Below are positions 1-64,000 of a DNA stretch of 64,000 nt, in pieces. Numbering within the stretch: position 1 is the first letter of the stretch; each line of letters opens with the position of its first letter. The translations under genes were made by a program, and so were the position numbers. The stretch comes from Thermoplasmatota archaeon (GTDB lineage: Archaea > Thermoplasmatota > E2 > JACPAO01 > JAHFTW01). The notes beneath the pieces are model-generated. The model worked only from the letters and a program-made list of their open reading frames with translations, searched no databases and was not told the origin of the DNA. Location: positions 64,001 through 128,000 of the forward strand of contig JBFIHX010000003.1 in assembly GCA_041601615.1 (NCBI GenBank). The letters run 5' to 3'.

Positions 1-10
1 GGCCACCACC

Positions 11-445
11 ATGAGCCGCCTGATGCAACCGGACGACGCAAACGTCTACGGCAACATCCATGGTGGCGCCATTCTGCGCTACATCGACGAAACAGCCGCC
101 GTCGCCGCCTGGCGCCACGCCCGTGTTCCCAAGGTCGTCACCGCAAGCTTTGAGCGCATGTCCTTCAAGAAACCGGTTTTCGTAGGCGACATTCTCCACT
201 GCCACGCCACCGTGCGCCACACCGGCCGCACCAGCATGATCATCGGCGTCCGCGTCGAAGCCGAAGAACCAAGCACCGGCGACACCCGCCACGTGGCCAG
301 CGCACACGTCACCTTCGTCGCCCTCGACAAAGCAGGCTCCCCAACGCCCACACCTGGAGTGTACGCCGAAACGCCGCAGGAAGAAGAGAAAATGGCCCGC
401 GCAAAGCGCGTCCACGAAGCAATCAAAGCGGCGCTTCGACCATAA
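11..445 (+). CDS. acyl-CoA thioesterase (hotdog fold)
   Basis: DAN.YGNIHGG..L..ID motif, F.KPV.VGD; start may lie at or before the window edge. Confidence 0.9.
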   Translation: MSRLMQPDDANVYGNIHGGAILRYIDETAAVAAWRHARVPKVVTASFERMSFKKPVFVGDILHCHATVRHTGRTSMIIGVRVEAEEPSTGDTRHVASAHVTFVALDKAGSPTPTPGVYAETPQEEEKMARAKRVHEAIKAALRP

Positions 446-543
446 TCAAACGAAATCCGGCTGGGGACGTTTGAAACATCTACAAAACATTCATGGCACA
501 CCGGCCAATGCCCATCTGTCGCCATTTCGCGACAGGTGAAACC

Positions 544-783
544 ATGAAACTACAGACCTACCTCCTGACCTCGCTGCTGCTCCTCTCCGTCATCGCATTC
601 GCTCCTGGCGCCTCCGCCGGACCCAACCAATGCGACAAAACGGTCGAGACCAACTGTGTCACCAACTACGAATGCAGGGCCTACTACCAAGGCCAATGCT
701 ACGCCTACACCGCCGACCACTGCCTCGCCTGGGCCGTCGCGGTGTGCGTCTACGATCTGCGCTACTACCTCGAATCCGCGTAG
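544..783 (+). CDS. small secreted six-cysteine peptide (family A, copy 1)
   Basis: AGGTGA RBS before ATG 544; signal peptide ending PGASA; C-x7-C-x5-C-x7-C-x7-C-x7-C. Confidence 0.8.
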   Translation: MKLQTYLLTSLLLLSVIAFAPGASAGPNQCDKTVETNCVTNYECRAYYQGQCYAYTADHCLAWAVAVCVYDLRYYLESA

Positions 784-962
784 GCGCATCGGATCATCTA
801 GCGCCCCTCGGGGTCCAATGAATTGGCATACTTGCAGGTAAAACAACCCGCTGCATGTTCATTTATTAGATTCCACGGGCGCTATAATGAACTGAACGGT
901 TAAAAGAAACAACTAAGTTGCGCATGCCAATCGATGCTTGGCCATTGTGGCCAGTGATCAAC

Positions 963-1199
963 ATGAAGACAACCCTACTGCTTCTTGCAACCGCCCTTCT
1001 TCTGACTCCGATGGTGTCGGCCGGAACCGGCGACGCCGCAGAAACATCGCTCCAATCCGCTCCCAACGAATGCGACGGCCTCGTCGACGTATTCTGCATC
1101 GAAACCGAGTGTACCCACTGGTACGAGGGCCAATGCGTCTGGTTCGACTGGCAAGCCTGCTACGTCTGGGTGAACGGACTCTGCGTCTACATCGGATAA
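963..1199 (+). CDS. small secreted six-cysteine peptide (family A, copy 2)
   Basis: GTGATC RBS; MKTTLLLLA signal peptide; C-x7-C-x4-C-x7-C-x7-C-x7-C. Confidence 0.8.
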   Translation: MKTTLLLLATALLLTPMVSAGTGDAAETSLQSAPNECDGLVDVFCIETECTHWYEGQCVWFDWQACYVWVNGLCVYIG

Positions 1200-1237
1200 T
1201 CTAGGCAACGCCCGCCACAAATCCAAGGAGAGCATCC

Positions 1238-1501
1238 ATGATCCACAAACCTGTACCCACCAAGAATCTGCGTCGAAACGCACTCACCTGCCTCGCAGCA
1301 CTCGCCCTCATCGCGGTCGCCACCATCCCCGGTGTCGCCGCCAACCACGAAAGCCAACTCTGCGGAGGCGACGTAGACCACGACTGCTACAGCAACTACC
1401 GCTGCAAGTACCAGTACGGCGACCACTGCACCGGCTGGACCTGGACCTACTGCCTTGTCTATGTCTCGGGCATCTGCCTCGGCTTTGAAATCGAACGCTA
1501 A
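1238..1501 (+). CDS. small secreted six-cysteine peptide (family A, copy 3)
   Basis: AGGAG RBS; hydrophobic signal ending PGVAA; C-x7-C-x5-C-x7-C-x7-C-x7-C. Confidence 0.8.
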   Translation: MIHKPVPTKNLRRNALTCLAALALIAVATIPGVAANHESQLCGGDVDHDCYSNYRCKYQYGDHCTGWTWTYCLVYVSGICLGFEIER

Positions 1502-1612
1502 CCCACCGGCGGGCAACAAGATTGCCCCAAAACCTCCCTCCTCGCTTCTTCCCGCCTTCACACCATCCTGGCGCAGCGTCGCCTTCTTGAAGCCGCCCCA
1601 AGTGCCGCCCCC

Positions 1613-3013
1613 ATGGACGAGACCCTGGGCACCATGGCCGGCCCGGAAACCCGCACCGAAGCCGACTCCATGGGCGAAATGGAAATTCCCATCGACGCCA
1701 AGTGGGGCGCCAGCACCCAACGCGCCGTGCAAAACTTCCCCATCAGCGGCCTCACCATGCCCGAGTCGTTCCTCCGCAGCCTCGGACTTGTCAAGTGGGC
1801 TGCTGCCCTTGCCAACAAGGACCTCGAAGTGCTAGACGCGGACCTCGCCGACGCCATCGCCGAAGCCGCATTCAGCATCTACGAAGGCGAACACATGGAA
1901 CACTTCCCCATCGACGTCTTCCAAACCGGCAGCGGCACCAGCACCAACATGAACGCCAATGAGGTCATCGCCAACCTCGCAAGCGGCATCCTCGGCCGCA
2001 ACGTCCACCCCAACGACGACGTCAACAAGGGCCAAAGCAGCAACGACGTCATCCCCACCGTGATGCACGTCGCCGCTGCGCTGGAAGCCAAGTACACCCT
2101 CATTTCCGCGCTCGAACACCTGCACGCCTGCCTCAAGCAGAAGCAAGAGGAATTCGACGACGTCGTAAAAATTGGCCGCACCCACCTCATGGACGCCGTC
2201 CCCGTCCGCCTCGGCCAAGAATTCGGTGGTTACGCCCGACAAATCGAACTCGGCATCAGTCGCATCGAAAGCTCTCTCGAAGGACTTCTCGAAATCGCCC
2301 AAGGTGGCACCGCAGTCGGCACCGGCCTCAATGCCCACCCCGAATTTGGAAGCAAGGTCGCCGAATACCTCTACCAAGCCACCAACCTCGAATTCAAGGA
2401 AGCCGAGGACCACTTTGAAGCCCAAGGCGGCCGCGACGCCTACGTCTTCCTGGCCGGCGCCATGGACACCGTCGCCGCCAGCATGATGAAGATCGCCAAC
2501 GACGTGCGCCTTCTAGGAAGTGGCCCCGCGTGTGGCCTCGGCGAACTGCAACTACCCAGCATCCAACCCGGCAGCAGCATCATGCCCGGCAAGGTCAACC
2601 CCGTCATCTGCGAAGCCGTCATCATGGCCGGCGCCCACGTCACCGGCAACAACACCGCCATCCGCATCGGCGGCCAATGGGGCCAACTCGAACTCAACGT
2701 TATGCTCCCCATGATGGCCCACAACGCCCTCGAAAACATCAACCTCCTAGCCGGCGCCGCCACCGTCTTCGTGGACAACTGCCTAGCCGGCACCACCGCC
2801 AACAAAGAAGCCGCCGAAGCCTACGTAGAAACCAGCATGAGCATGGCGACCGCGCTCAATCCACTCATCGGCTACGACAAGGCAGCGACCATCGCCAAGG
2901 CAAGCTGGAAGACCGGCCGCACCGTGCGCGAACTGGCCTACGAAATGTCCGGCCTCACCAAGGAACAGGTGGACGAGGCATTGGAGCCACGCAAGCAAAC
3001 CGGTCACAACTGA
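1613..3013 (+). CDS. fumC: fumarate hydratase class II
   Basis: GSSIMPGKVNP signature, QTGSGTSTNMN.NEV, GRTHLMDA. Confidence 0.95.
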   Translation: MDETLGTMAGPETRTEADSMGEMEIPIDAKWGASTQRAVQNFPISGLTMPESFLRSLGLVKWAAALANKDLEVLDADLADAIAEAAFSIYEGEHMEHFPIDVFQTGSGTSTNMNANEVIANLASGILGRNVHPNDDVNKGQSSNDVIPTVMHVAAALEAKYTLISALEHLHACLKQKQEEFDDVVKIGRTHLMDAVPVRLGQEFGGYARQIELGISRIESSLEGLLEIAQGGTAVGTGLNAHPEFGSKVAEYLYQATNLEFKEAEDHFEAQGGRDAYVFLAGAMDTVAASMMKIANDVRLLGSGPACGLGELQLPSIQPGSSIMPGKVNPVICEAVIMAGAHVTGNNTAIRIGGQWGQLELNVMLPMMAHNALENINLLAGAATVFVDNCLAGTTANKEAAEAYVETSMSMATALNPLIGYDKAATIAKASWKTGRTVRELAYEMSGLTKEQVDEALEPRKQTGHN

Positions 3014-3071
3014 ACGGCCGGAATGCGCAACGCTGCGCTGTATTCAATACGGAGCCAGAACAGGCTGCAGC

Positions 3072-3668
3072 CTAGCGCCGCGTCCGCACGGCCACACGCA
3101 ATCGAGCGTGCCCCACAATTTCTGCTACCACTTCCTGACCGGGCTCCATGGGTCCAACGCCCTCTGGGGTCCCGGTGAGCAGAATATCTCCGGGCACAAG
3201 CGTTGTCCAAGTGGCGGCGTGGCGCAACAGATCGGGGACATTCCACGTCATTTCGCCAGTCCGACCGTCCTGCCGCACTTCGTCGTCCACGAACAAACGA
3301 AGCTGCAGATCATCGAGGTTCACGCCGGAGCCCGCCAACGGAATCCAGGCACCAAGCGGACAGAACGTATCGTAGCCCTTCGCCTGGGTCCATGGCCGAC
3401 CTGCTGCCTTTGCCGCTGCTTGCAAGTCACGGGCGGTCACGTCAATGGCCACCGTGAAGGCGTCAGGCGCGCCGTCGGGTCCAATGCGGATGGCCAGTTC
3501 CACTTCGTGGTGCACGGCCCCAATGCCGGCTGGAAGCATCACCGCGTCGCCGTTGCCGACGATGGACGTATCTGGCTTCCAGAACCAGATGGGCGTCTCC
3601 GGCGTCTCGCTGCCCATTTCCCTCGCGTGCTTGGCGTAGTTTTTGCCCACGCAGAGGATTTTGGGCAT
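3072..3668 (-). CDS. fumarylacetoacetate hydrolase family protein
   Basis: KILCVGKNY..H, HHEVEL, DVTARDLQ, GD.LLTGTPEGVG; start moved to ATG 3668. Confidence 0.92.
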   Translation of the reverse strand: MPKILCVGKNYAKHAREMGSETPETPIWFWKPDTSIVGNGDAVMLPAGIGAVHHEVELAIRIGPDGAPDAFTVAIDVTARDLQAAAKAAGRPWTQAKGYDTFCPLGAWIPLAGSGVNLDDLQLRLFVDDEVRQDGRTGEMTWNVPDLLRHAATWTTLVPGDILLTGTPEGVGPMEPGQEVVAEIVGHARLRVAVRTRR

Positions 3669-3669
3669 G

Positions 3670-4455
3670 CTATGCGGACGCGCTCTTGTATTCCGGCCCA
3701 AGCAAGCGACCGACGACCGCCTTGGAGTCCGCGGGGAAGTCGCGGTCGCGCATCCAGAGAAGGTACGACTTGTGCTCGGGATTCTGCACATCGATCGCGG
3801 CGTCTCGAAACTTGCCGAAGCCAAAGAACGGCTTGCCGTTGGCCTCGTAGAACTTGTGCCCGTGGTCGAGCCAAGTGCGAATCTGCGCCTCGGGGTCAAA
3901 GTGGCGCACCAACTCCTTGATCTTCATGCCCTCCAGCGTCGCGGGAAGCAACTCGGCGTGCGCGGCGCGTTGCCGGCGCAGCACTTCCACGGTCGCTGCG
4001 GTGTCGGCCTCGGATCGGTGCAGGCCCTCCAGGGACTCGCCCGTGTAGCGCGCGTACATGGGGCCCAGTTTGTGGCTGTTGACTTGGCGTTCGATTTGGA
4101 GCGTATCGATGCAAGGGTGCTCCACGGCGAGACCCGGCTGGCCAGCCCGCACCAGTTCGTTGTGCAGGAATCCCACGTCGAAGCGGTGGTTGTGCGCAAT
4201 CAGAACGGCGTCCGCCACGAATTTCTGAATGCGCGGGGCATGGTGCGCAAAAGCGGGCTTGTCGGCGACCATCTCGTCCGTGATGCCATGAATTTCAATG
4301 ACCTCCTTGCTCATGGGCATCCCCGGGTTGACAAGCGCGGACCAGCGGCCAAGTTCCTTCAGCTCCGCGTCCAGCTCAATAAAGCAGAACTCCACGATGC
4401 GGTCGGTCTCGGCGTCGGTGCCTGTGGTCTCCAGGTCGAACGCGACGTACTTCAC
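3670..4455 (-). CDS. DEDDh 3'-5' exonuclease (DnaQ/PolIII-epsilon-like)
   Basis: FDLETTG, AHN..FD..FL, HRSEAD; GTG start inferred. Confidence 0.9.
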   Translation of the reverse strand: MKYVAFDLETTGTDAETDRIVEFCFIELDAELKELGRWSALVNPGMPMSKEVIEIHGITDEMVADKPAFAHHAPRIQKFVADAVLIAHNHRFDVGFLHNELVRAGQPGLAVEHPCIDTLQIERQVNSHKLGPMYARYTGESLEGLHRSEADTAATVEVLRRQRAAHAELLPATLEGMKIKELVRHFDPEAQIRTWLDHGHKFYEANGKPFFGFGKFRDAAIDVQNPEHKSYLLWMRDRDFPADSKAVVGRLLGPEYKSASA

Positions 4456-4517
4456 GAGTCGGCGACAGGAGGGGGGATGAAAAAGGCAGGGGGGCGGACC
4501 ACGGCGAGGAACGCGGC

Positions 4518-5351
4518 CTAGCGGTCGCCATTCAGATACGACCATCCTTCAGGTGGGCCCGCCACTTCCCAGACCGTGACAAACAACGAATAGCTCTGGT
4601 CGATGGTGGGCCAGATTGCATCCGGTAGGAGCCCGACTTCCAAAACGGCATGGTCTCGAAACGCGAAACCGTCGGTAAAGTCCGCTTCCACGAGATGTGC
4701 GCGCAACGGATTGGCGCCCGCGCCCGCCGCCCACGCTGAGCCGGTGCCGCTCGTGACGTTGTATCGGTACTCGGTGGGAGCCACTGCGCCGGGACTGATG
4801 CTGTCTTCCCATAGCGCTTCCACGGTGATGCCTACGGTGAGCCGGGCCACAGGGAGGTTGAAGGAACAAGTGCAAGCACCCGCGCCCGCAGCGTCCTTGA
4901 CGGGGTCTGCGGGGCCGTCGGCCGGGCCAAGGCTCGCGGCGACTCGGCCGTCGAATTGGAACGTCTGGTGAAACGGAACGGCCGCAACCAAGGACGTCAA
5001 CTGGAGCCGAGGCCGGGCGGTCTTGTTTTCAAGCACGGTCACCGTTTGCTCGGCGGGGTCGTGGTCCGGAGCACTTGCTTGGAGGCGGTAGGTGCCGGGC
5101 TCCACATCGAAGCGGAATCGCCCGAAGATATCCGAGAGCGTGCTTTGGCCCGTCTCCACCACCAGCACGGTCGCACCTTGGATGGGCTGAATGGTGGGTG
5201 TGACCACGACGCCGCTGATGCCACCCAGCGCCGATGCGTCTGCATCGTCTGGAGCACCATCGCCGGTTTTGGGGCCAGCGTCGCCCTTGCTGCCGCATCC
5301 GGAAAGGGCAAGAGAAGCCACCAGGAGCACGGCAAACCACCGCAAGCGCAC
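4518..5351 (-). CDS. lipoprotein with carboxypeptidase-regulatory-like (beta-sandwich) domain
   Basis: lipobox LSGC; GISGVVV...PI.GATV...GRF.F..EPGTY; paralog of 5950-6768 and 46269-47129. Confidence 0.75.
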   Translation of the reverse strand: MRLRWFAVLLVASLALSGCGSKGDAGPKTGDGAPDDADASALGGISGVVVTPTIQPIQGATVLVVETGQSTLSDIFGRFRFDVEPGTYRLQASAPDHDPAEQTVTVLENKTARPRLQLTSLVAAVPFHQTFQFDGRVAASLGPADGPADPVKDAAGAGACTCSFNLPVARLTVGITVEALWEDSISPGAVAPTEYRYNVTSGTGSAWAAGAGANPLRAHLVEADFTDGFAFRDHAVLEVGLLPDAIWPTIDQSYSLFVTVWEVAGPPEGWSYLNGDR

Positions 5352-5416
5352 GGGCCAAGCTTGCCCTGATGCAACAAAAGGATGATGGAAGAAGAGTCGA
5401 GCCGGGGGCACCGGGC

Positions 5417-5842
5417 CTACGACTTGATGTCGACGACCTTGATGTCGAAGTGCAGGGTCTTGCCTGCGAGGAAATGGTTGAAGTCCAGCGTGACGCCGTC
5501 TTCTCCGATTTCCTTGACGGTGGCTTGGAACTGGCGATCGTCGTCGGACTGCAGCATCAGCACTTGGCCCACTTCGACGCCCTCGGCGTTCAGGCGGTCG
5601 TTGGGGATCTTCTGGATCATCTGCGGGTCGTGGTCGCCGTAGCCTTCGGCCGGGGGGATGGCGACACTGGTCTCGGCGCCCACATCGAGTCCGCGCACGG
5701 CGTCATCGAAGCCCTTGATGAGTTGGCCGGAACCGACCTCGAAACTGAGCGGGTCGCGGCCCTCGCTGGAGTCAAAGACGGTGCCGTCCTCGAGCTTGCC
5801 GGTGTAGTGGACGGCGACGGTGTCACCCTCTTGAATGGTCAT
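5417..5842 (-). CDS. FKBP-type peptidyl-prolyl isomerase (SlyD-like)
   Basis: GDTV.VHYTGKLEDGTVFDSS, DFNH.LAGKTL.F. Confidence 0.95.
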   Translation of the reverse strand: MTIQEGDTVAVHYTGKLEDGTVFDSSEGRDPLSFEVGSGQLIKGFDDAVRGLDVGAETSVAIPPAEGYGDHDPQMIQKIPNDRLNAEGVEVGQVLMLQSDDDRQFQATVKEIGEDGVTLDFNHFLAGKTLHFDIKVVDIKS

Positions 5843-5949
5843 ATCAAACCAGCGACCTTGCATGGTACAAAGGAATTGCGCCTGTGGCAGGCGGATGGTT
5901 TTGAAGCACCCAATCGGAGGGCCCGCGGCGGTGCAGAGCGTCGGTTGGG

Positions 5950-6768
5950 TTAGGCGTCGCCTGCGACCAAGGACCAGCCGGCGGGGGCAGGATCGATGTA
6001 GAAGAATGTCACGAAGCCCTCGAACTCTTGCTCGATGTCGGGTTGTTCACCGGAGGAGATTTGCATGGTCCAATCCGTATCTTTGCCAAACACACTGCCG
6101 TCCACGTGCCAAAGGGTTGGCGAGCTGCCCCAGGTGGATTGGGTGCCGCTGGATTCGGTCCAGATTTCCCAGTACATGTCGTGTTCTTCGGCGCGGGGGG
6201 TGCTTGATTCCCAGATGCCTTCCACGACCACGGTGGCCGGGCCGGGGGATGCAGAGAATTCGAAAATGCAGGTGCAGAGGTCGTTGTTGCCAAGTGTGTC
6301 GGTGAGGACATAGACGCCGTAGAAGTCGCTCACGGTCATGCGGCCGTTGAATTGGTAGCTCTGGTGGTAGGGCTTGGGGGAGGTGTCGAAAGGCAGCATC
6401 AGGCGCGGATTGGCAACCTTGCCCGCTTGCACTTCCACATTCTGTTGCACGGCGAGGTGCCCTTCGGCAATTGCCGCGATGAAGTAGGTGCCGGGTTCGA
6501 GGCCCTCGAATGCGAACAAGCCATTTTCGTCCGTGGTGGCGATATGATCGCTGCCCGTGATGGACAAATTGGCGCCTGCGATGGGGACGATGGTAGGCGA
6601 GACGACGACGCCGCTTATGGCGCCCAGCGAACCATTGGTCTGCACTTGCTTGGGCGGCGGCAGATTCGACGGCGGCTCGGGGGAACTGCTGTCTGAGCAG
6701 CCTGCCAGGCCCACCGCGAGCAACATGCATGAGATGGTGATGAACTGCAGTTTCCGGGCCCCGGCCAT
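5950..6768 (-). CDS. lipoprotein with carboxypeptidase-regulatory-like domain
   Basis: lipobox LAGC; GAISGVVV, TDENGLFAFEGLEPGTY; C-terminus P.GWS shared with paralog. Confidence 0.75.
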   Translation of the reverse strand: MAGARKLQFITISCMLLAVGLAGCSDSSSPEPPSNLPPPKQVQTNGSLGAISGVVVSPTIVPIAGANLSITGSDHIATTDENGLFAFEGLEPGTYFIAAIAEGHLAVQQNVEVQAGKVANPRLMLPFDTSPKPYHQSYQFNGRMTVSDFYGVYVLTDTLGNNDLCTCIFEFSASPGPATVVVEGIWESSTPRAEEHDMYWEIWTESSGTQSTWGSSPTLWHVDGSVFGKDTDWTMQISSGEQPDIEQEFEGFVTFFYIDPAPAGWSLVAGDA

Positions 6769-6899
6769 GGGGTCCGATTTTCGAGGGAGTCCATAACTGT
6801 TGGCGTGGGAAGCTGTAAATGATTTAGCACAAACAACGGGTGGGGCTTAGCGGCCGGCAAGTTCGCCACGCCGTGGGCAGGTGGCGCATCACGGGTGCC

Positions 6900-7520
6900 T
6901 TACAGCAGGTACACGGCGACCATGATGAAGTGCGCAAGACTTCCCATGATCACGAACAAATGCCACAGATGGTGGGTGTGGACAATCCAGATGCGGTGGT
7001 CCAAGACGTAGAACACGGCGCCTCCGGTGTAGATGACGCCGCCGGCGATGAGCCAACCTTGCGCCGGGCCCGAAAGCGCTCCAAATAGGACAGGGGCCAC
7101 GAATATGGCAGCCCATCCAAGTGCGATGTAGCCGACGGGGTGCAGCCATTCGGGCCCAAGCGGCACGGTGATTGCCAGTACAATGCCGGTGATACTGATG
7201 ATGCCGATTGCGACCAGGAACCAGAAACCCCAGGCAGGGGGAAGCACCAGGAGGCAAATCGGGGTGTAGGTTCCGGCAATCAGGAGGTAGATGGCGACGT
7301 GGTCCATGCGCTCCAGCCAGCCGTGGTTTGCCTCTCTACCGCTCACACCATGGTAGACGCTGCTCATGGTGTACAGCGAGATGAGTCCGAAGCCATAGAC
7401 GCTCGCGGCGACGTATTCGCGGGGCGTGTCCGCAAGCCACAGGAGGAGAATGGTGCCGACGATGGACAAGCCGCCGCCGACCATGTGGCTGATGCTGTTG
7501 AATGGTTCTTTGAGTCCCAT
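6900..7520 (-). CDS. hemolysin III / PAQR family membrane protein
   Basis: E..NS.SH, S..YH, DH.AIYLLIAGTYTP, H.LWHLFV. Confidence 0.93.
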   Translation of the reverse strand: MGLKEPFNSISHMVGGGLSIVGTILLLWLADTPREYVAASVYGFGLISLYTMSSVYHGVSGREANHGWLERMDHVAIYLLIAGTYTPICLLVLPPAWGFWFLVAIGIISITGIVLAITVPLGPEWLHPVGYIALGWAAIFVAPVLFGALSGPAQGWLIAGGVIYTGGAVFYVLDHRIWIVHTHHLWHLFVIMGSLAHFIMVAVYLL

Positions 7521-7533
7521 ATTCGGCTCAGTT

Positions 7534-7692
7534 AGTACGGCCTCTTCGGTTTGCCAGCACCCGCGTCAAAATTCCATCCACACCCGGGGGCGCTGCCCCC
7601 AGGGAATCCCCCGGGCGCGGCGCTCGCTGTGCTCGGCCCCGCTGTTCGACCGATGCGGTGCATCATCAGTACGGCCTCTTCGGTTTGCCAGC
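7534..7692. repeat. direct repeat of thyX 3' end (25 bp identical, 7534-7558 and 7668-7692)
   Basis: AGTACGGCCTCTTCGGTTTGCCAGC occurs twice, offset 134 bp. Confidence 0.9.
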
Positions 7693-9426
7693 GGCGGCAT
7701 CGAACCCTTTCCAAACTTTGACCCCGCACCATCGTGGTCCCTCGGGGCAGCAAGCGGCCACGTTGTCTTGCATCTCGGGGGGCTGGGCGGCGGCTACGAA
7801 GCTACACGGAGGCCCAAGCCAGCGCGTCAACTCAGGGTGGACCGCTTGGACTTGGCGCAGTTCGTCGAGTGCGGCGTCGAAGATCTCCTTCTGGGCGTTG
7901 AAGCAGAGGCGCAGGCGCCATTTGTGGATCCAGCTGAGCAAGTCGCCGCTTTGGGTGTAGTAGATGTTGGTGGCGTTGGGCAGCAGATACGCGGCGTCTT
8001 CGCGGGGGATGCCGAGTGCAATCAGTTTGTGCATGGCTTCCCAAAGGGTCGCAACCGTGTCGTCGTAGGTGGCCAGGGCGTCTTCGTCGCCCGTGATGAC
8101 GCTAGGGACGTACACGTCGGGCGCCTCACTGATGCAGCGGTGCAGCAGCGGGCGGGTGCCAGGCGTCATGCGGTGGCGTTGGTCTTGGGCGTAGGCTGTC
8201 AGACTCTGGCGTTTGTGGAATGTGTAGTGGACGTGGCGCAGGCAGCGCAGCACGGGGCTGTGGTCCCAGGTGTTGAGGGTGTCGTTCCAGACGCGGTTGG
8301 CGGCGGGGTCGAGCACGGCCGGCAGAATCTCGTTGTCGGGGAGGCCGGAGCCCGTGACTTCGCGAATGGCGTCGGAGACTAGGTTTGCCGCGTGGGGTGT
8401 AGCGTGCAGGAGCTTGCTGGTGCGGCCTTCGAGGTCCATGGTGGGGCGCACCGGTTCGTTGGTGCTGAGGCTCCATTCCACGAGGTCGTCACGCGCGTGG
8501 GGCGCTTCGTCGAGGGCGTCCATGAACTTGGGGTCCACGGCGTGTACTGCTTCGACCATGGCGTCCACCACGGCGCGGGCCTCGGCGCTTGCGTTTTGGG
8601 CGTTGGCCATGCGCACGTAGCGCATCAAGACGATGCCGCTGATCGTGTGGTAGAGCTTCGTGGTGGCCGCCACCGGCACGACGTACCGCGCCATTTCCTG
8701 CGCCTTCTTTTCGGCCTCCGTTGTGATTTGCTTGGCGCTTTGACCTTTGATGCGGCCGATGGCACCCATCACATTCTCGTTCGGAACCACCAGACGTTCT
8801 CGAAGGTCGTGGTAGCCATCCCAAGCAGCGCCGACGGCGTGCTCGTACACGGCGCGGGCAGTGGGGTCTGCGGCGACGGTGGCGGGGACGTGCACCTCCG
8901 CGTGCTTCATCTCGACGTAGCGCTGGCTTTGCTGCTCGGAGTTGTAGAAGGTGTGCTGGTGCAGGAACGACTCCACGACGTTGCGGCTGACTCCTTCGAG
9001 CGCGAACACAAACGTCGGGTGCTGAAACGGCGTGTGGTGGCCGGCTTCGTAGATGCTGCGGGCGATGCGTTCGTCGTTGGGAGCTCGCTGGCGAGCAAGG
9101 TCCGCGAATACGGCGAGGGCGTTGCGGGTCTCGTCGTCGGGTGCCGAGGTAGAGACCGCGTCGACGAGTTCGATGCGGCGCTCATGGGGGGTGCCGGGGT
9201 CGCCTATCTCGTCCAATTGCGCCTGCCACCGAGGGAGCGCTTCCAGGAGCGTCGTGCGGGTACGCTCTCCTTTGGGCGTCAACTGGTGCACGAACACAAA
9301 GTCGGCGGCATAGCAAGTCCGAGCACTTGCCACGGCCAAACCGTATGGATCGTGGGTGTAGGCCACCAGGGAAACGGAAGGCTCCATGGCCTGGACCGGA
9401 CGGCCCCCATCCTGTACCGCCTGCAT
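7666..9426 (-). CDS. thyX: flavin-dependent thymidylate synthase-like protein with tandem ThyX domains
   Basis: GHHTPFQH..F.F...GVSR, QQSQRY, second domain QRHR, RLCFNAQ.EI. Confidence 0.85.
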   Translation of the reverse strand: MQAVQDGGRPVQAMEPSVSLVAYTHDPYGLAVASARTCYAADFVFVHQLTPKGERTRTTLLEALPRWQAQLDEIGDPGTPHERRIELVDAVSTSAPDDETRNALAVFADLARQRAPNDERIARSIYEAGHHTPFQHPTFVFALEGVSRNVVESFLHQHTFYNSEQQSQRYVEMKHAEVHVPATVAADPTARAVYEHAVGAAWDGYHDLRERLVVPNENVMGAIGRIKGQSAKQITTEAEKKAQEMARYVVPVAATTKLYHTISGIVLMRYVRMANAQNASAEARAVVDAMVEAVHAVDPKFMDALDEAPHARDDLVEWSLSTNEPVRPTMDLEGRTSKLLHATPHAANLVSDAIREVTGSGLPDNEILPAVLDPAANRVWNDTLNTWDHSPVLRCLRHVHYTFHKRQSLTAYAQDQRHRMTPGTRPLLHRCISEAPDVYVPSVITGDEDALATYDDTVATLWEAMHKLIALGIPREDAAYLLPNATNIYYTQSGDLLSWIHKWRLRLCFNAQKEIFDAALDELRQVQAVHPELTRWLGPPCSFVAAAQPPEMQDNVAACCPEGPRWCGVKVWKGFDAAAGKPKRPY

Positions 9427-9526
9427 CGAGTTGCCCGAGACCGGCGGGCGGTTTCAAGGCTTGGCTTGCGCACCCCGTGAGAACTTCAAGTGCAGACGTG
9501 TAGGCTCCGGCGCACCCATGGCGTGT

Positions 9527-9808
9527 TTACCCGACTCGAACGCCACGCCAGAACGCAATATGCCCTCGGATGGAGTTCGCTTCCGGCTTGGTTTCCGGGT
9601 ACGTCCACGCCGCGTCCTTCTCGACTTTGCCGTTCACGACCACGTCAAAATAGGACGCTACTCCCTTCCATGGGCACGTGGTTTGGGTGCTGCTTGGGCG
9701 CAGCAAGGCGGCATCCACGTCCGACTTGGGAAAATAGTGGTTGCCTTCCACCATCACCGTCTTCTTGCTGGTCGCCACCGCTGTGCCGTTCCAAATTGCT
9801 TGCACCAT
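9527..9808 (-). CDS. DUF427 family protein
   Basis: VEGNHYFP, CPWKG.ASY, AAW.YP, I.GHIAFW. Confidence 0.9.
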   Translation of the reverse strand: MVQAIWNGTAVATSKKTVMVEGNHYFPKSDVDAALLRPSSTQTTCPWKGVASYFDVVVNGKVEKDAAWTYPETKPEANSIRGHIAFWRGVRVG

Positions 9809-10040
9809 GGGGGGCACTGGGTGCCGGCCACTGGAGACACTGGCGGTTCGAGCCACACGCTGCAAGTTGGTCCACAAAGCGAAAACAACCCAGAAACCAC
9901 CACTTTACTCTGGTGCGCCGGCGCCCTGTGTGGGTGCGCTCCCGGCTGCCCCCTCGGCTGCATCGTTCGCAATCATCCCTAGAAAGAACCAACTGCAAAT
10001 CAGCAATTGCGGTCCTGGAACCTCGGTTCCTGTGATCCAC

Positions 10041-10298
10041 ATGAAAACAACACTCCCCCTGCTGCTCCTTGCAGCTATGATGTTTGCACCCGTCGCCATG
10101 GCGGACGACGAAGGCAGCGGCGATTGCACCGGGGACGGGCTGGTTCCCGGCATTCGATGCATCACCATCGAAGCCCGGGACCACTGTACCGGAGGCGTCA
10201 TCTTGAGCCAATGCTACGGGTACACAATCGGGGATGCAATCGAGTTTACCTACTACAGCTGCGAAATCGTGTTCGGCGCCGGCAGCTGCCCCGTCTAA
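10041..10298 (+). CDS. small secreted six-cysteine peptide (family B, copy 1)
   Basis: GTGATC RBS; MKTTLPLLLLA signal ending AMA; six Cys, ends CEIVFGAGSCPV. Confidence 0.75.
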   Translation: MKTTLPLLLLAAMMFAPVAMADDEGSGDCTGDGLVPGIRCITIEARDHCTGGVILSQCYGYTIGDAIEFTYYSCEIVFGAGSCPV

Positions 10299-10397
10299 AC
10301 AAGCACAACGCCCACAGGACTGCATTTTGCAGCAGCCCTTCCTCCTTCCCCGCTTGTCCCCAATGAAATTCAAATCCTCCTCAGTGGATGCTTCCAC

Positions 10398-10634
10398 ATG
10401 CGAATCGTCGTCGCCCTGATGCTGCTCGTTCCCACCCTCGTGGCGGTCCCCTCGGTGCAGGCCAGTTGTGAAGGCCAAGTCGAAGACACCATTTGCCTCT
10501 ACGGAGCGCTGCAAAACAACCCATGCCAGGCCATCAACGTGTTTTGCCAAACCGCACGACTGCAATCCATCCTCGGCGGCTACATGGAACGCACCTGCGT
10601 GCGCGTCCTCGGCCCATCCTTCTGCTACCTCTAG
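10398..10634 (+). CDS. small secreted six-cysteine peptide (family B, copy 2)
   Basis: signal ending VQA; six Cys, ends CVRVLGPSFCYL. Confidence 0.75.
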   Translation: MRIVVALMLLVPTLVAVPSVQASCEGQVEDTICLYGALQNNPCQAINVFCQTARLQSILGGYMERTCVRVLGPSFCYL

Positions 10635-10784
10635 GCCACAGCTTTCCGCGCAACGCCGAACACGACGCGCCGACAGCAGAAATCGGCAATCACGCAACTT
10701 GCGCCGATCTCGCCCCAACCACGGGCCCATCGCCGCAACCTTTCCCCACTGACTCCCGCCCTCCTTCTTTTATACAACGCCATC

Positions 10785-11216
10785 GTGGAATCCTTTGTGG
10801 CAGACGAACAGGCGGACAAGCTCGCAGACCGCGAGATCGAGGCGGCCGAACCGACGGTCGGGGGCAAGGCGATGCGCGCAGCGGACCGCAACGCACGCAA
10901 CCTGAACCCCGACGACGAAGGCCCCATCCGATACCGCCTCCCGGACCCCAAGAACCGTGAACTGTTCGCCATCGCAGACCAGTTGCTGGGAGCAAGCAAG
11001 CTTATTGTCATGTGCGAAGACGGCAAGAGCCGCATGGCCCGGATCCCGGGAAAGATGAAGCGCCGCCAGTGGATCAAACCCGGCGACCTTGTCATCATCC
11101 GCCCATGGGACATCTCGGACGACAAGGCGGACGTCAAACACCGCTACCTGCGCATCCAGTCCCAGCACCTGTCTCGCCGCGGCCTCATCCCGGCGTTGCT
11201 GGACCATGGATTCTGA
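10785..11216 (+). CDS. eif1a: translation initiation factor aIF-1A
   Basis: LGA....V.C.DGK.R.ARIPGKMKRR.WI..GDLVII.PWD; aIF1A-RIO1-KH context; start uncertain. Confidence 0.93.
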   Translation: MESFVADEQADKLADREIEAAEPTVGGKAMRAADRNARNLNPDDEGPIRYRLPDPKNRELFAIADQLLGASKLIVMCEDGKSRMARIPGKMKRRQWIKPGDLVIIRPWDISDDKADVKHRYLRIQSQHLSRRGLIPALLDHGF

Positions 11217-12153
11217 GTCGGTGACCGAGCAAGACGGCCCTCTACTGGACCTGTCCGACCTGGGGCTAGACTCCGAACCAGAAGCCGAACCCGGCGCCCC
11301 CTCCGATTCCGACCCAAGCGTTCCCGACTTTGACCTCGTGGACACCGACGACAAAGTCGCAAGCAACGACGAATGGGCCTACCAACAAGCGGACCGCATG
11401 ACCGCATCCCTGCCACAACGGGAAGGCGTGAACCGCCGCACCGAGGGTGAGGTGTTTGACCACCAGACCCTCATGACGCTGCACAAATTGCTGAGCCACG
11501 GCACACTGCGCAGCCTCGATTTTCCCATCAGCACCGGCAAGGAAGCCAATGTCTTTCGAGGCACGACGCCCACCGGCGGACACGTTGCTGTGAAGATCTA
11601 CCGCATCAACACGGCGACCTTCAAGCACGTCCTGAAGTACATCCAAGGCGACGAACGTTTCGAGGGCGTCACAGGCGACAAGAAGGCGCTCGTGTTTGCC
11701 TGGGCCCAGAAAGAGTTCCGCAATCTCCACCGGCTGCGCGACGCTGGCATCCGTGTCCCTGAGCCCATCAAAGTGCTCAACAACGTCCTCGTGACGGAAT
11801 TCCTAGGCGCCGACGGCAAAGCCTGGCCCAAACTCAAGGACCTCGGCCGCATCGAGCGCGCCCAGGCAACCAAGTTCTGGGAATCCATCCGCGACGACTA
11901 CGTCAACGCCTACAACAAGGCCAAGCTCGTCCACGCGGATCTAAGCGAATACAACATCCTCGTCGAAAACTTCGAGGACCCCAAAAAGGCCCGCCTGCGC
12001 ATCATCGACGTGGGCCAAGCCGTCCTCAAAAACCACCCCATGGCATGGGAGTTTTTGGCCCGTGACGCCAAGAACCTAACCTCCTTCTTCAAGCGCCACC
12101 GCGTGCGCTGCACCCCGGAAGACCTCACCAATTTGTTGGAGCACCCAGCATGA
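11206..12153 (+). CDS. rio1: RIO1 family serine kinase
   Basis: ISTGKEANVF, AVKIYR, HADLSEYNIL, IIDVGQAV. Confidence 0.95.
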   Translation: MDSESVTEQDGPLLDLSDLGLDSEPEAEPGAPSDSDPSVPDFDLVDTDDKVASNDEWAYQQADRMTASLPQREGVNRRTEGEVFDHQTLMTLHKLLSHGTLRSLDFPISTGKEANVFRGTTPTGGHVAVKIYRINTATFKHVLKYIQGDERFEGVTGDKKALVFAWAQKEFRNLHRLRDAGIRVPEPIKVLNNVLVTEFLGADGKAWPKLKDLGRIERAQATKFWESIRDDYVNAYNKAKLVHADLSEYNILVENFEDPKKARLRIIDVGQAVLKNHPMAWEFLARDAKNLTSFFKRHRVRCTPEDLTNLLEHPA

Positions 12154-12695
12154 TCTACGTCCGCATCCCCAAGGACCGCATCGCCGTCGTCATCGGCGAG
12201 AAGGGCCAGACCAAGAAGCAACTGGAGCGCCGAGGCGGCATGAAACTCAGCGTGGACACGGACCAAAACGAGGTCACCATCCACGACGAGAAGGCCGGCG
12301 TCGACCCGCTCCTGGTGCTCAAAATGAAGGACATCATCAAAGCGATGGGACGCGGCTTCAGCCCCGAGCACGCCATGCGGCTCTTCAGCGACGACTTGTT
12401 CTTCGAGCTTCTAGACATCTACGACTTCGTGGGCAAGCACAAAAACCACGTGCGCCGCGTCGTCGCCCGCATCATCGGCAGCGACGGCAAAACCCGCCGC
12501 ATCGTCGAAGAACAAACCGGCTGCGACATCGCGATTTACGGCCATACGGTCGGCATCATCGGCCCCCTGGAATTCATCGGCGACGCCAAGCAAGCCTTGG
12601 AAATGCTGCTGCGCGGCGCCGAACACGCAAGCGTCTACCGCTTCCTGGAAAAGAAGCGCCGCGACCAGCGCAAATCGATGCAGAACGTCTGGTAA
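12150..12695 (+). CDS. KH-domain RNA-processing protein (Dim2/Pno1-like)
   Basis: RIAVVIGEKG, GRGFSPE, RIIG.DGKTR..E, G..H..VY. Confidence 0.92.
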   Translation: MIYVRIPKDRIAVVIGEKGQTKKQLERRGGMKLSVDTDQNEVTIHDEKAGVDPLLVLKMKDIIKAMGRGFSPEHAMRLFSDDLFFELLDIYDFVGKHKNHVRRVVARIIGSDGKTRRIVEEQTGCDIAIYGHTVGIIGPLEFIGDAKQALEMLLRGAEHASVYRFLEKKRRDQRKSMQNVW

Positions 12696-12787
12696 GCCCG
12701 GCCCTAGCCGGGGCCTGCAAACCTAGCCCTGCGCCTCGCCTCCAGTTGCATAGGTGTCGCTTTTTAGGTGGCCTTGGCGTCGACCGC

Positions 12788-13768
12788 ATGATGCAGGAGT
12801 CCACGACGGAACCCACTGCGCCCGCGACTGAGTCGACGGCCGAGCAACCCGCACCCCCCGTCACCGCCAGCGACTACATGGCCGCTGCTGCCTTGATGCT
12901 CGCATTCGTGGTCACCCAGGTGCTCGCGGTTCTGTTTGCGCAGCCCTTCGTGGATGCCAAACTGCAAGCGTTCGAGAACCCCGACGACGCAAGCAACTCG
13001 GTCTGGTACATCCTGCTCTTGCTTGCGTTCACGTTCCTCATCCTGTGGATTGCCAAGAAGGGCAAGAAGTGGCTGATCCAAGTCATCATCCTCACCGCCG
13101 TCGGCGCCACCGTCGCCTATGTGGTCGCACCCATGCTCATGTGGTACGGGGTCGGCACCGGCCTCGCGTGGGGCGCCGGTGCGGTGCTCGCGGCGGGTGC
13201 TACCTTGTGGCTTTTCCTGAAGCCAGAGTGGTACGTCATCGACTTCGTCGGCATCCTCGTAGCTGCCGGCGCCGCGGCCATCTTCGGCATAAGCCTCGGC
13301 CTCGTGCCCGTCATCGTGCTCCTCGTGGGACTCGCCATCTACGACGCCATCGCCGTGTACAAGACCAAGCACATGCTGAGCCTTGCCGACTCCGTCATCG
13401 AACTGCGCCTCCCGGTGCTGCTCGTCGTGCCCAAACACCGCGGCTATTCGTTCCTCAAAGAAGCCGCCAAATTCAAAGAAGCCGGCCCCGAAAACAAAGA
13501 AGACCGCGAGGCGTTCTTCATGGGCCTCGGCGACCTCGTCATGCCCACCATCCTCGTCGTCAGCGCCCTGTTCTATCCGCCCAACGGCAGCGACGGACGA
13601 CTCGAAGCGATCGGGGCAGCGCTCGGGACACTCGTAGGTTACGGCGTGTTGATGGGCTACGTCATGAAGGGGAATCCGCAAGCAGGACTGCCGTTGTTGA
13701 ACGGTGGGGCGATTGTTGGGTTCCTTGTGGGCGTGTTTGCGGCGACGGGAAGCATCGTTTTCTGGTAG
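12788..13768 (+). CDS. presenilin-family intramembrane aspartyl protease (PSH)
   Basis: YDAIAVY, MGLGD, PQAGLPLLN motifs; multiple TM helices. Confidence 0.93.
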   Translation: MMQESTTEPTAPATESTAEQPAPPVTASDYMAAAALMLAFVVTQVLAVLFAQPFVDAKLQAFENPDDASNSVWYILLLLAFTFLILWIAKKGKKWLIQVIILTAVGATVAYVVAPMLMWYGVGTGLAWGAGAVLAAGATLWLFLKPEWYVIDFVGILVAAGAAAIFGISLGLVPVIVLLVGLAIYDAIAVYKTKHMLSLADSVIELRLPVLLVVPKHRGYSFLKEAAKFKEAGPENKEDREAFFMGLGDLVMPTILVVSALFYPPNGSDGRLEAIGAALGTLVGYGVLMGYVMKGNPQAGLPLLNGGAIVGFLVGVFAATGSIVFW

Positions 13769-13811
13769 CTAGGAGAATTTTAGATACGCTGTCATTATCT
13801 ATGGACACAGA

Positions 13812-14693
13812 ATGGACGAAGAGGACACCAACGAACACCGCGTCAAATACGCGGTGAAAACGTGGAATGAACATCTAATCTCCTATTGGTCCTACTTCAC
13901 GAAGGAAGGGGCAACCCTGATTTCCACATGGCTTGCGGGAATTGCGGTCACCGAATTCCTTGTTGCGCTTTCAGGAAGCCGGCCACCATGGATTGCCGTA
14001 ATAGTCCCCGTGGCAGGTGTGGGAATTTTGGCGGCGGGTTTCCGAGCATTCCAAAGGTATCGGTCGTACGTTTCCCCGGCGCTTCTGGACGAAAGCCAAA
14101 AGTCCAAAGACATTGCTTGGAACCAGCGATTTGGCTGGCAATGGAATCTGGCGCACGAACTACTAACACAACGGCTCCGGGCCAGTGACGCTGCGCTAGA
14201 TCGTCTGAGGCGTGGCTCCCAGTTCGTTGAACCTATCAAATTGCCGGCGAATGAATACTGGGGGTGGCTTATTGGACGAACTGGAAGGCTCACGCGTCTG
14301 GCCGATGCAGTCAAGGTTCAGGTAGTTACGGATCTTATGGGGTCCATTGGAAAAATTACGGATGAAGAAGGCATCGCAGATATGATGGTAGAAATAGAAT
14401 CATTAACATCGCAATACCTATTAACGGTAAAATTTGAAGAAGAATGCCATGCTATGGTCCCACCAGAAGGTTTTTCATCTGTTCATGAAGTTTCATATGC
14501 CTGGACAGACACAATACGGGATTTCATGAACGAGTTTCTTGGAGTTTGTCAGTCCCTTGCAGATATGAATCGGCGCGCACTTCGAAAAGGTCAGATTGAA
14601 CCTCCCTCGTTTACTCTGAAAATGGCAGCTCCAGCCAATATTGATGAATTTATCAGGCGACTAGAACGCATTGATCCTTCAATATTTAACTAA
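13812..14693 (+). CDS. hypothetical protein with two N-terminal TM segments, lower GC than flanks
   Basis: 293-aa ORF; AT-richer codon usage; no motif recognised. Confidence 0.7.
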   Translation: MDEEDTNEHRVKYAVKTWNEHLISYWSYFTKEGATLISTWLAGIAVTEFLVALSGSRPPWIAVIVPVAGVGILAAGFRAFQRYRSYVSPALLDESQKSKDIAWNQRFGWQWNLAHELLTQRLRASDAALDRLRRGSQFVEPIKLPANEYWGWLIGRTGRLTRLADAVKVQVVTDLMGSIGKITDEEGIADMMVEIESLTSQYLLTVKFEEECHAMVPPEGFSSVHEVSYAWTDTIRDFMNEFLGVCQSLADMNRRALRKGQIEPPSFTLKMAAPANIDEFIRRLERIDPSIFN

Positions 14694-14777
14694 TTTATTT
14701 ATTAAATGTCATGAAGGATGCTCCGTAAATTGCTTGGTGAGTTCCCTAAGATAATCGGGACAAATTCTTTTGGATGT

Positions 14778-15422
14778 CTATGCCGATTCACACAGCCCTT
14801 CCACAACCCTCCAAACCCGATCCCCCAACCCGAACGCCTCGGGCTCGTCGTGTGTCACCCACAGCGCCGCAACACCTTGCTCCCGCAGCAGTTCCTTGAC
14901 GCGGCGGCCCAGTTCGTCGCGCAGGGTCCGGTCGAGCGCCGAAAACGGTTCGTCCAACAAAACAGCCTTCGGTTTGGCGGCAAGCGTCCGGGCCAGCGCC
15001 ACTCTTTGCCGTTGTCCGCCGCTGAGCTCGTCCACGCGGTCGCCTGCTCGGTCGGCAAGGTCTACGAGGTCCAGCCAATGGAGGGCCTCGGCGGGGCGCT
15101 CGGCGCGTGGGATGCCTCGGTAGCGGAGGCCGAAGGCGACGTTTTGGCCAACGTTGAGGTGTGGAAACAGGGCGGGTTCCTGAAACAGCATGCCGACGTG
15201 GCGTTTGTGCGTCGGTAGTTGGGTGAGGTCGGTACCGCCGAGCTGGACGGTGCCTTGGGTGGGTGCTTCGAGGCCGGCGATGATGCGCAGGAGCGTGGAT
15301 TTTCCGACTCCGCTGGGTCCGAGTAAGAATCCGGATTCGCCGGCTTGGACGGTGAGGCTGGCGCCGGCTAGAAGGGGGCGGTCGTCGTAGCGGAAGTGGA
15401 TGTCGGTGGCGGTGAGGTTCAT
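14778..15422 (-). CDS. thiQ: ABC transporter ATP-binding protein (ThiQ-like)
   Basis: GPSGVGKST, LSGGQRQR, LLDEPF; operon context. Confidence 0.85.
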   Translation of the reverse strand: MNLTATDIHFRYDDRPLLAGASLTVQAGESGFLLGPSGVGKSTLLRIIAGLEAPTQGTVQLGGTDLTQLPTHKRHVGMLFQEPALFPHLNVGQNVAFGLRYRGIPRAERPAEALHWLDLVDLADRAGDRVDELSGGQRQRVALARTLAAKPKAVLLDEPFSALDRTLRDELGRRVKELLREQGVAALWVTHDEPEAFGLGDRVWRVVEGLCESA

Positions 15423-17017
15423 GCGCGGTCTCCGAAGCGTTCAACGGCGACGAGGGCGAGAGCGGTGAGGATCATGAGTAGCCCTGCGAGTGCCACGACT
15501 TGCGCTCGGACGAGTGGGTCGAAGCTGGTGAGTCCTTGGCTGCCGATCCAGACGCTGAGGCTGCGGTTTTGGGCGTTTTGCAGGAGGAGGCTGGCGCCGA
15601 AGTCTCCGAGGCTCATGGCGGCGGCGAGGCCGGCTGCGGCGACGAGGGGGGCGCGAAGGAGAGGGGTGTGGATGCGGCCGACGATGCCGAGTGGTGGGGT
15701 GCCCACGAGGGCGGCTGCTTCGTCGAGGCTGGCGTCGTGTTGTTCGAGGGCGGGAAGCAGGGCGCGGGCCGTGAAGGGGAAGGCGACGAGGGCGTGGGCG
15801 GCGATGATGAGGACGCGGCCGGTCCAGACGTCGAGAAAGCCCGTGACGCCGTAGGTGAGGAGGATGCCAAAACCGATCAGAAGACTGCTGGCGCCGAGGG
15901 GTAGGGCTGCGACGGCGTGGAGGAGGGTGCGGGGCCAGGCTCCGAGGCGCCGGGCGCTGTAGCCGAGCATGAGGGTGAGCGCGAGCGCGAGGGTCATGCT
16001 GGCGGCGGCGTACAGGAGGCTGAGTCCGATGGCGTGTGCGAGGTTGAGTCCGGGGATGTGGGCGGCGTGATTGGGGTCGAGGAGAGCGCGCCAGGGTTCG
16101 AGGCTCCATTCGCCACGCACTTGGAGGCCGCCGAGGAGCACGGCGAGGGCGGGGAGGGCTCCGATGGCGGCAAGCAGCCACGCGAGGGTTCGGTCGCGGC
16201 GGCGTTCGGGTGCGTCGGGGATGGGTTCGCGGGGCAGGCGGGTTTGGCGGCGAATCAGGACGAGGTAGCCGATGAGCAAGAGGGAGTTTGCGGCGAGTTG
16301 GAGGATGCCGAGGACGGCGGCGCGGTTGCGTCTTGGAAAGGCGCCGCGTAGGTTTTCGTAGAGGAGGGTTTCGAGGGTCGAGACGGTGTTGTCGCCGAGG
16401 TACAGCACGACGCCGAAGCTGCTGAAGGCAAAGAGCCAGACGAGCACGGCGACGGCGAGTATGCTTGGCAGTAGGAGTGGTATGGTGGTGCGTAGGGCGG
16501 CGGCGCGGGGGCTGGCGCCGAGGACGCGGGCGGCGGCTTCTAGGCGGCGGGGGCGGCGTTCGAGGGCGGCGTGTAGGAGGCGGGCGGCGAAGCCGTAGTT
16601 GTAGTAGGCGTGGGCGATGACGACGGAGCCGAGTGGTCCGACGGCGGAGAGGATGTTGATGCCGAGGGTGCGTTCGCTCCAGCCGTCGGCGCCGAGGGTG
16701 GCTTGGATGCCGAAGACGACGACGAAGACGGGCAGGACGAAGGGGGCGGCGTGGATGGCAAGCGGTGCCCTGGTGCGCGGGAGTCGGGTGTGATGAAACC
16801 AGGCAAGCGGCAGGGCGAGGGCGAGGGTGAGGGCGACGCTGAGGCTGGCCATCCAGGCGGCTCCGAGGAGTCGGCTGTGCACGAGGGGGTGGCTTGCGGC
16901 CCAGCGCCATGCCTCCGCGTCTGCTGCGGTGAGGGTGGCGAGGAGGGGGCGGAAGAAGGCGAAGGCTAGAAAGAGGGCCGGCACGGCGAGGAGGGCCGCG
17001 ACGGTGCCGCGTTTCAT
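15419..17017 (-). CDS. thiP: thiamine ABC transporter permease
   Basis: two permease repeats with EAA loops (EAAARVLGA, EAAALVG). Confidence 0.85.
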   Translation of the reverse strand: MKRGTVAALLAVPALFLAFAFFRPLLATLTAADAEAWRWAASHPLVHSRLLGAAWMASLSVALTLALALPLAWFHHTRLPRTRAPLAIHAAPFVLPVFVVVFGIQATLGADGWSERTLGINILSAVGPLGSVVIAHAYYNYGFAARLLHAALERRPRRLEAAARVLGASPRAAALRTTIPLLLPSILAVAVLVWLFAFSSFGVVLYLGDNTVSTLETLLYENLRGAFPRRNRAAVLGILQLAANSLLLIGYLVLIRRQTRLPREPIPDAPERRRDRTLAWLLAAIGALPALAVLLGGLQVRGEWSLEPWRALLDPNHAAHIPGLNLAHAIGLSLLYAAASMTLALALTLMLGYSARRLGAWPRTLLHAVAALPLGASSLLIGFGILLTYGVTGFLDVWTGRVLIIAAHALVAFPFTARALLPALEQHDASLDEAAALVGTPPLGIVGRIHTPLLRAPLVAAAGLAAAMSLGDFGASLLLQNAQNRSLSVWIGSQGLTSFDPLVRAQVVALAGLLMILTALALVAVERFGDRA

Positions 17018-18237
17018 GCGCGGTGGAGGTCGTATAGGTCGGCCCAGTCCTGGACCCAGTCGTCTACGTTGGCACCGATGGTTTCGTAGTCGAGGTGGGC
17101 TACGATGAGGTCGCGGGGGTAGGGGTCGTTGCCGGCGAAGACGTCTTTGACGCTTTGGCGAGACAATGGCGTGTCCACGACGGGGTAGATGGCGTTGTGT
17201 GGGGCTGCGAGGCCTTGGAATTCGTCGGTGAGGGTGAATTCGATCCAGGCTTCGGCGACGGCGCGGTTTTTGGTGCCGTTGAGAATACCCATGGTTTGGA
17301 TTTGCTCGAAGACGCTTTGGGGTGCTAGGAGGTTGCCGTTCAGGGTTTCGGCGCCGTAGTAGAGCTCAAAGGCGGGGCTGCTGGTGTAGCTCGTGACGAT
17401 GGTTTTGTCGCCTCGGGTGCCTTCTTCGTATTGGCCGTAGCCGCCGCTGAATCGGTCGACGTAGGCTTCGCTCCAGCCGCTGGTGACAGTGACGCCGCCC
17501 TCGAAGAGCGCGTCCCAGTAGCCGAGGTAGCAGGCTTCGCCGTAGGTGGCGACGGTGGCGAGCAGGAAGCCGAGGCCGGGGCTGCTGAAGCGGGGGTCTT
17601 CGGTGACGAATGCTTCGGCGTTGTCGACGAGGTCGTCCATGCTGGTGATGCTGGGGCCGGTGCGGGGGTCGATGTTGACTGCGATGTAGCCTCGGTCGAC
17701 GGGGGTGGCGAGCCAGGTTCCGTTGTTGTCGGTGGGGACGAAGCGGAATTCGGGTTCGATGCGGGGGGCGCCGAGTGGGGTGTAGGCGTCGAAGATGTCG
17801 GCGGCTACGGCTTTGCTCATGAGTGCGTTGTCGATGCCGTAGAGGATGTCGAAGGATCCGCCGCCTGCTTCGTGGTCTTGGACGGCGAGTTGGAGTGCGC
17901 TGCCGGCGTCGTCTGCGGCAACTTGGGTGATTTTTGCTCCGGTGCGGTTTTCAAAGAGCGAGCGGGCTGCTTCGAAGGCGGAGCTGAATGCGCCGTGGTC
18001 GAGGATGGTCAGGGTTTCGCCTTCCAGGTTGGGCCAGGTTTGTCCGTCGAAGCCCATGTCGGAGTAGAGCGTTTGGCTGTTGGCGTCGAAGTCGATGGCG
18101 GTGGCCGAGCGTATGGCTGGTTCCTGGTCGGGATTGGCGTTTTGCCAGCAGACTTCGGGGCTGTCGAAGCCGAAGCAGCCGGAGAGGCCGGGGGCGAGCA
18201 GGAGGAGCATGGCGTAGGTTGCGAGGGGGGTCTTCAT
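17014..18237 (-). CDS. thiB: thiamine ABC transporter substrate-binding lipoprotein
   Basis: lipobox LSGC; GIDN, DPR.SSPGLGFL, GWSEAY, SY.SSPA; start ATG 18237. Confidence 0.88.
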   Translation of the reverse strand: MKTPLATYAMLLLLAPGLSGCFGFDSPEVCWQNANPDQEPAIRSATAIDFDANSQTLYSDMGFDGQTWPNLEGETLTILDHGAFSSAFEAARSLFENRTGAKITQVAADDAGSALQLAVQDHEAGGGSFDILYGIDNALMSKAVAADIFDAYTPLGAPRIEPEFRFVPTDNNGTWLATPVDRGYIAVNIDPRTGPSITSMDDLVDNAEAFVTEDPRFSSPGLGFLLATVATYGEACYLGYWDALFEGGVTVTSGWSEAYVDRFSGGYGQYEEGTRGDKTIVTSYTSSPAFELYYGAETLNGNLLAPQSVFEQIQTMGILNGTKNRAVAEAWIEFTLTDEFQGLAAPHNAIYPVVDTPLSRQSVKDVFAGNDPYPRDLIVAHLDYETIGANVDDWVQDWADLYDLHRA

Positions 18238-19016
18238 GGAGGCACCTGGGATGCGAGTCGGAGGATGGTCTTGGCGACGTCTGTGGCGGTGTGTCCGGCC
18301 ACGTAGAGGCAGGGTTCGATGCCGATGGCTCCAGGGTCGTGGATCAGCATCGGCGTCCGGGGGGACTTCTGGACTGCCTGCAAGAAGAGTTCGGTCCGGT
18401 CCCCGTCGCCGTCGAGACGCACGGATGTGCCGGCGATGCGGGCGAGATCTGCGCCGCCTCGGATGTTGGCAAGGGCGTGAATGTCTTCGTCTCGGGCGCG
18501 CAATGCAAGGAGGCAGGCGGCGAGGTGTTTGCTGCCGCCGAGCACGGGGGGTGCTGGGCGCAGGATGCGGTCGCCTGCCAATACGAGGCGGGCGGGGTAG
18601 GCAAGGATCTTGGAGGGGTCTGTGGCGCCGGGGAGGGCGCGGGCGAGGTTCATGCCTACTTGGGGCATCACGGCCGCGATGTTTACCGAGAGCAGGTGCC
18701 GTTCTGCTTGCAACAGGTCGTCGAGGGCGTGGTCGCCGTGGTCGCGGGCCACGGTCAATGTCGTGCACCAGGTGCTTGGGCCGTCGCGGAGGGCGGAATT
18801 GTCCAGGTCTGCAATCAACTCGTCTACGAGGCGCAAAACCAGGGGGTCTTCGTCCTCGTCGCGTGCTTGGTACTTGCTGATCATTGCTTGGCTAACACCG
18901 ATGGCGTCGGCGGTGCGGCTCTGGCTCCAGCCATCTGCTACTAGTCTTCGGGCTGCTTCAGCGCGCACGCGGGGAAACACGTGGTCGGCAAGATGGAAGC
19001 AGGCCGGGACGGGCAC
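18234..19016 (-). CDS. thiR: ThiR-like regulator (HTH plus ThiN-like domain)
   Basis: N-terminal SQ...A..IGVSQA.ISKY; P.VG.N.A, GGSKHLA, D.G..GIEP; heads the thiBPQ operon. Confidence 0.75.
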   Translation of the reverse strand: MPVPACFHLADHVFPRVRAEAARRLVADGWSQSRTADAIGVSQAMISKYQARDEDEDPLVLRLVDELIADLDNSALRDGPSTWCTTLTVARDHGDHALDDLLQAERHLLSVNIAAVMPQVGMNLARALPGATDPSKILAYPARLVLAGDRILRPAPPVLGGSKHLAACLLALRARDEDIHALANIRGGADLARIAGTSVRLDGDGDRTELFLQAVQKSPRTPMLIHDPGAIGIEPCLYVAGHTATDVAKTILRLASQVPP

Positions 19017-19095
19017 GGACGCGGGGACAAGAGAGTGTAATAAATGGGTTATGGAAGAGAATTAGTTGGTAATGCCGCGCTTGTGGGGCTCTTGG

Positions 19096-19530
19096 TTACG
19101 AAACGTCTATGTTGCGATCCACGGGCCCGTAGCGCGGGTGGTAGTGTCGACTTTGGCGCACCAAGCCCGCGTCGCAAAGGGATCGAAGGTGGCGCCGAAT
19201 CACCTTGCGGCTCAATTTGAGGGCGATGGCCAACTCTTGGATGCGCACCTCGCCGCGGGCGTAGACGACATCCAGGAGTTCCATCGCCTCGTCTTCGCGC
19301 AGTGCCGCCAAGTGTCGCAGCTGCTCGAACGGCACTTCGGCGGGGAACACCTGAACCTCTCGTCCTTCGCGCCGCACTTGGACTTCGCCATGTTCCTCTA
19401 GGAGCTTGATGTGGCGAAACACCGTGCCCCAGGCCAATCCGGTGGCATCGCACAAGGCCATCTTGTTGATGCCGGGCTGATCCTGGATTACATCCATCAA
19501 TTTCTCTCGGGTTTCGTCGCCTCGTTTCAA
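19096..19530 (-). CDS. tandem winged helix-turn-helix transcriptional regulator
   Basis: PGI....L...TGL.WGTV..H...L...G and second HTH ELA..L.LSRK.I..HL..L...GLV; TTG start overlaps upstream TGA. Confidence 0.8.
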   Translation of the reverse strand: MKRGDETREKLMDVIQDQPGINKMALCDATGLAWGTVFRHIKLLEEHGEVQVRREGREVQVFPAEVPFEQLRHLAALREDEAMELLDVVYARGEVRIQELAIALKLSRKVIRRHLRSLCDAGLVRQSRHYHPRYGPVDRNIDVS

Positions 19531-20909
19531 GAATATCCATCTCCTTCCATTTCCTTCAGGAATCCCCGCAGAGCACGGTTGGCTCCTACCTCGGAGGCCA
19601 TGGCGGGGTCGGCGAGAATGGCTCGGATTGCCTCAGTTCTTGCCTCTTCTAGGGCACCTTGGCCCGCGTGGACACAAGCCCACAAGTACGATCGTACGGC
19701 GGGAGCTACCCGGTCTCCGTGTTGCTCTAAGAGCTTGACGGCGCCCACGAAGTCATTGGTTTTCAGAAGCGATACAGCTCGTGCCACCACGAATTCGGGG
19801 CCGAATCGGCGGCTTGCTTCCATGCCAGCGGTGCTCGCCACGCGCTTGTAGTCGCCGACGGTCATGGCGCGTCGAAGAAGCAGCACTCGAAGGGCCCGAC
19901 CGAACAAGACGACCAGACCAAGAAACAGCAAAAGTCCGAAGAAACTGACACTCAGAATGGTGGTGTCTGTGGTGGACTCCGGCGTTTGCGTCGCAGGGCC
20001 TACTGGGGTGGGGGCGGGCGTTGCAGGGGCGGTGGCCGGCGGGGATTCGATCACGATGTGAGACGAGAAGGAGCCAGATTGGAGGGGCCCCACATCCAGA
20101 TGGAGGGGTCCCATGAGGTTGGTCAACTCTCCACTAGGAAGTTGAATCCCAGCCTGGGTGGCGTCAAGGTGGGTCACATTGGCAAAAATGTGGGTCACTT
20201 CGATCCAGAGGGTTGGGAGCGTGATGGTGCCGTTGGTGACGTGGAGGTACAACCGGCGGTCTTGGTACTCATTGGTGACGGTACCAGGTATGGTCTCGTT
20301 GTGACGGCGCAAGCCGGACCAGTAGCTGGAGCCGTCGGTGGAATTGGAGATTTGCACGTCCCATTCCCAGAAGGACACTTGGAAATCTCCGATCAACGTG
20401 ACGGTGGCGGCGGTTCCAGAAAGGTTGTGCATCTGCGAGACGTTCCAAACGTATTGGCTGCCTGCGCGCTGGAACACTTTGTCCTCGGGCAATGTATCGG
20501 TTTCATGGCCCATCACCTTGAGCCTCGGTCCGTCGATGCGAAGGCTACCGGTGCCGGCAACGTCCAGTCGATATTGGTCGCGGTTGGTGATTCCGTCTAC
20601 GCGGGCGTCGGTCCAGGTGCGGGTCTCCATGGTCTGGTTGGGGCCATGCATGTTGATTTCGGTGCCCACAAGCAGTCCGTCGGAGGAGGTGTATTGGTTG
20701 GCAACGATTTTTTGGGCGTGGATTTCCAACGCGCCATCGGTTGCGACGGAACGCTCGGTTCCGGACTTCAAAACGAGTTGGTTTGCCTCGGTTCGTGCAT
20801 CGCGAGCATCAATGGACACAATCTTGCCTCCGCTCCAAGCTGCAACGGCTGAAGGCGTTACTAGGAGCAGAATGAGGAGCACGATGAGGCTCCGCATGAT
20901 ATGTCCCAT
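19527..20909 (-). CDS. single-pass membrane protein: signal peptide, beta-rich ectodomain, P/T/A linker, TM, TPR-like tail
   Basis: GDFQVSFWEWD motif shared with 52027-53535; TM ILSVSFFGLLLFLGLVVLFG. Confidence 0.8.
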   Translation of the reverse strand: MGHIMRSLIVLLILLLVTPSAVAAWSGGKIVSIDARDARTEANQLVLKSGTERSVATDGALEIHAQKIVANQYTSSDGLLVGTEINMHGPNQTMETRTWTDARVDGITNRDQYRLDVAGTGSLRIDGPRLKVMGHETDTLPEDKVFQRAGSQYVWNVSQMHNLSGTAATVTLIGDFQVSFWEWDVQISNSTDGSSYWSGLRRHNETIPGTVTNEYQDRRLYLHVTNGTITLPTLWIEVTHIFANVTHLDATQAGIQLPSGELTNLMGPLHLDVGPLQSGSFSSHIVIESPPATAPATPAPTPVGPATQTPESTTDTTILSVSFFGLLLFLGLVVLFGRALRVLLLRRAMTVGDYKRVASTAGMEASRRFGPEFVVARAVSLLKTNDFVGAVKLLEQHGDRVAPAVRSYLWACVHAGQGALEEARTEAIRAILADPAMASEVGANRALRGFLKEMEGDGYS

Positions 20910-21245
20910 CGCGCCAGACTATTTGCTCCCTTCGGCACGATCCAAGTTCAAGCATTCTGGCCGAATTTCAGCATATGGAAAGACATATTTTCCTTGAACT
21001 ACAGAACAGTCATTCTCAATCGAGACTAATATGTCATTATCTGAGCTAACTTCATCAATGCTATGTGCGAAAATCAAAAAAAGGAAAACAAAGGGCAGAT
21101 AGATGGATATCTCGGCCATGACGAGCGTGGAGGAATTATAGATACAGATAGTTGCCCATGAAATATAGCGAACCAATCTATACATATATTAAATATATGC
21201 AGGTTGCTAATTAAGCACCACCCAAAATATTGGCAAAATCATTGC

Positions 21246-21965
21246 TTAGAATTGGATCCGTAATACAGATCCGGCCGATGATGGAGTGTGTTGCAAACGG
21301 CCACCATAATGCGCAAGGATGTGTCGACACAATGCCAACCCCACGCCGACACCCGCGCCGGCCGGAGGGTGCGCTCGCGGCCAAAACGGCTCACACAATC
21401 GCTCCAAACTGGAGGGCAAACCAGGACCATCGTCACGGAACTCCAGCCAGGTGCCGCCGTCTACGCCACCCGAAACGGTCACCATCCCCCTGGGCTTATG
21501 GTGGTGCAGCACCGCGTTCTCAAGAAGCGCCCGAAACACCGTCGCAACGTGCAGCGGCGGCATCGGCAACGCCGGCAGGTCCTCTTGAAGCTCCAAGTGA
21601 AAACCGGGATGTGGCACCCAGGCATCGATCAATGCGTCCCGTGTGTCTACCGTTGGTCCATCCGCGCCCGCTGGCTGCGCAAAACGCCGCACCCCGTCCA
21701 CAAACGCCTGCAAACCCTGAACCTCCGCCTGCAACGCCTGTACTGCCTGAATTGTTTGTGCCGCTTGCGCCGCTTGCGCCGTCTGACCGGTCTGCACCGT
21801 CTGCATATCGTCCGGTTCCTCCGCGCCCTCTGCCGTATCGCCGCCCGGCTGCACCAAAGATGCAAGTTTGGCCAACCTGCGCAACGGCGGACCCAATTCA
21901 TGGGCCACGAGATAGGAGAAAGCGTCCAGGTCCAACACCGGCGACGGCGCAGCCGATTCCAACAT
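21246..21965 (-). CDS. soluble histidine-kinase-like protein (HisKA plus HATPase, no sensor)
   Basis: AHEL..PL H-box, LLENA N-box, DDGPG, GVGLA G2; start inferred at ATG 21965. Confidence 0.75.
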   Translation of the reverse strand: MLESAAPSPVLDLDAFSYLVAHELGPPLRRLAKLASLVQPGGDTAEGAEEPDDMQTVQTGQTAQAAQAAQTIQAVQALQAEVQGLQAFVDGVRRFAQPAGADGPTVDTRDALIDAWVPHPGFHLELQEDLPALPMPPLHVATVFRALLENAVLHHHKPRGMVTVSGGVDGGTWLEFRDDGPGLPSSLERLCEPFWPRAHPPAGAGVGVGLALCRHILAHYGGRLQHTPSSAGSVLRIQF

Positions 21966-22103
21966 AGAACAAGCAAGGCACGGGTCAAATAAGCCACGTT
22001 CCCGGCGCCCCGGTGGGCATCTAGCACCCTGCCCGCCGACATCGGCCGACGCGCATCCTAAGCAAAGAGGCAAAAAGGCCGCCCGCCTGCCAACATGTAG
22101 GGG

Positions 22104-22403
22104 ATGCCATTGGACACCGAGGTCACGAACTTCATCAATCTCCCGGTCTACACGAACCGGGGCCGCTATGTGGGCGTCGTGCAGCAGGTCATTCTTGACC
22201 TCCCGACGCGCCGCGTCGGCAGTCTGCTGCTCGGCCGCACCAGCACCAAACTCATCGAAGGCGGACACGACGTTGCCGTCCCGTACCGCTGGGTCTCCGC
22301 CACCGGCGACATCATCATTCTCAGCCACTTCCCCGACAAGGTCGTCGCAGCTGCCGCCGGCAGCAACGAGGCCATGGAACTGGAAGACGACGTCCCGGTG
22401 TAA
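22104..22403 (+). CDS. PRC-barrel domain protein
   Basis: VYT..G.YVG.V...ILD, VPYRWV.A.GDIII. Confidence 0.88.
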   Translation: MPLDTEVTNFINLPVYTNRGRYVGVVQQVILDLPTRRVGSLLLGRTSTKLIEGGHDVAVPYRWVSATGDIIILSHFPDKVVAAAAGSNEAMELEDDVPV

Positions 22404-22408
22404 CCCAG

Positions 22409-22771
22409 ATGGACCCGGATCCTTGGGCCTACCCCGATTCGGAACACACGCGGCTTCGGCTCAGCGCGGAGCACATTGCGCTCGTGGCCGAGGATGGCAC
22501 CACGATCAGCATCCCCCTTGAACACGTGCGCGCCGTCCGCGTCGAATACGAGGCGACTCCCAAAGACGCCAAGAAAGCCGCGCCCAAGAAAGGTCGAGCC
22601 GACGCGTACGCGCACGGCCAAACCTTGTTCACAGTCCTGTACCGAACCACGGACAAGTGGACGCGCCGCGACCGAGAATCCATGCAGCTGCCTGGGGCCC
22701 ACCCGGCGCTCGTGGAGTTTGCCGCGGAAGCGACGAGATTGGCGTTTGAGTGCAAGCAATCAACGGATTGA
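22409..22771 (+). CDS. hypothetical protein
   Basis: co-oriented 5 nt after the PRC gene; host-like codon usage. Confidence 0.55.
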   Translation: MDPDPWAYPDSEHTRLRLSAEHIALVAEDGTTISIPLEHVRAVRVEYEATPKDAKKAAPKKGRADAYAHGQTLFTVLYRTTDKWTRRDRESMQLPGAHPALVEFAAEATRLAFECKQSTD

Positions 22772-23234
22772 CTTTGCTTGTATGGTTGAAAAAATTCACA
22801 TCCCTAGCTAGTGCGGGGTAAAGAGTGAATTTGGCGAACCATCGAACACAAACCCGGCCTGACGCTCATCGGCCTCATGAGCAAGACCGGGACCTCCGAA
22901 AGAGCGTTGGAACGCGCCAGCCGTTGCCTCATGGAGAAAAAGGACATCATGGCCTGGGGTGACCCGCTTCGGTACTACGCAGCCAGGCAACTGATTTCTT
23001 GGGATGCACGACTTGTGACGGCGTGCCCCAACAACATGCAAGAACAGGCAAATGACCCCGAGAACATCCATCAGGAGCCTAGACCAAACTAGGGCATACC
23101 TGCAGCAATCATGAGCTAGAGCGCAAGGCAGGCAATCATTTTTGCAAGCCTAGCGACTTCAAGCCTCATTCTTCCCAGAAACTCCTCGGAACACCCGCCA
23201 CATCCCTTAACTAGAGGCACCTCTCGGCGCCCCT

Positions 23235-24416
23235 GTGGTCATCAAGGACCTCGTAGCCCGGCGCTTGGTCGGGATTGAGATGTCAGGCATTCGCAAAATG
23301 TTCGAGCTCGCAGGCACGGACTCCGTCAACATGGGCCTGGGCGAACCGGACTTCAATCCCCCCAAGCACGTGGTGGAGGCACTACACGAAGCCGCCCGCA
23401 GCGGCAAAAACGGATATGGGCCCAGCTTGGGGCTTCCCGAACTACGCTCAGCGCTGGCCGGACGCATCCGTGATTACTGGCACGAGGACGTCAACGCCGA
23501 CAACATCATCGTCACCGCCGGCGCCACCCAAGGCCTCATGGCGGTCACACAGACGTTCGTGGACCACGGCGACGAAGTGCTCGTCCCTGACCCCGGTTTC
23601 GTCCTCTACGACGCCCAGACGCGCATCTGCGGCGGATTCCCCATCCACTACGGCTTGCGGCCCGAAAACGGCTACAACCCCGACATGGACGAGATCCAAG
23701 AGAAGATCACGCCCCGCACCAAGCTCTGGGTCATCAACACCCCCGGCAACCCGACGGGCGCCTGCATGAGCAAGGAGGAAGTGCGCGCAGCTTCCGAAAT
23801 CGCCGAAGACCACGACATCATGATTGTGGCCGATGAAGTCTACGACTTCCTGACCTTCGACCAACCGCACCACTCGTTCTTGAGCCAGCACGACAACGTG
23901 GTCTGGGTCAACTCCTTCTCGAAGACCTACGCCATGACCGGCTGGCGCCTTGGCTGCATCGCCACCAAGACCGAGTACGTCAAGGCCATCGAGAAAATGC
24001 ACTACTACACGGTCGCCTGCCCCCCGACCCCCATCCAATGGGCCGGTGTCGCTGCCATCAATGGGCCCCAGGACGAACTGGAAGCGATGAAACTCGAATT
24101 CCGCAAGCGCCGGGACCACATCACCAAGCGCATCCAGGGCATCGACGGCTTCAACATGCAGAAGCCCGGCGGCGCCTTCTACGCCTTCCCGAGCTACGAC
24201 TTCGACATCAAGAGTGCGGACCTTGCCCTGCGCCTTGCCGAAGCGGGCCTCATCAGCAGTCCCGGCAGCGCCTTTGGACGACTCGGCGAACACCACTTGC
24301 GCTTCAGCTACGCCTGCGGCATCGACGCCATCGACCGCGGCATGGACATCCTGGCCGACGTGACCAAGGACCTGCCCATGCGTGGCGACCGAAGCGGCGC
24401 CCGCGTCGTCGCATAG
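23235..24416 (+). CDS. PLP-dependent aminotransferase class I/II
   Basis: GLGEPDF, NTPGNPTG, DEVY, SFSKTYAMTGWRLG. Confidence 0.95.
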   Translation: MVIKDLVARRLVGIEMSGIRKMFELAGTDSVNMGLGEPDFNPPKHVVEALHEAARSGKNGYGPSLGLPELRSALAGRIRDYWHEDVNADNIIVTAGATQGLMAVTQTFVDHGDEVLVPDPGFVLYDAQTRICGGFPIHYGLRPENGYNPDMDEIQEKITPRTKLWVINTPGNPTGACMSKEEVRAASEIAEDHDIMIVADEVYDFLTFDQPHHSFLSQHDNVVWVNSFSKTYAMTGWRLGCIATKTEYVKAIEKMHYYTVACPPTPIQWAGVAAINGPQDELEAMKLEFRKRRDHITKRIQGIDGFNMQKPGGAFYAFPSYDFDIKSADLALRLAEAGLISSPGSAFGRLGEHHLRFSYACGIDAIDRGMDILADVTKDLPMRGDRSGARVVA

Positions 24417-24686
24417 GTTCCGTAGCTCCCCGCTGCCGCGGCCGCATGTGCGAGCCTGTTCGATCCTAATCCCTTCTCTTTCCACTTTGCATCACGCGGG
24501 GCACTCTCATCGCCACGCGCCCCGACCCGAACACGAACGGCCGTAGGCTCGCCGCCGCTAGAGCCCCAATGCCCCGAGACACATCGCCTGTCGGGGTCAA
24601 AAAACAACAAAGCCAAAGGAAGCAAAGGGAAGAGGACGGGAAAGGAAGGAAGAGGAAGGAAGAAGGGGAAAGAATGGGCGTCGGCC

Positions 24687-27600
24687 CTAGCTCTTCGTAA
24701 CCGTCACCGAGACGGTCACGTCGCTGCCACCGAACGGCACCGAGAACGGCTGGGAAGCACTGTACTGCACTTCCTCGCCGCCCGTGGTCTTGGAGATATC
24801 CACGCTCAGCGAGTAGTCGCCAGGAGCGAGCGTTCGGTTGGCAAAGCCATTGGCGTCCGTAACGCCCGGAGTCGCCGTTCCCGCAGCGTCCGTGATCGTG
24901 AACTGCAAGCCCGCCTCGATGGGGGCCCCGTCCTGGTCGCGCAGCTCTAGCAACACCTTGCTCGGAGCGATGGCGAGCGCGAAGTTCTTGCTCGCCGTCT
25001 CACCAGCCGCAAGCGTCACGTCGCCGCCGCCTGCATTGTAGCCCGTTGCGGTGACCGTGGCCGATAGAACGCCGGGTTGCAAGTCGGCCAGAGCGTAGGA
25101 GCCGTCCGCGCCCGACATGACCAATTGGCCACCGACGGTCACAGAGGCACCGGCGATGCGGGTGTCGTTTGCACCGAGCACACCGTCGCCATCCACGTCC
25201 TGGAACACGGTGCCCGTCAGGGAGCCGCGCTGGACTGTGAGATCCACGCCGTTGACCGATTCGCCGAGGCGAGCCTGGACACGGTTGAATTGGATCGAGG
25301 TGTCGTTGCGGGACGCCAATTCGACGCCGCCGTTCAGGGCCACCAGAGTCAAGTCTCCATCTACCGAGAACGGTGCGAGGACTTGGTAGAAGCCGCTGGC
25401 GTCCGTGACGCCCACCGCGTGGCTGGCACCAAGGCCGTCCACGAAGGTGACCTGAGCGCCGGAAACCGGTTGGCCCGCGTCGTCCAGCACCGTACCGCTG
25501 ACGTTGACGCCACGGTAGTAGGCGAGGAGCTCCACTTGTTGGACACCAGAATCCTTGTCGGTCGACTCGTGCAGAACACGCCAGTGGGTCAAGCCGTCTG
25601 CGGGCGTGAACTGGTTCGCTTGGCTACCAAACGATCGTGCGTACATGCTGTCAAAGAAGGACTGCGTGGGCACGATTTGCGGAGGCCACTGGACCTGGAT
25701 GCCTTGGCCGGCTGCGGGGGATGTTCCGAAGGGGAACGCTTGGCCGCCGGTGACGAGCCACTTGCCGCCCGTTTGGTCTTCCCAGTACGGTTCAATGCGG
25801 AAGGAGTCGCCCTTGGCGTTCACGTCGTACAGGTGCTGGCGCAGTTGCAGGCCGCCACCGCCGGACGTCACTTGGTAGGTGAAGTTGTCCGGGTTCTTGT
25901 TGGCAAGGTAGGCAGGCGCGTAGAAGATGCCGGGGTTTTGGGCACTGACGGGGTACATGCGGCTGTCGACTCCGATGTACTCGATGCTGCGGCGGGCGTT
26001 GTTGACGCCCGTGTAGTCCGTGACTTCTTCGTACAGGTCAAAGATGTCGTTGTTGGTCAGATCCATCGTGGAACTGAGCAACTCGTACTCCTTGTCGTAG
26101 CCCCGGATGGGTCCGATCTCGATGAGCGCCGCGTCGACACCGCGCAGGGCAGCCTCGACGTGCGGGCTGTATTGGCCAATGGGCGCCGTACGACTGTAGT
26201 CGACGTTGATGGACAGCAGAGTCATCCAGGCGACCGCTTCTTGCTCCGACTCGCTGGCCAGGAAGCGGCCGGCGATGTTGTAGTTGTTCTGGAAGGGATC
26301 TGCCACCGTCGGGTGCATGCCGATGTCGGTGGCCCAGTGACCGTAGTCCCACCAGGCGATGAAGCCCGGCCGGTCTTCGATGTTCTTGATCTCCGTGTCC
26401 TGTTGGGCGAGCACGGTGAACGCTTCGAGCCAACCGTTGTCCTTGATGTCGAAGCTGAGGCCAAAGGCACCCAGGTGCTTCGTGTCGAGGCTCGTGCAGT
26501 CGTCCACTTCACAGGGGATGGCTGCGTCGACGCCGATCCAGGTGTTGGGCAGAATGAACAGCACAAACACCAGAAGGACACCGAGGGAGGTGCGCATGTT
26601 GAGGCTGCGCAGGCCAGCTGCGATGGGGTGTGTGCCGTGCTGTTGGCGGTAAGCGCGGCGGACCTTCTCGAAGCCGAGCTTGGCGACGATGATGGGCATG
26701 ACGGCGCCGGCTAGGAGCGCAAACACAGGGCTCGCGTTCATGATGAAGCGGCTGGCGGCGAAGGCCATGAACAGGGCAACGATGGCCCAGGAGACCATCA
26801 GCATGTGCTCTTGGTTGCCCTTCTTCCAGGCCTTCTTGATGGAGCCGCCGAGGCCCCAGAAGGCGAGCAGGAAGGTGAAGAAGCCGAAACTGGCGGCGAC
26901 ACGTCCGAGTTCACTGCGCTGGGCTTCCGCGATGGTGCCGAACAGCTTGGTCTGTTGGAAGTAGCCAAGGCCGGTGAAAACCGTCTGGCCCACGTTGGGC
27001 ATGGCGAAGACCATGATGGCCCAGCCGGCGATGAGGGTCAGCAGCAAGGCCGGGAAGACCAGAATACTGGGCAGGTCGCGGGTGGGCACCAGGATGGCGC
27101 TGACGACGACCATGCCAATCAGGACGTAGATGCCGGCCCAGATGGTGGTGTCCAGGAAGTTCGGGAACGCCAGGTAGTAGGGTAGCGGAATCAGCGTCAC
27201 GAGAATCATCGGCAGCAGGTAGAACGCCGTGAGGGCGGTGCTGTCGCGGTTCTTGACGTGGTCCCAGAGTAGTTGCATACCGAAGGCGACCGCCATGATG
27301 GCGAGCACGTAGGGGTAGCCCTTCCAGGTGAGGGCCGTGGCGCTGAGGGCGACGCCGGCGAGGGCGCTCCAAAGCATGGCGACCCGGTTGTGGGCGAAGC
27401 TGTTGCGAACACCCTCGGCGAGGGCGCCGCGGTGCCGCCAGTCCTTGACGTATTCGCGGTCGTCGAGCGCTTTCAGGCCCTTGACGAGGAATGCGACGGC
27501 GCAGAGAATCCAGAACATGGTGGCTGCGTCGTGGTCGGCAAAGCCCCAGACACCGCGTTGGATGTGGGGGGCGCTGACGGCCATGAAGAAGGCGGCCCAG

Positions 27601-28022
27601 AGACCGGCGCGGCGGTTCCAGAGTTCGGCTCCGATGATGAAGACGGGGATGACTGCGAGGGCACCCCAGACGGCGGTCATGAGATTGAGTGCCATTCCTG
27701 CGGGGTCCACGGAAATGGACCCTATGGTTCCGGCTACGACGGCGCTTGTCCAATCGAAAACAGGTGGATTGGGATTGTTGGCGCCGGCGGGGAAGTTGAG
27801 CGCGGGGTCGAACTGCAGGGATTCTCCTGTCTCAAGGATGTGGTTGACGGCCCGGTCGTGGTAGTACGGGTCATTACCCGAGTAAAGATAGCGTTCCGAG
27901 TCCTCATCAAAAGAAGCGTCGACGTTCCACCCGATGCGGAGGCCGATTGCCAGGAGGACGAAGACCGCGAGCCACGTGGCCAATGCCTTGTTGCTCATCC
28001 GAGTTTCGTCGCGAGATGCCAT
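24687..28022 (-). CDS. aglB: oligosaccharyltransferase AglB/STT3 with C-terminal beta-sandwich repeats
   Basis: GNDPYYH, ADHD, TIAE, WWDYGH motif; many TM helices. Confidence 0.92.
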   Translation of the reverse strand: MASRDETRMSNKALATWLAVFVLLAIGLRIGWNVDASFDEDSERYLYSGNDPYYHDRAVNHILETGESLQFDPALNFPAGANNPNPPVFDWTSAVVAGTIGSISVDPAGMALNLMTAVWGALAVIPVFIIGAELWNRRAGLWAAFFMAVSAPHIQRGVWGFADHDAATMFWILCAVAFLVKGLKALDDREYVKDWRHRGALAEGVRNSFAHNRVAMLWSALAGVALSATALTWKGYPYVLAIMAVAFGMQLLWDHVKNRDSTALTAFYLLPMILVTLIPLPYYLAFPNFLDTTIWAGIYVLIGMVVVSAILVPTRDLPSILVFPALLLTLIAGWAIMVFAMPNVGQTVFTGLGYFQQTKLFGTIAEAQRSELGRVAASFGFFTFLLAFWGLGGSIKKAWKKGNQEHMLMVSWAIVALFMAFAASRFIMNASPVFALLAGAVMPIIVAKLGFEKVRRAYRQQHGTHPIAAGLRSLNMRTSLGVLLVFVLFILPNTWIGVDAAIPCEVDDCTSLDTKHLGAFGLSFDIKDNGWLEAFTVLAQQDTEIKNIEDRPGFIAWWDYGHWATDIGMHPTVADPFQNNYNIAGRFLASESEQEAVAWMTLLSINVDYSRTAPIGQYSPHVEAALRGVDAALIEIGPIRGYDKEYELLSSTMDLTNNDIFDLYEEVTDYTGVNNARRSIEYIGVDSRMYPVSAQNPGIFYAPAYLANKNPDNFTYQVTSGGGGLQLRQHLYDVNAKGDSFRIEPYWEDQTGGKWLVTGGQAFPFGTSPAAGQGIQVQWPPQIVPTQSFFDSMYARSFGSQANQFTPADGLTHWRVLHESTDKDSGVQQVELLAYYRGVNVSGTVLDDAGQPVSGAQVTFVDGLGASHAVGVTDASGFYQVLAPFSVDGDLTLVALNGGVELASRNDTSIQFNRVQARLGESVNGVDLTVQRGSLTGTVFQDVDGDGVLGANDTRIAGASVTVGGQLVMSGADGSYALADLQPGVLSATVTATGYNAGGGDVTLAAGETASKNFALAIAPSKVLLELRDQDGAPIEAGLQFTITDAAGTATPGVTDANGFANRTLAPGDYSLSVDISKTTGGEEVQYSASQPFSVPFGGSDVTVSVTVTKS

Positions 28023-28342
28023 GCAGTCACCGATGCCTAAAACAGGCAGCGTCGCGGCCAAAGGGGGGCTACTAATAATGTTTCCAGAGACGAGCCCGTA
28101 ATTTTGCAGAAATCCCTAGACGCCGTGTGTCCCACCCGGTGGGTTGATTCCGGGGGGCAGGGGAGTGTTTTTTCGTCGCCATCTTGCATTCTGCCTCATT
28201 CCCTATCCATTTTGGTGCATGAAGGAGCGAATTGCAGCCCTTCCGGTGGATTTGTCGCCCGTGATCGGCCCGTTTTGGTCCCGCGCTCCGATTTTCGGCA
28301 ATCAGGGTCGCTGGAGTGCCTAGCGCGGACTGCGATGCTGCC

Positions 28343-28558
28343 TATTCGGGTACGATTGCCTTTCCGAGGGCGCTTGCGATGAGGCCTACGGCAAATTTCC
28401 CAGTCTTGTTTTCGGTGTCCGAGCGACCTTGAAAAAGGTCGATCATTTTGGGCGGCTCTCGGCTTCGCCTCGGCCACCCCGCAGCCTTATTCGGGTACGA
28501 TTGCCTTTCCGAGGGCGCTTGCGATGAGGCCTACGGCAAATTTCCCAGTCTTGTTTTC
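28343..28558. repeat. 71-bp perfect direct repeat of arginase 3' end (28343-28413 and 28488-28558)
   Basis: TATTCGGGTACGATT...CAGTCTTGTTTTC identical twice, offset 145 bp. Confidence 0.95.
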
Positions 28559-29398
28559 TGTATCGAGCAGTGGGTTGGCTTCGACGAATTCCATGCTGGT
28601 TACGAGGTCGGTCTCGGCGAGCATTTCGAGCGCGAGGTGGGATTCTCGGTAGGTGAGGCCGCCGTCGACTTTGGTGCCGGTGCCGGGGGCCCAGCGCGGG
28701 TCCACGGCGTCCAAATCGAAGCTCAAGTGGACTTGTTTTACGCCTCGGGACGCGATGGACATCGCTTCGTCCATGACTTTCTTCATGCCGTGTTCGTCGA
28801 TGTCGCGCATGGTGAAGTAGTGGGCGCCGCTGGCTTGCAACAGCTCAGCCTCCTTGGCGTCCACATCGCGCAGGCCCACGAGGACGGTGTTTTCGGCGCG
28901 CAATTTGGGGCCGGGGCGGTCGAAGTCGGCGAGTCGCGGGTGGCCGATGCCGAGGGCGGCGCTCACGGGCATGCCGTGGATGTTGCCGCTTGGGCTGGTC
29001 TCGTGGGTGTTGAAGTCGGCGTGGGCGTCAAACCAGATCATGCCGCGGTCGGTGGAGCCGCGAGCAAGGCCGGCTTGTGTGCCGATAGCGATGCTGTGGT
29101 CGCCGCCGAGTACGATGGGCATGACGCCGTCCTTCATCGCTTCCTCTACTTTGTCGGCAAGTTCCGTGCAAGCCGCCAAGATTTCGTCGGCATAGCGCAG
29201 CTTCGGGTCGCCCACGTCGCCGGTCTGTTCCAGTTCCGGGGTCCAGACATTGCCGGCGTCCTGGACAGTGTAGCCGAGGGCGCGGATGCGGTCGTGCAGG
29301 CGGGCGGCCCGGATGGCGCTGGGGCCCATGTCGACGCCGCGGCGGCTGGCGCCAAGGTCAAGCGGGACGCCGATGACGCGGACGGTCTCGATGCTCAT
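28487..29398 (-). CDS. rocF: arginase
   Basis: GGDHS, DAHADFN, SGNIHGMP, SFDLDAVDP, GTGT. Confidence 0.95.
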   Translation of the reverse strand: MSIETVRVIGVPLDLGASRRGVDMGPSAIRAARLHDRIRALGYTVQDAGNVWTPELEQTGDVGDPKLRYADEILAACTELADKVEEAMKDGVMPIVLGGDHSIAIGTQAGLARGSTDRGMIWFDAHADFNTHETSPSGNIHGMPVSAALGIGHPRLADFDRPGPKLRAENTVLVGLRDVDAKEAELLQASGAHYFTMRDIDEHGMKKVMDEAMSIASRGVKQVHLSFDLDAVDPRWAPGTGTKVDGGLTYRESHLALEMLAETDLVTSMEFVEANPLLDTENKTGKFAVGLIASALGKAIVPE

Positions 29399-29467
29399 GG
29401 CGGCCGGCAAGCCGGAGGGGGACATGAGCGTGGGGGTTGATTCAGGGTGGCCCCATCGGGATGCTGT

Positions 29468-29878
29468 TCAAATCCCAAGATCCGGCACTGGTTTGCGCAT
29501 CGCATAGCCGCCATTGAGTGGGTGCCAGGTCTCTACGCGCTCTTCCCCCTCTTTCCAGCACAAAAACACCGGTTCATCGCCACGCATCGCCCAAAAATCC
29601 ACGAGGCCCGCGTCGAGGTCCTTGAGGGCAATTCCACGCTCCTCAAACGCCTCCACGGCCGCATCGAGATGCCGCTTACACTCCTGGAACGTCGCCAAAC
29701 GGGCGAGCCAATCGCCATGATCCGGGCAACCAGGGTCCTGGATGCTGTCGCCCCAGACGATTCGCAAATCCTCGATGTGTGCCTGGGCATCGACGAGCGA
29801 ACTCCGTGCCGCCCTCGCGTTGGCCAAAAGTCGACGGACCTCCGGCAGGGCGTCGTTGGCCTGTTCCAGACTCCACAT
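29468..29878 (-). CDS. DUF2203 family protein
   Basis: AN..LP.V, G..LKD...GLVDF, LCWK.GE....WH....GY..R. Confidence 0.88.
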   Translation of the reverse strand: MWSLEQANDALPEVRRLLANARAARSSLVDAQAHIEDLRIVWGDSIQDPGCPDHGDWLARLATFQECKRHLDAAVEAFEERGIALKDLDAGLVDFWAMRGDEPVFLCWKEGEERVETWHPLNGGYAMRKPVPDLGI

Positions 29879-30141
29879 GCGCACGGGCACATTGGGAGAG
29901 CGTCTACGGGGGTATTGGCTGTTTTGGGACAGCCCAAGCTCCTCCCGACCGACGCCCACCACCACAGGGGCGCGGGCCCACGCAGGGCCGTACCGGACGC
30001 GATCCAGTACCCGACCATGGTCGGGAGGAGAGAGGCCAGAGGCCTCACGCGCAAGCGCGCTTGACTAGATAGGTCCGGGCCATTTGGTCCCTTCTGGGGA
30101 TGTACGGAAAACGTCTCCTTGGGGATTGCTGAGCCCTGCCC

Positions 30142-30558
30142 CTAGTTTTCGGGCAGTTGCACCAGATTGAACGGGTTTCCATCGGGGTCGCGCACAACAC
30201 TGCTCAAGCCCCATGGCATGTTCTCTGGTTCACTAACGACCGTGCCGCCCGCTGCTTTCCAAGATTTCGTGGCCGCGTCGCAATCGCCCACAGAGAAAAC
30301 AGTCATGTTGTTGTCGCCCACCGTAGGCGTCCTTCCGTCAGGCCCCGGCACGGGAGGCATGAGTACGATTTCCAAATCGTCGCCCGGAATGCCAACGGTG
30401 AGCCAACGCATCTTGCTGCCCATGAATTCGAACACTTCGTCGCCTCGTACTTCAGCGCCCACGGCGGCTGTGTAGAAGGCCAGCGCCTTGTCTTGGTCGC
30501 TGATGATGAGGTTCATGTGGCTGACGCGCTGGACCGTGGTGGTAATGGCATGGGACAT
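30142..30558 (-). CDS. VOC/glyoxalase family protein
   Basis: H..L..SDQDKALAFY, PWG.....RDPDGN...L. Confidence 0.9.
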   Translation of the reverse strand: MSHAITTTVQRVSHMNLIISDQDKALAFYTAAVGAEVRGDEVFEFMGSKMRWLTVGIPGDDLEIVLMPPVPGPDGRTPTVGDNNMTVFSVGDCDAATKSWKAAGGTVVSEPENMPWGLSSVVRDPDGNPFNLVQLPEN

Positions 30559-30669
30559 GCGGTGGGCATGGGTCTGCCGGCTTTGGTCGTTTTCCCGAGG
30601 GGTAAGCGAAGGTAACAAATGGTGGAGCGAAGGAGGGAGAAGGAGGATGACGCTGCGTTGGCGCCGGGT

Positions 30670-30735
30670 TTACTTACTCGGCTTCTTGGGGGCAGGCTTG
30701 GCAGGCATGGCTGGCTTGGCGGGCGTCTTGGGCAG
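30670..30735 (-). CDS. candidate 21-aa Pro/Lys/Ala micro-peptide (CTG start)
   Basis: GGAGGTG RBS 7 nt upstream; (M)PKTPAKPAMPAKPAPKKPSK; CT-rich tract downstream. Confidence 0.45.
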   Translation of the reverse strand: MPKTPAKPAMPAKPAPKKPSK

Positions 30736-30879
30736 GGGTGACCACCTCCCGGGGCGGACCCTGCAGTGAGATTTGGCAGGGTGTCTTGAGCTTATCCTCC
30801 GCCACACCGCCAAAATGTTGCCAAGGCACGCAAAAACGGCCCATTGCGGCGACGAGAAGAGGCGGACAGCGTGGAAATC

Positions 30880-31824
30880 TCAGGAACCGAGTTCGCCGAG
30901 ACGCTTCGCGACCACGTCTGCAAACCGAGCCGCCGCACGCGGTTCATGGCGCAGGAACATTTCGGGCTCGATGAGCTCCAATTCCATCAAGCAGAACGCA
31001 CCGTCATGATGCACACCGTCCACGCGAGCATACACCGATGGCTCCGGTAGGTCCTTGAGCATTCCCTCCGCCGCCTGCCTCGTTGCTGCCGGTGGCACGT
31101 CCGAGACCGTGCGCCCCCCGTGCTCCTCTTGGACGCGAATGTCGCCCGCCGCCGGCAATTTGCGCACCGCGTGGCTGAACTTGCCCCCGAAAAAGAACAA
31201 ACTCCACTCCCCCTCCGAGTGAATCGCAGGAATCTCCGGTTGCACAAAGCACGGGCCAACAGGGAATGCGTCTGTGTCTGGCGCCCACGTGTTGCCCTCC
31301 GCCGAAAACGGCTGCACGCCGTCCGCACTGATGCGCACAAGGCCGCTGGCGCCCGCGCCCACAATCGGCTTCGCAATCGCCCGCTCCCACCCCGCCTCCG
31401 CAGAAATCGCCTGCGCCCCCGCCGCATCAAAAGCCTCCATGAGCCGAGTAGGGACGATGCGGTGCCCCCGCGCCTCCAGTTCCAACAAGTACCGCTTGTC
31501 CAAATTCCAACGCATCAATCTGGCGGGATTCAAACACGGCGTGCCCGAGGCGACCAGTGCATCCAACCATGCTCCGAAGCGCTCTCGATGCAACGTATAA
31601 TCCCACGGCGAACGCACCAACACAGGCTCCGGGTCCGCCGGGTCAATTTCCTGCCACGGGGTGAAATGGGCATGAATTCCATGAGCGGCGAGAGCGGGAA
31701 CAAGCGGAAGGTCGTCGTGGAAGCCATGACGAAGGTCGGGGCAGGTGGCGAGGTGGAGGGACTTGACAGCAGACAACAGCGGTCGGAAAGCGGCTACGAA
31801 TTTGAAAACCGGCCTGGCCCGCAT
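30880..31824 (-). CDS. ATP-grasp protein (RimK/glutathione synthetase-like)
   Basis: RS.WDY, WN.DK.YL, KP.VGAG, GE.SL, YARVD, MELELIEP; start uncertain. Confidence 0.85.
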   Translation of the reverse strand: MRARPVFKFVAAFRPLLSAVKSLHLATCPDLRHGFHDDLPLVPALAAHGIHAHFTPWQEIDPADPEPVLVRSPWDYTLHRERFGAWLDALVASGTPCLNPARLMRWNLDKRYLLELEARGHRIVPTRLMEAFDAAGAQAISAEAGWERAIAKPIVGAGASGLVRISADGVQPFSAEGNTWAPDTDAFPVGPCFVQPEIPAIHSEGEWSLFFFGGKFSHAVRKLPAAGDIRVQEEHGGRTVSDVPPAATRQAAEGMLKDLPEPSVYARVDGVHHDGAFCLMELELIEPEMFLRHEPRAAARFADVVAKRLGELGS

Positions 31825-31940
31825 CCGCGACGAAGGCACCTCTGACACCGAGCCAAGCGACTCCACCACCGAGTCTCCCCACGGGGTACTTTCACCGCCC
31901 CCTGCCGCGTCCATGTAGCCTTTTCCACCCATTCCATGCC

Positions 31941-32333
31941 GTGCTCGTTCTTTGCCAAACCTGCCACTTCCAATGCAGTCACCGAGTCCCTTGCAACGGA
32001 GCTGAAACGGAATTTCAAGACCAAGAATGCGCCAGCTGCGGGCATGGAGCAAAATGCCACCCCGTCCCGCTCGCGGACATCACCCACACGCCCGCGACAT
32101 GCTCCATCTGCGACGAGGATGCACACCGCTGGCTCGAGCTTGGGGAATTGACCGTGTACCTTTGCCCAAGCCATGTGGACTTCTGCATCGAATGCCTTTC
32201 AGTTGTGGAAGAGAGCATTGCAGAGGAGGGCAACGTGTGCCGTGAGTGTAAGGCCTTGAATCCTGAGTCCTTCGCGGTTCTTGCTTGCTACGAATGCACT
32301 CCGGGATGTAAGGAGTGCAACGCAACGGTTTGA
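31941..32333 (+). CDS. small multi-CxxC (zinc-finger-like) protein
   Basis: many CxxC/CxxH pairs in 130 aa; heads the defence insert. Confidence 0.55.
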   Translation: MLVLCQTCHFQCSHRVPCNGAETEFQDQECASCGHGAKCHPVPLADITHTPATCSICDEDAHRWLELGELTVYLCPSHVDFCIECLSVVEESIAEEGNVCRECKALNPESFAVLACYECTPGCKECNATV

Positions 32334-32357
32334 TCCCATGGATGCTTCCGACCCCCG

Positions 32358-32855
32358 TTGTCCAGTAAAGAAAACGCATATCAGAAGACCTTCAGAAACT
32401 TGAAAACAGAGCTGCAAGCCAAGGAATTTCTTCTACAGTCGGACAACCGCTTTCACGATACTTCTCTCGGCGTTAAGAAGCTCATTTTGCGACACCTGGG
32501 GTTTGAAGGACGGCTCCCAACCCGAAGTTTCGACCTTGTATTTACGGAGGAGCCGTTTGACCAATTGACGGAAGAAAACATCGATGAACACCTTCCAAAC
32601 CTTGTACTCATTGAAATGAAAGCCACAAAAAACAAAAAAAGAGCGGTAAAAGACGAATCTCTGCGTGGCTTTTTCTTTGGCGCGACGGAAAACGAATTCA
32701 AGATTGCGAGTAAACTTGGGGAGCGTTATCGCTTCGCATTTGTTGTACTCGCAGACAACAACGACCTCGGACGCCCCTTCTATGTGCTGCTGACACTGGA
32801 GGAGTTGGAAAAGCGGATTCGGACGAAGAGAAGGCAGTATCAGATTAACTTGTAG
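32358..32855 (+). CDS. PD-(D/E)xK nuclease (DUF3883-like)
   Basis: FDL...LIEMKAT...TENE...A..L..RY. Confidence 0.7.
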   Translation: MSSKENAYQKTFRNLKTELQAKEFLLQSDNRFHDTSLGVKKLILRHLGFEGRLPTRSFDLVFTEEPFDQLTEENIDEHLPNLVLIEMKATKNKKRAVKDESLRGFFFGATENEFKIASKLGERYRFAFVVLADNNDLGRPFYVLLTLEELEKRIRTKRRQYQINL

Positions 32856-32897
32856 CGCTCCCGACAGATCTATTGATCTACTGGAGTTCGCGATCTT

Positions 32898-34616
32898 GTG
32901 AAGATCAAAGGGCTTGATGTGGAACGGGATTTCCTCAAAGGGATCTTGTCTGGTCGAGGAGTTATGAAAATTCCAATATATCAGCGAGATTATGCGTGGG
33001 GGCCAGAAGATGTTGATAATTTAATGGATTTATTTTTCGAAGCGGCCCCAGAAAGTGACGGCCCAATATTTTTAGGCAATATGGTTTTCCATTCCGAACC
33101 AGACGGGGATGATAATGCTTGGTACTTGGTAGATGGCCAACAAAGGCTGTCGACTACATATCTTATAATTGCCTCGATGTTACACAGACTTAGGAAATCC
33201 GAACATTTGCGTGCTGGCACTATCGCTGCAGAATATATCAAATTATTAACAACCGAGGATGGAATAATTGACACAAATGAAAAAATTCAATCTAATAAAA
33301 TTAGATTGAGGATGAGCGATAAAGATCACCACAGATTTAGAGATTTTATCGTACTTGGGGAGGTGATTGATAGGCGAACTAGATTGGGAAAAGCTCAACG
33401 AAGAATAAGCAATCGTATCAATGAGATGGCATTTAACGACTCTAAATTGATAGAAAATGCTGTTAATTTATATAGGTCTCTAGAAAGCGTAGTATGTGCA
33501 ACTTCAATTGACGTGGAAGACCCAATTGACCCGTTAGCTGTATTTGAGAGCTTAAATAGTAGGGGTGTGAGGCTTAGTGAAAGTGACTTGCTAAAAAATT
33601 ATGTAATGCAACGTACAAATCAACATGATAGAGATGATACATTGGCTAGATGGCGCACAATTGAGAGTAATATTGATGAAAGAATTGTTTCTTTCCTTCG
33701 TGCTTGGCATTTAGCAACTCAAGGGCTCGTGCGCAAAAATGATTTGTATAGGAAATTTAAAAAACTGGTGAATGAACAAGGAGCGACCCCGACACTCGTA
33801 GAATTAGTTAAATGGAGCGAATATTATCGCGATATTAGCAATGCATCTCCGGCTAGATTTACTCAAGACGAGCTCAGAAGGCGAATTAGGGAATTCAATG
33901 GACTCGGATTTCAACAAGCAATGCCATTACTTTTGGCAGCAATTGATCATACGCCTAGCCCAAAACAATTAATAAGGCTTATAGATATGCTTGAATGTGC
34001 ATACATTAGGCTGTTTAGAACCAGACAGATTAGAGGAAGTCTAGTGGAGAATGAATTCATTGATCTTTGTAAGTATTATGTAATTGGTCTGGAAGAGGGT
34101 CTGGCAGAATCAAGTAAAGTTATTAGAAGGCTTTGTGAAGCTTATTGTCCTTCAATGGAAAATGAATGGCCGAGGCTGGAAGTTAATAGTACGGCCGACC
34201 AAGCTTTTATATTGCGAAGACTTGAACAAGCAAGCCAAGGAAACATCTCATGGGTGCCAAGTAGCACTTCATTGGTGGAGATTGAGCACATTCTCCCCAA
34301 ATCATTAGATAAAAAGTATAATTATGGCGTGTCAGAGGATCAACATGAGAGGTTGGTTAATAGGATTGGCAATCTTTGCCTAGTGCTTGAGGAACACAAC
34401 CCAAGGCTCGGTAACAAGCTATTTGAGCTAAAAAAACACATATATTCGTGGTATGATGGTTCGTTACACCAAGGTGACCCGGTTCAGGGACATCGCAGGC
34501 ATGACCTTACCCATAAGTTGTGGTCTGAAAGTGCAAGTACCTGGGGTGAATCTGAAATTGAAACTCGAGGCCAACAATTGGGTGCCCTTGCGGACAGGGC
34601 TTGGCCAATTCCATAG
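32898..34616 (+). CDS. gmrSD: GmrSD-type modification-dependent restriction endonuclease (DUF262 plus DUF1524)
   Basis: PIYQRDYAW, DGQQRL.T, FESLN.RG..L...DL, EHILPK, IGNL, N..LGNK; AT-rich. Confidence 0.88.
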   Translation: MKIKGLDVERDFLKGILSGRGVMKIPIYQRDYAWGPEDVDNLMDLFFEAAPESDGPIFLGNMVFHSEPDGDDNAWYLVDGQQRLSTTYLIIASMLHRLRKSEHLRAGTIAAEYIKLLTTEDGIIDTNEKIQSNKIRLRMSDKDHHRFRDFIVLGEVIDRRTRLGKAQRRISNRINEMAFNDSKLIENAVNLYRSLESVVCATSIDVEDPIDPLAVFESLNSRGVRLSESDLLKNYVMQRTNQHDRDDTLARWRTIESNIDERIVSFLRAWHLATQGLVRKNDLYRKFKKLVNEQGATPTLVELVKWSEYYRDISNASPARFTQDELRRRIREFNGLGFQQAMPLLLAAIDHTPSPKQLIRLIDMLECAYIRLFRTRQIRGSLVENEFIDLCKYYVIGLEEGLAESSKVIRRLCEAYCPSMENEWPRLEVNSTADQAFILRRLEQASQGNISWVPSSTSLVEIEHILPKSLDKKYNYGVSEDQHERLVNRIGNLCLVLEEHNPRLGNKLFELKKHIYSWYDGSLHQGDPVQGHRRHDLTHKLWSESASTWGESEIETRGQQLGALADRAWPIP

Positions 34617-34620
34617 TTCC

Positions 34621-37600
34621 CTACGCCGCCCCAACGACCCCATGCACCAGCCCTTCAGCATCCAGCAGGCACGAGACGGTCTCCCCGTCGATTTCCCAGA
34701 CTTTGTACGGCTTGGCCACGGCGTCGTACCGAACGGCGGAGGCGCGCACTTCGCCTTTGAGCACGTCCTCGAACTGCTCCAGCTTGTGCATCCCCTCCAA
34801 GGAAACGCCCAAAGTCAACTGGATTTCGGCTTCGATGTCGAGGTCCAGTTCCTTGCGTAGGTCTTGGACGCGGCGGATGACTTCTCGGGTGAATGCCTCG
34901 GCCATGAGGGCGTCGTCGCGGACGGTGTTGAGGGCGAGCACGGCGCTGTCTACTTCGGTGGTGGCCCAGCCGTCGCGGTCGGTGGTCTCGAAGAGAATGT
35001 GGTCCGAGGTGAGGGTGTGCTCTGCGCCTTCGACGTGGATGCCGACGGTGCCGCCGGCGGCGAAGGTTTGGTGGGCGTGGTCGCCGTCGAGTGCTTGGAT
35101 GGCTTCGGAGATTTTGGGCGCGAGTTGCTTGAACGCGGGGCCAAGTGCTGCGCGGTTGGGTTGCGCGACGTATGCTTTGGCCTCGGTGACGGCTTCGGGT
35201 TGTTGGAGCACCTTGACGTTTAGTTCGTCGGCTAGGAGTGCGTCTAGGTCACCGAGCTCGGCGCCCACTACAAGAGTGCGGGCCAAGGGGTGGCGCGTGG
35301 GGATGCCGATTTTGCTGCGAAGGGCCCGTCCCGCTTCGGCCAGACTCCGGACTGCCGACATTTGGTTTTCCAGTGCTTCGTCGCGGGCCCCTGCTTCGGG
35401 GTAGCGGGCCAAGTGTACACTGTCGGGGTCTTCGGGGAGCTTCACGTGGGCCCAGATGTGTTCGACCATGAACGGCGCATACGGAGCAACAAGGCGGGCG
35501 ACGGTGTGCAGGCTCCACCAGAGGGTTGCGTGGGCGCTTTGTTTGTCCGTGCTGTCGGTTTCTTGCCAGAAGCGGTCGCGGCTGCGGCGGACCCACCAGT
35601 TGCTGAGGTCGTTGATGACGAACGCTTCGATGGCGCGGGTCGCCTTGTGCAGGTGGTATTTTTGCCCGGCGTCTTCGGCTTCGGCCACGGTTGCTTCAAG
35701 GCGGCTCAGGAGCCACCGGTCGAGGCTGCTGTGGCTTGCGAGATCCTGGAGCGTGTCCAGGGCCTTCATCGTCGGCTTCCATTCGTCGAGGTCGGCGTAT
35801 TGCTTGGCAAACAGGAAGGTGTTCCAGAGGGTCCCGAAGAATTTGCCGAAGGTGTCGCGCACCATGTCTTCGCTGAATCGCTTGTCTTGCCAGGGCGCGG
35901 TGCTGGAGAGGAGGTACCAGCGCGTGGCGTCGACGCCCTGGTTTTCGAACACCTGGTCGGGGCTTGCGTAGTTTTTCTTGCTCTTGCTCATTTTTTGGCC
36001 GTCTTCGGCAAGCAGGAGGCCGTTGACGACGCAGTTCTTGAACGGCGGACCCTGGAAGCGGCCGGCGTCCTTGATGTCGTCCACGGAGCCGAGGGCGGTG
36101 GCGATGGCAAGGAGGCTGTAGAACCAGCCACGGGTCTGGTCGAGGCCTTCTGCGATGAAGTCGATGGGCCAGCGTTCGGCGAGCATTTCGTCGGCATCGC
36201 CGCTGAATTGCGGAAATTGCGCAAATTGCGCGGCGCCGGAGTCGTACCAGACGTCGATGACGTAGGGTTCGCGTTCGGCGGGGCCGCCGCACTTGGGGCA
36301 CGCAATCGGCGTGTCCACGTGAGGTCGGTGAAGCTCCGAAACCTCGACCCCGTGGGCGGCGAGATCGGCTTTTCCGCCGAGGCAGATTTGCTCGGCGCAG
36401 TCTTCGTCCTTGCAGACCCAAACGGGCAGTGGAGTGCCCCAGTAGCGGCTCCGGCTGAACGCCCAGTCTTTGACGTTGCGCAGCCAGTCGCCCATGCGGC
36501 CTTCCTTGATGCTGTCGGGCACCCAGTTGATCTGGTCGTTGTTGGCCAGAAGCCGGTCGCGAAGGAGGCTCATGCGGATGTACCACGATTCCATCGCGTA
36601 GTACAGCAGCGGGGTGTCGGTGCGCCAGCAGTGGGGGTAGCTGTGTTCGTACTGCTCGGTGCGGTAGATCATGTCCCGGTCGCGAAGGTATGCGAAGATG
36701 GCTTCCTCGGTCGCTTCGTCCTTGACGTACAGGCCGGAGACGGCGGGAACTGTGGCCACGAATTTGCCGTCGAGGCCGACGGTGTGTTGGGCCGGCAAGC
36801 CGATGCTCATCCCAAGTTGGTAGTCGTCTTCACCGTACATGACGGCGGTGTGGACGACACCGGTGCCGTCTTCGGTGGTGACGAAATCGGCGGCGACCAC
36901 TTCCCAGGCGACCTTCGCCTCGCTTGCATCCACGGCACCGGGGAACAGGGGTTCGTAGGTGCGGCCAACGAGTTCGCTGCCTTTCAGTTCGGCGATGACT
37001 TCGCCGTGGTCGCGCATGGTGTTCTTGAAGAGTGCCTTGGCGAGAATCAGCACTTCGCCGACTTTTGCGTCGGTGTTGCCGCTGGTTTCTGTGACGCGCA
37101 CCTTGACGTAGTCGATGTCGGCGCCGACGGCGAGGGCCACGTTGCCGGGGAGCGTCCAGGGCGTCGTGGTCCAGCTGAGTATTTTGGCGTTGTCGGGGTC
37201 GGCTTTGAGGTGGAATTTTACGAAGACGCTGGTGTCGATGACGTCCTTGTAGCCCTGGGCGACCTCGTGGCTGCTGTACGTGGTGCCGGTGACCGGGGAA
37301 TAGGGAACGACTTTGTGGGCTTTGACCAGGAGGCCGGCGTCGAAGAGCCGCTTGAGGCTCCACCAGACCGACTCGATGTGCCGGTCGTCCATGGTGACGT
37401 AGGGCTCCTCAAAGTCGACCCAGAAGCCGACGCGCTCGGACATTTTCTCCCATTCGCCCTTGTAGCGGAACACCGACTCCTTGCATTTGGCCAGGAACTC
37501 TTCGAGGCGCGGCTCGATCTCGGCGACCTCGATTCCCATTTCCTTCTGGACCTCGATTTCGACCGGGAGGCCGTGGCAGTCCCAGCCGGCGTTGCGGGGC

Positions 37601-37869
37601 ACCCATTTGCCGTGCATGGCGTGGAAGCGATTCACGGAATCCTTGAGCGTGCGCGTCAGGACGTGGCCTGGGTGCGGTAAGCCGTTGGCGGTGGGCGGGC
37701 CTTCGAGGAAGATGAAACGGCGGGCTTCGTCGCGGTCGGAGTCGAGGTACGATTGGCGCCCCTGCTCCACTTGCCGCCGGAAGGTGCCCTTGGACCTCCA
37801 TTCTGCCAGCACTTGGCGTTCCATTGCATCAGGGAGGTACTTCCGAGGCACCGCGCCCGCGTCGACCAT
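34621..37869 (-). CDS. ileS: isoleucine--tRNA ligase
   Basis: EGPPTANG.PH.GH, GWDCHGLP, WTTTPWTLP, EG.DQTRGWF, KMSKS. Confidence 0.97.
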   Translation of the reverse strand: MVDAGAVPRKYLPDAMERQVLAEWRSKGTFRRQVEQGRQSYLDSDRDEARRFIFLEGPPTANGLPHPGHVLTRTLKDSVNRFHAMHGKWVPRNAGWDCHGLPVEIEVQKEMGIEVAEIEPRLEEFLAKCKESVFRYKGEWEKMSERVGFWVDFEEPYVTMDDRHIESVWWSLKRLFDAGLLVKAHKVVPYSPVTGTTYSSHEVAQGYKDVIDTSVFVKFHLKADPDNAKILSWTTTPWTLPGNVALAVGADIDYVKVRVTETSGNTDAKVGEVLILAKALFKNTMRDHGEVIAELKGSELVGRTYEPLFPGAVDASEAKVAWEVVAADFVTTEDGTGVVHTAVMYGEDDYQLGMSIGLPAQHTVGLDGKFVATVPAVSGLYVKDEATEEAIFAYLRDRDMIYRTEQYEHSYPHCWRTDTPLLYYAMESWYIRMSLLRDRLLANNDQINWVPDSIKEGRMGDWLRNVKDWAFSRSRYWGTPLPVWVCKDEDCAEQICLGGKADLAAHGVEVSELHRPHVDTPIACPKCGGPAEREPYVIDVWYDSGAAQFAQFPQFSGDADEMLAERWPIDFIAEGLDQTRGWFYSLLAIATALGSVDDIKDAGRFQGPPFKNCVVNGLLLAEDGQKMSKSKKNYASPDQVFENQGVDATRWYLLSSTAPWQDKRFSEDMVRDTFGKFFGTLWNTFLFAKQYADLDEWKPTMKALDTLQDLASHSSLDRWLLSRLEATVAEAEDAGQKYHLHKATRAIEAFVINDLSNWWVRRSRDRFWQETDSTDKQSAHATLWWSLHTVARLVAPYAPFMVEHIWAHVKLPEDPDSVHLARYPEAGARDEALENQMSAVRSLAEAGRALRSKIGIPTRHPLARTLVVGAELGDLDALLADELNVKVLQQPEAVTEAKAYVAQPNRAALGPAFKQLAPKISEAIQALDGDHAHQTFAAGGTVGIHVEGAEHTLTSDHILFETTDRDGWATTEVDSAVLALNTVRDDALMAEAFTREVIRRVQDLRKELDLDIEAEIQLTLGVSLEGMHKLEQFEDVLKGEVRASAVRYDAVAKPYKVWEIDGETVSCLLDAEGLVHGVVGAA

Positions 37870-37918
37870 TGGGCCGGCCCATGGGGGGTCCTCAAAAAAG
37901 GGTGGGGGCGGGGCGGGG

Positions 37919-38311
37919 TCAGAAGACGAGCACGACGCCGGTCATTCCTTTGCTCTCATGCAGGGTGCATCGAACGTGGAATTCCGCCGTCGAATCGGGT
38001 GCAAACCAGCCAAATTCGCCGCCCTTGGGGATGAGGCCGTTGCCGTACTGGCTGTTGTGGCTGTCGGGGCCTCCGGGTTCGGCGCTTCGCACGTCGCAAC
38101 CGTCCAATTCGGAGTGGAACGCGACAATGGCGCCCTGAGGAACGCGGGCCTTGGTAGGCTCGAACGTGTGCTTGGCGGTGAGGGTGATGATGTAGCGACT
38201 GTTTTCGTCCTGGGGCGGGGCCTGGAAGCCGCCAGGGCCGTCGCTCCCGTTCTTGTCGCCGCAGCCGGCAAGCAGCGTCACCACCAGCATGGCGACCACA
38301 ATTTCTCTCAT
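37919..38311 (-). CDS. cupredoxin-like lipoprotein with variant copper site
   Basis: lipobox LAGC; C..H....M (CTLHESKGM); paralog of adjacent gene. Confidence 0.75.
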   Translation of the reverse strand: MREIVVAMLVVTLLAGCGDKNGSDGPGGFQAPPQDENSRYIITLTAKHTFEPTKARVPQGAIVAFHSELDGCDVRSAEPGGPDSHNSQYGNGLIPKGGEFGWFAPDSTAEFHVRCTLHESKGMTGVVLVF

Positions 38312-38363
38312 CGAATGAAAAAGTAAGAATGAGGGGAAAAGGGTTGGCGGGGAAAGACTTGGC

Positions 38364-38723
38364 CTAGGCAACGTGGATGGTGCCAATCATGCCAAGACTG
38401 TGGTGGGGCATGCAGAAGTATCCAAAGCTCCCCGCCTCCTCAAAGGTGTGCGAGAAGTGTTCGCCTTTCGCGCCGCCGACTTCGCTGGCCCAGAGGCCGT
38501 CCTCGGATTGGGTGTTGTGGCTGCCGCCTTCGTTGATCCACACGACCGTGGCGCCCACGGGCACCTTGGCGTTGGCGGGACTGAATTTGTTGCTCGGCAG
38601 CATCTTGATGATGTAGCGACCCTCGTCGTCTTGGTCGGGCGTGACGGCGTCGGCGCCGGAGGAGCCGGTGCAACCGGCGAGCATGATGGCGGCCACGAGC
38701 AGGGATGCTGCAAGGATGCGCAT
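38364..38723 (-). CDS. halocyanin/plastocyanin-like blue copper lipoprotein
   Basis: lipobox LAGC; HN, YFCMPHHSLGM type-1 Cu ligands. Confidence 0.9.
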   Translation of the reverse strand: MRILAASLLVAAIMLAGCTGSSGADAVTPDQDDEGRYIIKMLPSNKFSPANAKVPVGATVVWINEGGSHNTQSEDGLWASEVGGAKGEHFSHTFEEAGSFGYFCMPHHSLGMIGTIHVA

Positions 38724-38784
38724 GAATCAGGCCGAGCCGGGCCGGTGCATAGCGGTTTTGGCAGGGGCACGACATGTCCGACCC

Positions 38785-39633
38785 GTGTCCGACTCGGTTC
38801 CTGCGCATGACAATCACTTCCATTGCAAGCCGGATGGTTGGAAGGGTATGGGTGCGGTGCGGGAGTTTCAGGCGGCGGGGGGGACGAGCATTGCGCATGT
38901 GCGGTTGCCGGCGTATTCGCGTTCGGTGGAGGAATTTGCGCAGTCGTGCCGGGACCACGTTGCGTTCAGCGAGCTGATTCGCCAGGAGACGGGCCTCACG
39001 GTTTGGTCCGCGGTGGGTCCGTATCCGTTGGAGCCGTTGAAGCTCGCCGAAACGGAGGGTTGGGATGCGGCCGTGGCGTTTGGCCGCGCGTGCTTTGACG
39101 TGTCGGCGCGTTTTTGCGACGAGGGGCTTGCGCACTGCATTGGGGAGGTGGGGCGGCCGCATTTTCCGGTGGATTCGGAGGCGTGGGAGCGCAGCAATGA
39201 GTTGCTTGCGTACGGCATGGGCAAGGCGAAGGATGCGGGGGTGCCGATTATGTTGCACACGGAGCACACGGAGCCGGCGCAGATGCTGGAATTTGCCAAG
39301 ATGGCAGACCACGCGGGTCTTGGTCGGGATCGGGTCATCAAGCACTATTGTGGGCCGCTCGTGACCGAACCCGAGCATCATGGCCTCGTTCCCAGCGTCA
39401 TCGCCGGCCGCAGCAACATCCGCAAGGCCTTGGCCAATAGTGCCGAGGGTCGGTTTTTGCTAGAGACCGATTACATCGATGAGCCGACGAGGCCGAATGT
39501 GGTGATGCCGTGCGATACGGTCCCGAAGCGCGTCATGGGGTTGCTGCAAAACGGTGAGTTGACGGAGGCACAGGCACACAGCATCGGCCGGGAGTGGCCG
39601 GATCGGCTCTATGGCCCTGATCCGTCTTTGTAG
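38785..39633 (+). CDS. TatD-related amidohydrolase/DNase (archaeal type)
   Basis: DNHFH, IGEVGRPHFPV, LHTE, KHY, FLLETDYID; GTG start inferred. Confidence 0.85.
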   Translation: MSDSVPAHDNHFHCKPDGWKGMGAVREFQAAGGTSIAHVRLPAYSRSVEEFAQSCRDHVAFSELIRQETGLTVWSAVGPYPLEPLKLAETEGWDAAVAFGRACFDVSARFCDEGLAHCIGEVGRPHFPVDSEAWERSNELLAYGMGKAKDAGVPIMLHTEHTEPAQMLEFAKMADHAGLGRDRVIKHYCGPLVTEPEHHGLVPSVIAGRSNIRKALANSAEGRFLLETDYIDEPTRPNVVMPCDTVPKRVMGLLQNGELTEAQAHSIGREWPDRLYGPDPSL

Positions 39634-40112
39634 AGGGTCTTGGGCCGGAACCGCCCTTCCTCCACGGTCCATTCGGCGTCGGCCATGAGCTTCATGGGGT
39701 CGTCGTGGTATTCTTTCCACAATCGCCCGTCGCGGGTGCCCAGTGGCTCTTCGAAGGGGATGGCGTTGTCGGGGTCGTGGCCGGCAAATCGTACCATGCG
39801 GCGGCGAATTTCTGCCATGGGCATCCTGGTGAGGCTTGCCACGCGATCCAGTTCTGGTTGCGGGGGCAGCAGCAGGCGGGGCGGCCGGGCCACGTAGCTG
39901 GCCAAGACGAGCAGGGAATCGCGGCGGGTCCAGCCGGACGGGTCGCGCACGGGCCGGCCACGCAACCACTCCTTCAAGGGGTTGACGGAGCTTTGCGCAA
40001 TTTTATTCTGGTTCGGACATGTTGGTTTGCGGCCGATTTGGGTGCCGGTGGAAGCGTTTACTATGCCGCGTGCCTCTGATTTTTCATGGCCAATCCTCGT
40101 GATGCACTGCAA
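39609..40112 (-). CDS. hypothetical protein resembling the N-terminal domain of HNH-type restriction proteins, no nuclease domain
   Basis: WTRRD.LL.L..Y...A.L..M....RF...DP...D..LW.EY pattern; true start probably near 40000. Confidence 0.45.
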   Translation of the reverse strand: MQCITRIGHEKSEARGIVNASTGTQIGRKPTCPNQNKIAQSSVNPLKEWLRGRPVRDPSGWTRRDSLLVLASYVARPPRLLLPPQPELDRVASLTRMPMAEIRRRMVRFAGHDPDNAIPFEEPLGTRDGRLWKEYHDDPMKLMADAEWTVEEGRFRPKTLYKDGSGP

Positions 40113-40301
40113 CGCGCTGTGCAGTCACTGATGAATGGTCCTGGAGATCCCACTTCCATTGAGGGCGCGAAGGTCAACGCATTGGAGTCCATCGCCTGGA
40201 GCCTCATTGGAATTTTGTCTGAGCAAGTGGACGATCCGGCCTTGGAGGATCTGACGGACGCGCTTCAGACCTATGGGTTTGTGACGGTGCCGAGGCAGTA
40301 G
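40086..40301 (+). CDS. small hypothetical protein
   Basis: 71-aa ORF with protein-like composition. Confidence 0.5.
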   Translation: MANPRDALQRAVQSLMNGPGDPTSIEGAKVNALESIAWSLIGILSEQVDDPALEDLTDALQTYGFVTVPRQ

Positions 40302-40485
40302 GTCCGGACGTTTCGGGCCCACGGGCGGCGCTTGATTTCGCGGTGGATTGCGAAAGCGTGGGTTGCTTGAGGCTCGCGCTGGATCGTGCTGCGGTCCGCC
40401 CCGCCCCCCTTTCGCTTCGTGGCAGTGGGGTCCTGGGCGTGCGCTTCGCTGGGGCGCTGTGGGATGTGCCGCGGGTCGCTTCGAC

Positions 40486-41151
40486 TTATTGTTCGCCCTT
40501 CTCCAGCACGCGGACGTGTTCGCCCTTGACGGTGATGGGGATGGGGACCATGGAGTCGATGAGTTCCACGGTGATTTCTTCGCGGGCGTCGTCGACCTTG
40601 GTGACTTTCGCCTTTTCGCCACGGAAGGGGCCGCTGACGAGTTCGACGATGTCGGACATGCCGATCTTGGCCACGGCGCTGACGGGGGTCAGGAAGTGCG
40701 CAATCTCCGAGAACGGGGTGTCTACGGGTTTGCGCTCGGTGATGATTTTGCCGCGGCGGTCCTTGACGAAGTTGCCTTGCTCGTCGAGGATTTCGATGTC
40801 TTGGCTCACGAGGGCGCGGGCGTAAGAGACGCCGCGGATGCCCTTCTGGATGGCCAAGGGGTCGACGGTTTCGATGAAGAGGTAGCCGCGCAGTTCCTGG
40901 GGTGCCAGGAGGCTGATGATGGGGATGTTGAAGCGGCGGGCCTTGTTGCCGAGCATCTCAATGACGCGGCGTTCTTGGCCGACCTGGGTTTTGAGCACCA
41001 GGATCTGGGTGTCGGGGGCAAAGACGCGCTCCTCGTCTTCGGCGGGGGCAGGGGAATCGGCCTCGGTGTCCAGCTCGGCGGCGGGCTCCGGGGCGGTTTG
41101 TGCGTGCGTGTCTTCGTCGGGTAGAATGCCCAGTCCGCCGTCATCGTCCAT
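40486..41151 (-). CDS. spt5: transcription elongation factor Spt5/NusG
   Basis: KTQVGQE..V, L.GY.FIE, KOW VEL.SGPFRGEKAKV, PIPITV; start ATG 41151. Confidence 0.93.
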   Translation of the reverse strand: MDDDGGLGILPDEDTHAQTAPEPAAELDTEADSPAPAEDEERVFAPDTQILVLKTQVGQERRVIEMLGNKARRFNIPIISLLAPQELRGYLFIETVDPLAIQKGIRGVSYARALVSQDIEILDEQGNFVKDRRGKIITERKPVDTPFSEIAHFLTPVSAVAKIGMSDIVELVSGPFRGEKAKVTKVDDAREEITVELIDSMVPIPITVKGEHVRVLEKGEQ

Positions 41152-41225
41152 GTTGCTCGCTCCGGGGTGCTGCCGCTGGGAGAAAACCAGGGCAAGGCTC
41201 GCGACTTGGCCTTCTGTTATAACGG

Positions 41226-41759
41226 TTACCCGACGGTGACGGTGATGGGGTAGCGTATTTCGATGCCGGTTGTGGGCACGAGGATGAGTTCCAAACTCAG
41301 GCTGCCGGTGCCTTGGCCGATGAGGCGCATTTCCACGGGCGTGTCTGGTTCGAGGGGCACTTGGGTGCCGCTGGCTTGTAGGAGGCCTAGGTAGGAGTCG
41401 CGAATCTGCGTTTGGCTGGTGGCGCCGGCGGTGAGGCGTATGGTGATTTCTTCCAGGAGTCCGGTGAAGCCGCTGGAGTCGATGAATTCGGCGTGGACGG
41501 TCCAACCAGGGCTGGTGGTGGTGATGCGCAGGGCGTCGTTGGCGACGAGCAAGGGCAGGGTGCCAATGCTGACAGTGGCGCTGCTGGCGCTGGCGCCGAT
41601 GGTGGGGGTGCCAATGTCGCCTCCGGAGAGGGTCACCTGGGGGGCGCCGGCGTGGGTTTGGACCGCGGCGTGGTGTAGTTCGGTTACGCCTGCTGCGATG
41701 AGTGATGGGATGAGAAGGCTGATGAGTAGAAGCACCGCGAGGGGTCGCATGGTCTTCAC
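41226..41759 (-). CDS. secreted beta-rich protein
   Basis: N-terminal signal; IGASASSATVS shared with neighbour; start overlaps upstream stop. Confidence 0.7.
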   Translation of the reverse strand: MKTMRPLAVLLLISLLIPSLIAAGVTELHHAAVQTHAGAPQVTLSGGDIGTPTIGASASSATVSIGTLPLLVANDALRITTTSPGWTVHAEFIDSSGFTGLLEEITIRLTAGATSQTQIRDSYLGLLQASGTQVPLEPDTPVEMRLIGQGTGSLSLELILVPTTGIEIRYPITVTVG

Positions 41760-42283
41760 ACGGCGACGATCTCGAATTGCAGGTCGAAGCCGGTGAGTGC
41801 GCCGGCGGCGGTGCCGTCTGCTACGATCATGTCGATGCGGATGTCGTAGGTGCTGCTGACGGGCAGTGTGAAGGCGGCGGCACTTGCGGCGGCTGCGGCG
41901 TCGAAGGCGCGGATGACGGTGGCGCCGTCGAGGACGGTGAAGGTCAGGCCGGTGACGGCGGCGTCGGGTGCGGCGCTGCGTTTGAGGGTCACGGTGTAGG
42001 CTTGTGTTGCGTCGGTGTTTTGGATCTGCAACAGGTCGGTGACTTGCAAATTGGCGGCGCCTGCGACACCGGTCAGTGTCAGGGCGGCGCTGGCGGCGCT
42101 GCTGCCGATGCTGACGGTGGCGTATCCGGGGACTCCGCCGCCGCCGTCGACGAACTGTACGTCGGAGGCTTGGGCGGCGTTGGTGACGCCTATGTCCTGT
42201 CGCAACAGGATCGCTGCGGCCACGACGCTGGCCACGAGCAACAAAACAACGGTAACGGCCAAGGTTCGGTTGATGCGTATCAT
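41756..42283 (-). CDS. secreted beta-rich protein
   Basis: N-terminal signal; IGSSAASAALT; start ATG 42283. Confidence 0.7.
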   Translation of the reverse strand: MIRINRTLAVTVVLLLVASVVAAAILLRQDIGVTNAAQASDVQFVDGGGGVPGYATVSIGSSAASAALTLTGVAGAANLQVTDLLQIQNTDATQAYTVTLKRSAAPDAAVTGLTFTVLDGATVIRAFDAAAAASAAAFTLPVSSTYDIRIDMIVADGTAAGALTGFDLQFEIVAV

Positions 42284-42378
42284 CGGCCCAGGATTGACTT
42301 CTGGGACATGAATCCTTGTAGAAGGGAATAGGGGAGAATGGGCAAAAGGGACGAAGGGCGGTTTGTGCCCGGAGGGGT

Positions 42379-42615
42379 CTAGAGTCCGATGGCTCCCTGT
42401 AGCCAGTCCATCAGCAGGAAGATTAGGAAACCGATGCCACCGATGACGGCGATGCCAACGAGCACGATGCTGCTGGTTTGCTTGAATTCCGCAGGCTCGG
42501 GTTTGCGGGCCATGCGAAGCACGCGGGCGTAGCGTCCTCGGCCGATGGAGTTGATTTTCTTCTCCACCTTGCGCTGGGCTGCCCAACTGCGCTCCAGGAA
42601 CGTGCGCTCACTCAT
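42379..42615 (-). CDS. secE: protein translocase SecE/Sec61-gamma
   Basis: Y.RVLRMARKP...EF, G...IG.IGFLI. Confidence 0.9.
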   Translation of the reverse strand: MSERTFLERSWAAQRKVEKKINSIGRGRYARVLRMARKPEPAEFKQTSSIVLVGIAVIGGIGFLIFLLMDWLQGAIGL

Positions 42616-42711
42616 TGGCCGAGCCCACCGGAGGGGCGTTGATAAGCGTTGGCTGGGGAGTTCCGGCGACATAGGCGAAAGCGCCATGCGTTGGGTCGGT
42701 TCGGTGCCTCT

Positions 42712-43653
42712 GTGCGTCTCCTCATGCTTGCTGTTCTCGCCCTGCTCTTTGCCGCCACGCTTTCTGGGTGCGTCGATGATGCCCCCGCGGGCGCCGATTT
42801 GGAGTCGTTGGAGGTGTATCGGTTCGTGTACCCTGGGGCCGAGTTGGCGGTTCCTGGCGCAGAGCATGGCTGGTTGTTCCGGTTGCACAATCCGGCAAAT
42901 GAGTCCGTGACGTTCTTTGTGGGCGCCTACGGCGTTGAGATGGCCAAACTCGGGCCGGCTGGCGCGGTGGGATGGGGTACGGAAGCCACTCCGCCTGCGA
43001 CGGGCGCCAGCGTGGAGTTGAACGGATTGCTCTGGGGTGGCAAGGTGACGGTGGCGGCCGGAGCTTCGGTTGCGTACATGGCGAGCATTCAGAAGTATGC
43101 GGGTGGGCCGGCGGGGCTGATGTTCGTGGATACACGCGGCGCTACGAGGGACGTTCCGGTCTCGGTGGAGATGGGTATGGCGGGCGCAGCGGTCCAGCCT
43201 GGAGACCATGTGCAGACTGTCACTGTGGGTGTTTGGACGAATGGCACCAGTTTCTACACCAACAGCCGTAGTCTCCTGGATGATTCGCGGTTTCCGGCCG
43301 GCGGCAACATAGACTTGGCAGAGGCACGCCAGCAAACAGACCCGTTGCCCGTGTACGTTTACGGCGAGGATCGCACGGAGCAGCCGGCGGGCAGCAAGGA
43401 CACTTGTCATTTCACCACTATCACTGGGTACAATGCGCTCTTGAAGACCCAAGTCGACCAGAGTACCGGCGTTCGATGGATGACGCCAGAAGACGCGTAC
43501 ACTCGCGCCGGAGCCGAAGAGCACCTGTTGTACGGGGATGCCCTGGTGTTTCTGAACACGGTGGTGGCGCATGATGGCAGCACGGGGATGCAGGACGTTG
43601 TGCCGGCGCCGTTGGGGGCGTGTTTCGACGCGACTCAATATGTCCCGGTTTGA
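42712..43653 (+). CDS. lipoprotein with divergent FKBP-like C-terminal domain
   Basis: lipobox LSGC; GDHV....G...NGT.F.T, I.GY, PEDAY, L.G..L.F. Confidence 0.6.
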   Translation: MRLLMLAVLALLFAATLSGCVDDAPAGADLESLEVYRFVYPGAELAVPGAEHGWLFRLHNPANESVTFFVGAYGVEMAKLGPAGAVGWGTEATPPATGASVELNGLLWGGKVTVAAGASVAYMASIQKYAGGPAGLMFVDTRGATRDVPVSVEMGMAGAAVQPGDHVQTVTVGVWTNGTSFYTNSRSLLDDSRFPAGGNIDLAEARQQTDPLPVYVYGEDRTEQPAGSKDTCHFTTITGYNALLKTQVDQSTGVRWMTPEDAYTRAGAEEHLLYGDALVFLNTVVAHDGSTGMQDVVPAPLGACFDATQYVPV

Positions 43654-43707
43654 GCGAAGGGAAGGAAGGGGGAAGTGGGTTCAACCCGTAGATCAGGTTC
43701 AATTTGT

Positions 43708-44049
43708 CTAGCCGTCAAGTTCTACGTCCACGTCTGTGCCGGAACGAGTGATCTCCAACTCTAATTCATATCCAATTGTATCGATTTCCAGGCTGAAGAT
43801 GGAGTATCCTGCTGGGTTCGAGTCAAATTCCACCTCTTGGCCAAGGAATTCAAGTTCAAAATCCACTGTTTTTGATCCAGTTGGGCTGACACCTACATCG
43901 GCGTCGATAATTGAGCCAAGGTCGCTCAATTTGATACCGGGGTATGATGGCGTCAAAATGTTCGTAGGTCGCCCTACCGCGGCAGCAGTCGGCGCCATCA
44001 TTGCGGCCACGAGGCCGAGCAAACACAAGGTTGCGATTACAGTCTTCAT
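43708..44049 (-). CDS. small secreted acidic protein
   Basis: GGTGA RBS; signal ending PTAAA. Confidence 0.7.
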   Translation of the reverse strand: MKTVIATLCLLGLVAAMMAPTAAAVGRPTNILTPSYPGIKLSDLGSIIDADVGVSPTGSKTVDFELEFLGQEVEFDSNPAGYSIFSLEIDTIGYELELEITRSGTDVDVELDG

Positions 44050-44340
44050 TGTTTCACCATTTTTGAGGTCGCATCGAGGGCTGTGTCTCAGCCCACCATG
44101 CGACTAAGCAGGCATAGGCATGCTAATTGATAATGACTTCGCTGTTTTCTTGGCCCATTCGGCCCAAAATAATCCATCAATGCAATGTCGTGGCAACCAC
44201 ACAATTCAATACTCATGATTACCCTAAATTGCAGCCATTTTGGCTTGTCATTTCAGTATGGGCTGCGAGGGCCCCAAAGGAAAAAGAGGGCAAAGAGAGA
44301 CTACCACGGCCCACCACAGGCCTCCATTGTTTGAGTCGGG

Positions 44341-44542
44341 CAATGCCTGTGCCCGGCCTCGATCACGCTGCCGGCGGGGTCAGCCGCGTCGGTTCTTGGG
44401 TGCCTCCTTCGACGCCGCGCGCACATCAGGTCGTGCGGGTCTTGGGGGGCGACTGCGGCTGGCACCGTCGGAGGCAATCACTTGCATCAATCTGGGGGTG
44501 CGGTCAGCGCGTTCGGGGGTTCGGGCACAGGAGCGGGATTGC
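44341..44542 (-). ncRNA. candidate structured RNA with pseudoknot
   Basis: closing stem 44346-55/44522-31; crossing stems 44381-91/44450-61 and 44401-14/44466-76; no known family recognised. Confidence 0.4.
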
Positions 44543-44781
44543 ATCATGCGGGTTCCAACCTTGTGGGAAAAGGAAGCCGCACGGAGGAAGGTGGTTCAGG
44601 TGTTCCATGCGACTACCGTGTCATTGGCGTGCTAGATGATATAGTTTTGGCAGGTTTATGGTTGCCATCGGCCGGATATCGACAATTTTTGCTTGCTTGC
44701 GCTGGGGTGGTGTTTGCTTGGGGCCAAAAGCAGTGGCTGGGGCGGGGGCCTGGAACGCTGGTCCGGGGCTTGGAGCGGGTT

Positions 44782-46203
44782 CTAGCCTTGGCTCGATAGC
44801 CAGCCGACGGTCTCGAACATGGACGGGCCTTGGTCGAGGATGGCAACGGCGCCAAGGGCGTCGCGGCTGTGGCTCATCTCGGTGCAGCCTTCGAGGCAGC
44901 CGTCGGCGTAGGCAACTAGGAAGCGGCCGTCTTCGTCGAGCACGGCGTCGATGAAGTCGAGGAGGTTGCGGCTGCCGGGGGGCGAGTCTCCGCTGTTGGT
45001 GCTGATGGGTCCGATTTGGATCGGGTCGTCGCCGGTGACGTTGTAGGTGTGCCAGGTGGGCTCCGGGTCAAGGGCGTTGAGGCTGTATGTGATGTAGAGG
45101 CCCCATTGGGCGGTCTCGTTTGTGAGGTCCGGTGCTTGGATGCTGCCGTCTTCGTTGCGGGACGCGTCGGGGTCGTGCACGGCGTAGTAGGCCATGGCTA
45201 CTCGGCCGGGGTCGCCGGCTTGGATGACGGGCATGGTGACGGTGCCAAGCTCGGGAGTCACGAGGCTGGCTTGGCTCCAGGATGCTGCGTGGTCGTCGCT
45301 CCAGGCGTAGTAGAGGCGGTTGTCGGCGCCGGGCCAGGTGAGGTAGACGTTGTTTTCTTGGTCGATGGCGATTTCGGGGTTCTTGTCGTGGTCGGCGGTG
45401 CCTACTTCGTTGTGTACGAGCACTTGGTCCCAGGTGAGGCCGTTGTCGAAGCTGCGGGCGATGACGGGGCCGCCAAAGCCGCCGTCGGGTCCTTGGCAGC
45501 TGCTGCGGTTGGGGACGTATACGCTGCCGTCGGGGCCGGCGGTGATGTGGCCGTGCAGGCCGGCGGCACAGCTGGCTCCACCTTCACCGGCGCTGATGGG
45601 TGGGTTGCTGAGGGCGGTGTAGGGGAATGTGGCGCCGCCGTCGACGCTGACTGCTACGCGGCTGCCGGCGAGGGCGTTGTAGGCGTAGTAGACCACGTTG
45701 GGGTAGACGGGGTTGTTGCTGCCGACGGGGGCAAGGGGTCCGCCGGCAACATAGGGGCCGGTTGCGACTTTTTGGTGGTCATTGACGGGCACGCCGCAGT
45801 CGGCGGGGTTGCTGAGCCATGTTTCGCCGTAGTCGTCGCTCCAGGACATGTAGCTGCAAGCAAGGTAGAGGTGGTTGGCAAAGACGCGGTCTGTGTCGGG
45901 GTCGACCCAGAGCATCGGGTCGAGCGTCGTGGGGGCGGTGGTGAGGCTGCTGACGTCTTGCCAGGTGCGGCCGTGGTCGGTGCTGCGCATGGTTTTTTCG
46001 AGGGCCTGGAAGAAGACGTAGCCGTTGGAGGTGACTCCGAGGGTTGGTTCGGGGCCGTCAAAACCCACGTCTTGGATGTGGAACGTCACGGCGGGTTGGG
46101 CCGGGTCGGGATCGAAGGAGGGAGCCGGGTTGGTGGGTTCGTTGTCGAGGCATCCCGCTAGGACGGCGAGGATGGTGATGGCTGCCACGGCAGGTACGCG
46201 CAT
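44782..46203 (-). CDS. BNR/Asp-box (sialidase-like) beta-propeller lipoprotein
   Basis: lipobox LAGC; Asp-boxes STDHGRTW, SDDYGETW, SVDGGATF, SFDNGLTW, SDDHAASW. Confidence 0.85.
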   Translation of the reverse strand: MRVPAVAAITILAVLAGCLDNEPTNPAPSFDPDPAQPAVTFHIQDVGFDGPEPTLGVTSNGYVFFQALEKTMRSTDHGRTWQDVSSLTTAPTTLDPMLWVDPDTDRVFANHLYLACSYMSWSDDYGETWLSNPADCGVPVNDHQKVATGPYVAGGPLAPVGSNNPVYPNVVYYAYNALAGSRVAVSVDGGATFPYTALSNPPISAGEGGASCAAGLHGHITAGPDGSVYVPNRSSCQGPDGGFGGPVIARSFDNGLTWDQVLVHNEVGTADHDKNPEIAIDQENNVYLTWPGADNRLYYAWSDDHAASWSQASLVTPELGTVTMPVIQAGDPGRVAMAYYAVHDPDASRNEDGSIQAPDLTNETAQWGLYITYSLNALDPEPTWHTYNVTGDDPIQIGPISTNSGDSPPGSRNLLDFIDAVLDEDGRFLVAYADGCLEGCTEMSHSRDALGAVAILDQGPSMFETVGWLSSQG

Positions 46204-46268
46204 GGGGCCCCGCTTGGTGGCTCGGTGTAAGATGGTTGCCCCGGCGCGGTGTTGCGGCGTGTTGGGGT

Positions 46269-47129
46269 TCAGGTGGGTACTTTGTGGGAGCCGTCGAAAA
46301 TGAATGCCCAGTCGTCGTCGGGGACGAATCCATAGAAGACGTGGACGAACATTTCGAAGGGTTGCTCGATAGCGAGGCCGAGTTCTGCCACGTCGGGCAC
46401 GCCGCCGGCGCCGGGGAATAGGCTGACGATGAGGACGGGTTCGGCTTCCATGACGATTTGGTCGCCGGGGGTGGCGAGGATGATGGGGCTTTCTCCTTCG
46501 TGGTCGTCGTAGACGTCGAGGGCGCAGGCGCCGAATACGGTGCCGTTGACGCAGGTTTCGCCGCCGCTGTGGGTCAGGCGCATACGGTCGGCGGTGGGTA
46601 GGGTGCTTTCCCAAAGGACTTCGGATTGGGCCCAGTCGGGTGTGCCTCGGGTCAGTTCGGTTTGCCAGAAGTAGTCTGAGCAGCAGGCGAGGCTGGGTCC
46701 GCCTGTTCCGGCGACGGCGGAGGCCATGCCGAGTTCGAGGGCGCCGGCTACTTGGTGGGCTTCGATCCACCAATTGGGGGCGACGGCGCGGATTTGGAGG
46801 GTGAGGAGGGGGGGATTGTCGAGGCCGGCGGTGACGATGGCGTGGGTTTCGACGGGCAGGTGTCCGGGGTGCGTGACGAAGACGCGGTAGGTTCCGCCTT
46901 CGAGTCCGTCCATGCCGAATCGGCCGTCTTGGTCACTGGTGGTGTTGCGTCCAATGTCTGGTAGGGCTATGAGGGCGCCTTCGACGGGGTTGATGGTTTG
47001 GTCCACGATGACGCCGGCGAGAATTCCGGTGTGTTCGGTGGCGACGAGTCCTTTCAGCGGTTCCTGCGTGGTGCCTTCGGCGCATCCGGCAATCAGGAGG
47101 GCCACGAGAAGCAGCATCGCTCTCAACAT
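46269..47129 (-). CDS. lipoprotein with carboxypeptidase-regulatory-like domain
   Basis: lipobox IAGC; G.LAGVIVD, SDQDGRF...GL..GTY. Confidence 0.75.
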   Translation of the reverse strand: MLRAMLLLVALLIAGCAEGTTQEPLKGLVATEHTGILAGVIVDQTINPVEGALIALPDIGRNTTSDQDGRFGMDGLEGGTYRVFVTHPGHLPVETHAIVTAGLDNPPLLTLQIRAVAPNWWIEAHQVAGALELGMASAVAGTGGPSLACCSDYFWQTELTRGTPDWAQSEVLWESTLPTADRMRLTHSGGETCVNGTVFGACALDVYDDHEGESPIILATPGDQIVMEAEPVLIVSLFPGAGGVPDVAELGLAIEQPFEMFVHVFYGFVPDDDWAFIFDGSHKVPT

Positions 47130-47397
47130 GCGGGTCGAATCGGGCCTTAGGGCATCAAGTTTCTAGATACGTTGGGTACAACGGGCTTGTTTGTGGCCAA
47201 GTTGCGCTTCGAGGGCATTGACGGTTGTGTGTGGTGTGGGTGAAGGCAAGAAAGTGGGGGGATGGAAATGATGCGAAGGGGGTGATGAGGGGGATTGGAA
47301 AGGTTGGGTGGAGGGGAGGGAATGGGGGAGAAGGTGGGGTGAGGGGGGAAGGAGATGGGAAAGTTGGTTACTTCGCTGTCGCCGGGGCGCCTTTGCT

Positions 47398-50025
47398 CTA
47401 GATGAGGCAGGGGTTTCCAAGGGCGAATGCGAAGTTGTAGCTCAGGACGTAGCCGTATGCTTCCCAGTCCTGGGGGCAAGGCCGGCAGCCCTTCCCGGAT
47501 GCGTCTGTGCCTGCTTGACCTCCTACGTCTGCGGAGTGATAGGTTCCGCCGTCGCACACGGGGCCGCAGCCGTTGCCGCCGGCCAGCCAGTTCAGTATGC
47601 CGGCCGTGCTCAAGGGTGTGGGTGGGGGACAGGCACAGCCGTAGACGCCGCCACCGTACACGGCTCCGACGTTGATGGTGTCGAAGATGATCCACTTGCC
47701 GTTCACACAGGGGGCGCACGGGTTGGCGACTACGGTAGCGGAGTTTCCGACCACGGGGCCGTAGTGGTCTTCGCCGGCGGGGATGTCGCAGGGGTTGCAC
47801 GGGTCAACGAAGAAGCCCGTGTAGGTTCCGAGCAGGCCGTAGACTTCGGAGAACGCCGGGCAGGTGGCGCAGTCGTTCAGGTCTGCGGCGCCGGAGAGGA
47901 TGTCTTGTGGCTCGACGCAGGCGTTGCAGGGGTCCGGCAAGCCGAGGTAGGCAAGCACTTGGCCGACGGGGCACACAACACAGTCGAGCACGTCTTGGGT
48001 GCTGAGGGTGGTGCCGCTGGTGTCGATGCAGGTGTTGCACGGATCGGCCAGGCCAAGATCATTGAGGTTCTGGCCGATGGGGCAGACGATGCAGGTTTGG
48101 ACATCGTCGATCTTCAGGGCCGCGCCGCTTGGGTCGATGCAGGGTTGGCAGGGGTCCGACAGGATGGCCGTGTTGACGGCGAGTCTGTCGGGGCATTCCA
48201 CGCAGTCGGTGGGGACGCCGTCGATTTCAGGCAGCACCTTGGACTCCGTGGTGGTCAGGTCCTTGGCAATGACGCCTGGGGGCAGGCGAGTATCGCAAGG
48301 TGTGCAGTCAATCTTGCCGGGGCCTGGGGTGGCTGCCGAGGCGGACAGGCCGCGTTCCACGAGGGGTAGTTTGTCGGTGCCGATGGGTTCGCAGGGTCTG
48401 CAGGCGTCGGGGCTCTTGGGGAAGGCGACGCCGCCGATGACGTTGTTGGCGAGGGCTTGGACCAAGTCGATGTTGGTCGGGCATAGGCACAGGTGGATTT
48501 CGGCGCCGTCCCAGGCTTTCAGGAGGGCATCGAGGGCCGTGCCGACCACGGGCAATCCGGCTGCGGTGGTCTCCGCGCTGGGGTTGAGGATGCAGTCGGG
48601 TACGATGGGGTCATCGGTGGGCGGGTCTGGCGTCCAGCTGGCCTCTTCAAGGCAGGCAGCGCCGGCCATGGCGTGGCTGACGATGATTTCGAGGGTGGTG
48701 CCGGCCACGACCGGGAGGTACAGGTGGATGGCATTGGCTTCGGACCATGCTTCCGTGCCGGTGCCGTAGCTGTTTTTCTCGTTGATGATCAGACTGCCGC
48801 CGTTGATGAGTCCGATGTGGGTGGTTTGGTCTTCGTCGACGAGGGTGCCAACGAGGCTGCCGCGAACGAGCGCGCTGGAGGCGCGAGCGGCGGCGTAGGC
48901 GCCGGAGGGGTCGGCCACGGCCACGGCGTCGGCAGTGAGTGCTTCGGCGCGCAGGAGTTCGATGCCGTTGGTGGCGTCGGTGAGGACGAACCGTTCGATG
49001 TGGGCGTGTGCTTGGGCGTGGCTACTGTCAAGCGGTTCGTCTGTTTGTGCGGTTGCGTTGAGCACGTCGAGGTCGATGTGGAAATCACCTACGCCGGCGA
49101 CTTGAATCAGGTGCGAGGAGCGGACCATGCTTTGACCGCTGTCGTCGGGTGCCTGTTGGAGGTTGAGGCGGTCGACGAGGACGCTGGCGGGGGTGTTGGG
49201 CTCCTTGAGGCCGACGTACAAGTCGTAGGCTTCAGCGATGGCGTCTTGTTTGATGAACGACAGGATGTGGTCGGTCATGAACGCCTCGAATTGCGCAGGG
49301 CTTGCGGAGTTGAGGTTGGTGTGCAGGCCGTTGGTTTGGGCGGCGATGTAGGCGAGGTAGTCGGTCGCCATGGCGTTGCCGCCGTTTTGCACGGCAAGCA
49401 CTTGGATGCCTTGGGATTGGAGCATGGCGACTTGGGTTTCAAAGTCCAGTTCGTCGCCGGTGTTCAGGAGGCCGTCGGGTCCGGGGTCGTCGCCGGTGTT
49501 GTAGCCGCCGAAGTTGGTGTCGTGGCCGGGGGCGTCGGTGAAGAGGACGACGAGTTGGAGGCCGCCGCGCCAGCCCATGCCGGGTTGGCCGACTTCGTAG
49601 AGGGCGCGCACGAGGGATTCGGGGGTGTCCCAGCCGCTGCCTTGACCGATGGCCTGAATGGAGGCGTCGACGCTGGCGGAGTTGGTGCTGATGGTGTGGT
49701 CAAGGTACCAGGGTTGGTCGGAGGGGTCGCCGTAGCCGGTGGGGTTGTTGGGGTTGCCTTGGACCGGGGGATAGTCTTCGTAGTGGCCAACACCGAAGGC
49801 GGTGCCGGGCCATTCTGCTTCGACGTTTGCCATGATGTTGGAGGCGGTCGATTTGGCGTTGGCGATGACGCCAGCCATGCTGCCCGTGGTGTCGATGACG
49901 AACACGATGTCTACCGTGTTGGGGCGGCAGAGTTCGTTGCCGTCGTCGTCGACAAAGTTGGATTCGGCGAGCGCGCTCGGGATGGGCAGTAGGAAGATAC
50001 AGAGGATGAGTATGGGGAGCTTCAT
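47398..50025 (-). CDS. secreted vWA-domain protein with long cysteine-pair repeat region
   Basis: signal peptide; DIVFVIDTTGSM, D.PE, GWR, FTDA..H; about 15 CxxC/CxC pairs in C-terminal half. Confidence 0.85.
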   Translation of the reverse strand: MKLPILILCIFLLPIPSALAESNFVDDDGNELCRPNTVDIVFVIDTTGSMAGVIANAKSTASNIMANVEAEWPGTAFGVGHYEDYPPVQGNPNNPTGYGDPSDQPWYLDHTISTNSASVDASIQAIGQGSGWDTPESLVRALYEVGQPGMGWRGGLQLVVLFTDAPGHDTNFGGYNTGDDPGPDGLLNTGDELDFETQVAMLQSQGIQVLAVQNGGNAMATDYLAYIAAQTNGLHTNLNSASPAQFEAFMTDHILSFIKQDAIAEAYDLYVGLKEPNTPASVLVDRLNLQQAPDDSGQSMVRSSHLIQVAGVGDFHIDLDVLNATAQTDEPLDSSHAQAHAHIERFVLTDATNGIELLRAEALTADAVAVADPSGAYAAARASSALVRGSLVGTLVDEDQTTHIGLINGGSLIINEKNSYGTGTEAWSEANAIHLYLPVVAGTTLEIIVSHAMAGAACLEEASWTPDPPTDDPIVPDCILNPSAETTAAGLPVVGTALDALLKAWDGAEIHLCLCPTNIDLVQALANNVIGGVAFPKSPDACRPCEPIGTDKLPLVERGLSASAATPGPGKIDCTPCDTRLPPGVIAKDLTTTESKVLPEIDGVPTDCVECPDRLAVNTAILSDPCQPCIDPSGAALKIDDVQTCIVCPIGQNLNDLGLADPCNTCIDTSGTTLSTQDVLDCVVCPVGQVLAYLGLPDPCNACVEPQDILSGAADLNDCATCPAFSEVYGLLGTYTGFFVDPCNPCDIPAGEDHYGPVVGNSATVVANPCAPCVNGKWIIFDTINVGAVYGGGVYGCACPPPTPLSTAGILNWLAGGNGCGPVCDGGTYHSADVGGQAGTDASGKGCRPCPQDWEAYGYVLSYNFAFALGNPCLI

Positions 50026-50302
50026 CGGCCTCGCACAGGCATCGGCTGCTTACCGCTATGCGTCATTTCCCTCCCCACCGGTTTCCTCCTGTTGGATGCA
50101 CCCATGATGGCGGTTTTGCTTCTGTTGTGTATGGAGGTGGATGTTGGGGGTGGCGATTGTGAATGGAGGGCAAAACAAGTTTCCGATGGGGCTTGTGTGG
50201 TCCGGGTAGATGTGGCGTTTGGTGGGGTTCAAAACGCCCGCTCTGGCGCTGGCGGGGTCGACGGACCGCAACCGTCGTGTGCGGGGTGGGGCTCGCGGGG
50301 TC

Positions 50303-51583
50303 GTGGCGGATGTGCTGGATTCGATCCCTCCAGAGATGTGCGTTCGCTGCAAGGCGGCGCGTAGTCTCTGTGGGATCGATCCGTGTCCCCTGTTGCAACG
50401 GGTTCGGGGGCACTTGCCGAAGGTGCAGTTGCCGGGCCGGGATCTGTTTGGCAGCAGTCCGCCAAGTTTGTTCGTGGGGCGCCATGGCTATCCTCGGGTC
50501 AACGTGGGGCCGATGCTGCCGGCAGAGCATTTGTCAGAGGAGTTGGCGCGCAATTTGGACGCACCTCGACGCTGGATCAATGAACTGGGGGTGCCGGATG
50601 TGGTGGGGCTTCGTAGCAGCCTCGTGCGCACGACCCATTCCGTGAAGGTGGCAGACGCGGCCAGAAACCCCGACCGCATTACTCGGCTCAGTCAGGAATT
50701 GGCGGTGGCGGCGCGTCCCGTGGACACGGAGGTGCATCTTCGCAGGATGCCCAGTTTCAGTGTCGCGCACGTGGGTACCTTCACGGCTCCGCACGGTCCG
50801 GTGGTGGAGTTGGATCGGGCGCAATTGACGGAGAACGTCCGCGTGGAGAATCCGGTGGAGCGGGCCACTTCGGACACGGATTTGCGTGCGTCGTCGGCGG
50901 TGGTGCAGATGTTTGATCAGGGCGTGGATCCGTACCAAATGGAGCGGATTCTCAGCGCCGGGATGTTGGGGCTGGAGCGGGGGCGGCGCCTTGTCCCTAC
51001 CCGTTGGGCCATCACCGCGACAGACGATACGCTTGGCAAATCGCTCATCCCGCGCGTCCTGGACCTGCCGACTATCGACAAGCCTACGGTGCATTTTGCG
51101 GAGCGTTTTGGCAACCGCTTCCACATTCTTTTGCTGCCACGCCTCTGGGGCTTCGAGATCGTGGAGAGTTGGCAAAAGGGCTCCTTCTGGGCGCAGGGTC
51201 GAGAGCACGCCCCCGCTGACACGAGTCCCGCTGCCCCGCCTGCGGTGGATTGGGAGGATCACCGCGGCCGCACAGAGTACGCGCACAACGTCACTGGCGG
51301 ATACTACGCAGCTCGGCTTCCGGTGCTGGAGCACATGCTTGCCACGCGCAAACAAGCGACGGCCATCGTGTTGCGCGAAATCTCCGACGAGTACACGACG
51401 CCGCTCGGAGTCTGGGTGGTGCGGGAAGCGGCTCGCTGCGCTTTGGAATCGAAGCCGCTCGTGTTTGAGGACACGGAAAGTGCATTGCGGCACATGGATC
51501 GAAGGGCCCGACTCAAAGATTGGCGGCGGCACGCGGAGTTCTTGCCTCAGGTTTTGCGGCAGCGGACTCTCGAATCATTTTGA
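50303..51583 (+). CDS. nreA: Nre family DNA repair protein
   Basis: C..CK....LCG...CP, GSSPP..FVG..GYP, LVPTRW.ITA.D, C-terminal PIP box QRTLESF. Confidence 0.92.
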   Translation: MADVLDSIPPEMCVRCKAARSLCGIDPCPLLQRVRGHLPKVQLPGRDLFGSSPPSLFVGRHGYPRVNVGPMLPAEHLSEELARNLDAPRRWINELGVPDVVGLRSSLVRTTHSVKVADAARNPDRITRLSQELAVAARPVDTEVHLRRMPSFSVAHVGTFTAPHGPVVELDRAQLTENVRVENPVERATSDTDLRASSAVVQMFDQGVDPYQMERILSAGMLGLERGRRLVPTRWAITATDDTLGKSLIPRVLDLPTIDKPTVHFAERFGNRFHILLLPRLWGFEIVESWQKGSFWAQGREHAPADTSPAAPPAVDWEDHRGRTEYAHNVTGGYYAARLPVLEHMLATRKQATAIVLREISDEYTTPLGVWVVREAARCALESKPLVFEDTESALRHMDRRARLKDWRRHAEFLPQVLRQRTLESF

Positions 51584-51712
51584 TGCGGCGGTCGCGCCGG
51601 GTCTGTCGAGTATCTGGGAAATATCCCCCGGAATCGTCCCAAAACTCGTAGGGATGTGTGAAAAACCCGAGCAAGGCTTAACCTGAAACCCATGGTAGTA
51701 TGGGTGAAATCC

Positions 51713-52024
51713 ATGATATCTCTGGTATTATCAAAGGCACGCCCCCAACATGCGGTACTAATCCTGGCGCTGGCGGGGCTCATGGTTCTTCCAGTGGCAC
51801 AGGCACATCCACCGGCCGAGAATCAAAGCGAAGAGTCGCCCAACTGCGTGTATATGCTCATAAATCACCATAATCCGTACTACTGCGTACCCGGCCTTCC
51901 GCCCCGATGCGGCATTGTGGTCATTTTCTTCACGCTTAACCCGCCCAACGCATGGCCCTCCTACCAACAAGGTTGCGTGGATGAGTGGGATCAGTATGTA
52001 GCCAACATTGTACGGACCGAGTGA
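51713..52024 (+). CDS. small secreted four-cysteine protein
   Basis: GGGTGA RBS before ATG 51713; signal ending AQA; 2 nt upstream of the receptor-like gene. Confidence 0.7.
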   Translation: MISLVLSKARPQHAVLILALAGLMVLPVAQAHPPAENQSEESPNCVYMLINHHNPYYCVPGLPPRCGIVVIFFTLNPPNAWPSYQQGCVDEWDQYVANIVRTE

Positions 52025-52026
52025 GC

Positions 52027-53535
52027 ATGAAAATCCAGGAACGAGGGCTCATTCTAACGCTCGCCATGGTGGGACTTCTCGTGCTCACTGCGGGCCCAGC
52101 AAATGCGCAATCGGAGCGACTTGGCGCTTCCAGTCTTCAATGGAGTGCCGGTTCGGATTTGCAAGGGTCGGTTCCAGTCATGGAGATGATGTATGGTCCG
52201 TTTGCTCGCTTTTCTCTTTCAGCAGAATCATTGCGAATAGAAACGGATGCGAATTTCGTCGATGTGCAACCCGTTGTGCAGGAGCATCCAGAAACTACAA
52301 TCCAAGAGGCAGGCAAATCCACTGTGGAAGGGCAGGAAGCCCGGGTTGATGCCCGCATGTTCATCCATGCCTCCAGGGGGGCCAAATTGGTGGCGCCGGA
52401 CCTTGCCGGATGCGGTGCTGCGCAACCTCCTGTGCGCTCTGCCCACGTCTACCAACCCTTCCTCTCCGGCCGCCCCACCCTCCGCGTCCCCCTCGACGAC
52501 GCAGTGCGCTGGGAACCGTGCGGCGATGGTACCGTGACCTTGCACGGCGACTTCATAATCGCACTCTGGGAGTGGGACGCCGAACTGCGAAGCAGCGACG
52601 GCACGACCATGCTCCAAAGTGGGCGCGGAGACCCGACCGCGGGTGACCTGGGTTCCCGCGAGCAATTCCTGTTTGCCACGAATGCCACCTTGCGCCTGCC
52701 ACCCGGGAAGCAAGTGGTGTACTTGCGCGACCTCAGTGTGAGTACCGGCTCGGCGCACCTAGACGATGCCGAAGGTGAGGTGGCGGGCCGCGCCGTGTCT
52801 GGTGCCTTGGAATTGGAGGGCGATTTGCGCGTGCAAATCCAAGGTCAGGGAGCAAACGCGCCGTTGCAGGCGACCATCGATGGCATCACCGCCGCAAGCA
52901 TCGACGGACAGACCCTGGTGGTGCCAGGTGCGCCGGCTGGGGGCGTGTCGAGGTGGCCGTGGCTCCTGCTCGTGTTGGCGGCTCCCGTGGTTGGAATCGC
53001 CTATGCAAGACCCCACCTTCACTACTTCTACAACGAGCGAAACGGTGGTGAATTGGGCAGCCTCGTGCCAAAATCTCGAGCGCAACGGCGCGGCGTCGGA
53101 GTGTGGATCATGGCTCGCAAGGCCGAACGACGCGGATGGTTCTGGCTCAGTTTCCGGCGCGCCACGCGAGCCAACAACTTGTTTCGACCGTTTCCTGAAG
53201 CGCAGTTCACACGCGCCGTCGCCGCCGGACACCTAGGGCGGCACGCGGACGCCATGACGGACTTCCTGGACCTGTACAACCGCCACGACGAGCCCATGGG
53301 CCGGGCTGCGGCCGCGTGCGGAATCGCCCAGGAATGCTGCCGCATGGAACGCTGGGCCAATGGCAAGGAATGGCTGCTCATAGCGACCACAGAATCGTTC
53401 GAGTATGCACACCAAGCGAGCATAGAGCCGGAGTTTGACCACTTCCAAGGCGAGCCTTGGTTCGATGCAATGCGGCGCGGACGGAACGTGGTGCCGGCGT
53501 TCGAATTCGACCGTGGCGACCCATCGGTCCACTAG
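52027..53535 (+). CDS. single-pass membrane protein: signal peptide, ectodomain, TM, TPR-like tail
   Basis: GDFIIALWEWD motif shared with 19527-20909; TM WPWLLLVLAAPVVGIAY. Confidence 0.8.
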   Translation: MKIQERGLILTLAMVGLLVLTAGPANAQSERLGASSLQWSAGSDLQGSVPVMEMMYGPFARFSLSAESLRIETDANFVDVQPVVQEHPETTIQEAGKSTVEGQEARVDARMFIHASRGAKLVAPDLAGCGAAQPPVRSAHVYQPFLSGRPTLRVPLDDAVRWEPCGDGTVTLHGDFIIALWEWDAELRSSDGTTMLQSGRGDPTAGDLGSREQFLFATNATLRLPPGKQVVYLRDLSVSTGSAHLDDAEGEVAGRAVSGALELEGDLRVQIQGQGANAPLQATIDGITAASIDGQTLVVPGAPAGGVSRWPWLLLVLAAPVVGIAYARPHLHYFYNERNGGELGSLVPKSRAQRRGVGVWIMARKAERRGWFWLSFRRATRANNLFRPFPEAQFTRAVAAGHLGRHADAMTDFLDLYNRHDEPMGRAAAACGIAQECCRMERWANGKEWLLIATTESFEYAHQASIEPEFDHFQGEPWFDAMRRGRNVVPAFEFDRGDPSVH

Positions 53536-53537
53536 CT

Positions 53538-53867
53538 TCAATGCAAGCGATCTTGCCCGAATTCGGACGATCCCAACGGGCCCAACATTCGAGCCTTTTC
53601 CCATTCTTTCCCCTTTTTCCCTTCGTGTGGTGCGGGCTCAGGCGCCCATTCTGGAAGGGGGCCAAGGCCTCGCCGTCGCTCGTCCACCACGCGCCGCAGC
53701 TCGGCATCCCGGTAGCAATCGGCAAGCAACCGGCGACACGCCTCTGTGGCAAACCCGGACATGCTCCGGTGCCCCAGCCAACGCTGTTCACGGATCAGTT
53801 CGTCAATCGCGTCGGCCAGTTCACGCGGTAGCCCTGCCTGTCGGTGGGAAGATCCGTTCTGCAACAA
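53538..53867 (-). CDS. ribbon-helix-helix (CopG-like) protein
   Basis: LP.EL...ID.LI......G..S.S.F..EA.R..L pattern. Confidence 0.6.
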   Translation of the reverse strand: MLQNGSSHRQAGLPRELADAIDELIREQRWLGHRSMSGFATEACRRLLADCYRDAELRRVVDERRRGLGPLPEWAPEPAPHEGKKGKEWEKARMLGPLGSSEFGQDRLH

Positions 53868-53991
53868 GCCGCCGCAGCCTAGCTATGGCATTTAATATCC
53901 CCGAAATCAAGTGGAGAAATGGGGGCAATTGATTGCTGTAGCGCTGGCCCGCTGTGAAAGACCCATAGACACCCGCGTCCATGGCGGTCTC

Positions 53992-54384
53992 ATGGAATAC
54001 GCAATCAAAGCCACCAGCCCGCATGGCTTCGACAGCACCGTCGAACGCGCCCGCGCCGAGCTTGCCCAAGAAGGCTTCGGGGTCCTGACGGAGATCGATA
54101 TGCAGGCAAAAATGCTCGAAAAACTGGACCGGAACATGGACCGATACCTGATTCTCGGTGCCTGCAATCCGCCACTTGCCTGGGATGCCGTACACGCCGA
54201 GCCCGACGTAGGTGTCCTCTTGCCTTGCAACGTCTGCGTCTACGAAAAAGACGGCGCCATTGTCGTCAGCGCCATGGATCCCAACGCGGCCCTGAGCATG
54301 ATCGAAGACCCCACCGTACACCGCGTCGCCGCCGACGCCCGCAAGCGACTGGTCACGGCCGTGGCCAACACCTGCGCCGCCTGA
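53992..54384 (+). CDS. DUF302 family protein
   Basis: GFGVLTEID, Y.ILGACNP, G.LLPCNV.V. Confidence 0.92.
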   Translation: MEYAIKATSPHGFDSTVERARAELAQEGFGVLTEIDMQAKMLEKLDRNMDRYLILGACNPPLAWDAVHAEPDVGVLLPCNVCVYEKDGAIVVSAMDPNAALSMIEDPTVHRVAADARKRLVTAVANTCAA

Positions 54385-54419
54385 GCCCAGGAGTCAGTCG
54401 CGTCGCCCATGCCGGCCTG

Positions 54420-54610
54420 CTCGTCCCCGCGCCCGCCCCTGCTCCCGTCTCGGTCTCCCACCCACCTCTCCCAACCTCCCTTCTTCTTCGCCGCTCCCAG
54501 CAATCTCTCCCATCCTCCCCTCTCCCCGCCATCTCTCCCATCCTCCCTTCTCCTCAACCCCTCCCATTCTTCCCTCCCATCCTCCGCTCATCCCCCTATC
54601 CACTCTCGGG
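54420..54610 (+). terminator. long C/T-rich tract downstream of DUF302 gene
   Basis: about 190 nt, strongly pyrimidine-rich; similar tracts follow other gene ends. Confidence 0.4.
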
Positions 54611-54659
54611 CCAAGTCCCCTGCCGCAGCGTTCATTGCACCCCCCAGACTGGGCCGCTC

Positions 54660-54983
54660 GTGCAGATTCAGGGCGTCGAACAAATCGACCCGCAGACCGC
54701 CCACAAACGCCAGGGCCAAGGCGTCACCCTCGTGGACGTGCGCGAGGATGAAGAACGGCGATCCGCCAGCATCCCCGGAACCCTCTGGATTCCCCTATCC
54801 ATTTTCGCCAACCGGTGGCAAGAACTCCCAGACGAACCCCTCATCGTCTACTGCGCCGCCGGCGCCCGCAGCCAACAAGCCGCCACATTCCTACAAATGC
54901 AGGGACGCCGCGCCGGCAACCTTCGCGGCGGCATCATGGGCTGGGCCCAAGCCGGATTGCCCCTTGAAACCGGCGACAACTGA
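54660..54983 (+). CDS. rhodanese-like domain protein
   Basis: VDVRE..E....IPG, YCAAGARS, L.GG..GW. Confidence 0.9.
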   Translation: MQIQGVEQIDPQTAHKRQGQGVTLVDVREDEERRSASIPGTLWIPLSIFANRWQELPDEPLIVYCAAGARSQQAATFLQMQGRRAGNLRGGIMGWAQAGLPLETGDN

Positions 54984-55085
54984 GCCCCGCTAGGCCCCAA
55001 CCTTGACCACCCCGGGGCAGACAGCCCCTCCGCCCCCAACGCACTCGCTTAGCCCCGGCGCCACCCAATCCTGTTCGGCGGTGCC

Positions 55086-56339
55086 TTGGACCAAGAACTC
55101 GCGGCCATGCAAGAAAGGCTCGACGCCAACGTCCAGGTCACCATAGCGCCCATAAGCGGCGCCCTCGGCGGCCTCATCGCCTGGGTCGCCTTCACCGAAC
55201 GAGACCTCATCGGCGTCCCCCGCCTGCAAGCCATATTCTGGGCCGACTTGGTCGTTGCCGCATTCTACATCGGCCTCTGTCTCCTATTGTGGCGACGGCC
55301 CGCCCCCGTCCGCTTCGCCCAGATGCTCGCGTTCCTGATCGCACTTGCAGCTATTGCCACCAGTCTCACCACCCTCATCGCGCAACGCGACGCGTCCCCT
55401 CCTTTCACACTCGCCCTCGTCATCCTCGGCGCCGGCCTCGTCTTCCTATCGCAGCGCTGGATGATTGCACTCACGATCACCGTTTGGGTCGCGTGGCTCC
55501 TTGCAACACCCCTCCTCGCAAGCAGCATACGCACAGACTCCCTCTTCATCCTCCAAGTGGCCACCGCCATCGCACTCGTTGCGCACTGGGGGCGTCTACA
55601 CGCCTACCGGCGATTCATCACCGCCGAAAAACTCGAAGCCGCAGGACGACAAAAAGCCGAACGACTCGCCATGGAACTCGAACAATTTGCAAGCGTCGTG
55701 GCACACGACCTGCAAAACCCCCTCACCGCCATCCGACTCAAATGCGCAACCCTCCGACTCCAAGCCCCCGTCACCATCCAAAGCACCATCGACGCCCTCG
55801 ACCACGTCGCCGACAACATGGGGCACATGATCAGCGACCTTCTCGACTACGCACGCGCCGGCAGCCGCACCTTCCTCCGAGAAGCCGTCCCGCTCGCCTC
55901 GGTGTTTCACGAAATTGAAGTCATCTTCCAAGAACGATTTGAGGCGGCCGGCGCCAGACTCGAAAGCGAAGGCCTACCCACCGTCTACGGCGACCCAACC
56001 CAGCTCACCCAACTGTTCCAAAACCTCATCGGAAACGCCCTGCACTACCGGCACCCCACCCGCCCACTCCGCGTCTTCGTCCATGGCGCAAGCGTCCCCG
56101 ACGGCGTCGTCGTCACCGTCGCCGACAACGGCCAAGGCTTCGACCCATCCATCCGAGAACGCATGTTCATGCCGTTCCAACGCGGCGACACCACCCACAC
56201 CGGACACGGGCTCGGACTCGCCACATGCAGACGCATCATGGAATCTATGAACGGCACCATCGAAGCCGCCAGCCAACCCAGCGGCGGAGCACTGTTTACG
56301 CTCTGGTTTCCTGCCGTCACAAACACAACCAGCAATTAG
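55086..56339 (+). CDS. membrane sensor histidine kinase
   Basis: several TMs; AHDLQNPL, QNLIGNA, DNGQG, GLGLA. Confidence 0.92.
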   Translation: MDQELAAMQERLDANVQVTIAPISGALGGLIAWVAFTERDLIGVPRLQAIFWADLVVAAFYIGLCLLLWRRPAPVRFAQMLAFLIALAAIATSLTTLIAQRDASPPFTLALVILGAGLVFLSQRWMIALTITVWVAWLLATPLLASSIRTDSLFILQVATAIALVAHWGRLHAYRRFITAEKLEAAGRQKAERLAMELEQFASVVAHDLQNPLTAIRLKCATLRLQAPVTIQSTIDALDHVADNMGHMISDLLDYARAGSRTFLREAVPLASVFHEIEVIFQERFEAAGARLESEGLPTVYGDPTQLTQLFQNLIGNALHYRHPTRPLRVFVHGASVPDGVVVTVADNGQGFDPSIRERMFMPFQRGDTTHTGHGLGLATCRRIMESMNGTIEAASQPSGGALFTLWFPAVTNTTSN

Positions 56340-56360
56340 CCCCCGGCGCCTCACCGCAGC

Positions 56361-57023
56361 ATGGCCCAGTTCGTCCCCTACCAACCAGAGCACGTACCCG
56401 CCGACCTGAGCCTCACCCGCGCCCGCGCCTTCCGCGAAGACCTCGATGGCCGCCGCACCGTGCGCATGTTCGACCCCAACCGACCCGTCGACCGCGCCGT
56501 CATCGAAGAAGTGCTGCTTGCCGCCGGCACCGCCCCCAGCGGCGCCCACAAACAACCCTGGACCTTCGTCGCCATCTCGGACCACGAACTCAAAACCCGC
56601 ATCCGCGAAGCGACCGAAGAACAAGAACGCCGATTCTACGACGAAGTCGCCCCCGACGAATGGCTCGCCGACCTCGAACCACTCGGCACCGACTTCCTAA
56701 AAGCACACATCACCGACGCCCCCTGGCTCCTCGTGGTCTTTGCACAAGACTACGCCCTCGCCCCCGACGGCACCAAGTCCAAACACTACTACGTCAACGA
56801 ATCCGTCGGCATCGCCTGCGGCTTCCTCCTCGCCGCCATCCGCCGCGCAGGACTCGTCGCGCTCACCCACACACCAAGCCCCATGACGTACCTACGCGAC
56901 CTCCTGGACCGACCCAAAAACGAACGCACCTACCTCGTCCTCCCCGTCGGCTACCCCGCGCCCGACTGCAACGTTCCCGACCTCGACCGCAAACCCCTCG
57001 ACGCCTTCGTGGCATGGAAATGA
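56361..57023 (+). CDS. nitroreductase family, iodotyrosine deiodinase-like
   Basis: RRTVR.F, AGTAPSGAH.QPW, E..FY, YYV.ESVGIA.G, LTHTPSPM, RP.NE. Confidence 0.85.
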   Translation: MAQFVPYQPEHVPADLSLTRARAFREDLDGRRTVRMFDPNRPVDRAVIEEVLLAAGTAPSGAHKQPWTFVAISDHELKTRIREATEEQERRFYDEVAPDEWLADLEPLGTDFLKAHITDAPWLLVVFAQDYALAPDGTKSKHYYVNESVGIACGFLLAAIRRAGLVALTHTPSPMTYLRDLLDRPKNERTYLVLPVGYPAPDCNVPDLDRKPLDAFVAWK

Positions 57024-57640
57024 CCGACGCAAGCCTTGGCCACCACGCCCAAACTCCACGCCCCACCCTCACAGGTAACCATGTGCGCCTCGAACCCTTA
57101 CGCGTCGACCACGCCGCAGAACTCTGGCCCGCCGTCGACGACCCAACCATCGCTCAGTACTGGCCCCGACGCTGGACCAACCAACAAGACGTAGAACGCC
57201 AATTCGAAGCACTCACCAACACAGCCGCCACGACACCCTACCTCGTGCGAAACGCACGAACCGGCGCGGCCGCCGGCTCCACCGCATTCTACAACATCAG
57301 CACCGAACACCTACACCTCAGCATCGGCTGGACCTTCTACAACCAAGCCCACCGCCGCACCGCTACCAACACCGAAACCAAACTCCTGCTGCTGACCGAA
57401 GCCTTCGAAACCTGCCGCATGGAACGCGTCCAATTCGACGTAGACGGCCGCAACACCCGCAGCCAAGAAGCCGTCCTTAGGCTCGGGGCCAACCTGGACG
57501 GCATCCTGCGCCGCCACCGAGTCCTTCACGACGGCTACATCCGCGACACGCACGTCTTTTCGATCCTGCGCGAAGAATGGCCAGCCGCAAAAGCACGGCT
57601 CCAAAAACGACTGGACGGCCCCGCTGACTTTGAAGCTTAG
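57020..57640 (+). CDS. GNAT N-acetyltransferase (RimJ/RimL-like)
   Basis: IGWT, NTETKLLLL..AFE, N.RSQ.A..RLGA..G.LR. Confidence 0.9.
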   Translation: MTDASLGHHAQTPRPTLTGNHVRLEPLRVDHAAELWPAVDDPTIAQYWPRRWTNQQDVERQFEALTNTAATTPYLVRNARTGAAAGSTAFYNISTEHLHLSIGWTFYNQAHRRTATNTETKLLLLTEAFETCRMERVQFDVDGRNTRSQEAVLRLGANLDGILRRHRVLHDGYIRDTHVFSILREEWPAAKARLQKRLDGPADFEA

Positions 57641-58026
57641 AGATTCTGCGAATACAGCAGCGTGTCCGTCGGCTCGTGCACCATCGTAATCTTGGTGCTC
57701 GAAGCGCTACAATTGAGCACATCGCCAGGACCCACGGTTTCGCCCTGATTGTCGATGGTCAAAGCTCCGCCCGCGCACATGATTTCCAGATCGGTCCAAG
57801 GCACCGGCCCACAGGTCACCTTGCTCACCGTGAAATCCGTGGAGCCACTCGCCGCGGCACTCTTGATGAAAGAAATCTGAGGCACCGGACATGAGTTGGC
57901 CGGTTGTTGACTCCCGTCGCCATCCTGGCCCTCAAAATCATCCTGCAACTTCCCCAAATCACTATAAAAAACGCAGCCCGCCAGCAAGATGGACATCAAA
58001 ACCAAGGCAATGCCAAGAATACGCAT
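57637..58026 (-). CDS. lipoprotein with archaeal pilin-like globular domain
   Basis: lipobox LAGC; P.ISF, V.W.DL.I, V.PGD, VH.PT.TLL. Confidence 0.6.
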   Translation of the reverse strand: MRILGIALVLMSILLAGCVFYSDLGKLQDDFEGQDGDGSQQPANSCPVPQISFIKSAAASGSTDFTVSKVTCGPVPWTDLEIMCAGGALTIDNQGETVGPGDVLNCSASSTKITMVHEPTDTLLYSQNL

Positions 58027-58060
58027 GCCCCAACAAAGCAGGGGCCCAATATGGAACTGC

Positions 58061-59161
58061 CTACTCGTCCCAACCGTACCCTTCCTTCAACGCAAATTCC
58101 ACATCGCCAGCAAACCGACCCGGATCCAAGCCCGAGTCCGCCTTGCCGTCCACCGCATCCGCCAACCGCTCCCCGAGCGCCAAGCACCGCATGACACCAA
58201 ATCCATTGTCGCCCGTCAACACCCACAAATCATCCGCGCCCGGCACAGCACCGCACAACGCTCGCCGGTCGGGAGTCCCCACGCACAGGCCCGCCCAACC
58301 ACGACGAAGCAACGCATCCCCCCCGTGCTCAAATCGACCCACCATGCGACTCGCAATGCTCTCCACAAACTCCGGGTCCGCCGCCTCGTCAAAGTGATCC
58401 GGATCAAACGGCCGCAATTGCGTCCCGTTGCCTGCCAACATCGACCCATCCGACTCCGGCCGCGTATAGAACCCCTGCACCAAATCATGCACCATCGGCA
58501 AATCCGTCGCGTCAGGCAACCCCAGACTCGAAAGCTGCGTCCGGTACGACTTTGCCGCAATCGGATGGCCCCAACGTGCTAGAAGCGGCGCCGTCCACGC
58601 GCCACCTGCAACCACCACCGCACCCTCCGGTCGCTCCCGCACTTCCTGGCCACTGCGAATGGTCGCATCCTCATTGGCCAGCCGACCCGCAAGCAACTGC
58701 ACAAGATCATTCGGCTCTACAGCACCATCCTCCTGAGCCACCAACACCTCCTCGCCTGGAGCAAACCGCACGCCCGGAAACTGCGCCGCCGCCTCCCGGA
58801 ACCCAAACCGCTCCGGCTCCTCCCCAAGCCGATCCAAACGATGCTCCATTTCATCCAACGCCGCAAGTCCTCGACCCGACGCAACCACGAGGCTATCGTA
58901 CGGCTTCCACAACCCACGCGCCACCGGATCACCCTCAATCATCGCAAGACTCACCAACTCCCCAATTCGACCCCTCGTTTCCTGAACAAGCCGAAACTCA
59001 TCATCATGCCACGTCATCGTACTGACAATACCCGCCGCCTTGCCGCTCGAACCCGCCCCCGGCTGACCCTTCTCCAAGACCTCCACCGAATGGCCCTGCT
59101 CCGCCAAACAAAGAGCCGCAGACAAACCAAGGACCCCGGCGCCAACAACCGTAACCTGCAC
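58061..59161 (-). CDS. FAD-dependent oxidoreductase (DAO/sarcosine oxidase family)
   Basis: VVGAGVLG, GSSGKAAG, WAG....TPD, G.NG.G. Confidence 0.9.
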   Translation of the reverse strand: MQVTVVGAGVLGLSAALCLAEQGHSVEVLEKGQPGAGSSGKAAGIVSTMTWHDDEFRLVQETRGRIGELVSLAMIEGDPVARGLWKPYDSLVVASGRGLAALDEMEHRLDRLGEEPERFGFREAAAQFPGVRFAPGEEVLVAQEDGAVEPNDLVQLLAGRLANEDATIRSGQEVRERPEGAVVVAGGAWTAPLLARWGHPIAAKSYRTQLSSLGLPDATDLPMVHDLVQGFYTRPESDGSMLAGNGTQLRPFDPDHFDEAADPEFVESIASRMVGRFEHGGDALLRRGWAGLCVGTPDRRALCGAVPGADDLWVLTGDNGFGVMRCLALGERLADAVDGKADSGLDPGRFAGDVEFALKEGYGWDE

Positions 59162-59191
59162 AACGCCGCCAAATCCAACCCCAGTTCAACG

Positions 59192-59410
59192 CTACCGTTT
59201 CAACCGCACCCGACCCGACCCGTCAAGACGCCACACAAACCGCCACACCAACCAAAACGCCCCCAACAACACCGCCAACGGCACCATCACCAACGCCGCA
59301 ATCGTCAACACCTGCACCAACGCAAACCCGCTAGCAAACAGGATCAAAGTCAACAACCCAAAACCCGACAACAACCCAATCGCCGCCCCCGCCTGCCAAT
59401 CCCAAGCCAC
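59192..59410 (-). CDS. small membrane protein
   Basis: two hydrophobic segments, basic C-terminus. Confidence 0.5.
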   Translation of the reverse strand: MAWDWQAGAAIGLLSGFGLLTLILFASGFALVQVLTIAALVMVPLAVLLGAFWLVWRFVWRLDGSGRVRLKR

Positions 59411-59525
59411 AAACCCTGCACGAAACCACCGCGCTTGGCCATGCCGGTCCGCTAGGTCTTGCGCAAGCCTTCAAAAACGCCCGGCACCAACCTGGGCGGG
59501 TGTCGAGTACTGATAGGATGGGCCG

Positions 59526-60011
59526 ATGATCCAGGCCCGCGACCCACACGAAACCCTGCCGCAACCCTCCCCACCCACGCCCCCATCACCCAACGAGGCC
59601 ACCAAGCCCCCCGCCACCGTCGTCATCGCCGACGACGCACTCCACATTCGCCGCACCCTACACGCCCTCCTGCACGACTCCCGCCACTTCCAAGTGGTCG
59701 CCGAAGCAGCAGACGGCGCCCAAGCCATCGAACAATGCCGCCGCCTCCGCCCCGACGTGCTCCTGCTTGACCTCTCCATGCCCAACGTAGACGGATTCCA
59801 AGCCCTCGCAGCCGTCCGCACCACCAGCCCCCACACCAAAGTCATCGTCATAAGTGGCCAAGAACCAACCAAACACCGCCGCCGCGCCCTGCGCCTCGGA
59901 GCCACCGGATACATCGACAAAAGCACCGAAATCTTCGCAATCTGGAACGAAATCCTCACCATCCTCACCAAGCCCGTTGCCACCCACGGCCCCACTCCCT
60001 CCCTCACCTAG
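59526..60011 (+). CDS. stand-alone response regulator receiver
   Basis: IADD, PDVLLLDLSMP..DG, GA.GYI.K. Confidence 0.92.
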   Translation: MIQARDPHETLPQPSPPTPPSPNEATKPPATVVIADDALHIRRTLHALLHDSRHFQVVAEAADGAQAIEQCRRLRPDVLLLDLSMPNVDGFQALAAVRTTSPHTKVIVISGQEPTKHRRRALRLGATGYIDKSTEIFAIWNEILTILTKPVATHGPTPSLT

Positions 60012-60243
60012 GCCCAACCCCGGGGTTGAACCAGGACAAGCAGCGAAGATTCCACGAAATCCCCCCTGGCCCCCCTCCCGCGCCGGCCACCCCCGCCGCA
60101 CCGCCGCAGCCCCACTCCTCGCCTCCTACACCACGCTCCAGGCGCACCAAATAGTCATATACCCCCCCTTTGTCGCGCAGCATTGCATCCTCGAAAGGGG
60201 AGACACCGATCCTTTGGCCCTATGAGGCCCAGGGGGAGTCCAC

Positions 60244-60708
60244 ATGTCAAACAAGGAAGAATTCGGAGAAGACTTCCGGTACCTAGTCCGTATCGTCAAC
60301 ACGGACTTGGACGGGAAGCTGAACGTCGTCACCGCGCTGACCGGCATCAAAGGCGTCAACGACCGCCTGAGCCGCGTCATCGCCACCCACGCCGCCCTGC
60401 CGCTTACGGGCCGCATCGGTGACCTCAGCGACGAACAGATCGACACGCTCATCCAGAGCATCGAGAGCGTAGAAGACTACGTTCCCACCTGGATGCTCAA
60501 CCGCCGCATGGACCCCGACTCCGGGGAAGACATCCACCTCGTCGGAAGCGAAATCACACTCACTCTTGAGGAAGACATCAACAACCTCAAGAAAATCAAG
60601 AGCTGGAAAGGCGAGCGCCACGCCCGCCACCTGCCCGTGCGCGGACAGCGCACGAAGAGCAACGGCCGCACCGGTGCCACCGTCGGTGTGCAGCGGAAGA
60701 AGAAGTAA
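60244..60708 (+). CDS. rps13: 30S ribosomal protein S13
   Basis: ALTGIKGV, P.WMLNR, LPVRGQRTKSNGR. Confidence 0.97.
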   Translation: MSNKEEFGEDFRYLVRIVNTDLDGKLNVVTALTGIKGVNDRLSRVIATHAALPLTGRIGDLSDEQIDTLIQSIESVEDYVPTWMLNRRMDPDSGEDIHLVGSEITLTLEEDINNLKKIKSWKGERHARHLPVRGQRTKSNGRTGATVGVQRKKK

Positions 60709-60724
60709 CCTGGAGGTGTGAAGT

Positions 60725-61477
60725 ATGGGTCAACCAAAGTTCCCGAAGAAGAAGTACGACACGCCTAACCACCCGTGGCAAGGCGACCGCATCAAGGAAG
60801 AGAACGAAGTTCGCAAGAAATTCGGCCTCAAGAACAAGCGCGAGATCTGGAAAGCCCAGACCCGCCTGCGTGAGATCCGCGGCCAAGCCCGCGCCCTCAT
60901 CAGCCGCGCTCGCAACCCCGACGACCACCAGGCCGCCCGGGAAGCCAAGCTCCTTCTTGCCCGCCTCAACCGCGAAGGCTACGTCGGCCAAGACGCCACC
61001 CTCGGTGACGTGCTCGGCATGGACCAGGACCGCATCCTGAACCGCCGCCTGCAAAGCCAGGTCTACCTCAAGGGTATGGCCCGCACCGCCAAGCAAGCGC
61101 GCCAGTTCGTCATCCACGGTCTCATCACCATCGGCGAGCGCCGTGTCACCGTCCCCAGCTACGTCGTGCGCCGCGACGAGGAAGACCAGATCGGCTTCCA
61201 CGACAGCGCCGCCGTCGCCGACCCGTCCCACCCCGTGCGCCCCCGTGCCCCCGGCCAAGACGCCGTCGAAGCCGCAGCCGCAGCCCCCGTGGCCGCAGCC
61301 GCAGCCGTCGCTGCCCCAGTCGCAGAAGCGGCCCCCGCCGCAGTCGAAGAAGCAGTGGCTGAAACTCCCGAACCCGTCAAGGAAGCCGCAGAAGCGGTCG
61401 CCGAGACCACCGAGACCGTCGCCGACTCCGCCCCCGAGGCGCCCAAGGCTGACACCGAAACCAAGGAGGAATCCTGA
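60725..61477 (+). CDS. rps4: 30S ribosomal protein S4 with Ala/Glu-rich C-terminal extension
   Basis: [32 protein letters not shown]. Confidence 0.96.
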
Positions 61478-61866
61478 TGGCTGAGGCAAAGAAGGGTGTT
61501 GCACACATCTTCGCGACGTACAACAACATCATCATCACCGTGACCGACGCCACGGGCGCAGAAACCATCACCAAGTGCAGCGGCGGCATGGCCGTCAAGG
61601 CCCAGAAGGACCAAGGTGGCCCCCACGCCGCCATGACCGCGGCCCAACGCGTCGCCGATGCACTCAAGGAGAAGGGCTTCAACACCGTCGACATCCGCGT
61701 ACGCGGCTACGGTGGCAACAAGAGCAAGAGCCCCGGCCCCGGCGCGCAAGCTGCCATCCGTGGTCTTGCCCGCTCCGGCATCATCGTCGGCCGCATCGAA
61801 GATGTGACTCCGGTGCCCCACGACGGCACCCGTAAGAAGGGCGGTCGCCGCGGCCGCCGTGTCTGA
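61477..61866 (+). CDS. rps11: 30S ribosomal protein S11
   Basis: [20 protein letters not shown]...KGGRRGRRV. Confidence 0.97.
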
Positions 61867-61873
61867 GGTACCC

Positions 61874-62668
61874 ATGGCTATCAAGCTGGACATCAACGCA
61901 ATCGAAGAACGCTCCTGCACGTTCACCGTCGAAGGGGTCCGCCCCTACTTCGTGAATGCGCTGCGCCGCGTGCTGCTGTCCGAGGTGCCCAAGCTCGCCA
62001 TCGACGAGGTCACCTTCTACGACAACACCAGTGCGCTCTTCGACGAGATCCTAGCCCACCGCCTGAGCCTGCTCCCCGTCCCCACCGACCCGTCCACCCT
62101 CAACTTGGCCGGGCAGGTCAACGAGGAAGGCAAGCCCAGCTACATGGTGCGCTACACCCTTACGAAGGAAGGTCCCTGCACCGTCTACTCGGGCGACATG
62201 GAGTGCGAGGATGCGGCGTTCGCCATCGCGGACCCCAAAATCCCCATCGTCAAGCTGCTGGAAGGCCAACGCCTCATCCTAGAGGCCACCGCCGTCCTCG
62301 GCACCGGCACGGACCACGCCAAGTGGCAAGTCTGCCACGCGGTTGGCTACAAGTACTACCCCATCGCGACGATCGACCACAAGAAGATCACCCCCGAGAT
62401 GGTGGAAGCAGTCATCGCAAACACCCCCGCAGGAGTGCTCGGCAACGACAACGGCAAACTCATCGTCCTCGATGAAACCAGCGTCAACCGCGCCGACGAC
62501 GCCACCCTCATGACCAAGGGCGCCTTCAAAGTGGACTACAACGACCGCAAATTCGTCTTCCGCTTCGAAACCGACGGCTCCCTCAAGGCCGAAGACGCAC
62601 TCATGAAGGCCGTGGAGCTCCTCAAGGAACGCTTCAAGGGCTTCAGCGACGCCACCGGCGACATCTAG
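61874..62668 (+). CDS. rpoD: DNA-directed RNA polymerase subunit D (Rpo3)
   Basis: NALRR.LL.EVP..AID, NTS.LFDE.LAHRL.L.P, G.G..HAKW. Confidence 0.96.
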   Translation: MAIKLDINAIEERSCTFTVEGVRPYFVNALRRVLLSEVPKLAIDEVTFYDNTSALFDEILAHRLSLLPVPTDPSTLNLAGQVNEEGKPSYMVRYTLTKEGPCTVYSGDMECEDAAFAIADPKIPIVKLLEGQRLILEATAVLGTGTDHAKWQVCHAVGYKYYPIATIDHKKITPEMVEAVIANTPAGVLGNDNGKLIVLDETSVNRADDATLMTKGAFKVDYNDRKFVFRFETDGSLKAEDALMKAVELLKERFKGFSDATGDI

Positions 62669-62775
62669 GGTACCAGACCTCCTCTTTTCCCTCTCCTCAT
62701 TCCCCACGTCCTTTTTCCAAACCCTCAAATGAACGCCCAAAGTCGGACGCTCCGTGCCTCCAAGGGCACCCCAAC

Positions 62776-62857
62776 GCAAGGATAGTCAAGCGGCCAACGA
62801 CGTCAGGTTCAGGGCCTGATCCTTAGTGGTTCGCAGGTTCGAATCCTGCTCCTTGCA
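62776..62857 (+). tRNA. tRNA-Leu (CAG)
   Basis: acceptor GCAAGGA/TCCTTGC, anticodon arm TCAGG-TTCAGGG-CCTGA, long variable arm, GGTTCGAATCC; CCA not encoded. Confidence 0.95.
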
Positions 62858-63027
62858 TTTCGCTGCGCTCAATGCAAGGCGCAGTATTCGGGCGCTTCGC
62901 GCCCTGGGCTTGCGGAAACCTCGCTGCGCTCCGGGTTCGCAAGCCATCGTACTCCTTGCACTCTCTCGCTTCGCTCCTTCGAGCAAGGAGCAATCTTCGG
63001 GCGCTTCGTGCCCTCGGCTTGCGGAAA
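62849..63027 (+). repeat. imperfect tandem hairpin repeat beginning with the tRNA 3' end
   Basis: CTCCTTGCA at 62849 and 62952; 32-mer at 62887-62918 and 62996-63027 with 2 mismatches. Confidence 0.8.
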
Positions 63028-63149
63028 ATTGGGATTCCAGAACCTGCTACCTTGCTTGGCTTGGTGCAGTTGCTGGCTCGGAAGGCCCTTCCGCGATGCT
63101 TCCCGTCTGGTTGCGGTACCCTTTACGACCCCGACGTGCTCCTTTTGTC

Positions 63150-63983
63150 GTGGCCTGGTCGGAGACGGAGAACGACGTTGCCATTGCGGCGTACTTCAAT
63201 CTCCTGGTTGCAGTCTTCAACGGCGAATCTGTGAACAAGAAGGCCGTCTATCGGCGCGTCTCCAGCGTCTTGGGCAACCGTCGCAATGCCGGCAGCGTAG
63301 AGCGCAAATTCCAGAACTACTCGTACGTCCTGGCTCGGATGGGTCTGCCGTACACGCCGGGCTTGAAGCCGCAGGCAAACATCCAATGGAGCCTTGTTCC
63401 TACACTCGTGGAAGAGTACATTGCCGACCACGACCCGTTTTCCAAGATTCGGTATCCCAGCACGGTTCCAGACGAGCGCAAGTACCTCGATCGTGCCTGG
63501 ACAAGTCTAATCGACGCAGTCCCGCCGCCCATGGGTGAGGACGGCCCACCCGTGCCCCACGACCCCGCCCGCGTGCGGAAGATTGACTTCGCCGGCCGCG
63601 ACGCTCGCAACCGTGCGCTGGGCCGTGCCGGCGAGGAATTTGTTGTCGAAATCCAGCGCCGTATTCTCATCGCCGCCGACCAACCCGACCTTGCCCGAAG
63701 CGTTGAGCATGTTGCCCTTCACGGCGACGGCGACGGCTACGATGTGGCATCCTACTATCCGGACGGCCGCGAACGCCTCATCGAGGTCAAGACCACGCCC
63801 CTGCGCCGAACGACGCCGTTCTATCTGACTGCCAACGAACTTCGCGCCAGTCACCACCACGCCGACGCCTTTGAGCTGCACCGTGTATACGATTGGGGCC
63901 GCGACCCCCGCATCTTCATCCTCCCGCCACCTCTGGACGAGCGCGTCCATCTTGACCCAGTGCAGTATCGAGCAAGATTTTGA
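63150..63983 (+). CDS. DUF3883 (NOV-C) PD-(D/E)xK nuclease
   Basis: G.AGE.FV, GDGYDV.S, IEVKTT, FYLT.NE; start inferred. Confidence 0.85.
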   Translation: MAWSETENDVAIAAYFNLLVAVFNGESVNKKAVYRRVSSVLGNRRNAGSVERKFQNYSYVLARMGLPYTPGLKPQANIQWSLVPTLVEEYIADHDPFSKIRYPSTVPDERKYLDRAWTSLIDAVPPPMGEDGPPVPHDPARVRKIDFAGRDARNRALGRAGEEFVVEIQRRILIAADQPDLARSVEHVALHGDGDGYDVASYYPDGRERLIEVKTTPLRRTTPFYLTANELRASHHHADAFELHRVYDWGRDPRIFILPPPLDERVHLDPVQYRARF

Positions 63984-64000
63984 CGGCGGTGCATGTGCCC

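Follow-up and report, generated by a model that had tools for sequence, protein, structure and literature searches.

Three tandem genes for exported six-cysteine mini-proteins of an undescribed family in a Thermoplasmatota archaeon

Three consecutive short open reading frames (ORFs) in the window, by which we mean the whole 64,000-nucleotide stretch of archaeal DNA that was analysed, are well supported as real, independently translated paralogous genes for exported mini-proteins built on a common frame of six cysteines. The original prediction had suggested an undescribed family, and this is supported by database comparison: the peptides have no match at or above cut-off in Pfam or NCBIfam (in NCBIfam, none of the three matches any family even at E<=1), no match among PDB sequences at E<=10 and no fold match, and nothing was found in the published literature on this peptide family.

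The array and its genes

The array lies on the + strand between a thioesterase gene and a fumarase gene. The features discussed below are as follows; Ga, Gb and Gc are the three family members of a same-genus genome, G001.

11-445, + strand: 4HBT-family thioesterase gene, left flank and conserved edge of the gap (Pfam PF03061, E=1.2e-20)
535-539, + strand: Shine-Dalgarno-like GGTGA, 5' of gene 1; the same word precedes Ga and Gc
544-783, + strand: peptide gene 1, 79 aa; signal at about codons 1-25 (544-618), mature part of 54 aa, cysteine gaps 7-5-7-7-7
850-915, + strand: intergenic stretch rich in A+T and with TATA-like words, 5' of gene 2, read from the sequence by eye
954-959, + strand: Shine-Dalgarno-like GTGATC, 5' of gene 2
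963-1199, + strand: peptide gene 2, 78 aa; signal at about codons 1-20; an acidic linker of 16 aa leads to the six-cysteine domain, gaps 7-4-7-7-7
1226-1230, + strand: Shine-Dalgarno-like AGGAG, 5' of gene 3
1238-1501, + strand: peptide gene 3, 87 aa; the N-region is longer and contains an RR pair, mature part of about 52 aa, gaps 7-5-7-7-7
1613-3013, + strand: class II fumarase gene fumC, right flank and conserved edge of the gap (Pfam Lyase_1, E=5.6e-94; FumaraseC_C)

Many overlapping ORFs of similar length occur on other frames here, and it could be argued that the three frames are nothing but chance open frames in G+C-rich intergenic DNA. We regard this explanation as practically refuted. 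The third-position GC content of the three genes (0.72-0.82) is that of genes, with 0.74 in the flanking thioesterase and 0.80 in the fumarase, and by the difference between GC3 and GC2 the + frame is the best of six in each case. A Shine-Dalgarno-like word is found 5-8 nt upstream of the ATG in all three genes. When the mature part of peptide 2 was shuffled 1,000,000 times, only 12 shuffles came within one residue in total of the cysteine spacing of peptide 1. Moreover, as described below, the cysteine frame is conserved across genomes at low identity and beside the same neighbour gene, and the dN/dS of peptide 2 is low.

In the public gene calls, P0001 and P0002 (91 aa) begin at the upstream ATGs at 508 and 924. 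We prefer the starts at 544 and 963, since the same-genus orthologues lack an in-frame upstream methionine. GC content drops to 0.52-0.55 across composition windows 751-1200, and the A+T-rich stretch at 850-915 may be the archaeal promoter region of gene 2; the region 5' of Ga in G001 is likewise A+T-rich. Gene 3 follows gene 2 after 38 nt and Gb, its positional counterpart in G001, stands 11 nt behind Ga. Genes 2 and 3 are probably carried on one transcript; gene 1 is on its own. The stretch itself is matched by contigs from four DNA runs of one study with no differing letters in the pieces listed, though one of these runs may be the source of the window. Among the runs listed for 450-1650 there is none of RNA.

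The features that the original prediction had read from the three ORFs, of 78-87 aa, are borne out. Each begins with a short polar start followed by a hydrophobic stretch and a cleavage site of the small-x-small type (ASA|G, VSA|G and VAA|N in peptides 1, 2 and 3, read by the -3/-1 rule). By this rule of thumb a signal peptide is present in all three window peptides, in all three copies of G001 and in P0007, a metagenomic relative. TatC is encoded in the genome; peptide 3, with its RR pair, might be exported by either Sec or Tat. The predicted frame C-x7-C-x4/5-C-x7-C-x7-C-x7-C holds by count, with gaps of (7,5,7,7,7), (7,4,7,7,7) and (7,5,7,7,7), and in the alignment all six cysteines are invariant while overall identity is as low as 30-38%. 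The expected richness in aromatic residues is also there: F, W and Y make up 16-17% of the mature parts against a rough background of about 6.6% in genome ORFs of at least 300 aa, where cysteine accounts for 1.2% against about 11% in the mature parts. These are acidic (pI 4.0-4.9), 52-58 residues long and of about 6 kDa, and on the whole they show no hydrophobic character (GRAVY -0.51 to 0.14). Peptide 1 ends in a C-terminal tail with a D-x-R-Y-[YI] word that it has in common with its relatives.

Relatives, turnover and rate of evolution

The cysteine frame recurs in relatives, namely in another genome and in a protein from a metagenome. The former is G001, where Ga, Gb and Gc have the same frame and lie directly upstream of the same fumarase gene; the latter is P0007. 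In the six aligned core members all six cysteines are invariant, at 27-45% identity to peptide 1 over the mature parts. An exhaustive profile search, of the kind proposed with the original prediction, covered 1,835,955,588 representatives with hmmsearch and gave nine matches at E<=0.001. Of these, six are genuine members, namely two window peptides, the three G001 copies and P0007, all of 76-91 aa. The other three, P0008-P0010, were rejected as translated 24-base tandem repeats with a cysteine every eight residues. All that is known of the core family comes from two genomes and one metagenomic protein.

Other searches added little. Genome contigs searched with peptide 2 and JGI metagenome contigs searched with the peptide-1 type alignment gave no related loci. 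A protein homologue search with alignment A1 returned only the three window proteins among 106 candidates, and one with alignment A4 returned seven among 2106, of sizes compatible with rows already in the query (P0011-P0014 are unconfirmed).

Beyond the core family there is a wider superfamily, in which cysteines 1, 2, 5 and 6 are invariant in all 20 aligned rows, from 10 genomes, and the middle pair is variable; four-cysteine members lack C3 and C4 together. The N-terminal side of the shared core is C1-x7-C2, often C-[DGN]-G-x-[VI]-[DE]-x-x-C, and the C-terminal side is C5-x7-C6, of the form C-x-[VL]-[YWF]-[VA]...C. Two-domain tandem forms also exist (G041:C6, of 148 aa, and G002:C49, of about 180 aa). 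A profile of the mature part alone matches in 10 of the 197 genomes of the class, all of them among the 38 of this order, with none among the 159 outside it. On this count the superfamily is well supported as restricted to one order of marine Thermoplasmatota. Flanking genes are kept across species in four subfamilies, which suggests vertical inheritance.

The closest relatives of peptide 1 are Gc (53% identity) and P0007 (47%). Peptide 2 is the most conserved member, at 54% identity to its orthologue Ga over the full length and 61% over the mature part. A tree of 14 rows, from which the six rows placed last in alignment A5 and the first 24 residues of P0007 were left out, supports three pairs only: peptide 2 with Ga (88/90), G000_C7 with G001_C200, and G000_C1b with G002_C15. 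The likely orthology of peptides 1 and 3 is taken not from the tree but from best identity, the shared C-terminal tail and position.

The two edges of the gap are stable. The thioesterase is 90%, 85% and 67% identical to its orthologues in G002, G001 and G023, and the fumarase is 82% identical to that of G001. Between them relatives carry 0, 1 or 3 peptide copies: in one relative (L034) thioesterase and fumarase are adjacent with no peptide between, in G002 there is one divergent six-cysteine peptide, and in G001 a Kelch gene accompanies the three copies. On one relative's contig the gap measures 3593 letters, against 1292 here. The conclusion that both copy number and sequence turn over fast in this gap, that is, by birth-and-death evolution, is well supported.

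A dN/dS analysis, as suggested with the original prediction, was made for the mature parts against the flanking genes: the mature parts change faster than these genes and do not show positive selection. For the same genome pair, dN is 0.26, 0.56 and 0.80 in the mature parts against 0.13 in the fumarase and 0.12 in the thioesterase, and dN/dS is 0.23, 0.73 and 0.76 against 0.21 and 0.15, respectively; the dN/dS values are rough because synonymous change is almost saturated (pS of 0.48-0.59 for the mature parts). In amino-acid terms the peptides diverge two to six times as much as the flanking genes. None of the dN/dS values, which come from two sequences per pair with pS up to 0.7, amounts to positive selection, and peptide 2 and its orthologue, with a dN/dS of 0.23, are under ordinary purifying selection.

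Disulfides, fold and possible function

The six cysteines probably form three disulfides, given that they are invariant, that the peptides are exported and that the genome encodes a DsbA-like protein, membrane-anchored and of the thioredoxin fold with a CSSC motif; a search for VKOR in this genome, of 93% completeness, gave nothing. Two AF2 models of moderate confidence (mean pLDDT 70.1 and 74.6) both predict a three-stranded antiparallel sheet without helix and with turns at conserved glycine positions. Since the middle pair is present or absent together, C3 probably bonds C4, and the x7 spacing that the outer pairs have in common is in keeping with an antiparallel ladder of C1-C6 and C2-C5. 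The putative plan as a whole would be a ladder C1-C6, C2-C5, C3-C4. By arithmetic from the strand limits, C2 and C5 are in cross-strand register in model 2 and off by one residue in model 1.

The structural comparison that had been proposed was thus carried out, and it yielded all-beta models with no Foldseek match in the PDB at E<=0.001 for either model. With VIA-align wide the best Z was 3.0, to strands of TFIIA, which are generic hairpin-like pieces. In the ESM Atlas the highest feature score, 0.77, belonged to unnamed bacterial clusters and gave no lead. A predicted complex of two copies of mature peptide 2 scored 0.01, which is no basis for a claim on self-association.

Several suggestions can be made regarding what such peptides might do. 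Our best guess, made tentatively and by inference, is that they are stand-alone extracellular antagonism peptides. Removal of the signal peptide leaves an acidic, predicted all-beta peptide of about 6 kDa, its fold probably locked by the six invariant cysteines; under this reading it would be released from the cell as a stable stand-alone effector. The variable, aromatic-rich loops and the sheet face would act on other microbes. The target is possibly something that archaea lack, for example a component of the bacterial envelope. In that case the producer could do without an immunity gene, and the lack of a linked one would be accounted for: neither at the array nor among ten neighbours at the other loci is there a linked gene for modification, export or transport, immunity, regulation or reception. 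Against antagonism, the peptides are anionic. Most membrane-active antimicrobial peptides are not.

The same aromatic residues allow another suggestion, namely that the peptides are binding or structural mini-proteins, in which a disulfide-locked sheet presents a conserved aromatic face for adhesion or matrix building rather than killing. Possible partners are polysaccharides, the surfaces of minerals or particles, and the surface layer of the cell itself; the peptides might instead associate with one another. In each of the six core members the aromatic share of the mature part is 13-17%. By our reading of the alignments, every core member has an aromatic residue at three sites, one lying four residues before C4 and the others three residues after C4 and after C5; the last of these sites is aromatic in most of the superfamily too. 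The all-beta fold predicted would be suitable, the two-domain tandem forms would suit avidity, and no immunity gene would be required. However, Pfam gives no family of carbohydrate-binding proteins or adhesins at E<=1, the domain is never seen fused to an enzyme or an anchor (at 76-91 aa, all six real members stand alone), there is no C-terminal anchor, and the peptides lack overall hydrophobicity. Fast divergence of the loops would also be unusual for binding to a constant ligand. We consider a binding or structural role unlikely, though worth keeping in mind.

Fixed cysteines, variable loops and fast-evolving tandem paralogs are also reminiscent of small eukaryotic families of protease inhibitors. 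A rigid disulfide frame with a variable reactive loop could keep foreign peptidases from attacking the cell or the enzymes it secretes. In two or three genomes members of one subfamily have a gene for an M14 carboxypeptidase next to them, which points weakly in this direction, but no peptidase gene neighbours the core family and no inhibitor family is matched in Pfam, NCBIfam or PDB sequences; we think this role quite improbable. It is no easier to see the peptides as ligands by which cells signal to one another through a membrane receptor. Small size, export and stability would fit, and the loop differences between paralogs could encode specificity. Yet no receptor, kinase or regulator is linked here or among ten neighbours at the other loci, and three co-located paralogs together with many further families exceed the usual needs of signalling, which makes such a function very unlikely in our opinion.

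Those further families came to light in a census of the genome. A crude filter, applied to this genome only, found 63 small secreted cysteine-rich ORFs, of which at least five look otherwise (four CxxC...CxxC membrane proteins and one poly-Val frame), so that about 60 are left. None of ten that were sampled has a Pfam family at E<=0.01. For the binding or structural role these ORFs would suggest a general extracellular 'building kit'. Such a number of further ORFs may in itself speak for a function in structure or in the envelope, and not for weapons.

Another speculation, in line with the antagonism that we favour, is that the lineage carries an unrecognised arsenal: some 60 genes for disulfide-rich mini-proteins in a 2.8 Mb genome, with a dozen tandem arrays and many unrelated cysteine frames, of which the present array would be a birth-and-death locus of an order-specific superfamily, with a new laddered beta-sheet fold used in conflict with neighbouring microbes. 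This is possible, but taken as a whole it is rather doubtful. If some 60 genes per genome holds, the picture of what these archaea export will change. The turnover of genes at one set position also opens a route to the study of archaeal interactions with neighbours that cannot be co-cultured, and testing would be possible with synthetic peptides, for which culture of the organism is not needed. The scaffold is compact, gene-encoded and unmodified, has three probable disulfides in about 50 residues and sets hardly any limit on the sequence of its loops; it is for that reason attractive as a stable peptide framework.

Comparison with known peptide systems

Known secreted peptides of archaea are few: some halocins, the sulfolobicins and a handful of RiPPs. 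For uncultured marine Thermoplasmatota, we found no described secreted peptides in the literature. A RiPP precursor was considered and rejected. The original prediction noted that no modification enzyme is adjacent, and this stands: no modifying enzyme, protease or transporter adjoins the array, whose flanks are the 4HBT thioesterase and fumC, and the ten neighbouring genes at the loci of other members are unrelated, have housekeeping or mixed roles, and include no RiPP enzyme family.

The archaeocin halocin C8 (TIGR04449) resembles the window peptides in being small, cysteine-rich, archaeal and secreted. It is released from a Tat-exported precursor of 283 aa which includes the immunity protein as well, and regulator and ABC transporter genes lie next to the halocin gene (10.64898/2026.07.27.741052). 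By contrast, the precursors here are of 78-87 aa with Sec-type-looking signals, and no regulator or ABC transporter genes are neighbours. The absence of any NCBIfam family for the three peptides also sets halocin C8 aside, TIGR04449 being assumed to be among the NCBIfam models.

Chaplins and hydrophobins are likewise small, Sec-exported, multi-copy and beta-rich, with conserved cysteines, but they too were rejected, since the window peptides are not hydrophobic and match no Pfam family of this kind. Fungal CBM1 and hevein, of about 35-45 residues, are small disulfide-stabilised antiparallel sheets with conserved exposed aromatics. The window peptides resemble them in the sheet and in the aromatics. 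They were nonetheless rejected, as neither family is matched in Pfam at E<=1 and none of the six real members, all stand-alone, is fused to an enzyme. By our own reading, the conserved aromatics here are eight residues apart along one strand, which is not the spacing of sugar repeats.

Tachyplesin, protegrin and arenicin are aromatic-rich beta-hairpins with a disulfide ladder. They have 17-21 residues and are strongly cationic. A ladder of antiparallel strands and aromatic richness constitute the likeness, with the connectivity here being a putative one; the window peptides differ in having 52-58 residues, in being acidic and in having a predicted third strand.

A general likeness exists with the cysteine-rich peptides of eukaryotes, such as defensins, nodule-specific NCR peptides and conotoxins. 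These also have a signal and a short mature part, a fixed even number of cysteines and variable loops, and they also occur as tandem paralogs that diverge fast, as here. There is no sequence or fold match to them, the cysteine spacing differs, and the window peptides are acidic and archaeal. As regards the fold of cysteine-stabilised alpha-beta defensins and of knottins, the models, of moderate confidence, have no helix, and neither had a PDB match at E<=0.001. A conotoxin precursor (Pfam Toxin_8) was rejected for peptide 3 at 13.8 bits against a cut-off of 21.6 (E=0.069), and peptides 1 and 2 have no match to it. The conotoxin-like design of a conserved signal before a hypervariable toxin was rejected as well: very similar signal peptides head unrelated small secreted ORFs throughout the genome and therefore look like the ordinary export signal of the organism. 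Should the arsenal proposed above nevertheless prove true, it would be the archaeal counterpart of the defensin-like and effector-like peptide repertoires of plants, fungi and animals.

Three predicted secreted peptides upstream of a fumarase gene

Three small genes lie one after another in the gap between two genes of known Pfam families:

11-445: 4HBT thioesterase gene (Pfam), left of the array
544-783 (+): peptide gene 1, ORF of 79 aa
963-1199 (+): peptide gene 2, ORF of 78 aa
1238-1501 (+): peptide gene 3, ORF of 87 aa
1613-3013: class II fumarase gene (Pfam), right of the array

Each product starts with a predicted export signal of typical form. The mature parts (52-58 residues, 6.0-6.5 kDa, pI 4.0-4.9) have cysteine gaps of 7,5,7,7,7 in peptides 1 and 3 and 7,4,7,7,7 in peptide 2. 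Pairwise identity is only 30-38%, yet all six cysteines align; when mature peptide 2 was shuffled 1,000,000 times, 12 of the results had a spacing within one residue of that in peptide 1. This confirms the original observation of three consecutive small ORFs with signal peptides, a nearly fixed six-cysteine spacing and divergent sequence elsewhere. Aromatic residues (F, W and Y) make up 16-17% of the mature parts, against about 6.6% in the long ORFs of the genome.

Several features indicate genuine coding sequence. GC content at codon position 3 is 0.72-0.82 in the peptide genes (0.74 and 0.80 in the flanking genes), the plus frame is the best of six by this measure, and every peptide ATG is preceded by a word complementary to the 3' end of 16S rRNA. 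On the opposite strand a 181-aa open frame at 1187-1732 (-) overlaps peptide gene 3 and the beginning of fumC; since the plus frame wins, we take this reverse frame to have arisen by chance in G+C-rich DNA. In public annotations peptides 1 and 2 begin at ATGs farther upstream and are 91 aa long; we prefer the starts at 544 and 963 because the orthologous frames of a second genome of the genus, G001, have no upstream Met. The region is reproduced without a differing letter by contigs of four runs from one marine metagenome study, one of which may be the source of the window; among the runs listed as matching the region none was an RNA run.

A new family in one archaeal order

No Pfam or NCBIfam family was found for the three peptides (the best Pfam score was 13.8 bits, the cut-off being 21.6), PDB sequences gave no match even at E<=10, and no account of archaeal peptides like these emerged from searches of the literature. 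This supports the suggestion that the family is undescribed. We regard it as new within a known kind, the secreted cysteine-rich mini-proteins, and probably as a new small fold. Its members are confined to a single order of Thermoplasmatota.

G001 carries three tandem copies (Ga, Gb and Gc, counterparts of peptides 2, 3 and 1) immediately upstream of its fumarase gene. Among the six mature parts of the two genomes, which are 27-45% identical to peptide 1, the six cysteines are the sole invariant columns. A profile of these parts, run with hmmsearch against 1,835,955,588 representative proteins (E<=0.001), gave nine matches: five of the peptides themselves, a new metagenomic protein of 82 aa (P0007; gaps 7-5-7-7-9, C-terminal tail as in peptide 1) and three translated simple repeats, which were discarded. 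Peptide 1 was absent from the matches; presumably a different member represents its cluster. Thus the proposed profile search, and the look for the cysteine frame in relatives, found the frame kept in the three G001 copies and in P0007; genome contigs and JGI metagenome contigs, when scanned, yielded no further core members.

The content of the thioesterase-fumarase gap varies between relatives. The two genes are adjacent at one locus (L034, fumarase 81% identical), with no peptide between them. A same-genus genome whose thioesterase is 90% identical, G002, has one divergent six-cysteine peptide in the gap, the window's genome has three, and G001 has three together with a Kelch gene on the opposite strand. 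A member of another genus has a single family member on the far side of the thioesterase. A relative's contig from run X2 matched window positions 212-330 and 1623-1959, its flanking genes being about 85% identical, and between these two stretches it has 3593 other letters where the window has 1292. In the window's genome and in G001, a peptide-2-type gene has a very divergent partner (peptide 3 or Gb) lying 38 or 11 nt behind it, and the peptide-1-type gene is solitary; the order of these two units differs between the genomes.

Among public genomes, the fumarase loci most similar to that of the window (83-74% identity) belong to Thermoplasmatota or Thermoplasmata MAGs. Upstream of the fumarase gene of a related MAG (locus L033), positions 477-2210 (+) encode a signal-bearing protein of 577 aa composed of numerous short, acidic repeats with the pattern C-D-x-D-G-D-G...E-E-E-E-C, which look like calcium-binding thrombospondin-type-3-like repeats.

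Substitution rates were compared for one genome pair, that of the window and G001; they are rough, the synonymous sites being almost saturated.

Rates between the window's genome and G001
Fumarase: dN 0.13, dS 0.64, dN/dS 0.21
Thioesterase: dN 0.12, dS 0.81, dN/dS 0.15
Peptide 2 and Ga, mature part: dN 0.26, dS 1.15, dN/dS 0.23
Peptide 1 and Gc, mature part: dN 0.56, dS 0.77, dN/dS 0.73
Peptide 3 and Gb, mature part: dN 0.80, dS 1.05, dN/dS 0.76

The signal part of the peptide 1 pair gave a dN/dS of 0.26, against 0.73 for its mature part. Rough as they are, these figures show fast replacement outside the cysteines; they do not prove positive selection. Only three pairs were resolved in a 14-row tree, peptide 2 with Ga among them.

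A four-cysteine core, its predicted fold and related peptides

Weak matches in the window's genome and its relatives are more small signal-bearing peptides. Across 20 aligned mature parts of this superfamily cysteines 1, 2, 5 and 6 are invariant, while the middle pair shifts in position or is wholly missing. Common to all are the loop between cysteines 1 and 2, often C-[DGN]-G-x-[VI]-[DE]-x-x-C, and that between cysteines 5 and 6, C-x-[VL]-[YWF]-[VA]...C. A mature-only profile matched in 10 of the 197 genomes of the class, all ten among the 38 of the window's order and none among the 159 outside it. Two-domain proteins occur (148 and about 180 aa); no enzyme fusion was seen among the hmmsearch matches in the 1,835,955,588 representatives. 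Four subfamilies retain their flanking genes in different species and are therefore vertically inherited. The neighbours of the subfamilies are mutually unrelated: multicopper oxidase, PheRS beta, HMG-CoA reductase, DUF72, a TSP3-repeat protein, M14 peptidase and a Kelch protein.

AlphaFold2 models of mature peptide 1 (6-row alignment; mean pLDDT 70.1, against 43-62 for the remaining four models) and peptide 2 (20 rows; 74.6, all five models 68-75) both contain three antiparallel strands and turn at two conserved glycines just before C4 and C6. Fold searches found no solved structure that matches either. Because C3 and C4 are either both present or both missing, and because the C1-C2 and C5-C6 spacings are both x7, we infer a disulfide ladder C1-C6, C2-C5, C3-C4. 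Judged from the strand limits, C2 and C5 are in register in model 2 and off by one in model 1.

No VKOR was found in the window's genome (2.79 Mb, 30 contigs, 93% complete). A membrane-anchored thioredoxin-fold protein (Pfam Thioredoxin_4) with a CSSC motif, encoded there at C1:209849-210298 (-), could by its sequence be an extracytoplasmic disulfide oxidoreductase. Its gene lies about 4 kb from a small cysteine-peptide array.

That array (C1:204527-205865) is one of many. A crude filter of our own (ORF of up to 125 aa, signal-like start, 4, 6 or 8 mature cysteines, best-of-six frame by GC3) lists 63 ORFs in the genome, at least five of them doubtful. Many stand in clusters of two to four, roughly a dozen clusters in all, for example C1:369846-370864, C2:108115-108762, C3:266602-267356, C5:182012-183151 and C11:4793-5330. 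None of ten sampled ORFs had a Pfam family. Two further sets are:

10041-10298 and 10398-10634 (+): second tandem pair in the window, 85 and 78 aa, signal-bearing, six cysteines each
C2:34415-35673 (-): four tandem genes elsewhere in the genome, precursors of 65-71 aa

The gaps of the pair, 10-8-8-15-8 and 8-9-6-16-8, are unrelated to those of the three-gene array. The four tandem genes encode signal peptides that are nearly identical to one another and resemble the signal of peptide 1, with a mature frame of four cysteines (gaps such as 9-11-12); the single member sampled had no Pfam family.

Possible roles

Several suggestions can be made regarding what the peptides do. By their anatomy these would be exported peptides that stand alone and combine a rigid frame with variable loops; their genes turn over in tandem and are confined to one lineage. 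Such anatomy is typical of proteins that act on other organisms, and for this reason we rank extracellular antagonism first, though only tentatively. If its target were absent from archaea, the missing immunity gene would be explained. A role in binding or in a matrix, which the conserved aromatic positions would mediate, ranks second and seems somewhat less probable. Protease inhibition and signalling follow, level with each other, and both appear improbable. The peptides differ from halocin C8, the one archaeocin compared, in family model, precursor and neighbourhood.

Follow-up and report, generated by a model that had tools for sequence, protein, structure and literature searches.

In a 64,000-nucleotide stretch of DNA from a Thermoplasmatota archaeon (the window), positions 19096–21119 on the minus strand carry three genes that we interpret, with a probability of about one half, as one copy of a lineage-specific transmembrane signaling cassette in which the TPR tail of a membrane protein holds or controls a DNA-binding regulator. 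The cassette appears to be an undescribed and much duplicated module of uncultivated Thermoplasmatota archaea, and its role is probably to convert outside signals into gene expression. In the 5΄ to 3΄ direction, its genes encode a small secreted Cys-loop protein (gene 1), a receptor-like type-I membrane protein (gene 2) and a tandem wHTH protein (gene 3). Transmembrane signal transduction in archaea is poorly charted and the regulators of uncultivated Thermoplasmatota are almost unstudied; the cassette is a defined, repeatedly duplicated module that connects two extracellular proteins with one that binds DNA.

A receptor-like membrane protein with a TPR-fold tail

Gene 2, an ORF at positions 19527–20909 on the minus strand, encodes 460 aa, and all of the parts originally predicted for it (a signal peptide, an ectodomain, a Pro/Thr/Ala linker, one transmembrane segment and a TPR-like tail) were present in its sequence. 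The N-terminus is hydrophobic, ending AVAA/W, and with a model helix at residues 3–17 it is consistent with a signal peptide at residues 1–24 (20838–20909), for which the putative cleavage site is PSAVAA/W. The ectodomain (residues 25–288; 20046–20837) is followed by the linker (residues 289–317; 19959–20045; PPATAPATPAPTPVGPATQTPESTTDTT), with pLDDT values below 50 at residues 290–314, and by a single transmembrane helix at about residues 318–340 (19890–19958), which is evident from both the sequence and the model. After this helix come an Arg-rich, positive-inside cytoplasmic flank, RALRVLLLRRAM, and a helical tail (residues 341–460; 19530–19889) that ends in EGDGYS. Seven N-x-S/T sequons occur at residues 91–244 and none in the tail; family-wide, the sequon density per 100 aa was 0.67 in the N-terminal two thirds and 0.09 in the C-terminal part. 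From the sequence, we infer a type I topology with the ectodomain outside.

We examined an AF2 model of the protein (mean pLDDT 87.3). The ectodomain was modeled as all-beta, with long strands and block pLDDT values mostly of 83–98. No match of the ectodomain to an S-layer, adhesin or other named extracellular family was obtained for gene 2 in Pfam or NCBIfam, nor for any of 92 family members in Pfam. The fold search, in which the ectodomain was folded and searched as part of the longer chain, so that it may still have a known fold, gave Foldseek TM values of at most 0.10; the best VIA Z was 5.2, spanning about 100 of about 255 residues. The family signature GDFQVSFWEWD (residues 174–184; 20358–20390) emerged from alignments of 92–124 members, in which G174 was invariant and W181 nearly invariant, as was F176 in alignment A7.

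The tail was modeled as six helices of about 14 residues each at residues 370–455 (pLDDT 94–98). Compared with TPR domains (YbgF, Sti1, Hop, CHIP and others, including peptide-binding ones), it gave VIA Z values of 10–11.6 with an rmsd of 2.0–3.5 Å over 89–126 residues, although values under about 13 are common for helical repeats of any kind. In the model, the tail has the architecture of a TPR domain, namely a right-handed superhelix of paired antiparallel helices with three repeats and a capping helix. Pfam TPR models did not match the gene 2 protein at E ≤ 0.1; they matched up to 16 of the 92 family members (best E-value 4.5e-07), and TPR_16 matched a paralog within the window, at about 52027–53535, with an E-value of 0.056. 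The C-terminal motif GY[ASTVI] was found in 40/151 family representatives. Conservation of the (E)GY[SAT] terminus may in part be due to a G-rich stretch that serves as ribosome-binding site for the next, overlapping gene, and not to a peptide signal.

A small secreted Cys-loop protein is encoded upstream of the receptor gene

The GC content of positions 20900–21275 was 0.36–0.42, compared with about 0.62 in the flanks. The label of AT-rich intergenic region given to this stretch in the original prediction needs to be revised, because the stretch is partly coding: it contains a 66-codon ORF at 20919–21119 on the minus strand (gene 1), which is conserved in the orthologous locus L008. The spacer between the stop of the upstream kinase gene and gene 1 (21120–21245; GC 0.36) contains visible TATA-like AT-rich runs and presumably houses the promoter of the cassette.

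The 66-aa gene 1 protein has a signal-peptide-like N-terminus and two Cys in the motif C-x17-FPY-x6-EC-L, and its stop codon lies 9 nt before the ATG of gene 2. The L008 ortholog (3138–3338) has an equal length and an equal 9-nt gap, and in a pairwise BLASTP comparison the two proteins aligned with an E-value of 5e-06 and 25% identity, the matched positions including both Cys and the PY; L009, the closest-but-one ortholog, has no room for gene 1. What gene 1 and its relatives conserve is a Cys loop of the disulfide type (C ... PP[FY] ... [ED]C[LI]). Many of these relatives are proteins of 150–180 aa, and in many an FN3-like domain precedes the loop. When an fn3 profile was applied to 10 upstream proteins, seven matches were obtained (E-values of 2.3e-5 to 0.043), among which only that of L023 reached the cut-off (25.0 versus 25); the 66-aa protein of the window contains no FN3-like domain.

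Small secreted ORFs, which the original prediction had named as possible neighbors of the homologs, were indeed found upstream of them. In a strict test, a Cys-loop gene preceded 26 of the 39 testable family loci (13/39 were missed), compared with 13 of 1054 control genes (1.2%). In addition, a loop HMM trained on other genomes only was run against 38653 frames of this genome, and three of the four top frames were directly upstream of family genes. The ORF in the window scored an E-value of only 3.3 with this HMM, so that its support comes from the L008 ortholog and from its position.

These controls also bear on whether the gene overlap, the small ORF and the paralog similarity could be accidents of a GC-rich genome or mis-called genes. 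GC-rich DNA yields many spurious long ORFs, and with looser criteria the upstream test also picked out 26% of control genes. However, the strict test was rarely positive in controls, and in shuffled sequences (20000 per genome) an ATG-initiated ORF of at least 60 codons that stopped no more than 15 nt from the receptor ATG arose in only 0.4–0.5% of cases. Since there are also 811 homologs, a high-confidence fold and a gene order repeated in other genomes, we regard chance as an extremely improbable explanation.

A tandem wHTH regulator with a probable functional link to the receptor

Gene 3 (19096–19530, minus strand; 144 aa) was identified as an ORF, and Pfam profiles detected two wHTH domains in it: HTH_24 at residues 5–48 (53.2 bits; cut-off 21.9) and MarR_2/HTH_5 at residues 83–129 (41.3 bits with a cut-off of 27, and 40.1 bits with a cut-off of 22, respectively). 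A profile of the family (A6) matched structures of ArsR-family proteins, HlyU, YgaV and SmtB with E-values of 1e-9 to 1e-5. On the basis of these profile matches, gene 3 is placed with winged-helix transcription factors of the ArsR/SmtB-MarR type, both halves matching the ArsR/SmtB type. Because the NCBIfam model HTH_metalloreg scored 53.4 bits, under its cut-off of 55, we call the gene 3 protein ArsR-like but do not class it among the metalloregulators.

The predicted stop/start overlap of genes 2 and 3 was confirmed: the TGA at 19527–19529 overlaps the TTG start at 19528–19530 (TTGA). The L008 ortholog has a GTGA overlap at the same position, and a 4-nt ATGA, GTGA or TTGA overlap was seen again in 10 distinct loci. 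We then surveyed 46 family ORFs in non-duplicate loci; of the 45 that could be used, this genome contributed 17 and other genomes 28. In 22 loci a tandem wHTH gene followed immediately on the same strand, in one (L028) it was fused and in 22 it was absent; because of these last 22 loci, the family is considered able to work without a wHTH partner. An HMM built from five partner proteins also matched residues of about 370–515, after the transmembrane helix, in 4/151 family representatives (P0020, P0057, P0075 and P0084), so that both the adjacency and the fusion to HTH genes proposed at the outset are found among homologs. In the fused proteins, the wHTH pair stands after the transmembrane helix instead of the TPR tail. 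Pfam likewise detected MarR_2 in 5/92 and HTH_24 in 3/92 family members, and one fused relative gave a weak Penicillinase_R match (E-value 0.0006, below the cut-off) that reflects wHTH similarity only. Finally, the pairwise identities of receptors and partners were correlated (Spearman 0.42 for 18 pairs, and 0.47 without two close orthologs), and none of 5000 permutations reached the observed values.

For the relay originally predicted, in which a signal passes through the TPRs to a DNA-binding partner, a functional link between the membrane protein and the tandem wHTH protein is thus supported by the pairing, the overlaps, the fusions, the co-diversification, the TPR fold and the upstream secreted ORFs. 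The outside signal and the binding of the TPR tail to the regulator are the putative parts of that relay; the natural occurrence of both split and fused forms argues for a physical link between receptor and regulator.

This genome also encodes another fusion of a signal peptide with two wHTH domains, with a different N-terminal part (C8:28257–29402).

The fused forms raise the question of whether the regulator acts at the membrane. It might be a membrane-resident activator similar to ToxR/ToxS, which binds DNA while attached to the TPR tail or fused to the receptor, with the Cys-loop protein as a stabilizing co-subunit. The spacer between the transmembrane helix and the first wHTH of the fused proteins, only about 45 residues, fits this possibility, as does the second kind of wHTH fusion in this genome, and relatives of the Cys-loop protein, at 150–180 aa and with weak fn3 matches, are better suited to be a subunit than a pheromone. 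Transmembrane transcription regulators are reported to be common in archaea, with an average of four per genome (PMC10269533). Nevertheless, the split form is commoner (22 split versus one fused), and a soluble partner makes little sense if its action needs the membrane; we therefore consider this explanation unlikely.

The family is duplicated and its outer parts change fastest

At E ≤ 1e-3, 811 relatives of gene 2 (cluster representatives in public data) were found, mostly within one order of Thermoplasmatota, and 17 copies are present in this 2.8-Mb genome. The expected alignment of the ectodomain with that of the paralog at about 52027–53535 (plus strand; 51985–53535 with an earlier start) was recovered for the GDF-x4-WEWD ... 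TNGT block (BLASTP E-value 1e-07, 29% identity over 91 aa; 6.6e-5 in a search of its own genome). The paralog has a longer tail, ending in DPSVH, and no wHTH partner. Directly upstream of it is an ORF for a secreted 4-Cys protein (51692–52024, plus strand), the counterpart of gene 1, and a small RHH-like gene (53538–53867, minus strand) is convergent with it, the stops lying 3 nt apart; the best PDB matches of the latter's profile were CopG-family proteins, with E-values (0.083 and 0.16) below significance.

Between the window and L008, the regulators shared 85% identity, the receptors 56–57% and the Cys-loop proteins 25%. The outside parts of the cassette change fastest, and this steep sequence gradient hints at recognition functions.

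Genes 1 and 2 might instead form an adhesion or envelope structure, with the wHTH protein as a co-transcribed repressor of the operon that has no physical tie to them. A large, beta-rich ectodomain with sequons, outside partners with FN3-like domains, the missing wHTH gene in 22/45 loci and a copy number of 17 per genome, with outer parts that change fast, would all be compatible with such a surface complex. The fusions, however, place the wHTH pair on the ectodomain's own polypeptide, receptor and partner co-diversify, and a cytoplasmic TPR domain with a conserved C-terminus would have no role in a purely structural protein. We thus judge a surface complex with a plain autoregulator to be quite improbable.

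The neighboring kinase gene and the presenilin gene

The upstream gene at 21246–21965 (minus strand) encodes, as predicted, a sensor-less histidine kinase, with an H-box-like sequence (FSYLVAHELGPPL), HATPase_c as its only domain and no transmembrane segment. The listed 360-aa ORF overlaps an opposite-strand PRC-barrel gene; a start at 21965 gives 239 aa, matching the 225-aa L008 ortholog. A kinase of this type is the immediate upstream neighbor in the window and also in the two other orthologous loci, L008 and L009, and in L009 a gene with a receiver domain, called by eye, adjoins the cassette. These observations would suit a reading in which the membrane protein is the missing sensor of the kinase and the wHTH protein its unorthodox output. 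However, kinase homologs were found within 3 kb of only 2/17 family copies in this genome, no receiver domain was detected in gene 3 by Pfam and the AT-rich, promoter-like spacer divides the kinase from the cassette. Moreover, the three loci are closely related and generally syntenic, as seen from their shared PRC-barrel and ThiN genes. We consider the kinase–sensor reading very unlikely. A general role for the kinase, which the original prediction had noted upstream, is not supported; it is probably a neighbor outside the cassette, kept in orthologous loci only. Classification of the cassette as a two-component system was likewise rejected, owing to the lack of a receiver domain in gene 3 and the rarity of nearby kinases.

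A presenilin homolog is encoded in this genome, and the original prediction had mentioned a speculative connection with the receptor. No specific tie emerged: presenilin was present in 37/41 related genomes, including all 10 same-class genomes without the family, and its co-occurrence is uninformative because the homolog is present whether or not a genome holds the family.

Proposed mechanism

In the signaling reading that we favor, the Cys-loop protein would be a ligand or co-receptor of the N-glycosylatable all-beta ectodomain of gene 2, which would lie outside, and the TPR domain with its three repeats would be inside. The translationally coupled gene 3 would supply a DNA-binding regulator made of a single-chain pair of ArsR-type winged helices. 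Much as an anti-sigma factor retains its sigma, the TPR domain could keep this regulator at the membrane, and an outside event could alter the hold through a conformational change or proteolysis of the receptor and thereby change transcription. The fused relatives would have a covalent tether in place of the TPR tail. Upon the observed gene structure, topology signals, TPR fold, wHTH domains, gene order, overlap, fusions and co-diversification, this scheme places a putative binding, direction of control (sequestration or activation), signal and set of target genes.

A bolder version, which we offer as speculation with little chance of being correct, is that the cassettes form an archaeal surface recognition repertoire of private ligand–receptor–regulator channels in which a Notch-like cleavage frees the regulator. 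In each of the approximately 17 copies per genome, a fast-evolving secreted Cys-loop ligand would have a type-I receptor and a tandem-wHTH regulator to itself, and the channels might sense self or kin, neighbors or virus. The ligand would induce receptor shedding and intramembrane cleavage by the presenilin homolog or another membrane protease, releasing the regulator, whether TPR-bound or, in fused forms, covalently tethered.

Comparison with known systems

RRNPP regulators (Rgg, PlcR and PrgX) act in the cytoplasm as single chains and bind peptides that the cell has taken back up. The cassette resembles them in coupling TPR repeats to an HTH output and in encoding a small secreted peptide beside the receptor, but its TPR is on the cytoplasmic tail of a membrane protein, its HTH is separate and contact of the secreted protein would be with the ectodomain and not with the TPR. 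As in BlaR1/BlaI and MecR1/MecI, a membrane sensor gene is beside that of a small wHTH protein, a repressor under the sensor's control in those systems. BlaR1 combines a penicillin-binding sensor with a zinc-protease cytoplasmic domain, neither of which was detected in gene 2 by Pfam. The likeness to Notch-type intramembrane proteolysis by presenilin is in a type-I protein whose ectodomain is large and whose cytoplasmic part is connected with a transcription factor, and in a presenilin homolog in the genome; cleavage in the cassette is hypothetical, and presenilin is near-universal, with or without the family.

In the Vibrio systems ToxR/ToxS and TcpP/TcpH, the wHTH lies at the N-terminus and the partner is encoded downstream. 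These systems share with the cassette a membrane-tethered wHTH regulator and a small co-transcribed extracytoplasmic partner, whereas the cassette has the order small protein, receptor and regulator, mostly makes the regulator as a chain of its own and has a TPR domain in between. Even the fused relatives, which are N-out with a C-terminal DNA-binding domain and a large ectodomain led by a signal peptide, have the reverse layout of ToxR/CadC. Archaeal ArnR and ArnR1 are transmembrane transcription regulators (TTRs). Demey et al. (2023, PMC10269533) define a TTR by a DNA-binding domain and at least one transmembrane region in one protein. Under this definition, the fused relatives (P0020, P0057, P0075, P0084 and L028) are TTRs, whereas the gene 2 protein, with no DNA-binding domain detected by Pfam, is outside it.

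A parallel in logic is with anti-sigma/ECF sigma pairs, in which a single-pass anti-sigma protein is paired with its sigma factor, such as RseA/sigma-E and RsgI/SigI. Both have a co-transcribed single-pass membrane protein and soluble transcription protein, an extracytoplasmic sensing domain and many paralogous copies, and in both a cytoplasmic domain is proposed to hold the partner. In contrast, the partner in the cassette is a tandem ArsR-type wHTH and not a sigma-70 protein (no sigma-70 region was matched in gene 3 with Pfam or NCBIfam), the holding domain is a TPR and not an anti-sigma domain, and the cassette is type I with a signal peptide, a leading secreted Cys-loop gene and fused forms. 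To our knowledge, archaea have no sigma factors. The cassette was accordingly not assigned to the anti-sigma/ECF class, the tandem wHTH partner and the TPR tail leaving a likeness in logic only. If the tail does hold the regulator, three unnamed families (the GDF-WEWD ectodomain, the Cys-loop protein and the tandem-wHTH partner) would acquire a testable role, and the cassette would represent an archaeal counterpart of bacterial anti-sigma/ECF signaling built from unrelated parts, a TPR domain and a tandem ArsR-like wHTH.

Candidate transmembrane signalling cassette

Three genes on the minus strand of the window encode a secreted Cys-loop protein (gene 1), a receptor-like protein, apparently of type I with a cytoplasmic TPR (gene 2), and a translationally coupled wHTH regulator (gene 3). 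The simplest reading, to which we assign a probability of about 0.5, is that they form a cassette for transmembrane signalling: the TPR tail of gene 2 would hold or control the gene 3 regulator, and the Cys-loop protein would serve as a ligand or co-receptor.

The ORF of gene 2 (460 aa; 19527–20909, minus strand) displays the layout that the original prediction had described: a hydrophobic N-terminal signal peptide ending AVAA/W, an ectodomain region, ~264 residues long, that carries seven N-x-S/T sequons, then a Pro/Thr/Ala linker, a single hydrophobic segment (~318–340) followed by RALRVLLLRRAM, and a helical tail of 120 residues with zero sequons. Given the signal peptide, the distribution of sequons and the positive-inside rule, the protein is probably of type I, with the ectodomain outside and the tail inside. 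An AlphaFold2 model of the full-length protein, computed from 124 sequences, was confident (mean pLDDT 87.3); in it, an elongated ectodomain of all-beta structure is joined by a disordered linker to a long TM helix, which is followed by six paired helices. These paired helices matched TPR domains in the VIA structure search (Z 10–11.6), in agreement with the TPR-like tail proposed earlier; TPR Pfam models matched up to 16 of 92 family members, the window protein itself not among them.

The predicted ectodomain, searched within full-length models, yielded no convincing solved fold. Foldseek searches against the PDB gave TM ≤0.11 for a first full-length model and ≤0.10 for a better one (rmsd >16 Å for both), and the matches of both models were long-strand proteins only, namely aerolysin-type toxins, secretins and lectins. 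The wide-search list of VIA for the full-length model was taken up by matches of the TPR tail, and a second look at the ectodomain in this model gave best Z values of 5.2–4.8 (p84 and the NAD kinase C-domain) over ~90–100 residues. An ESM Atlas search by features with residues 25–290 returned no usable match.

Distribution of the membrane-protein family

Neither Pfam nor NCBIfam has a name for the membrane protein, and our full-text literature searches turned up no account of the family or of such a layout; the supplements of PMC10269533 may list fused members. Because a word-based search recovered only two relatives, an exhaustive search was needed, for which a profile was built from nine sequences. 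This search recovered 811 cluster representatives at E ≤ 1e-3, of which 490 also passed E ≤ 1e-10 and 154 passed E ≤ 1e-30; almost all measured 430–570 aa, with matches running end to end. The family was present in 20 of 24 genomes of the same taxonomic family as the window's genome. Of 6 genomes in the order's other two taxonomic families, 4 had it, and of 10 genomes in the remaining taxonomic families sampled from the class, none did. When the phylum was sampled evenly, 7 of 201 genomes carried it, the window's own included. The latter (assembly 2.79 Mb, 93% complete) harbors 17 copies, one of which is the paralogue at 51985–53535, whose predicted similarity to gene 2 was recovered from GDF-x4-WEWD to the TNGT block (E 1e-07).

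Pairing with the wHTH regulator

Gene 3 (144 aa; 19096–19530, minus strand) begins with a TTG overlapped by the TGA of gene 2, as originally predicted, and this start is supported by a GTGA at the same position in L008, the closer of two orthologous loci. Both of its wHTH domains exceeded the Pfam cut-offs (HTH_24 at 5–48 and MarR_2/HTH_5 at 83–129), and ArsR/SmtB-type regulators were among the solved structures matched by both halves.

We fetched 46 non-duplicate family ORFs, of which 45 were usable; L025, truncated at a contig end, was left out, and L011 (=L008), L012 (=L009), L035 (=L002), L040 (=L007) and L041 (=L006) had been dropped as duplicates, and L052 had been dropped too. A tandem wHTH gene lay directly downstream on the same strand in 7 of the 17 copies of the window's genome. 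Together with 15 from other genomes, a downstream partner was found for 22 of the 45 ORFs, with one fusion and 22 absences, these loci being non-independent best matches from ~40 related genomes. The 4-nt overlap of start and stop recurred in ten distinct loci. Furthermore, a partner HMM built from five proteins matched, near full length, the C-terminal ~130 residues of 4 of 151 family representatives, in which the wHTH pair follows the TM segment and replaces the TPR tail, an arrangement that Pfam corroborates. The association with HTH genes on which the original prediction had been staked was thus observed both as adjacency and as fusion. Pairwise identities among receptors and among partners were correlated (Spearman 0.42–0.47; 0 of 5000 permutations as high), and the pair therefore diversifies as a unit.

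We consider it unlikely that gene 3 works at the membrane in a ToxR-like manner. That genes 1 and 2 constitute a surface complex, with gene 3 as a plain autoregulator, is improbable, and the fused wHTH forms speak against it. With regard to a TPR tail that would hold the regulator, a complex prediction for the tail (aa 340–460) and the wHTH protein scored 0.13 against a mark of 0.32, which argues neither for nor against binding.

The C-terminal residues of the family members also went with the presence of the partner. Among ORFs ending in [YW][STAGNV], 17 had a downstream partner, none was fused and 5 lacked a partner; for all other ends the corresponding numbers were 5, 1 and 17. Part of this motif may reflect a G-rich stretch used for ribosome binding at the overlapping start. 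A small number of conserved types describes the extreme C-termini of the family: (E)GY[SATVI], seen in 40 of 151 representatives, is followed by DPS[FVI]A-like ends and by P-x-WL[LQ]P. In partner-less copies the tail is longer and the conserved C-terminus is a different one, DPS[FV]A and P-x-WL[LQ]P being examples. The structural matches of the gene 2 tail include TPR domains like those of Hop, Sti1 and CHIP, a kind that binds C-terminal peptides.

A secreted Cys-loop protein upstream of the receptor

Upstream of gene 2 lies a stretch of 36–42% GC in a genome of 62% GC. The original prediction regarded it as an AT-rich intergenic region; the AT-richness was evident, and the stretch holds the 66-codon ORF of gene 1 (20919–21119, minus strand), which ends 9 nt before the receptor ATG. 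An ORF of 66 codons occupies the same place in L008 (25% identity, pairwise E 5e-06) and resembles gene 1 in its signal-peptide-like start, its two cysteines and its PY...C-L motif; such an ORF arose by chance in 0.4–0.5% of shuffles of the window or L008 region. The next orthologous locus, L009, has no room for gene 1 upstream of its receptor. Between the window and L008, the intergenic DNA aligned poorly except for the last ~20 nt, and a shared operator was not found in this pairwise comparison.

Throughout the family, the gene immediately upstream runs in the same direction and encodes a secreted protein whose C-terminal loop, C-x(8-26)-C[LIVYFK], often contains PP[FY]; many of these proteins have 150–180 aa, and weak fn3 matches were obtained for 7 of 10 scanned. 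A loose test for the cysteine pattern let through 26% of control genes and was for this reason given up. The strict test that took its place demanded a start codon, a hydrophobic N-terminus, a length of 40–200 aa, a loop situated near the C-terminus and an ORF that stops close to where the receptor begins, and 7 loci in which the profile match begins after position 60 were excluded. Of the 39 testable family loci, 26 passed, compared with 13 of 1054 control genes of the window's genome; small secreted ORFs were among the neighbours of homologues that the original prediction had proposed to tabulate. Three of the four best frames in this genome for a loop HMM trained on other genomes only were directly upstream of family genes; gene 1 itself scored only E 3.3. 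Pfam gave no matches for the upstream secreted ORFs of the window's genome.

Directly upstream of the paralogue (52027–53535), a 110-aa secreted protein with four cysteines (51692–52024, plus strand) is the counterpart of gene 1. Elsewhere in the window, 47398–50025 (minus strand) encodes a presumably secreted protein of 875 aa; its C-terminal half is long, repetitive and rich in Cys, and near its N-terminus it has a DxTGS motif that by eye looks von Willebrand A-like. At locus L010, whose contig is titled 'MAG: bacterium' (a label that may be a matter of binning or naming), a 529-aa family member with EGYT at its end is preceded by an FN3-like Cys-loop gene, and no wHTH gene was detected downstream.

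The same tandem wHTH recurs at residues 218–351 (partner HMM, E 5.7e-28) of a 381-aa protein of the window's genome (C8:28257–29402, plus strand), which begins with a signal-peptide-like sequence and whose N-terminal part of ~200 residues is different; further kinds of N-terminal region are therefore joined to the wHTH pair. The best frame for the Cys-loop HMM in this genome, C8:29344–29727, lies just downstream and failed the coding filter.

Copies without a wHTH partner

Several partner-less copies, in the window's genome and in others, are convergent with a small gene, the stops being 2–10 nt apart. Such genes occur at 53538–53867 (minus strand) in the window, at C23:2044–2307, C13:62127–62471 and C13:34080–34355 in its genome and at L013:1079–1372, L038:962–1240 and L039:1011–1283 in other genomes; at C19:24204–24437 the distance is 106 nt. 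Their aligned products show a ribbon-helix-helix-like pattern. Pfam gave no matches for these ORFs, and the best PDB matches of a profile, two CopG-family proteins and ParD, were all below significance (E 0.083–0.38). These genes may represent a second kind of DNA-binding partner, a lead rather than a finding.

Neighbouring genes

Upstream of the AT-rich stretch, the histidine kinase predicted to be sensor-less contained HATPase_c as its only domain. The mechanically called kinase ORF of 360 aa (21246–22328, minus strand) overlaps a PRC-barrel gene on the opposite strand (22104–22403, plus strand; PF05239, E 6.4e-12), and the true start most likely lies at 21965, which makes the protein 239 aa long (225 aa in the orthologue). 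It is very unlikely that the membrane protein is a sensor for this kinase: only 2 of the 17 copies in the genome have a kinase homologue within 3 kb, and we rejected a general link to the family. Beside the cassette, the kinase is conserved only in three closely related loci, where the neighbouring genes are syntenic anyway. In L009, a gene that by eye resembles a receiver domain (2346–2852, minus strand; LLVVDD...DLDMPGTDG) is convergent with the wHTH gene; unlike L009, the window cassette has no such gene adjoining it.

A presenilin/SPP homologue (12902–13744, plus strand; PF06550, E 1e-87), for which a link had been speculated, proved uninformative. Homologues occur in 37 of 41 related genomes regardless of the family, including all 10 same-class genomes without it, and the protease is therefore not specific to the cassette. 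A bolder version of the signalling cassette, a repertoire of private ligand–receptor–regulator channels read out by intramembrane proteolysis, seems a long shot. A reading as a defence system was dropped, PADLOC having matched the wHTH domain only (Csa3/CasR-type) and nothing in the membrane protein or the small ORFs.

Comparison with known systems

Transmembrane transcription regulators are reported to be common in archaea (PMC10269533), and their published definition fits the fused relatives only. The cassette is akin in its logic to anti-sigma/ECF pairs, ToxRS, BlaR1/BlaI and RRNPP systems, and it departs from the defining features of each: compared with anti-sigma/ECF pairs it has neither a sigma factor nor an anti-sigma domain, its topology is the reverse of that of ToxRS, it lacks the protease or penicillin-binding domain of BlaR1/BlaI and, in contrast to RRNPP regulators, its TPR stands apart from the HTH chain.

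Follow-up and report, generated by a model that had tools for sequence, protein, structure and literature searches.

Do a small secreted protein, a membrane protein and a putative regulator that are encoded side by side in an archaeal genome make up one signalling unit and, if so, of what kind? The genes lie in the window, the 64,000-nucleotide stretch of DNA analysed here, which comes from the 2.8 Mb genome of an uncultured marine archaeon. Our answer, held with somewhat more belief than doubt, is that the three genes form a single cassette within a family of transmembrane signalling systems that is specific to this archaeal lineage.

The three genes and their neighbourhood in related genomes

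The first gene, on the forward strand at 51713..52024 (an alternative ATG lies at 51692), encodes a small secreted protein with four cysteines, the 4-Cys protein, which is 103 amino acids long when read from the ATG at 51713. Its stop codon and the ATG at 52027 of the next gene on the same strand (52027..53535) are separated by 2 nt. This second gene encodes a 502-residue single-pass membrane protein of what we call the WEWD family. The third gene, on the reverse strand at 53538..53867 (TTG start, 109 residues), encodes an RHH-like protein and converges on the WEWD gene, with 2 nt between the two stop codons. All three are real genes. The ORF coordinates and the signal-peptide-like segment of the first gene agree with the original prediction that a secreted 4-Cys protein is encoded 2 nt before the WEWD gene. 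The order and orientation of the three genes are kept in two genomes of the same genus (at L009 and, partially, at L010). The sequencing runs recorded for 51600-54000 are four DNA runs from one marine metagenome study, two of which may be the source of the sequence, and include none of RNA. Gene calls in the source genome were made with a home-made dicodon frame-comparison model, a crude and imperfect tool that gave the 4-Cys ORF a positive coding score and missed the RHH-like gene (score -1.1).

To judge from codon comparisons, the RHH-like ORF is evolving as a coding sequence under purifying selection. Across a 56-codon core, the window and genome G002 differ at 22 codons synonymously and at 12 non-synonymously, and the differences number 28 at codon position 3, 9 at position 1 and 7 at position 2. 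A large protein set holds seven homologs at 51-76% identity, that of G002 being 76% identical across 58% of the query, and the conserved core of the protein reads HRQAG[LI]PRELADA...WLGHRS.SGFAT.A. Five loci, drawn from three genera or more (L009, L010, L011, L013 and L014), have such a homolog abutting the 3' end of a WEWD gene; the genomes concerned are G002, G001, G003, G023 and G024, and hmmsearch finds the homologs there at E 2e-35 to 9e-7. The abutting homologs align with hhalign at probabilities of 79-96%, compared with at most 4.2% in 40 controls.

It might be argued that the adjacency of the three genes is incidental and has been kept by genus-level synteny alone. Other neighbours in the window, namely Nre, DUF302 and rhodanese genes, are syntenic with the locus in the same genus only, and their order is the same in G002 and G001 without an evident link. 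However, the abutment of RHH-like gene and receptor gene survives in G003, G023 and G024, which lack the other neighbours, and upstream proteins with a Cys-loop (see below) recur at paralogous loci. Incidental adjacency of the RHH-like and upstream genes is thus largely refuted, and we give it very little credence.

Three weak, concordant leads hint at an RHH fold for the product of the convergent gene. Pfam RHH_1 matches the protein at E 0.09, scoring 13.2 bits where the cut-off is 20.5; the best PDB match of the family profile is the MazE6 antitoxin, at a weak E of 0.32; and the nearest language-model neighbours are RHH_6 and RHH_1 clusters at 0.90-0.91, a level that 4-10 of 100 shuffled proteins also reach. 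Five of the homologs have no Pfam match even at E<=10, and no NCBIfam match. The predicted convergent gene is borne out in its 2-nt stop spacing and its coding nature, while its RHH label stays weak. To the eye, convergent small ORFs behind several other paralogs resemble RHH genes (L022 2044-2307, L020 4128-4472, L024 4205-4438, L026 4081-4356 and L044 3039-3500); these were left uncounted, with hhalign values of at most 0.3% against the RHH family and no Pfam RHH match.

Because it is convergent, the RHH-like gene cannot be co-transcribed with the receptor gene, and their abutment could mean shared regulation or transcriptional interference instead of binding between the products. Complex prediction with the cytoplasmic tail of the WEWD protein (residues 340-502, 86-row alignment) and the RHH-like protein (13-row alignment) gave a score of 0.00 in two runs, which were made without controls and speak neither for nor against binding.

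Architecture of the WEWD membrane protein

An AF2 model of the 502-residue protein, built from an 86-row alignment, has a mean pLDDT of 90. It begins with a hydrophobic helix (residues 3-20) that we read as a signal peptide. An all-beta ectodomain of about 280 residues with very long strands follows (forward strand, 52108..52941, residues 28-305); it carries the GDFxxxLWEWD motif in the form GDFIIALWEWD (forward strand, 52546-52578, residues 174-184), and the alignment columns of C129 and C165 are nearly invariant. Next comes a predicted transmembrane helix (forward strand, 52954..53040, residues 310-338). The juxtamembrane stretch behind this helix is rich in Arg and Lys (RPHLHYFYNERNGG...KSRAQRRG), which agrees with the positive-inside rule and would put the C-terminal part on the cytoplasmic side. 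That part is modelled as a TPR domain of about three repeats plus capping helices (forward strand, 53077..53502, residues 351-492). Neither Pfam nor the AF2 model reveals a DNA-binding domain or an HTH in the protein. The model supports a receptor topology, with a signal peptide, an ectodomain, one transmembrane helix and a cytoplasmic TPR domain.

Modelled alone, the ectodomain reaches a pLDDT of 93 and a pTM of 0.88. Its fold is apparently new, with the proviso that a weak or absent structural match is no proof of novelty. Among 48,161 chains of solved structures, the best VIA-align match has a Z of 5.0 (rmsd 6.3, 110 aligned); Foldseek gives TM values of at most 0.19 against the PDB and at most 0.24 against the viral folds of BFVD, and the ESM Atlas holds nothing usable. 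When the whole protein is used as query in structure searches, matches are confined to the TPR part. No Pfam family matches the ectodomain in any of 24 paralogs from the source genome, and no NCBIfam model covers it. The low-score Foldseek noise for the ectodomain consists of aerolysin-like pore formers, outer-membrane barrels and viral glycoproteins.

The TPR-like tail of the original prediction is confirmed by structure prediction and by paralogs; at the level of sequence the label is weak. VIA-align superimposes the modelled tail on the TPR domain of OM64 (6hpg_A) at Z 13.9 and rmsd 2.4, with 121 of the 121 residues of 6hpg_A aligned, on Hop/Sti1 TPRs at Z 13-14 and on many three-repeat TPR domains at Z 12-14, values to be read with the caution that helical repeats can reach a Z of up to about 13 by chance. 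Foldseek likewise matches the tail to Hop TPR2A and STI-1, with TMt values of 0.74-0.78. On the sequence side, Pfam TPR_16 matches the 502-residue protein at E 0.054, which falls under the Pfam cut-off, and TPR models of Pfam match 5 of the 24 paralogs (best E 1.7e-5). Between the window and G002, the TPR domain is 77% identical and the ectodomain 41%; the parts inside the cell evolve slowly and those outside fast, with a roughly twofold difference in divergence.

A Thermoplasmatota family and its linked genes

The source genome encodes 23 paralogs of the WEWD family. Their shared features are a signal peptide, a beta ectodomain of about 300 residues, the pattern G-D-F-x4-W-x-W-D, conserved Gly positions and one transmembrane helix. 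Among 1.84 billion clusters, 176 representatives are homologous at E<=1e-3, and in its sequence distribution the family is Thermoplasmatota-specific and patchy (24 of 301 Thermoplasmatota genomes). A distant paralog in the window itself (reverse strand, 19527..20909, 460 residues) has the same architecture as the 502-residue protein and the motif GDFQVSFWEWD at the same position; BLASTP relates the two at E 9e-8, with 31% identity over 85 residues. The stop of this paralog overlaps by 4 nt the start of a gene for a 144-residue tandem winged-helix protein (reverse strand, 19096..19530), which has two HTH stretches and matches Pfam HTH_24 (E 2.1e-14), MarR_2 (1.7e-10) and HTH_HVO_0163_N (9.9e-9) as well as NCBIfam ArsR/SmtB (E 1.7e-14). 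The proposed coupling of this paralog to a wHTH gene is thereby upheld.

Such couplings recur throughout the family. Six of the 23 paralogs (24 aligned) carry a tandem wHTH after the transmembrane helix in place of the TPR tail. The ectodomains of these fused proteins are related to those of the TPR type (hhalign probability 93.9%, E 1.6e-7, 91 columns; E 6.4e-6 for the type 1 HMM against a type 2 member), the homology being restricted to the membrane-proximal third. A tandem wHTH gene lies directly downstream of 7 of the 17 unfused paralogs (ORF start -120 to +150 nt from the paralog end, same strand), compared with 23 among the 2258 genes called (binomial p 2e-10, which overstates the significance, given the non-independence of paralogs and of related genomes), and all seven downstream proteins tested match wHTH models of Pfam. 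At 4 of the 23 loci there is no DNA-binding neighbour.

The link extends to other genomes, where 26 of 35 unique loci show it: five are fused, 11 have a wHTH gene directly downstream and two have one in an overlapping frame, four have a divergent wHTH gene 479-661 nt upstream, and four are faced by an RHH homolog that converges on the receptor gene, 0-11 nt from its stop. The remaining nine have no DNA-binding neighbour within their flanks of about 1-1.5 kb, two of them being without downstream sequence. A tree of 58 ectodomains places all five RHH-abutted rows in one group of 13 (SH-aLRT 92), in which no row has an adjacent or fused wHTH, compared with 34 of the 45 rows outside it. These counts support a non-random link of the WEWD family to DNA-binding genes that are fused, adjacent or convergent, as an enrichment of neighbouring HTH and RHH genes had been expected to reveal.

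Enrichment of secreted ORFs upstream, which had likewise been anticipated, was also found. A secreted-like, co-directional neighbour of 70-300 residues lies at most 150 nt upstream of 11 of the 23 paralogs, compared with 78 of 1019 genes of at least 300 residues (p 3e-7, overstated for the same reason), which supports a second non-random link, to an upstream co-directional secreted protein. In fused-type cassettes this upstream partner is a lipoprotein. BLASTP among the upstream proteins links just three lipoproteins, all from fused-type cassettes, and neither the secreted proteins nor the lipoproteins upstream of the paralogs have a Pfam or NCBIfam match. Secreted and lipoprotein genes are numerous around WEWD paralogs in general.

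The 4-Cys protein has a signal-peptide-like N-terminal segment (...LMVLPVAQA) with a predicted end at ...VAQA, which leaves a mature protein of about 72 residues that contains all four Cys and ends in a Cys-loop module, C-x21-C-x3-W-D. Its positional counterpart in G002 (L009 950-1453) consists of two tandem 4-Cys modules, and all four Cys align between the two proteins. Outside the genus no relatives are detectable: the 4-Cys protein has no Pfam or NCBIfam match, finds only itself in a search of 5.8 billion clusters, and in its own genome gives best phmmer matches of only E 0.037 and 1.1. The Cys-loop module was first chosen by eye, and the enrichment of its regular expression among upstream proteins (6 of 11, against 21 of 368) is circular in that the pattern was taken from those proteins; for this reason, a leave-one-out test is the sole evidence that we use. 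With a leave-one-out HMM, the 4-Cys protein ranks first of 2253 genes (E 0.005), as do three more of the eight upstream proteins (C20, C1 and C11); C19 ranks second, and three fail (ranks 61 and 105, and one absent). An earlier HMM, made from four foreign modules that were misaligned, retrieved the 4-Cys protein only (E 0.077). The ranks support a Cys-loop module that the 4-Cys protein has in common with secreted proteins encoded upstream of other paralogs. Six-Cys arrays, located at 0.5-1.5 kb of the window and once suggested as further ligands or outputs, lie beside no family member and have no detectable relation to the 4-Cys protein, so that suggestion is not borne out.

Proteins with these properties might instead be structural or adhesive envelope proteins of a wall-less archaeon, with the wHTH and RHH proteins as local operon regulators and the upstream proteins as envelope subunits. 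Such a role would fit the many paralogs, their fast-evolving outside parts and their numerous secreted and lipoprotein neighbours, as well as an ectodomain without a sensor-domain signature or known fold; the convergent orientation of the RHH-like gene, too, suits an independent regulator. However, a wHTH that is covalently fused behind the transmembrane helix, as in six paralogs of the source genome and five foreign ones, is hard to explain as a mere local regulator, and the cytoplasmic TPR domain, which is the best-conserved part of the protein, points to a conserved intracellular partner. We consider an envelope role unlikely, though worth keeping in mind.

Alternatively, in line with the self-recognition that the original prediction had allowed for, the cassettes could be a polymorphic cell-cell recognition or conflict system, acting in kin discrimination or in defence against viruses or neighbours, in which the ectodomain and the Cys-loop protein are determinants of identity or receptor decoys and the DNA-binding proteins mount the response. 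The presence of 23 divergent paralogs in 2.8 Mb, the patchy distribution, the faster divergence of the outside parts and the lack of detectable relatives of the 4-Cys protein past the genus are all compatible with this. Yet the exposed domains of ordinary receptors usually diverge fast as well, and in the cassettes examined neither Pfam nor NCBIfam detects a domain of a toxin, nuclease, immunity protein or mobile element. We regard a recognition system as quite improbable.

Known signalling systems and a possible mechanism

The WEWD topology, with the sensor N-terminal and outside and, in the fused paralogs, the DNA-binding part C-terminal, is the reverse of that of ToxR and CadC. Transmembrane transcription regulators (TTRs), one-component systems of the ToxR, CadC and TcpP type, nonetheless resemble the six fused paralogs in being single-pass proteins with an outside sensor and a DNA-binding domain. 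A TTR census of bacteria and archaea (Demey et al. 2023, PMC10269533) defines TTRs by a DNA-binding domain and at least one transmembrane region, a description that applies to 6 of the 24 paralogs and not to the 502-residue protein, which has a TPR domain in that place and a regulator encoded as a separate gene. The same census gives about 4 (+/-2) TTRs per archaeal genome, whereas the genome studied here encodes 13 or more proteins that combine a signal peptide, a transmembrane helix and a tandem wHTH.

In ToxR/ToxS and VtrA/VtrC, a membrane regulator is likewise encoded with a small, co-transcribed extracytoplasmic partner. According to one paper on such pairs (PMC9214523), this partner and the outside domain of the regulator jointly make up the receptor, and the cassettes evolve fast. 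The WEWD cassette shares the co-directional partner of these co-component systems (a signal peptide and a 2-nt gap in the window; 11 of 23 paralogs). It differs in that its partner is encoded upstream and is a secreted Cys-loop protein or, in the fused type, a lipoprotein, and there is no kinship of sequence or fold.

In anti-sigma/ECF sigma pairs, one transmembrane helix joins an outside sensor to a domain in the cytoplasm, which holds a transcription regulator encoded next to it. Their likeness to the WEWD cassette is one of logic only: here a TPR would do the holding, and what it would hold is a wHTH or an RHH protein. Only TPR and wHTH models of Pfam match the 24 paralogs, so none of them contains an anti-sigma domain model, and the 502-residue receptor and its neighbours match no sigma or anti-sigma model of Pfam. 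To our knowledge, archaea have no sigma-70 factors. By analogy, the fused and split WEWD forms suggest that the regulator is tethered; its release by proteolysis would be pure speculation. BlaR1/BlaI and MecR1/MecI also pair a transmembrane sensor with a separately encoded winged-helix repressor, and the Penicillinase_R model weakly matches 3 of the 24 paralog tails (best E 5.5e-5), but the WEWD sensor has no protease domain and no penicillin-binding ectodomain.

The original prediction had drawn on the logic of RRNPP quorum sensing. RRNPP receptors (Rap, NprR, PlcR, PrgX) are soluble TPR proteins of the cytoplasm; most of them carry a fused HTH, and their ligands are short peptides taken up into the cell. 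As in that family, a TPR is here genetically tied to a small secreted product and to DNA binding, the three genes standing side by side, and the small protein could in principle yield a signalling peptide that the TPR senses in order to control the RHH regulator. PlcR is among the structural neighbours of the TPR tail (Z 12.2), although it does not rise above dozens of unrelated TPRs. The TPR of the WEWD protein, however, follows a signal peptide, an ectodomain of 280 residues and a transmembrane helix, is thus tethered to the membrane, and has no fused HTH; the supposed peptide is a four-Cys disulfide protein of about 72 residues whose conserved part is a disulfide loop and not a short C-terminal peptide; and the conserved neighbourhood holds no Opp-type importer. 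An RRNPP-like system is highly improbable, and the WEWD cassette resembles ToxR/ToxS or anti-sigma systems more closely. Taken as a whole, the earlier interpretation is partly supported.

On balance, we lean towards reading the locus as a single-pass transmembrane signalling cassette made up of a co-sensor, a receptor and a tethered regulator. The 502-residue protein would be the receptor, with a cleaved signal peptide, an all-beta domain outside, a transmembrane helix and a cytoplasmic TPR. Outside the cell, the secreted 4-Cys protein may act as co-sensor or ligand of the ectodomain, presumably through the C-terminal disulfide-closed loop that it appears to share with the upstream proteins of sister cassettes. 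Inside, the TPR tail would hold or release a DNA-binding protein. For the majority of the family, that protein is probably the tandem wHTH, which either replaces the TPR by fusion or is encoded immediately downstream; for the RHH-abutted subfamily, the likeliest candidate is the convergent RHH-like protein. Functionally, the cassette would then be comparable to a co-component system of the ToxR/ToxS type, or to an anti-sigma/sigma pair, with archaeal proteins in the regulator's role. The existence of the genes, their family membership and the statistical and phylogenetic linkages are established, and topology and folds are predicted; every physical interaction, the direction of signalling and DNA binding by the RHH-like protein we infer.

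The full-text literature searched contains no description of the WEWD family, although the tables of the TTR census (PMC10269533, File S1) might list relatives of the fused type. An excerpt of 'Dark matter in archaeal genomes' (PMC4158269) holds nothing on the family, and HVO_0163 is named in one acetylome paper. Together with the absence of any Pfam or NCBIfam model for the ectodomain, this agrees with the view that the system is undescribed.

Signal transduction in uncultured marine archaea is little known, and here a single 2.8 Mb genome encodes 23 members of one receptor family. The regulator that is fused, adjacent or convergent forms a natural series within the family, which leads to a testable hypothesis of how information may pass across the membrane to DNA-binding proteins without kinases in an archaeon. 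Because the cassettes are small (three genes) and their domains are confidently predicted, binding and structure experiments with synthetic genes are feasible. If confirmed, the family would bring with it a sensor fold not seen before, the Cys-loop as a novel partner module and a regulator tether based on a TPR. More tentatively, and as a conjecture that we would not yet back, more than 20 such modular transmembrane cassettes per genome, with a new-fold ectodomain and a Cys-loop protein paired outside and a TPR that tethers and releases a free tandem wHTH or RHH protein inside, may be a main sensory repertoire of these marine Thermoplasmatota, an archaeal functional counterpart of anti-sigma/sigma systems that arose independently and of which fused and split forms coexist in one genome.

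The three-gene locus and its genomic setting

The genome that carries the window comprises 2.79 Mb in 30 contigs and is 93% complete; the window itself has a GC content of about 62%. Its archaeal marker is an Nre protein encoded at 50210-51583 (Pfam, E 1e-83), and its nearest public relatives are two MAG contigs labelled 'Thermoplasmatota archaeon'. Just upstream of Nre lies the gene for an 875-aa secreted protein (47398-50025, minus strand) with a VWA domain at its N-terminus (E 1e-6) and 35 Cys residues in repeated 'DPC..C' units. A low-GC island at 32001-34000 (GC 0.44 versus about 0.62) holds a GmrSD-type restriction endonuclease, encoded by plus-strand ORFs at 32358-32855 and 32898-34616 (GmrSD_N, E 6e-31; GmrSD_C, E 1.4e-17), probably a defence gene gained by horizontal transfer; it is adjoined by an isoleucyl/valyl-type tRNA synthetase gene.

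The original prediction described a candidate cassette of peptide ligand, TPR receptor and regulator, and we find its three ORFs in place. The first (51713-52024, plus strand; alternative ATG at 51692) encodes a secreted 4-Cys protein whose N-terminus resembles a signal peptide and whose mature part, of about 72 residues, contains the four Cys. The second (52027-53535, plus strand) encodes the WEWD receptor, with an N-terminal signal peptide and the motif GDFIIALWEWD at residues 174-184, and the third (53538-53867, minus strand) is a convergent RHH-like gene. Each of the two gaps measures 2 nt. A paralog at 19527-20909 (minus strand; BLASTP, E 9e-8) carries the WEWD motif at the equivalent position, and its coupling to a winged-helix gene is borne out: the next gene, which overlaps it by 4 nt, encodes a protein of 144 aa in which two stretches are winged-helix (HTH_24, E 2.1e-14; MarR_2, E 1.7e-10).

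The same-genus genome G002 has the same gene order as the window: Nre, secreted Cys protein, a receptor with WNWD as its motif, convergent RHH-like gene, DUF302 and rhodanese. A partial contig from a second genome of the genus, G001, retains the last four of these genes. In the window, the DUF302 (53911-54384; E 2e-23) and rhodanese-domain (54606-54983; E 7.5e-15) genes are followed by a membrane histidine kinase (55086-56339; HisKA and HATPase_c) and a nitroreductase (56361-57023), all on the plus strand. Nre, DUF302 and rhodanese adjoin the receptor in the same genus only. RHH homologs abut the receptor stop codon in G001 and G002 and also in three other genomes, G003, G023 and G024. Therefore, the conserved pair is the receptor and the RHH-like gene, not the RHH-like gene and DUF302.

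Candidate DNA-binding partners of WEWD receptors

The predicted regulator beside the receptor is a real gene whose abutment is kept in five other genomes, and RHH is a probable label for its fold. Over a core of 56 codons, the window and G002 versions differ synonymously in 22 codons and non-synonymously in 12, with 9 changes at codon position 1, 7 at position 2 and 28 at position 3. The window's own gene is absent from a large public protein collection and has a frame-model score of -1.1; seven further homologs, at 51-76% identity, are present in that collection. Similar small convergent genes downstream of other paralogs have probably been under-annotated as well. At four such loci a small convergent ORF abuts or overlaps the stop codon (L022 2044-2307, minus; L020 4128-4472, plus; L024 4205-4438, plus; L044 3039-3500, minus). 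These four have a strand-helix-helix look by eye, and neither the RHH family nor any Pfam RHH model could be linked to them; for the L044 ORF, a model of an Rv0078B-related antitoxin gave a weak match (E 0.011).

Six genes of the RHH-like family are present in the window's genome: one adjoins the cassette receptor, two lie 1.1-1.6 kb from the C11 paralog, one lies 4.8 kb from the C2 paralog, and two are elsewhere. In a quickly built and poorly resolved tree of 58 ectodomains, one 13-row group (SH-aLRT 92) takes in all five rows with an abutting RHH gene as well as the C11 row; no row of this group has an adjacent or fused winged-helix domain, versus 34 of the 45 rows outside it. Partner labels require 22 changes on this tree, compared with a mean of 34.6 after shuffling, and none of 200 shuffles was as low.

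Alignment of 24 paralogs from the window's genome reveals two types of tail after the TM helix, one TPR-like and helical and the other a tandem winged helix (6/24). Pfam likewise finds HTH_20 in six of the 24, HTH_HVO_0163_N in six and TPR models in five. The ectodomains of the fused and TPR types are related over at least the third nearest the membrane (hhalign 93.9%, E 1.6e-7, 91 columns). Directly after the unfused paralogs, a tandem-wHTH gene is found in 7 of 17 cases versus 23 of 2258 called genes (p 2e-10); the profile used was built from six of these seven downstream genes, and Pfam confirms all seven. Three further unfused paralogs have a tandem-wHTH gene 1.8-2.1 kb away.

The linkage extends to other genomes, where 26 of 35 unique loci show it: a fused tandem wHTH in five, a wHTH directly downstream in 11 or in an overlapping frame in two, a divergent wHTH 479-661 nt upstream in four, and a convergent RHH homolog at a distance of 0-11 nt from the receptor's stop codon in four, with the partial G001 locus as a fifth RHH case. 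The remaining nine show no such link, two of them being loci without downstream sequence.

Tethering of this kind is not confined to WEWD proteins. At least seven other proteins of the same genome combine a signal peptide, a differing outside part, a single TM helix and a tandem wHTH at the C-terminus (C5:124336-125409, C8:28257-29402, C2:163284-164525, C2:162793-163695, C3:204852-207317, C3:14707-16578 and C5:173487-174284), their outside parts ranging from short acidic linkers up to about 630 residues. Therefore, the membrane-tethered tandem wHTH is a general design in this organism.

The candidate secreted partner encoded upstream

For 11 of 23 paralogs, a co-directional secreted-like gene of 70-300 aa lies no more than 150 nt upstream, versus 78 of 1019 genes of at least 300 aa (p 3e-7). 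Upstream of the fused type is a homologous lipoprotein of about 270 aa, often plus a further small secreted protein, which often lies 5' of the lipoprotein gene. Five such lipoproteins (L028 3755-4561; L030, C7:84315-85124; L031 3660-4538; L035 1539-2396; L039, C3:344274-345074) are 265-292 aa long, and each has a Cys among its seven C-terminal residues; BLASTP shows three of them to be homologous (E 1e-31 to 3e-21).

The proteins upstream of TPR-type receptors have variable N-terminal parts, some fn3-like (weak Pfam match, E 0.0048), and a C-terminal Cys-loop segment: a Cys, a hydrophobic stretch, often D/N-P-P-F, a second Cys about 20 residues further, and then x3-hydrophobic-W/D. This segment was spotted by eye in the window, in G002 and G023, and at five other loci of the window's genome, two of whose genes are absent from the frame-model gene calls. 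Because the pattern was post hoc, we ran a leave-one-out profile test against 2253 other genes. The cassette 4-Cys protein ranked first (E 0.005), as did the proteins of C20, C1 and C11; C19 ranked 2, C13 61 and C3_157831 105, and C4_12958 was not found. These ranks place the 4-Cys protein in a small Cys-loop family upstream of TPR-type receptors, and no relatives beyond that family were detected. The G002 protein contains the four-Cys unit twice in tandem, and alignment pairs the window protein with the second of these units, all four Cys being kept.

Tandem secreted six-Cys proteins of 87-96 aa with common spacing are encoded at 493-783, 918-1199 and 1238-1501, and one more, of 78 aa, at 10398-10634, 9 kb from the others (all plus strand); the first has no Pfam match. 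The suggestion that these arrays supply further ligands or outputs finds no backing, since no WEWD gene adjoins them and no relation to the 4-Cys protein was detected.

Between the window and G002, identity is 41% (110/271) in the ectodomain, 55% in the TM and juxtamembrane region, 77% (108/140) in the TPR and 76% over 58% of the query for the RHH homolog. In the Cys protein it is low: apart from the four Cys and a QY, few residues match. In these sequences the outer parts of the cassette change quickly and jointly, and the inner parts are constrained.

Receptor architecture, family spread and a proposed model for signalling

The topology and folds of the receptor are taken here as predictions. 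An AlphaFold2 model built from an 86-row alignment (mean pLDDT 90) places a signal-peptide helix at residues 3-20, strands only, several of them 18-24 residues long, at 30-297, a TM helix at 310-338 and nine helices across 351-492. The tail resembles the three-repeat TPR of OM64 (Z 13.9, rmsd 2.4, 121 aligned) and Hop/Sti1 (Z 13-14), and Foldseek gives a TMt of 0.74-0.78 against TPR structures. Folded alone (120 rows), the ectodomain reaches pLDDT 93 and pTM 0.88, and its conserved columns include G174, G199, W181, C129, C165, G250 and G265. None of 48,161 chains counted at Z>=5 (best re-aligned match: Z 5.0, rmsd 6.3, 110 aligned), and Foldseek returned no convincing neighbour (TM at most 0.19 in PDB and 0.24 in BFVD). 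Neither Pfam nor NCBIfam matches the ectodomain in any of the 24 paralogs. As modelled, it would apparently be a new sensor fold.

A HMMER scan of 1.84 billion representatives returned 176 WEWD proteins (E<=1e-3); almost all measure 450-550 aa, and only five exceed about 47% identity to the receptor. The window's genome alone has 23 WEWD ORFs at E<=1e-5 with an ectodomain-only profile. Among 301 sampled Thermoplasmatota genomes, this one included and with at most seven candidates scored per genome, 24 have a match. By family, a match is present in 8 of 9 genomes searched for the window's own family (f1), 1 of 1 for f2, 1 of 1 for f3, 7 of 9 for f15, 0 of 36 for f4 and 0 of 11 for f5. The WEWD family shows a lineage-specific expansion, and full-text literature searches yielded no description of it.

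We propose that the secreted Cys-loop protein would bind or complete the ectodomain outside the cell, that the state of the ectodomain would reach the TPR through the one TM helix, and that the TPR would hold or release a DNA-binding partner, most likely the RHH-like protein in this cassette. The fused paralogs would be a covalent version of the same device. The convergent orientation of the RHH-like gene is also compatible with a relation to the receptor that is purely regulatory.

The signalling arrangement proposed here is near anti-sigma/sigma pairs by its logic. The receptor does not fit the definition of RRNPP systems, whose logic the original prediction invoked, as it is no soluble protein and lacks an HTH. 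The known systems closest to it include transmembrane transcription regulators (PMC10269533) and their co-component variants ToxR/ToxS and VtrA/VtrC (PMC9214523); having no DNA-binding domain, the receptor falls outside the definition of the former. The original observation is confirmed and its interpretation is supported in part: the cassette is credibly a new variant of membrane-to-DNA signalling, in which all interactions are putative.
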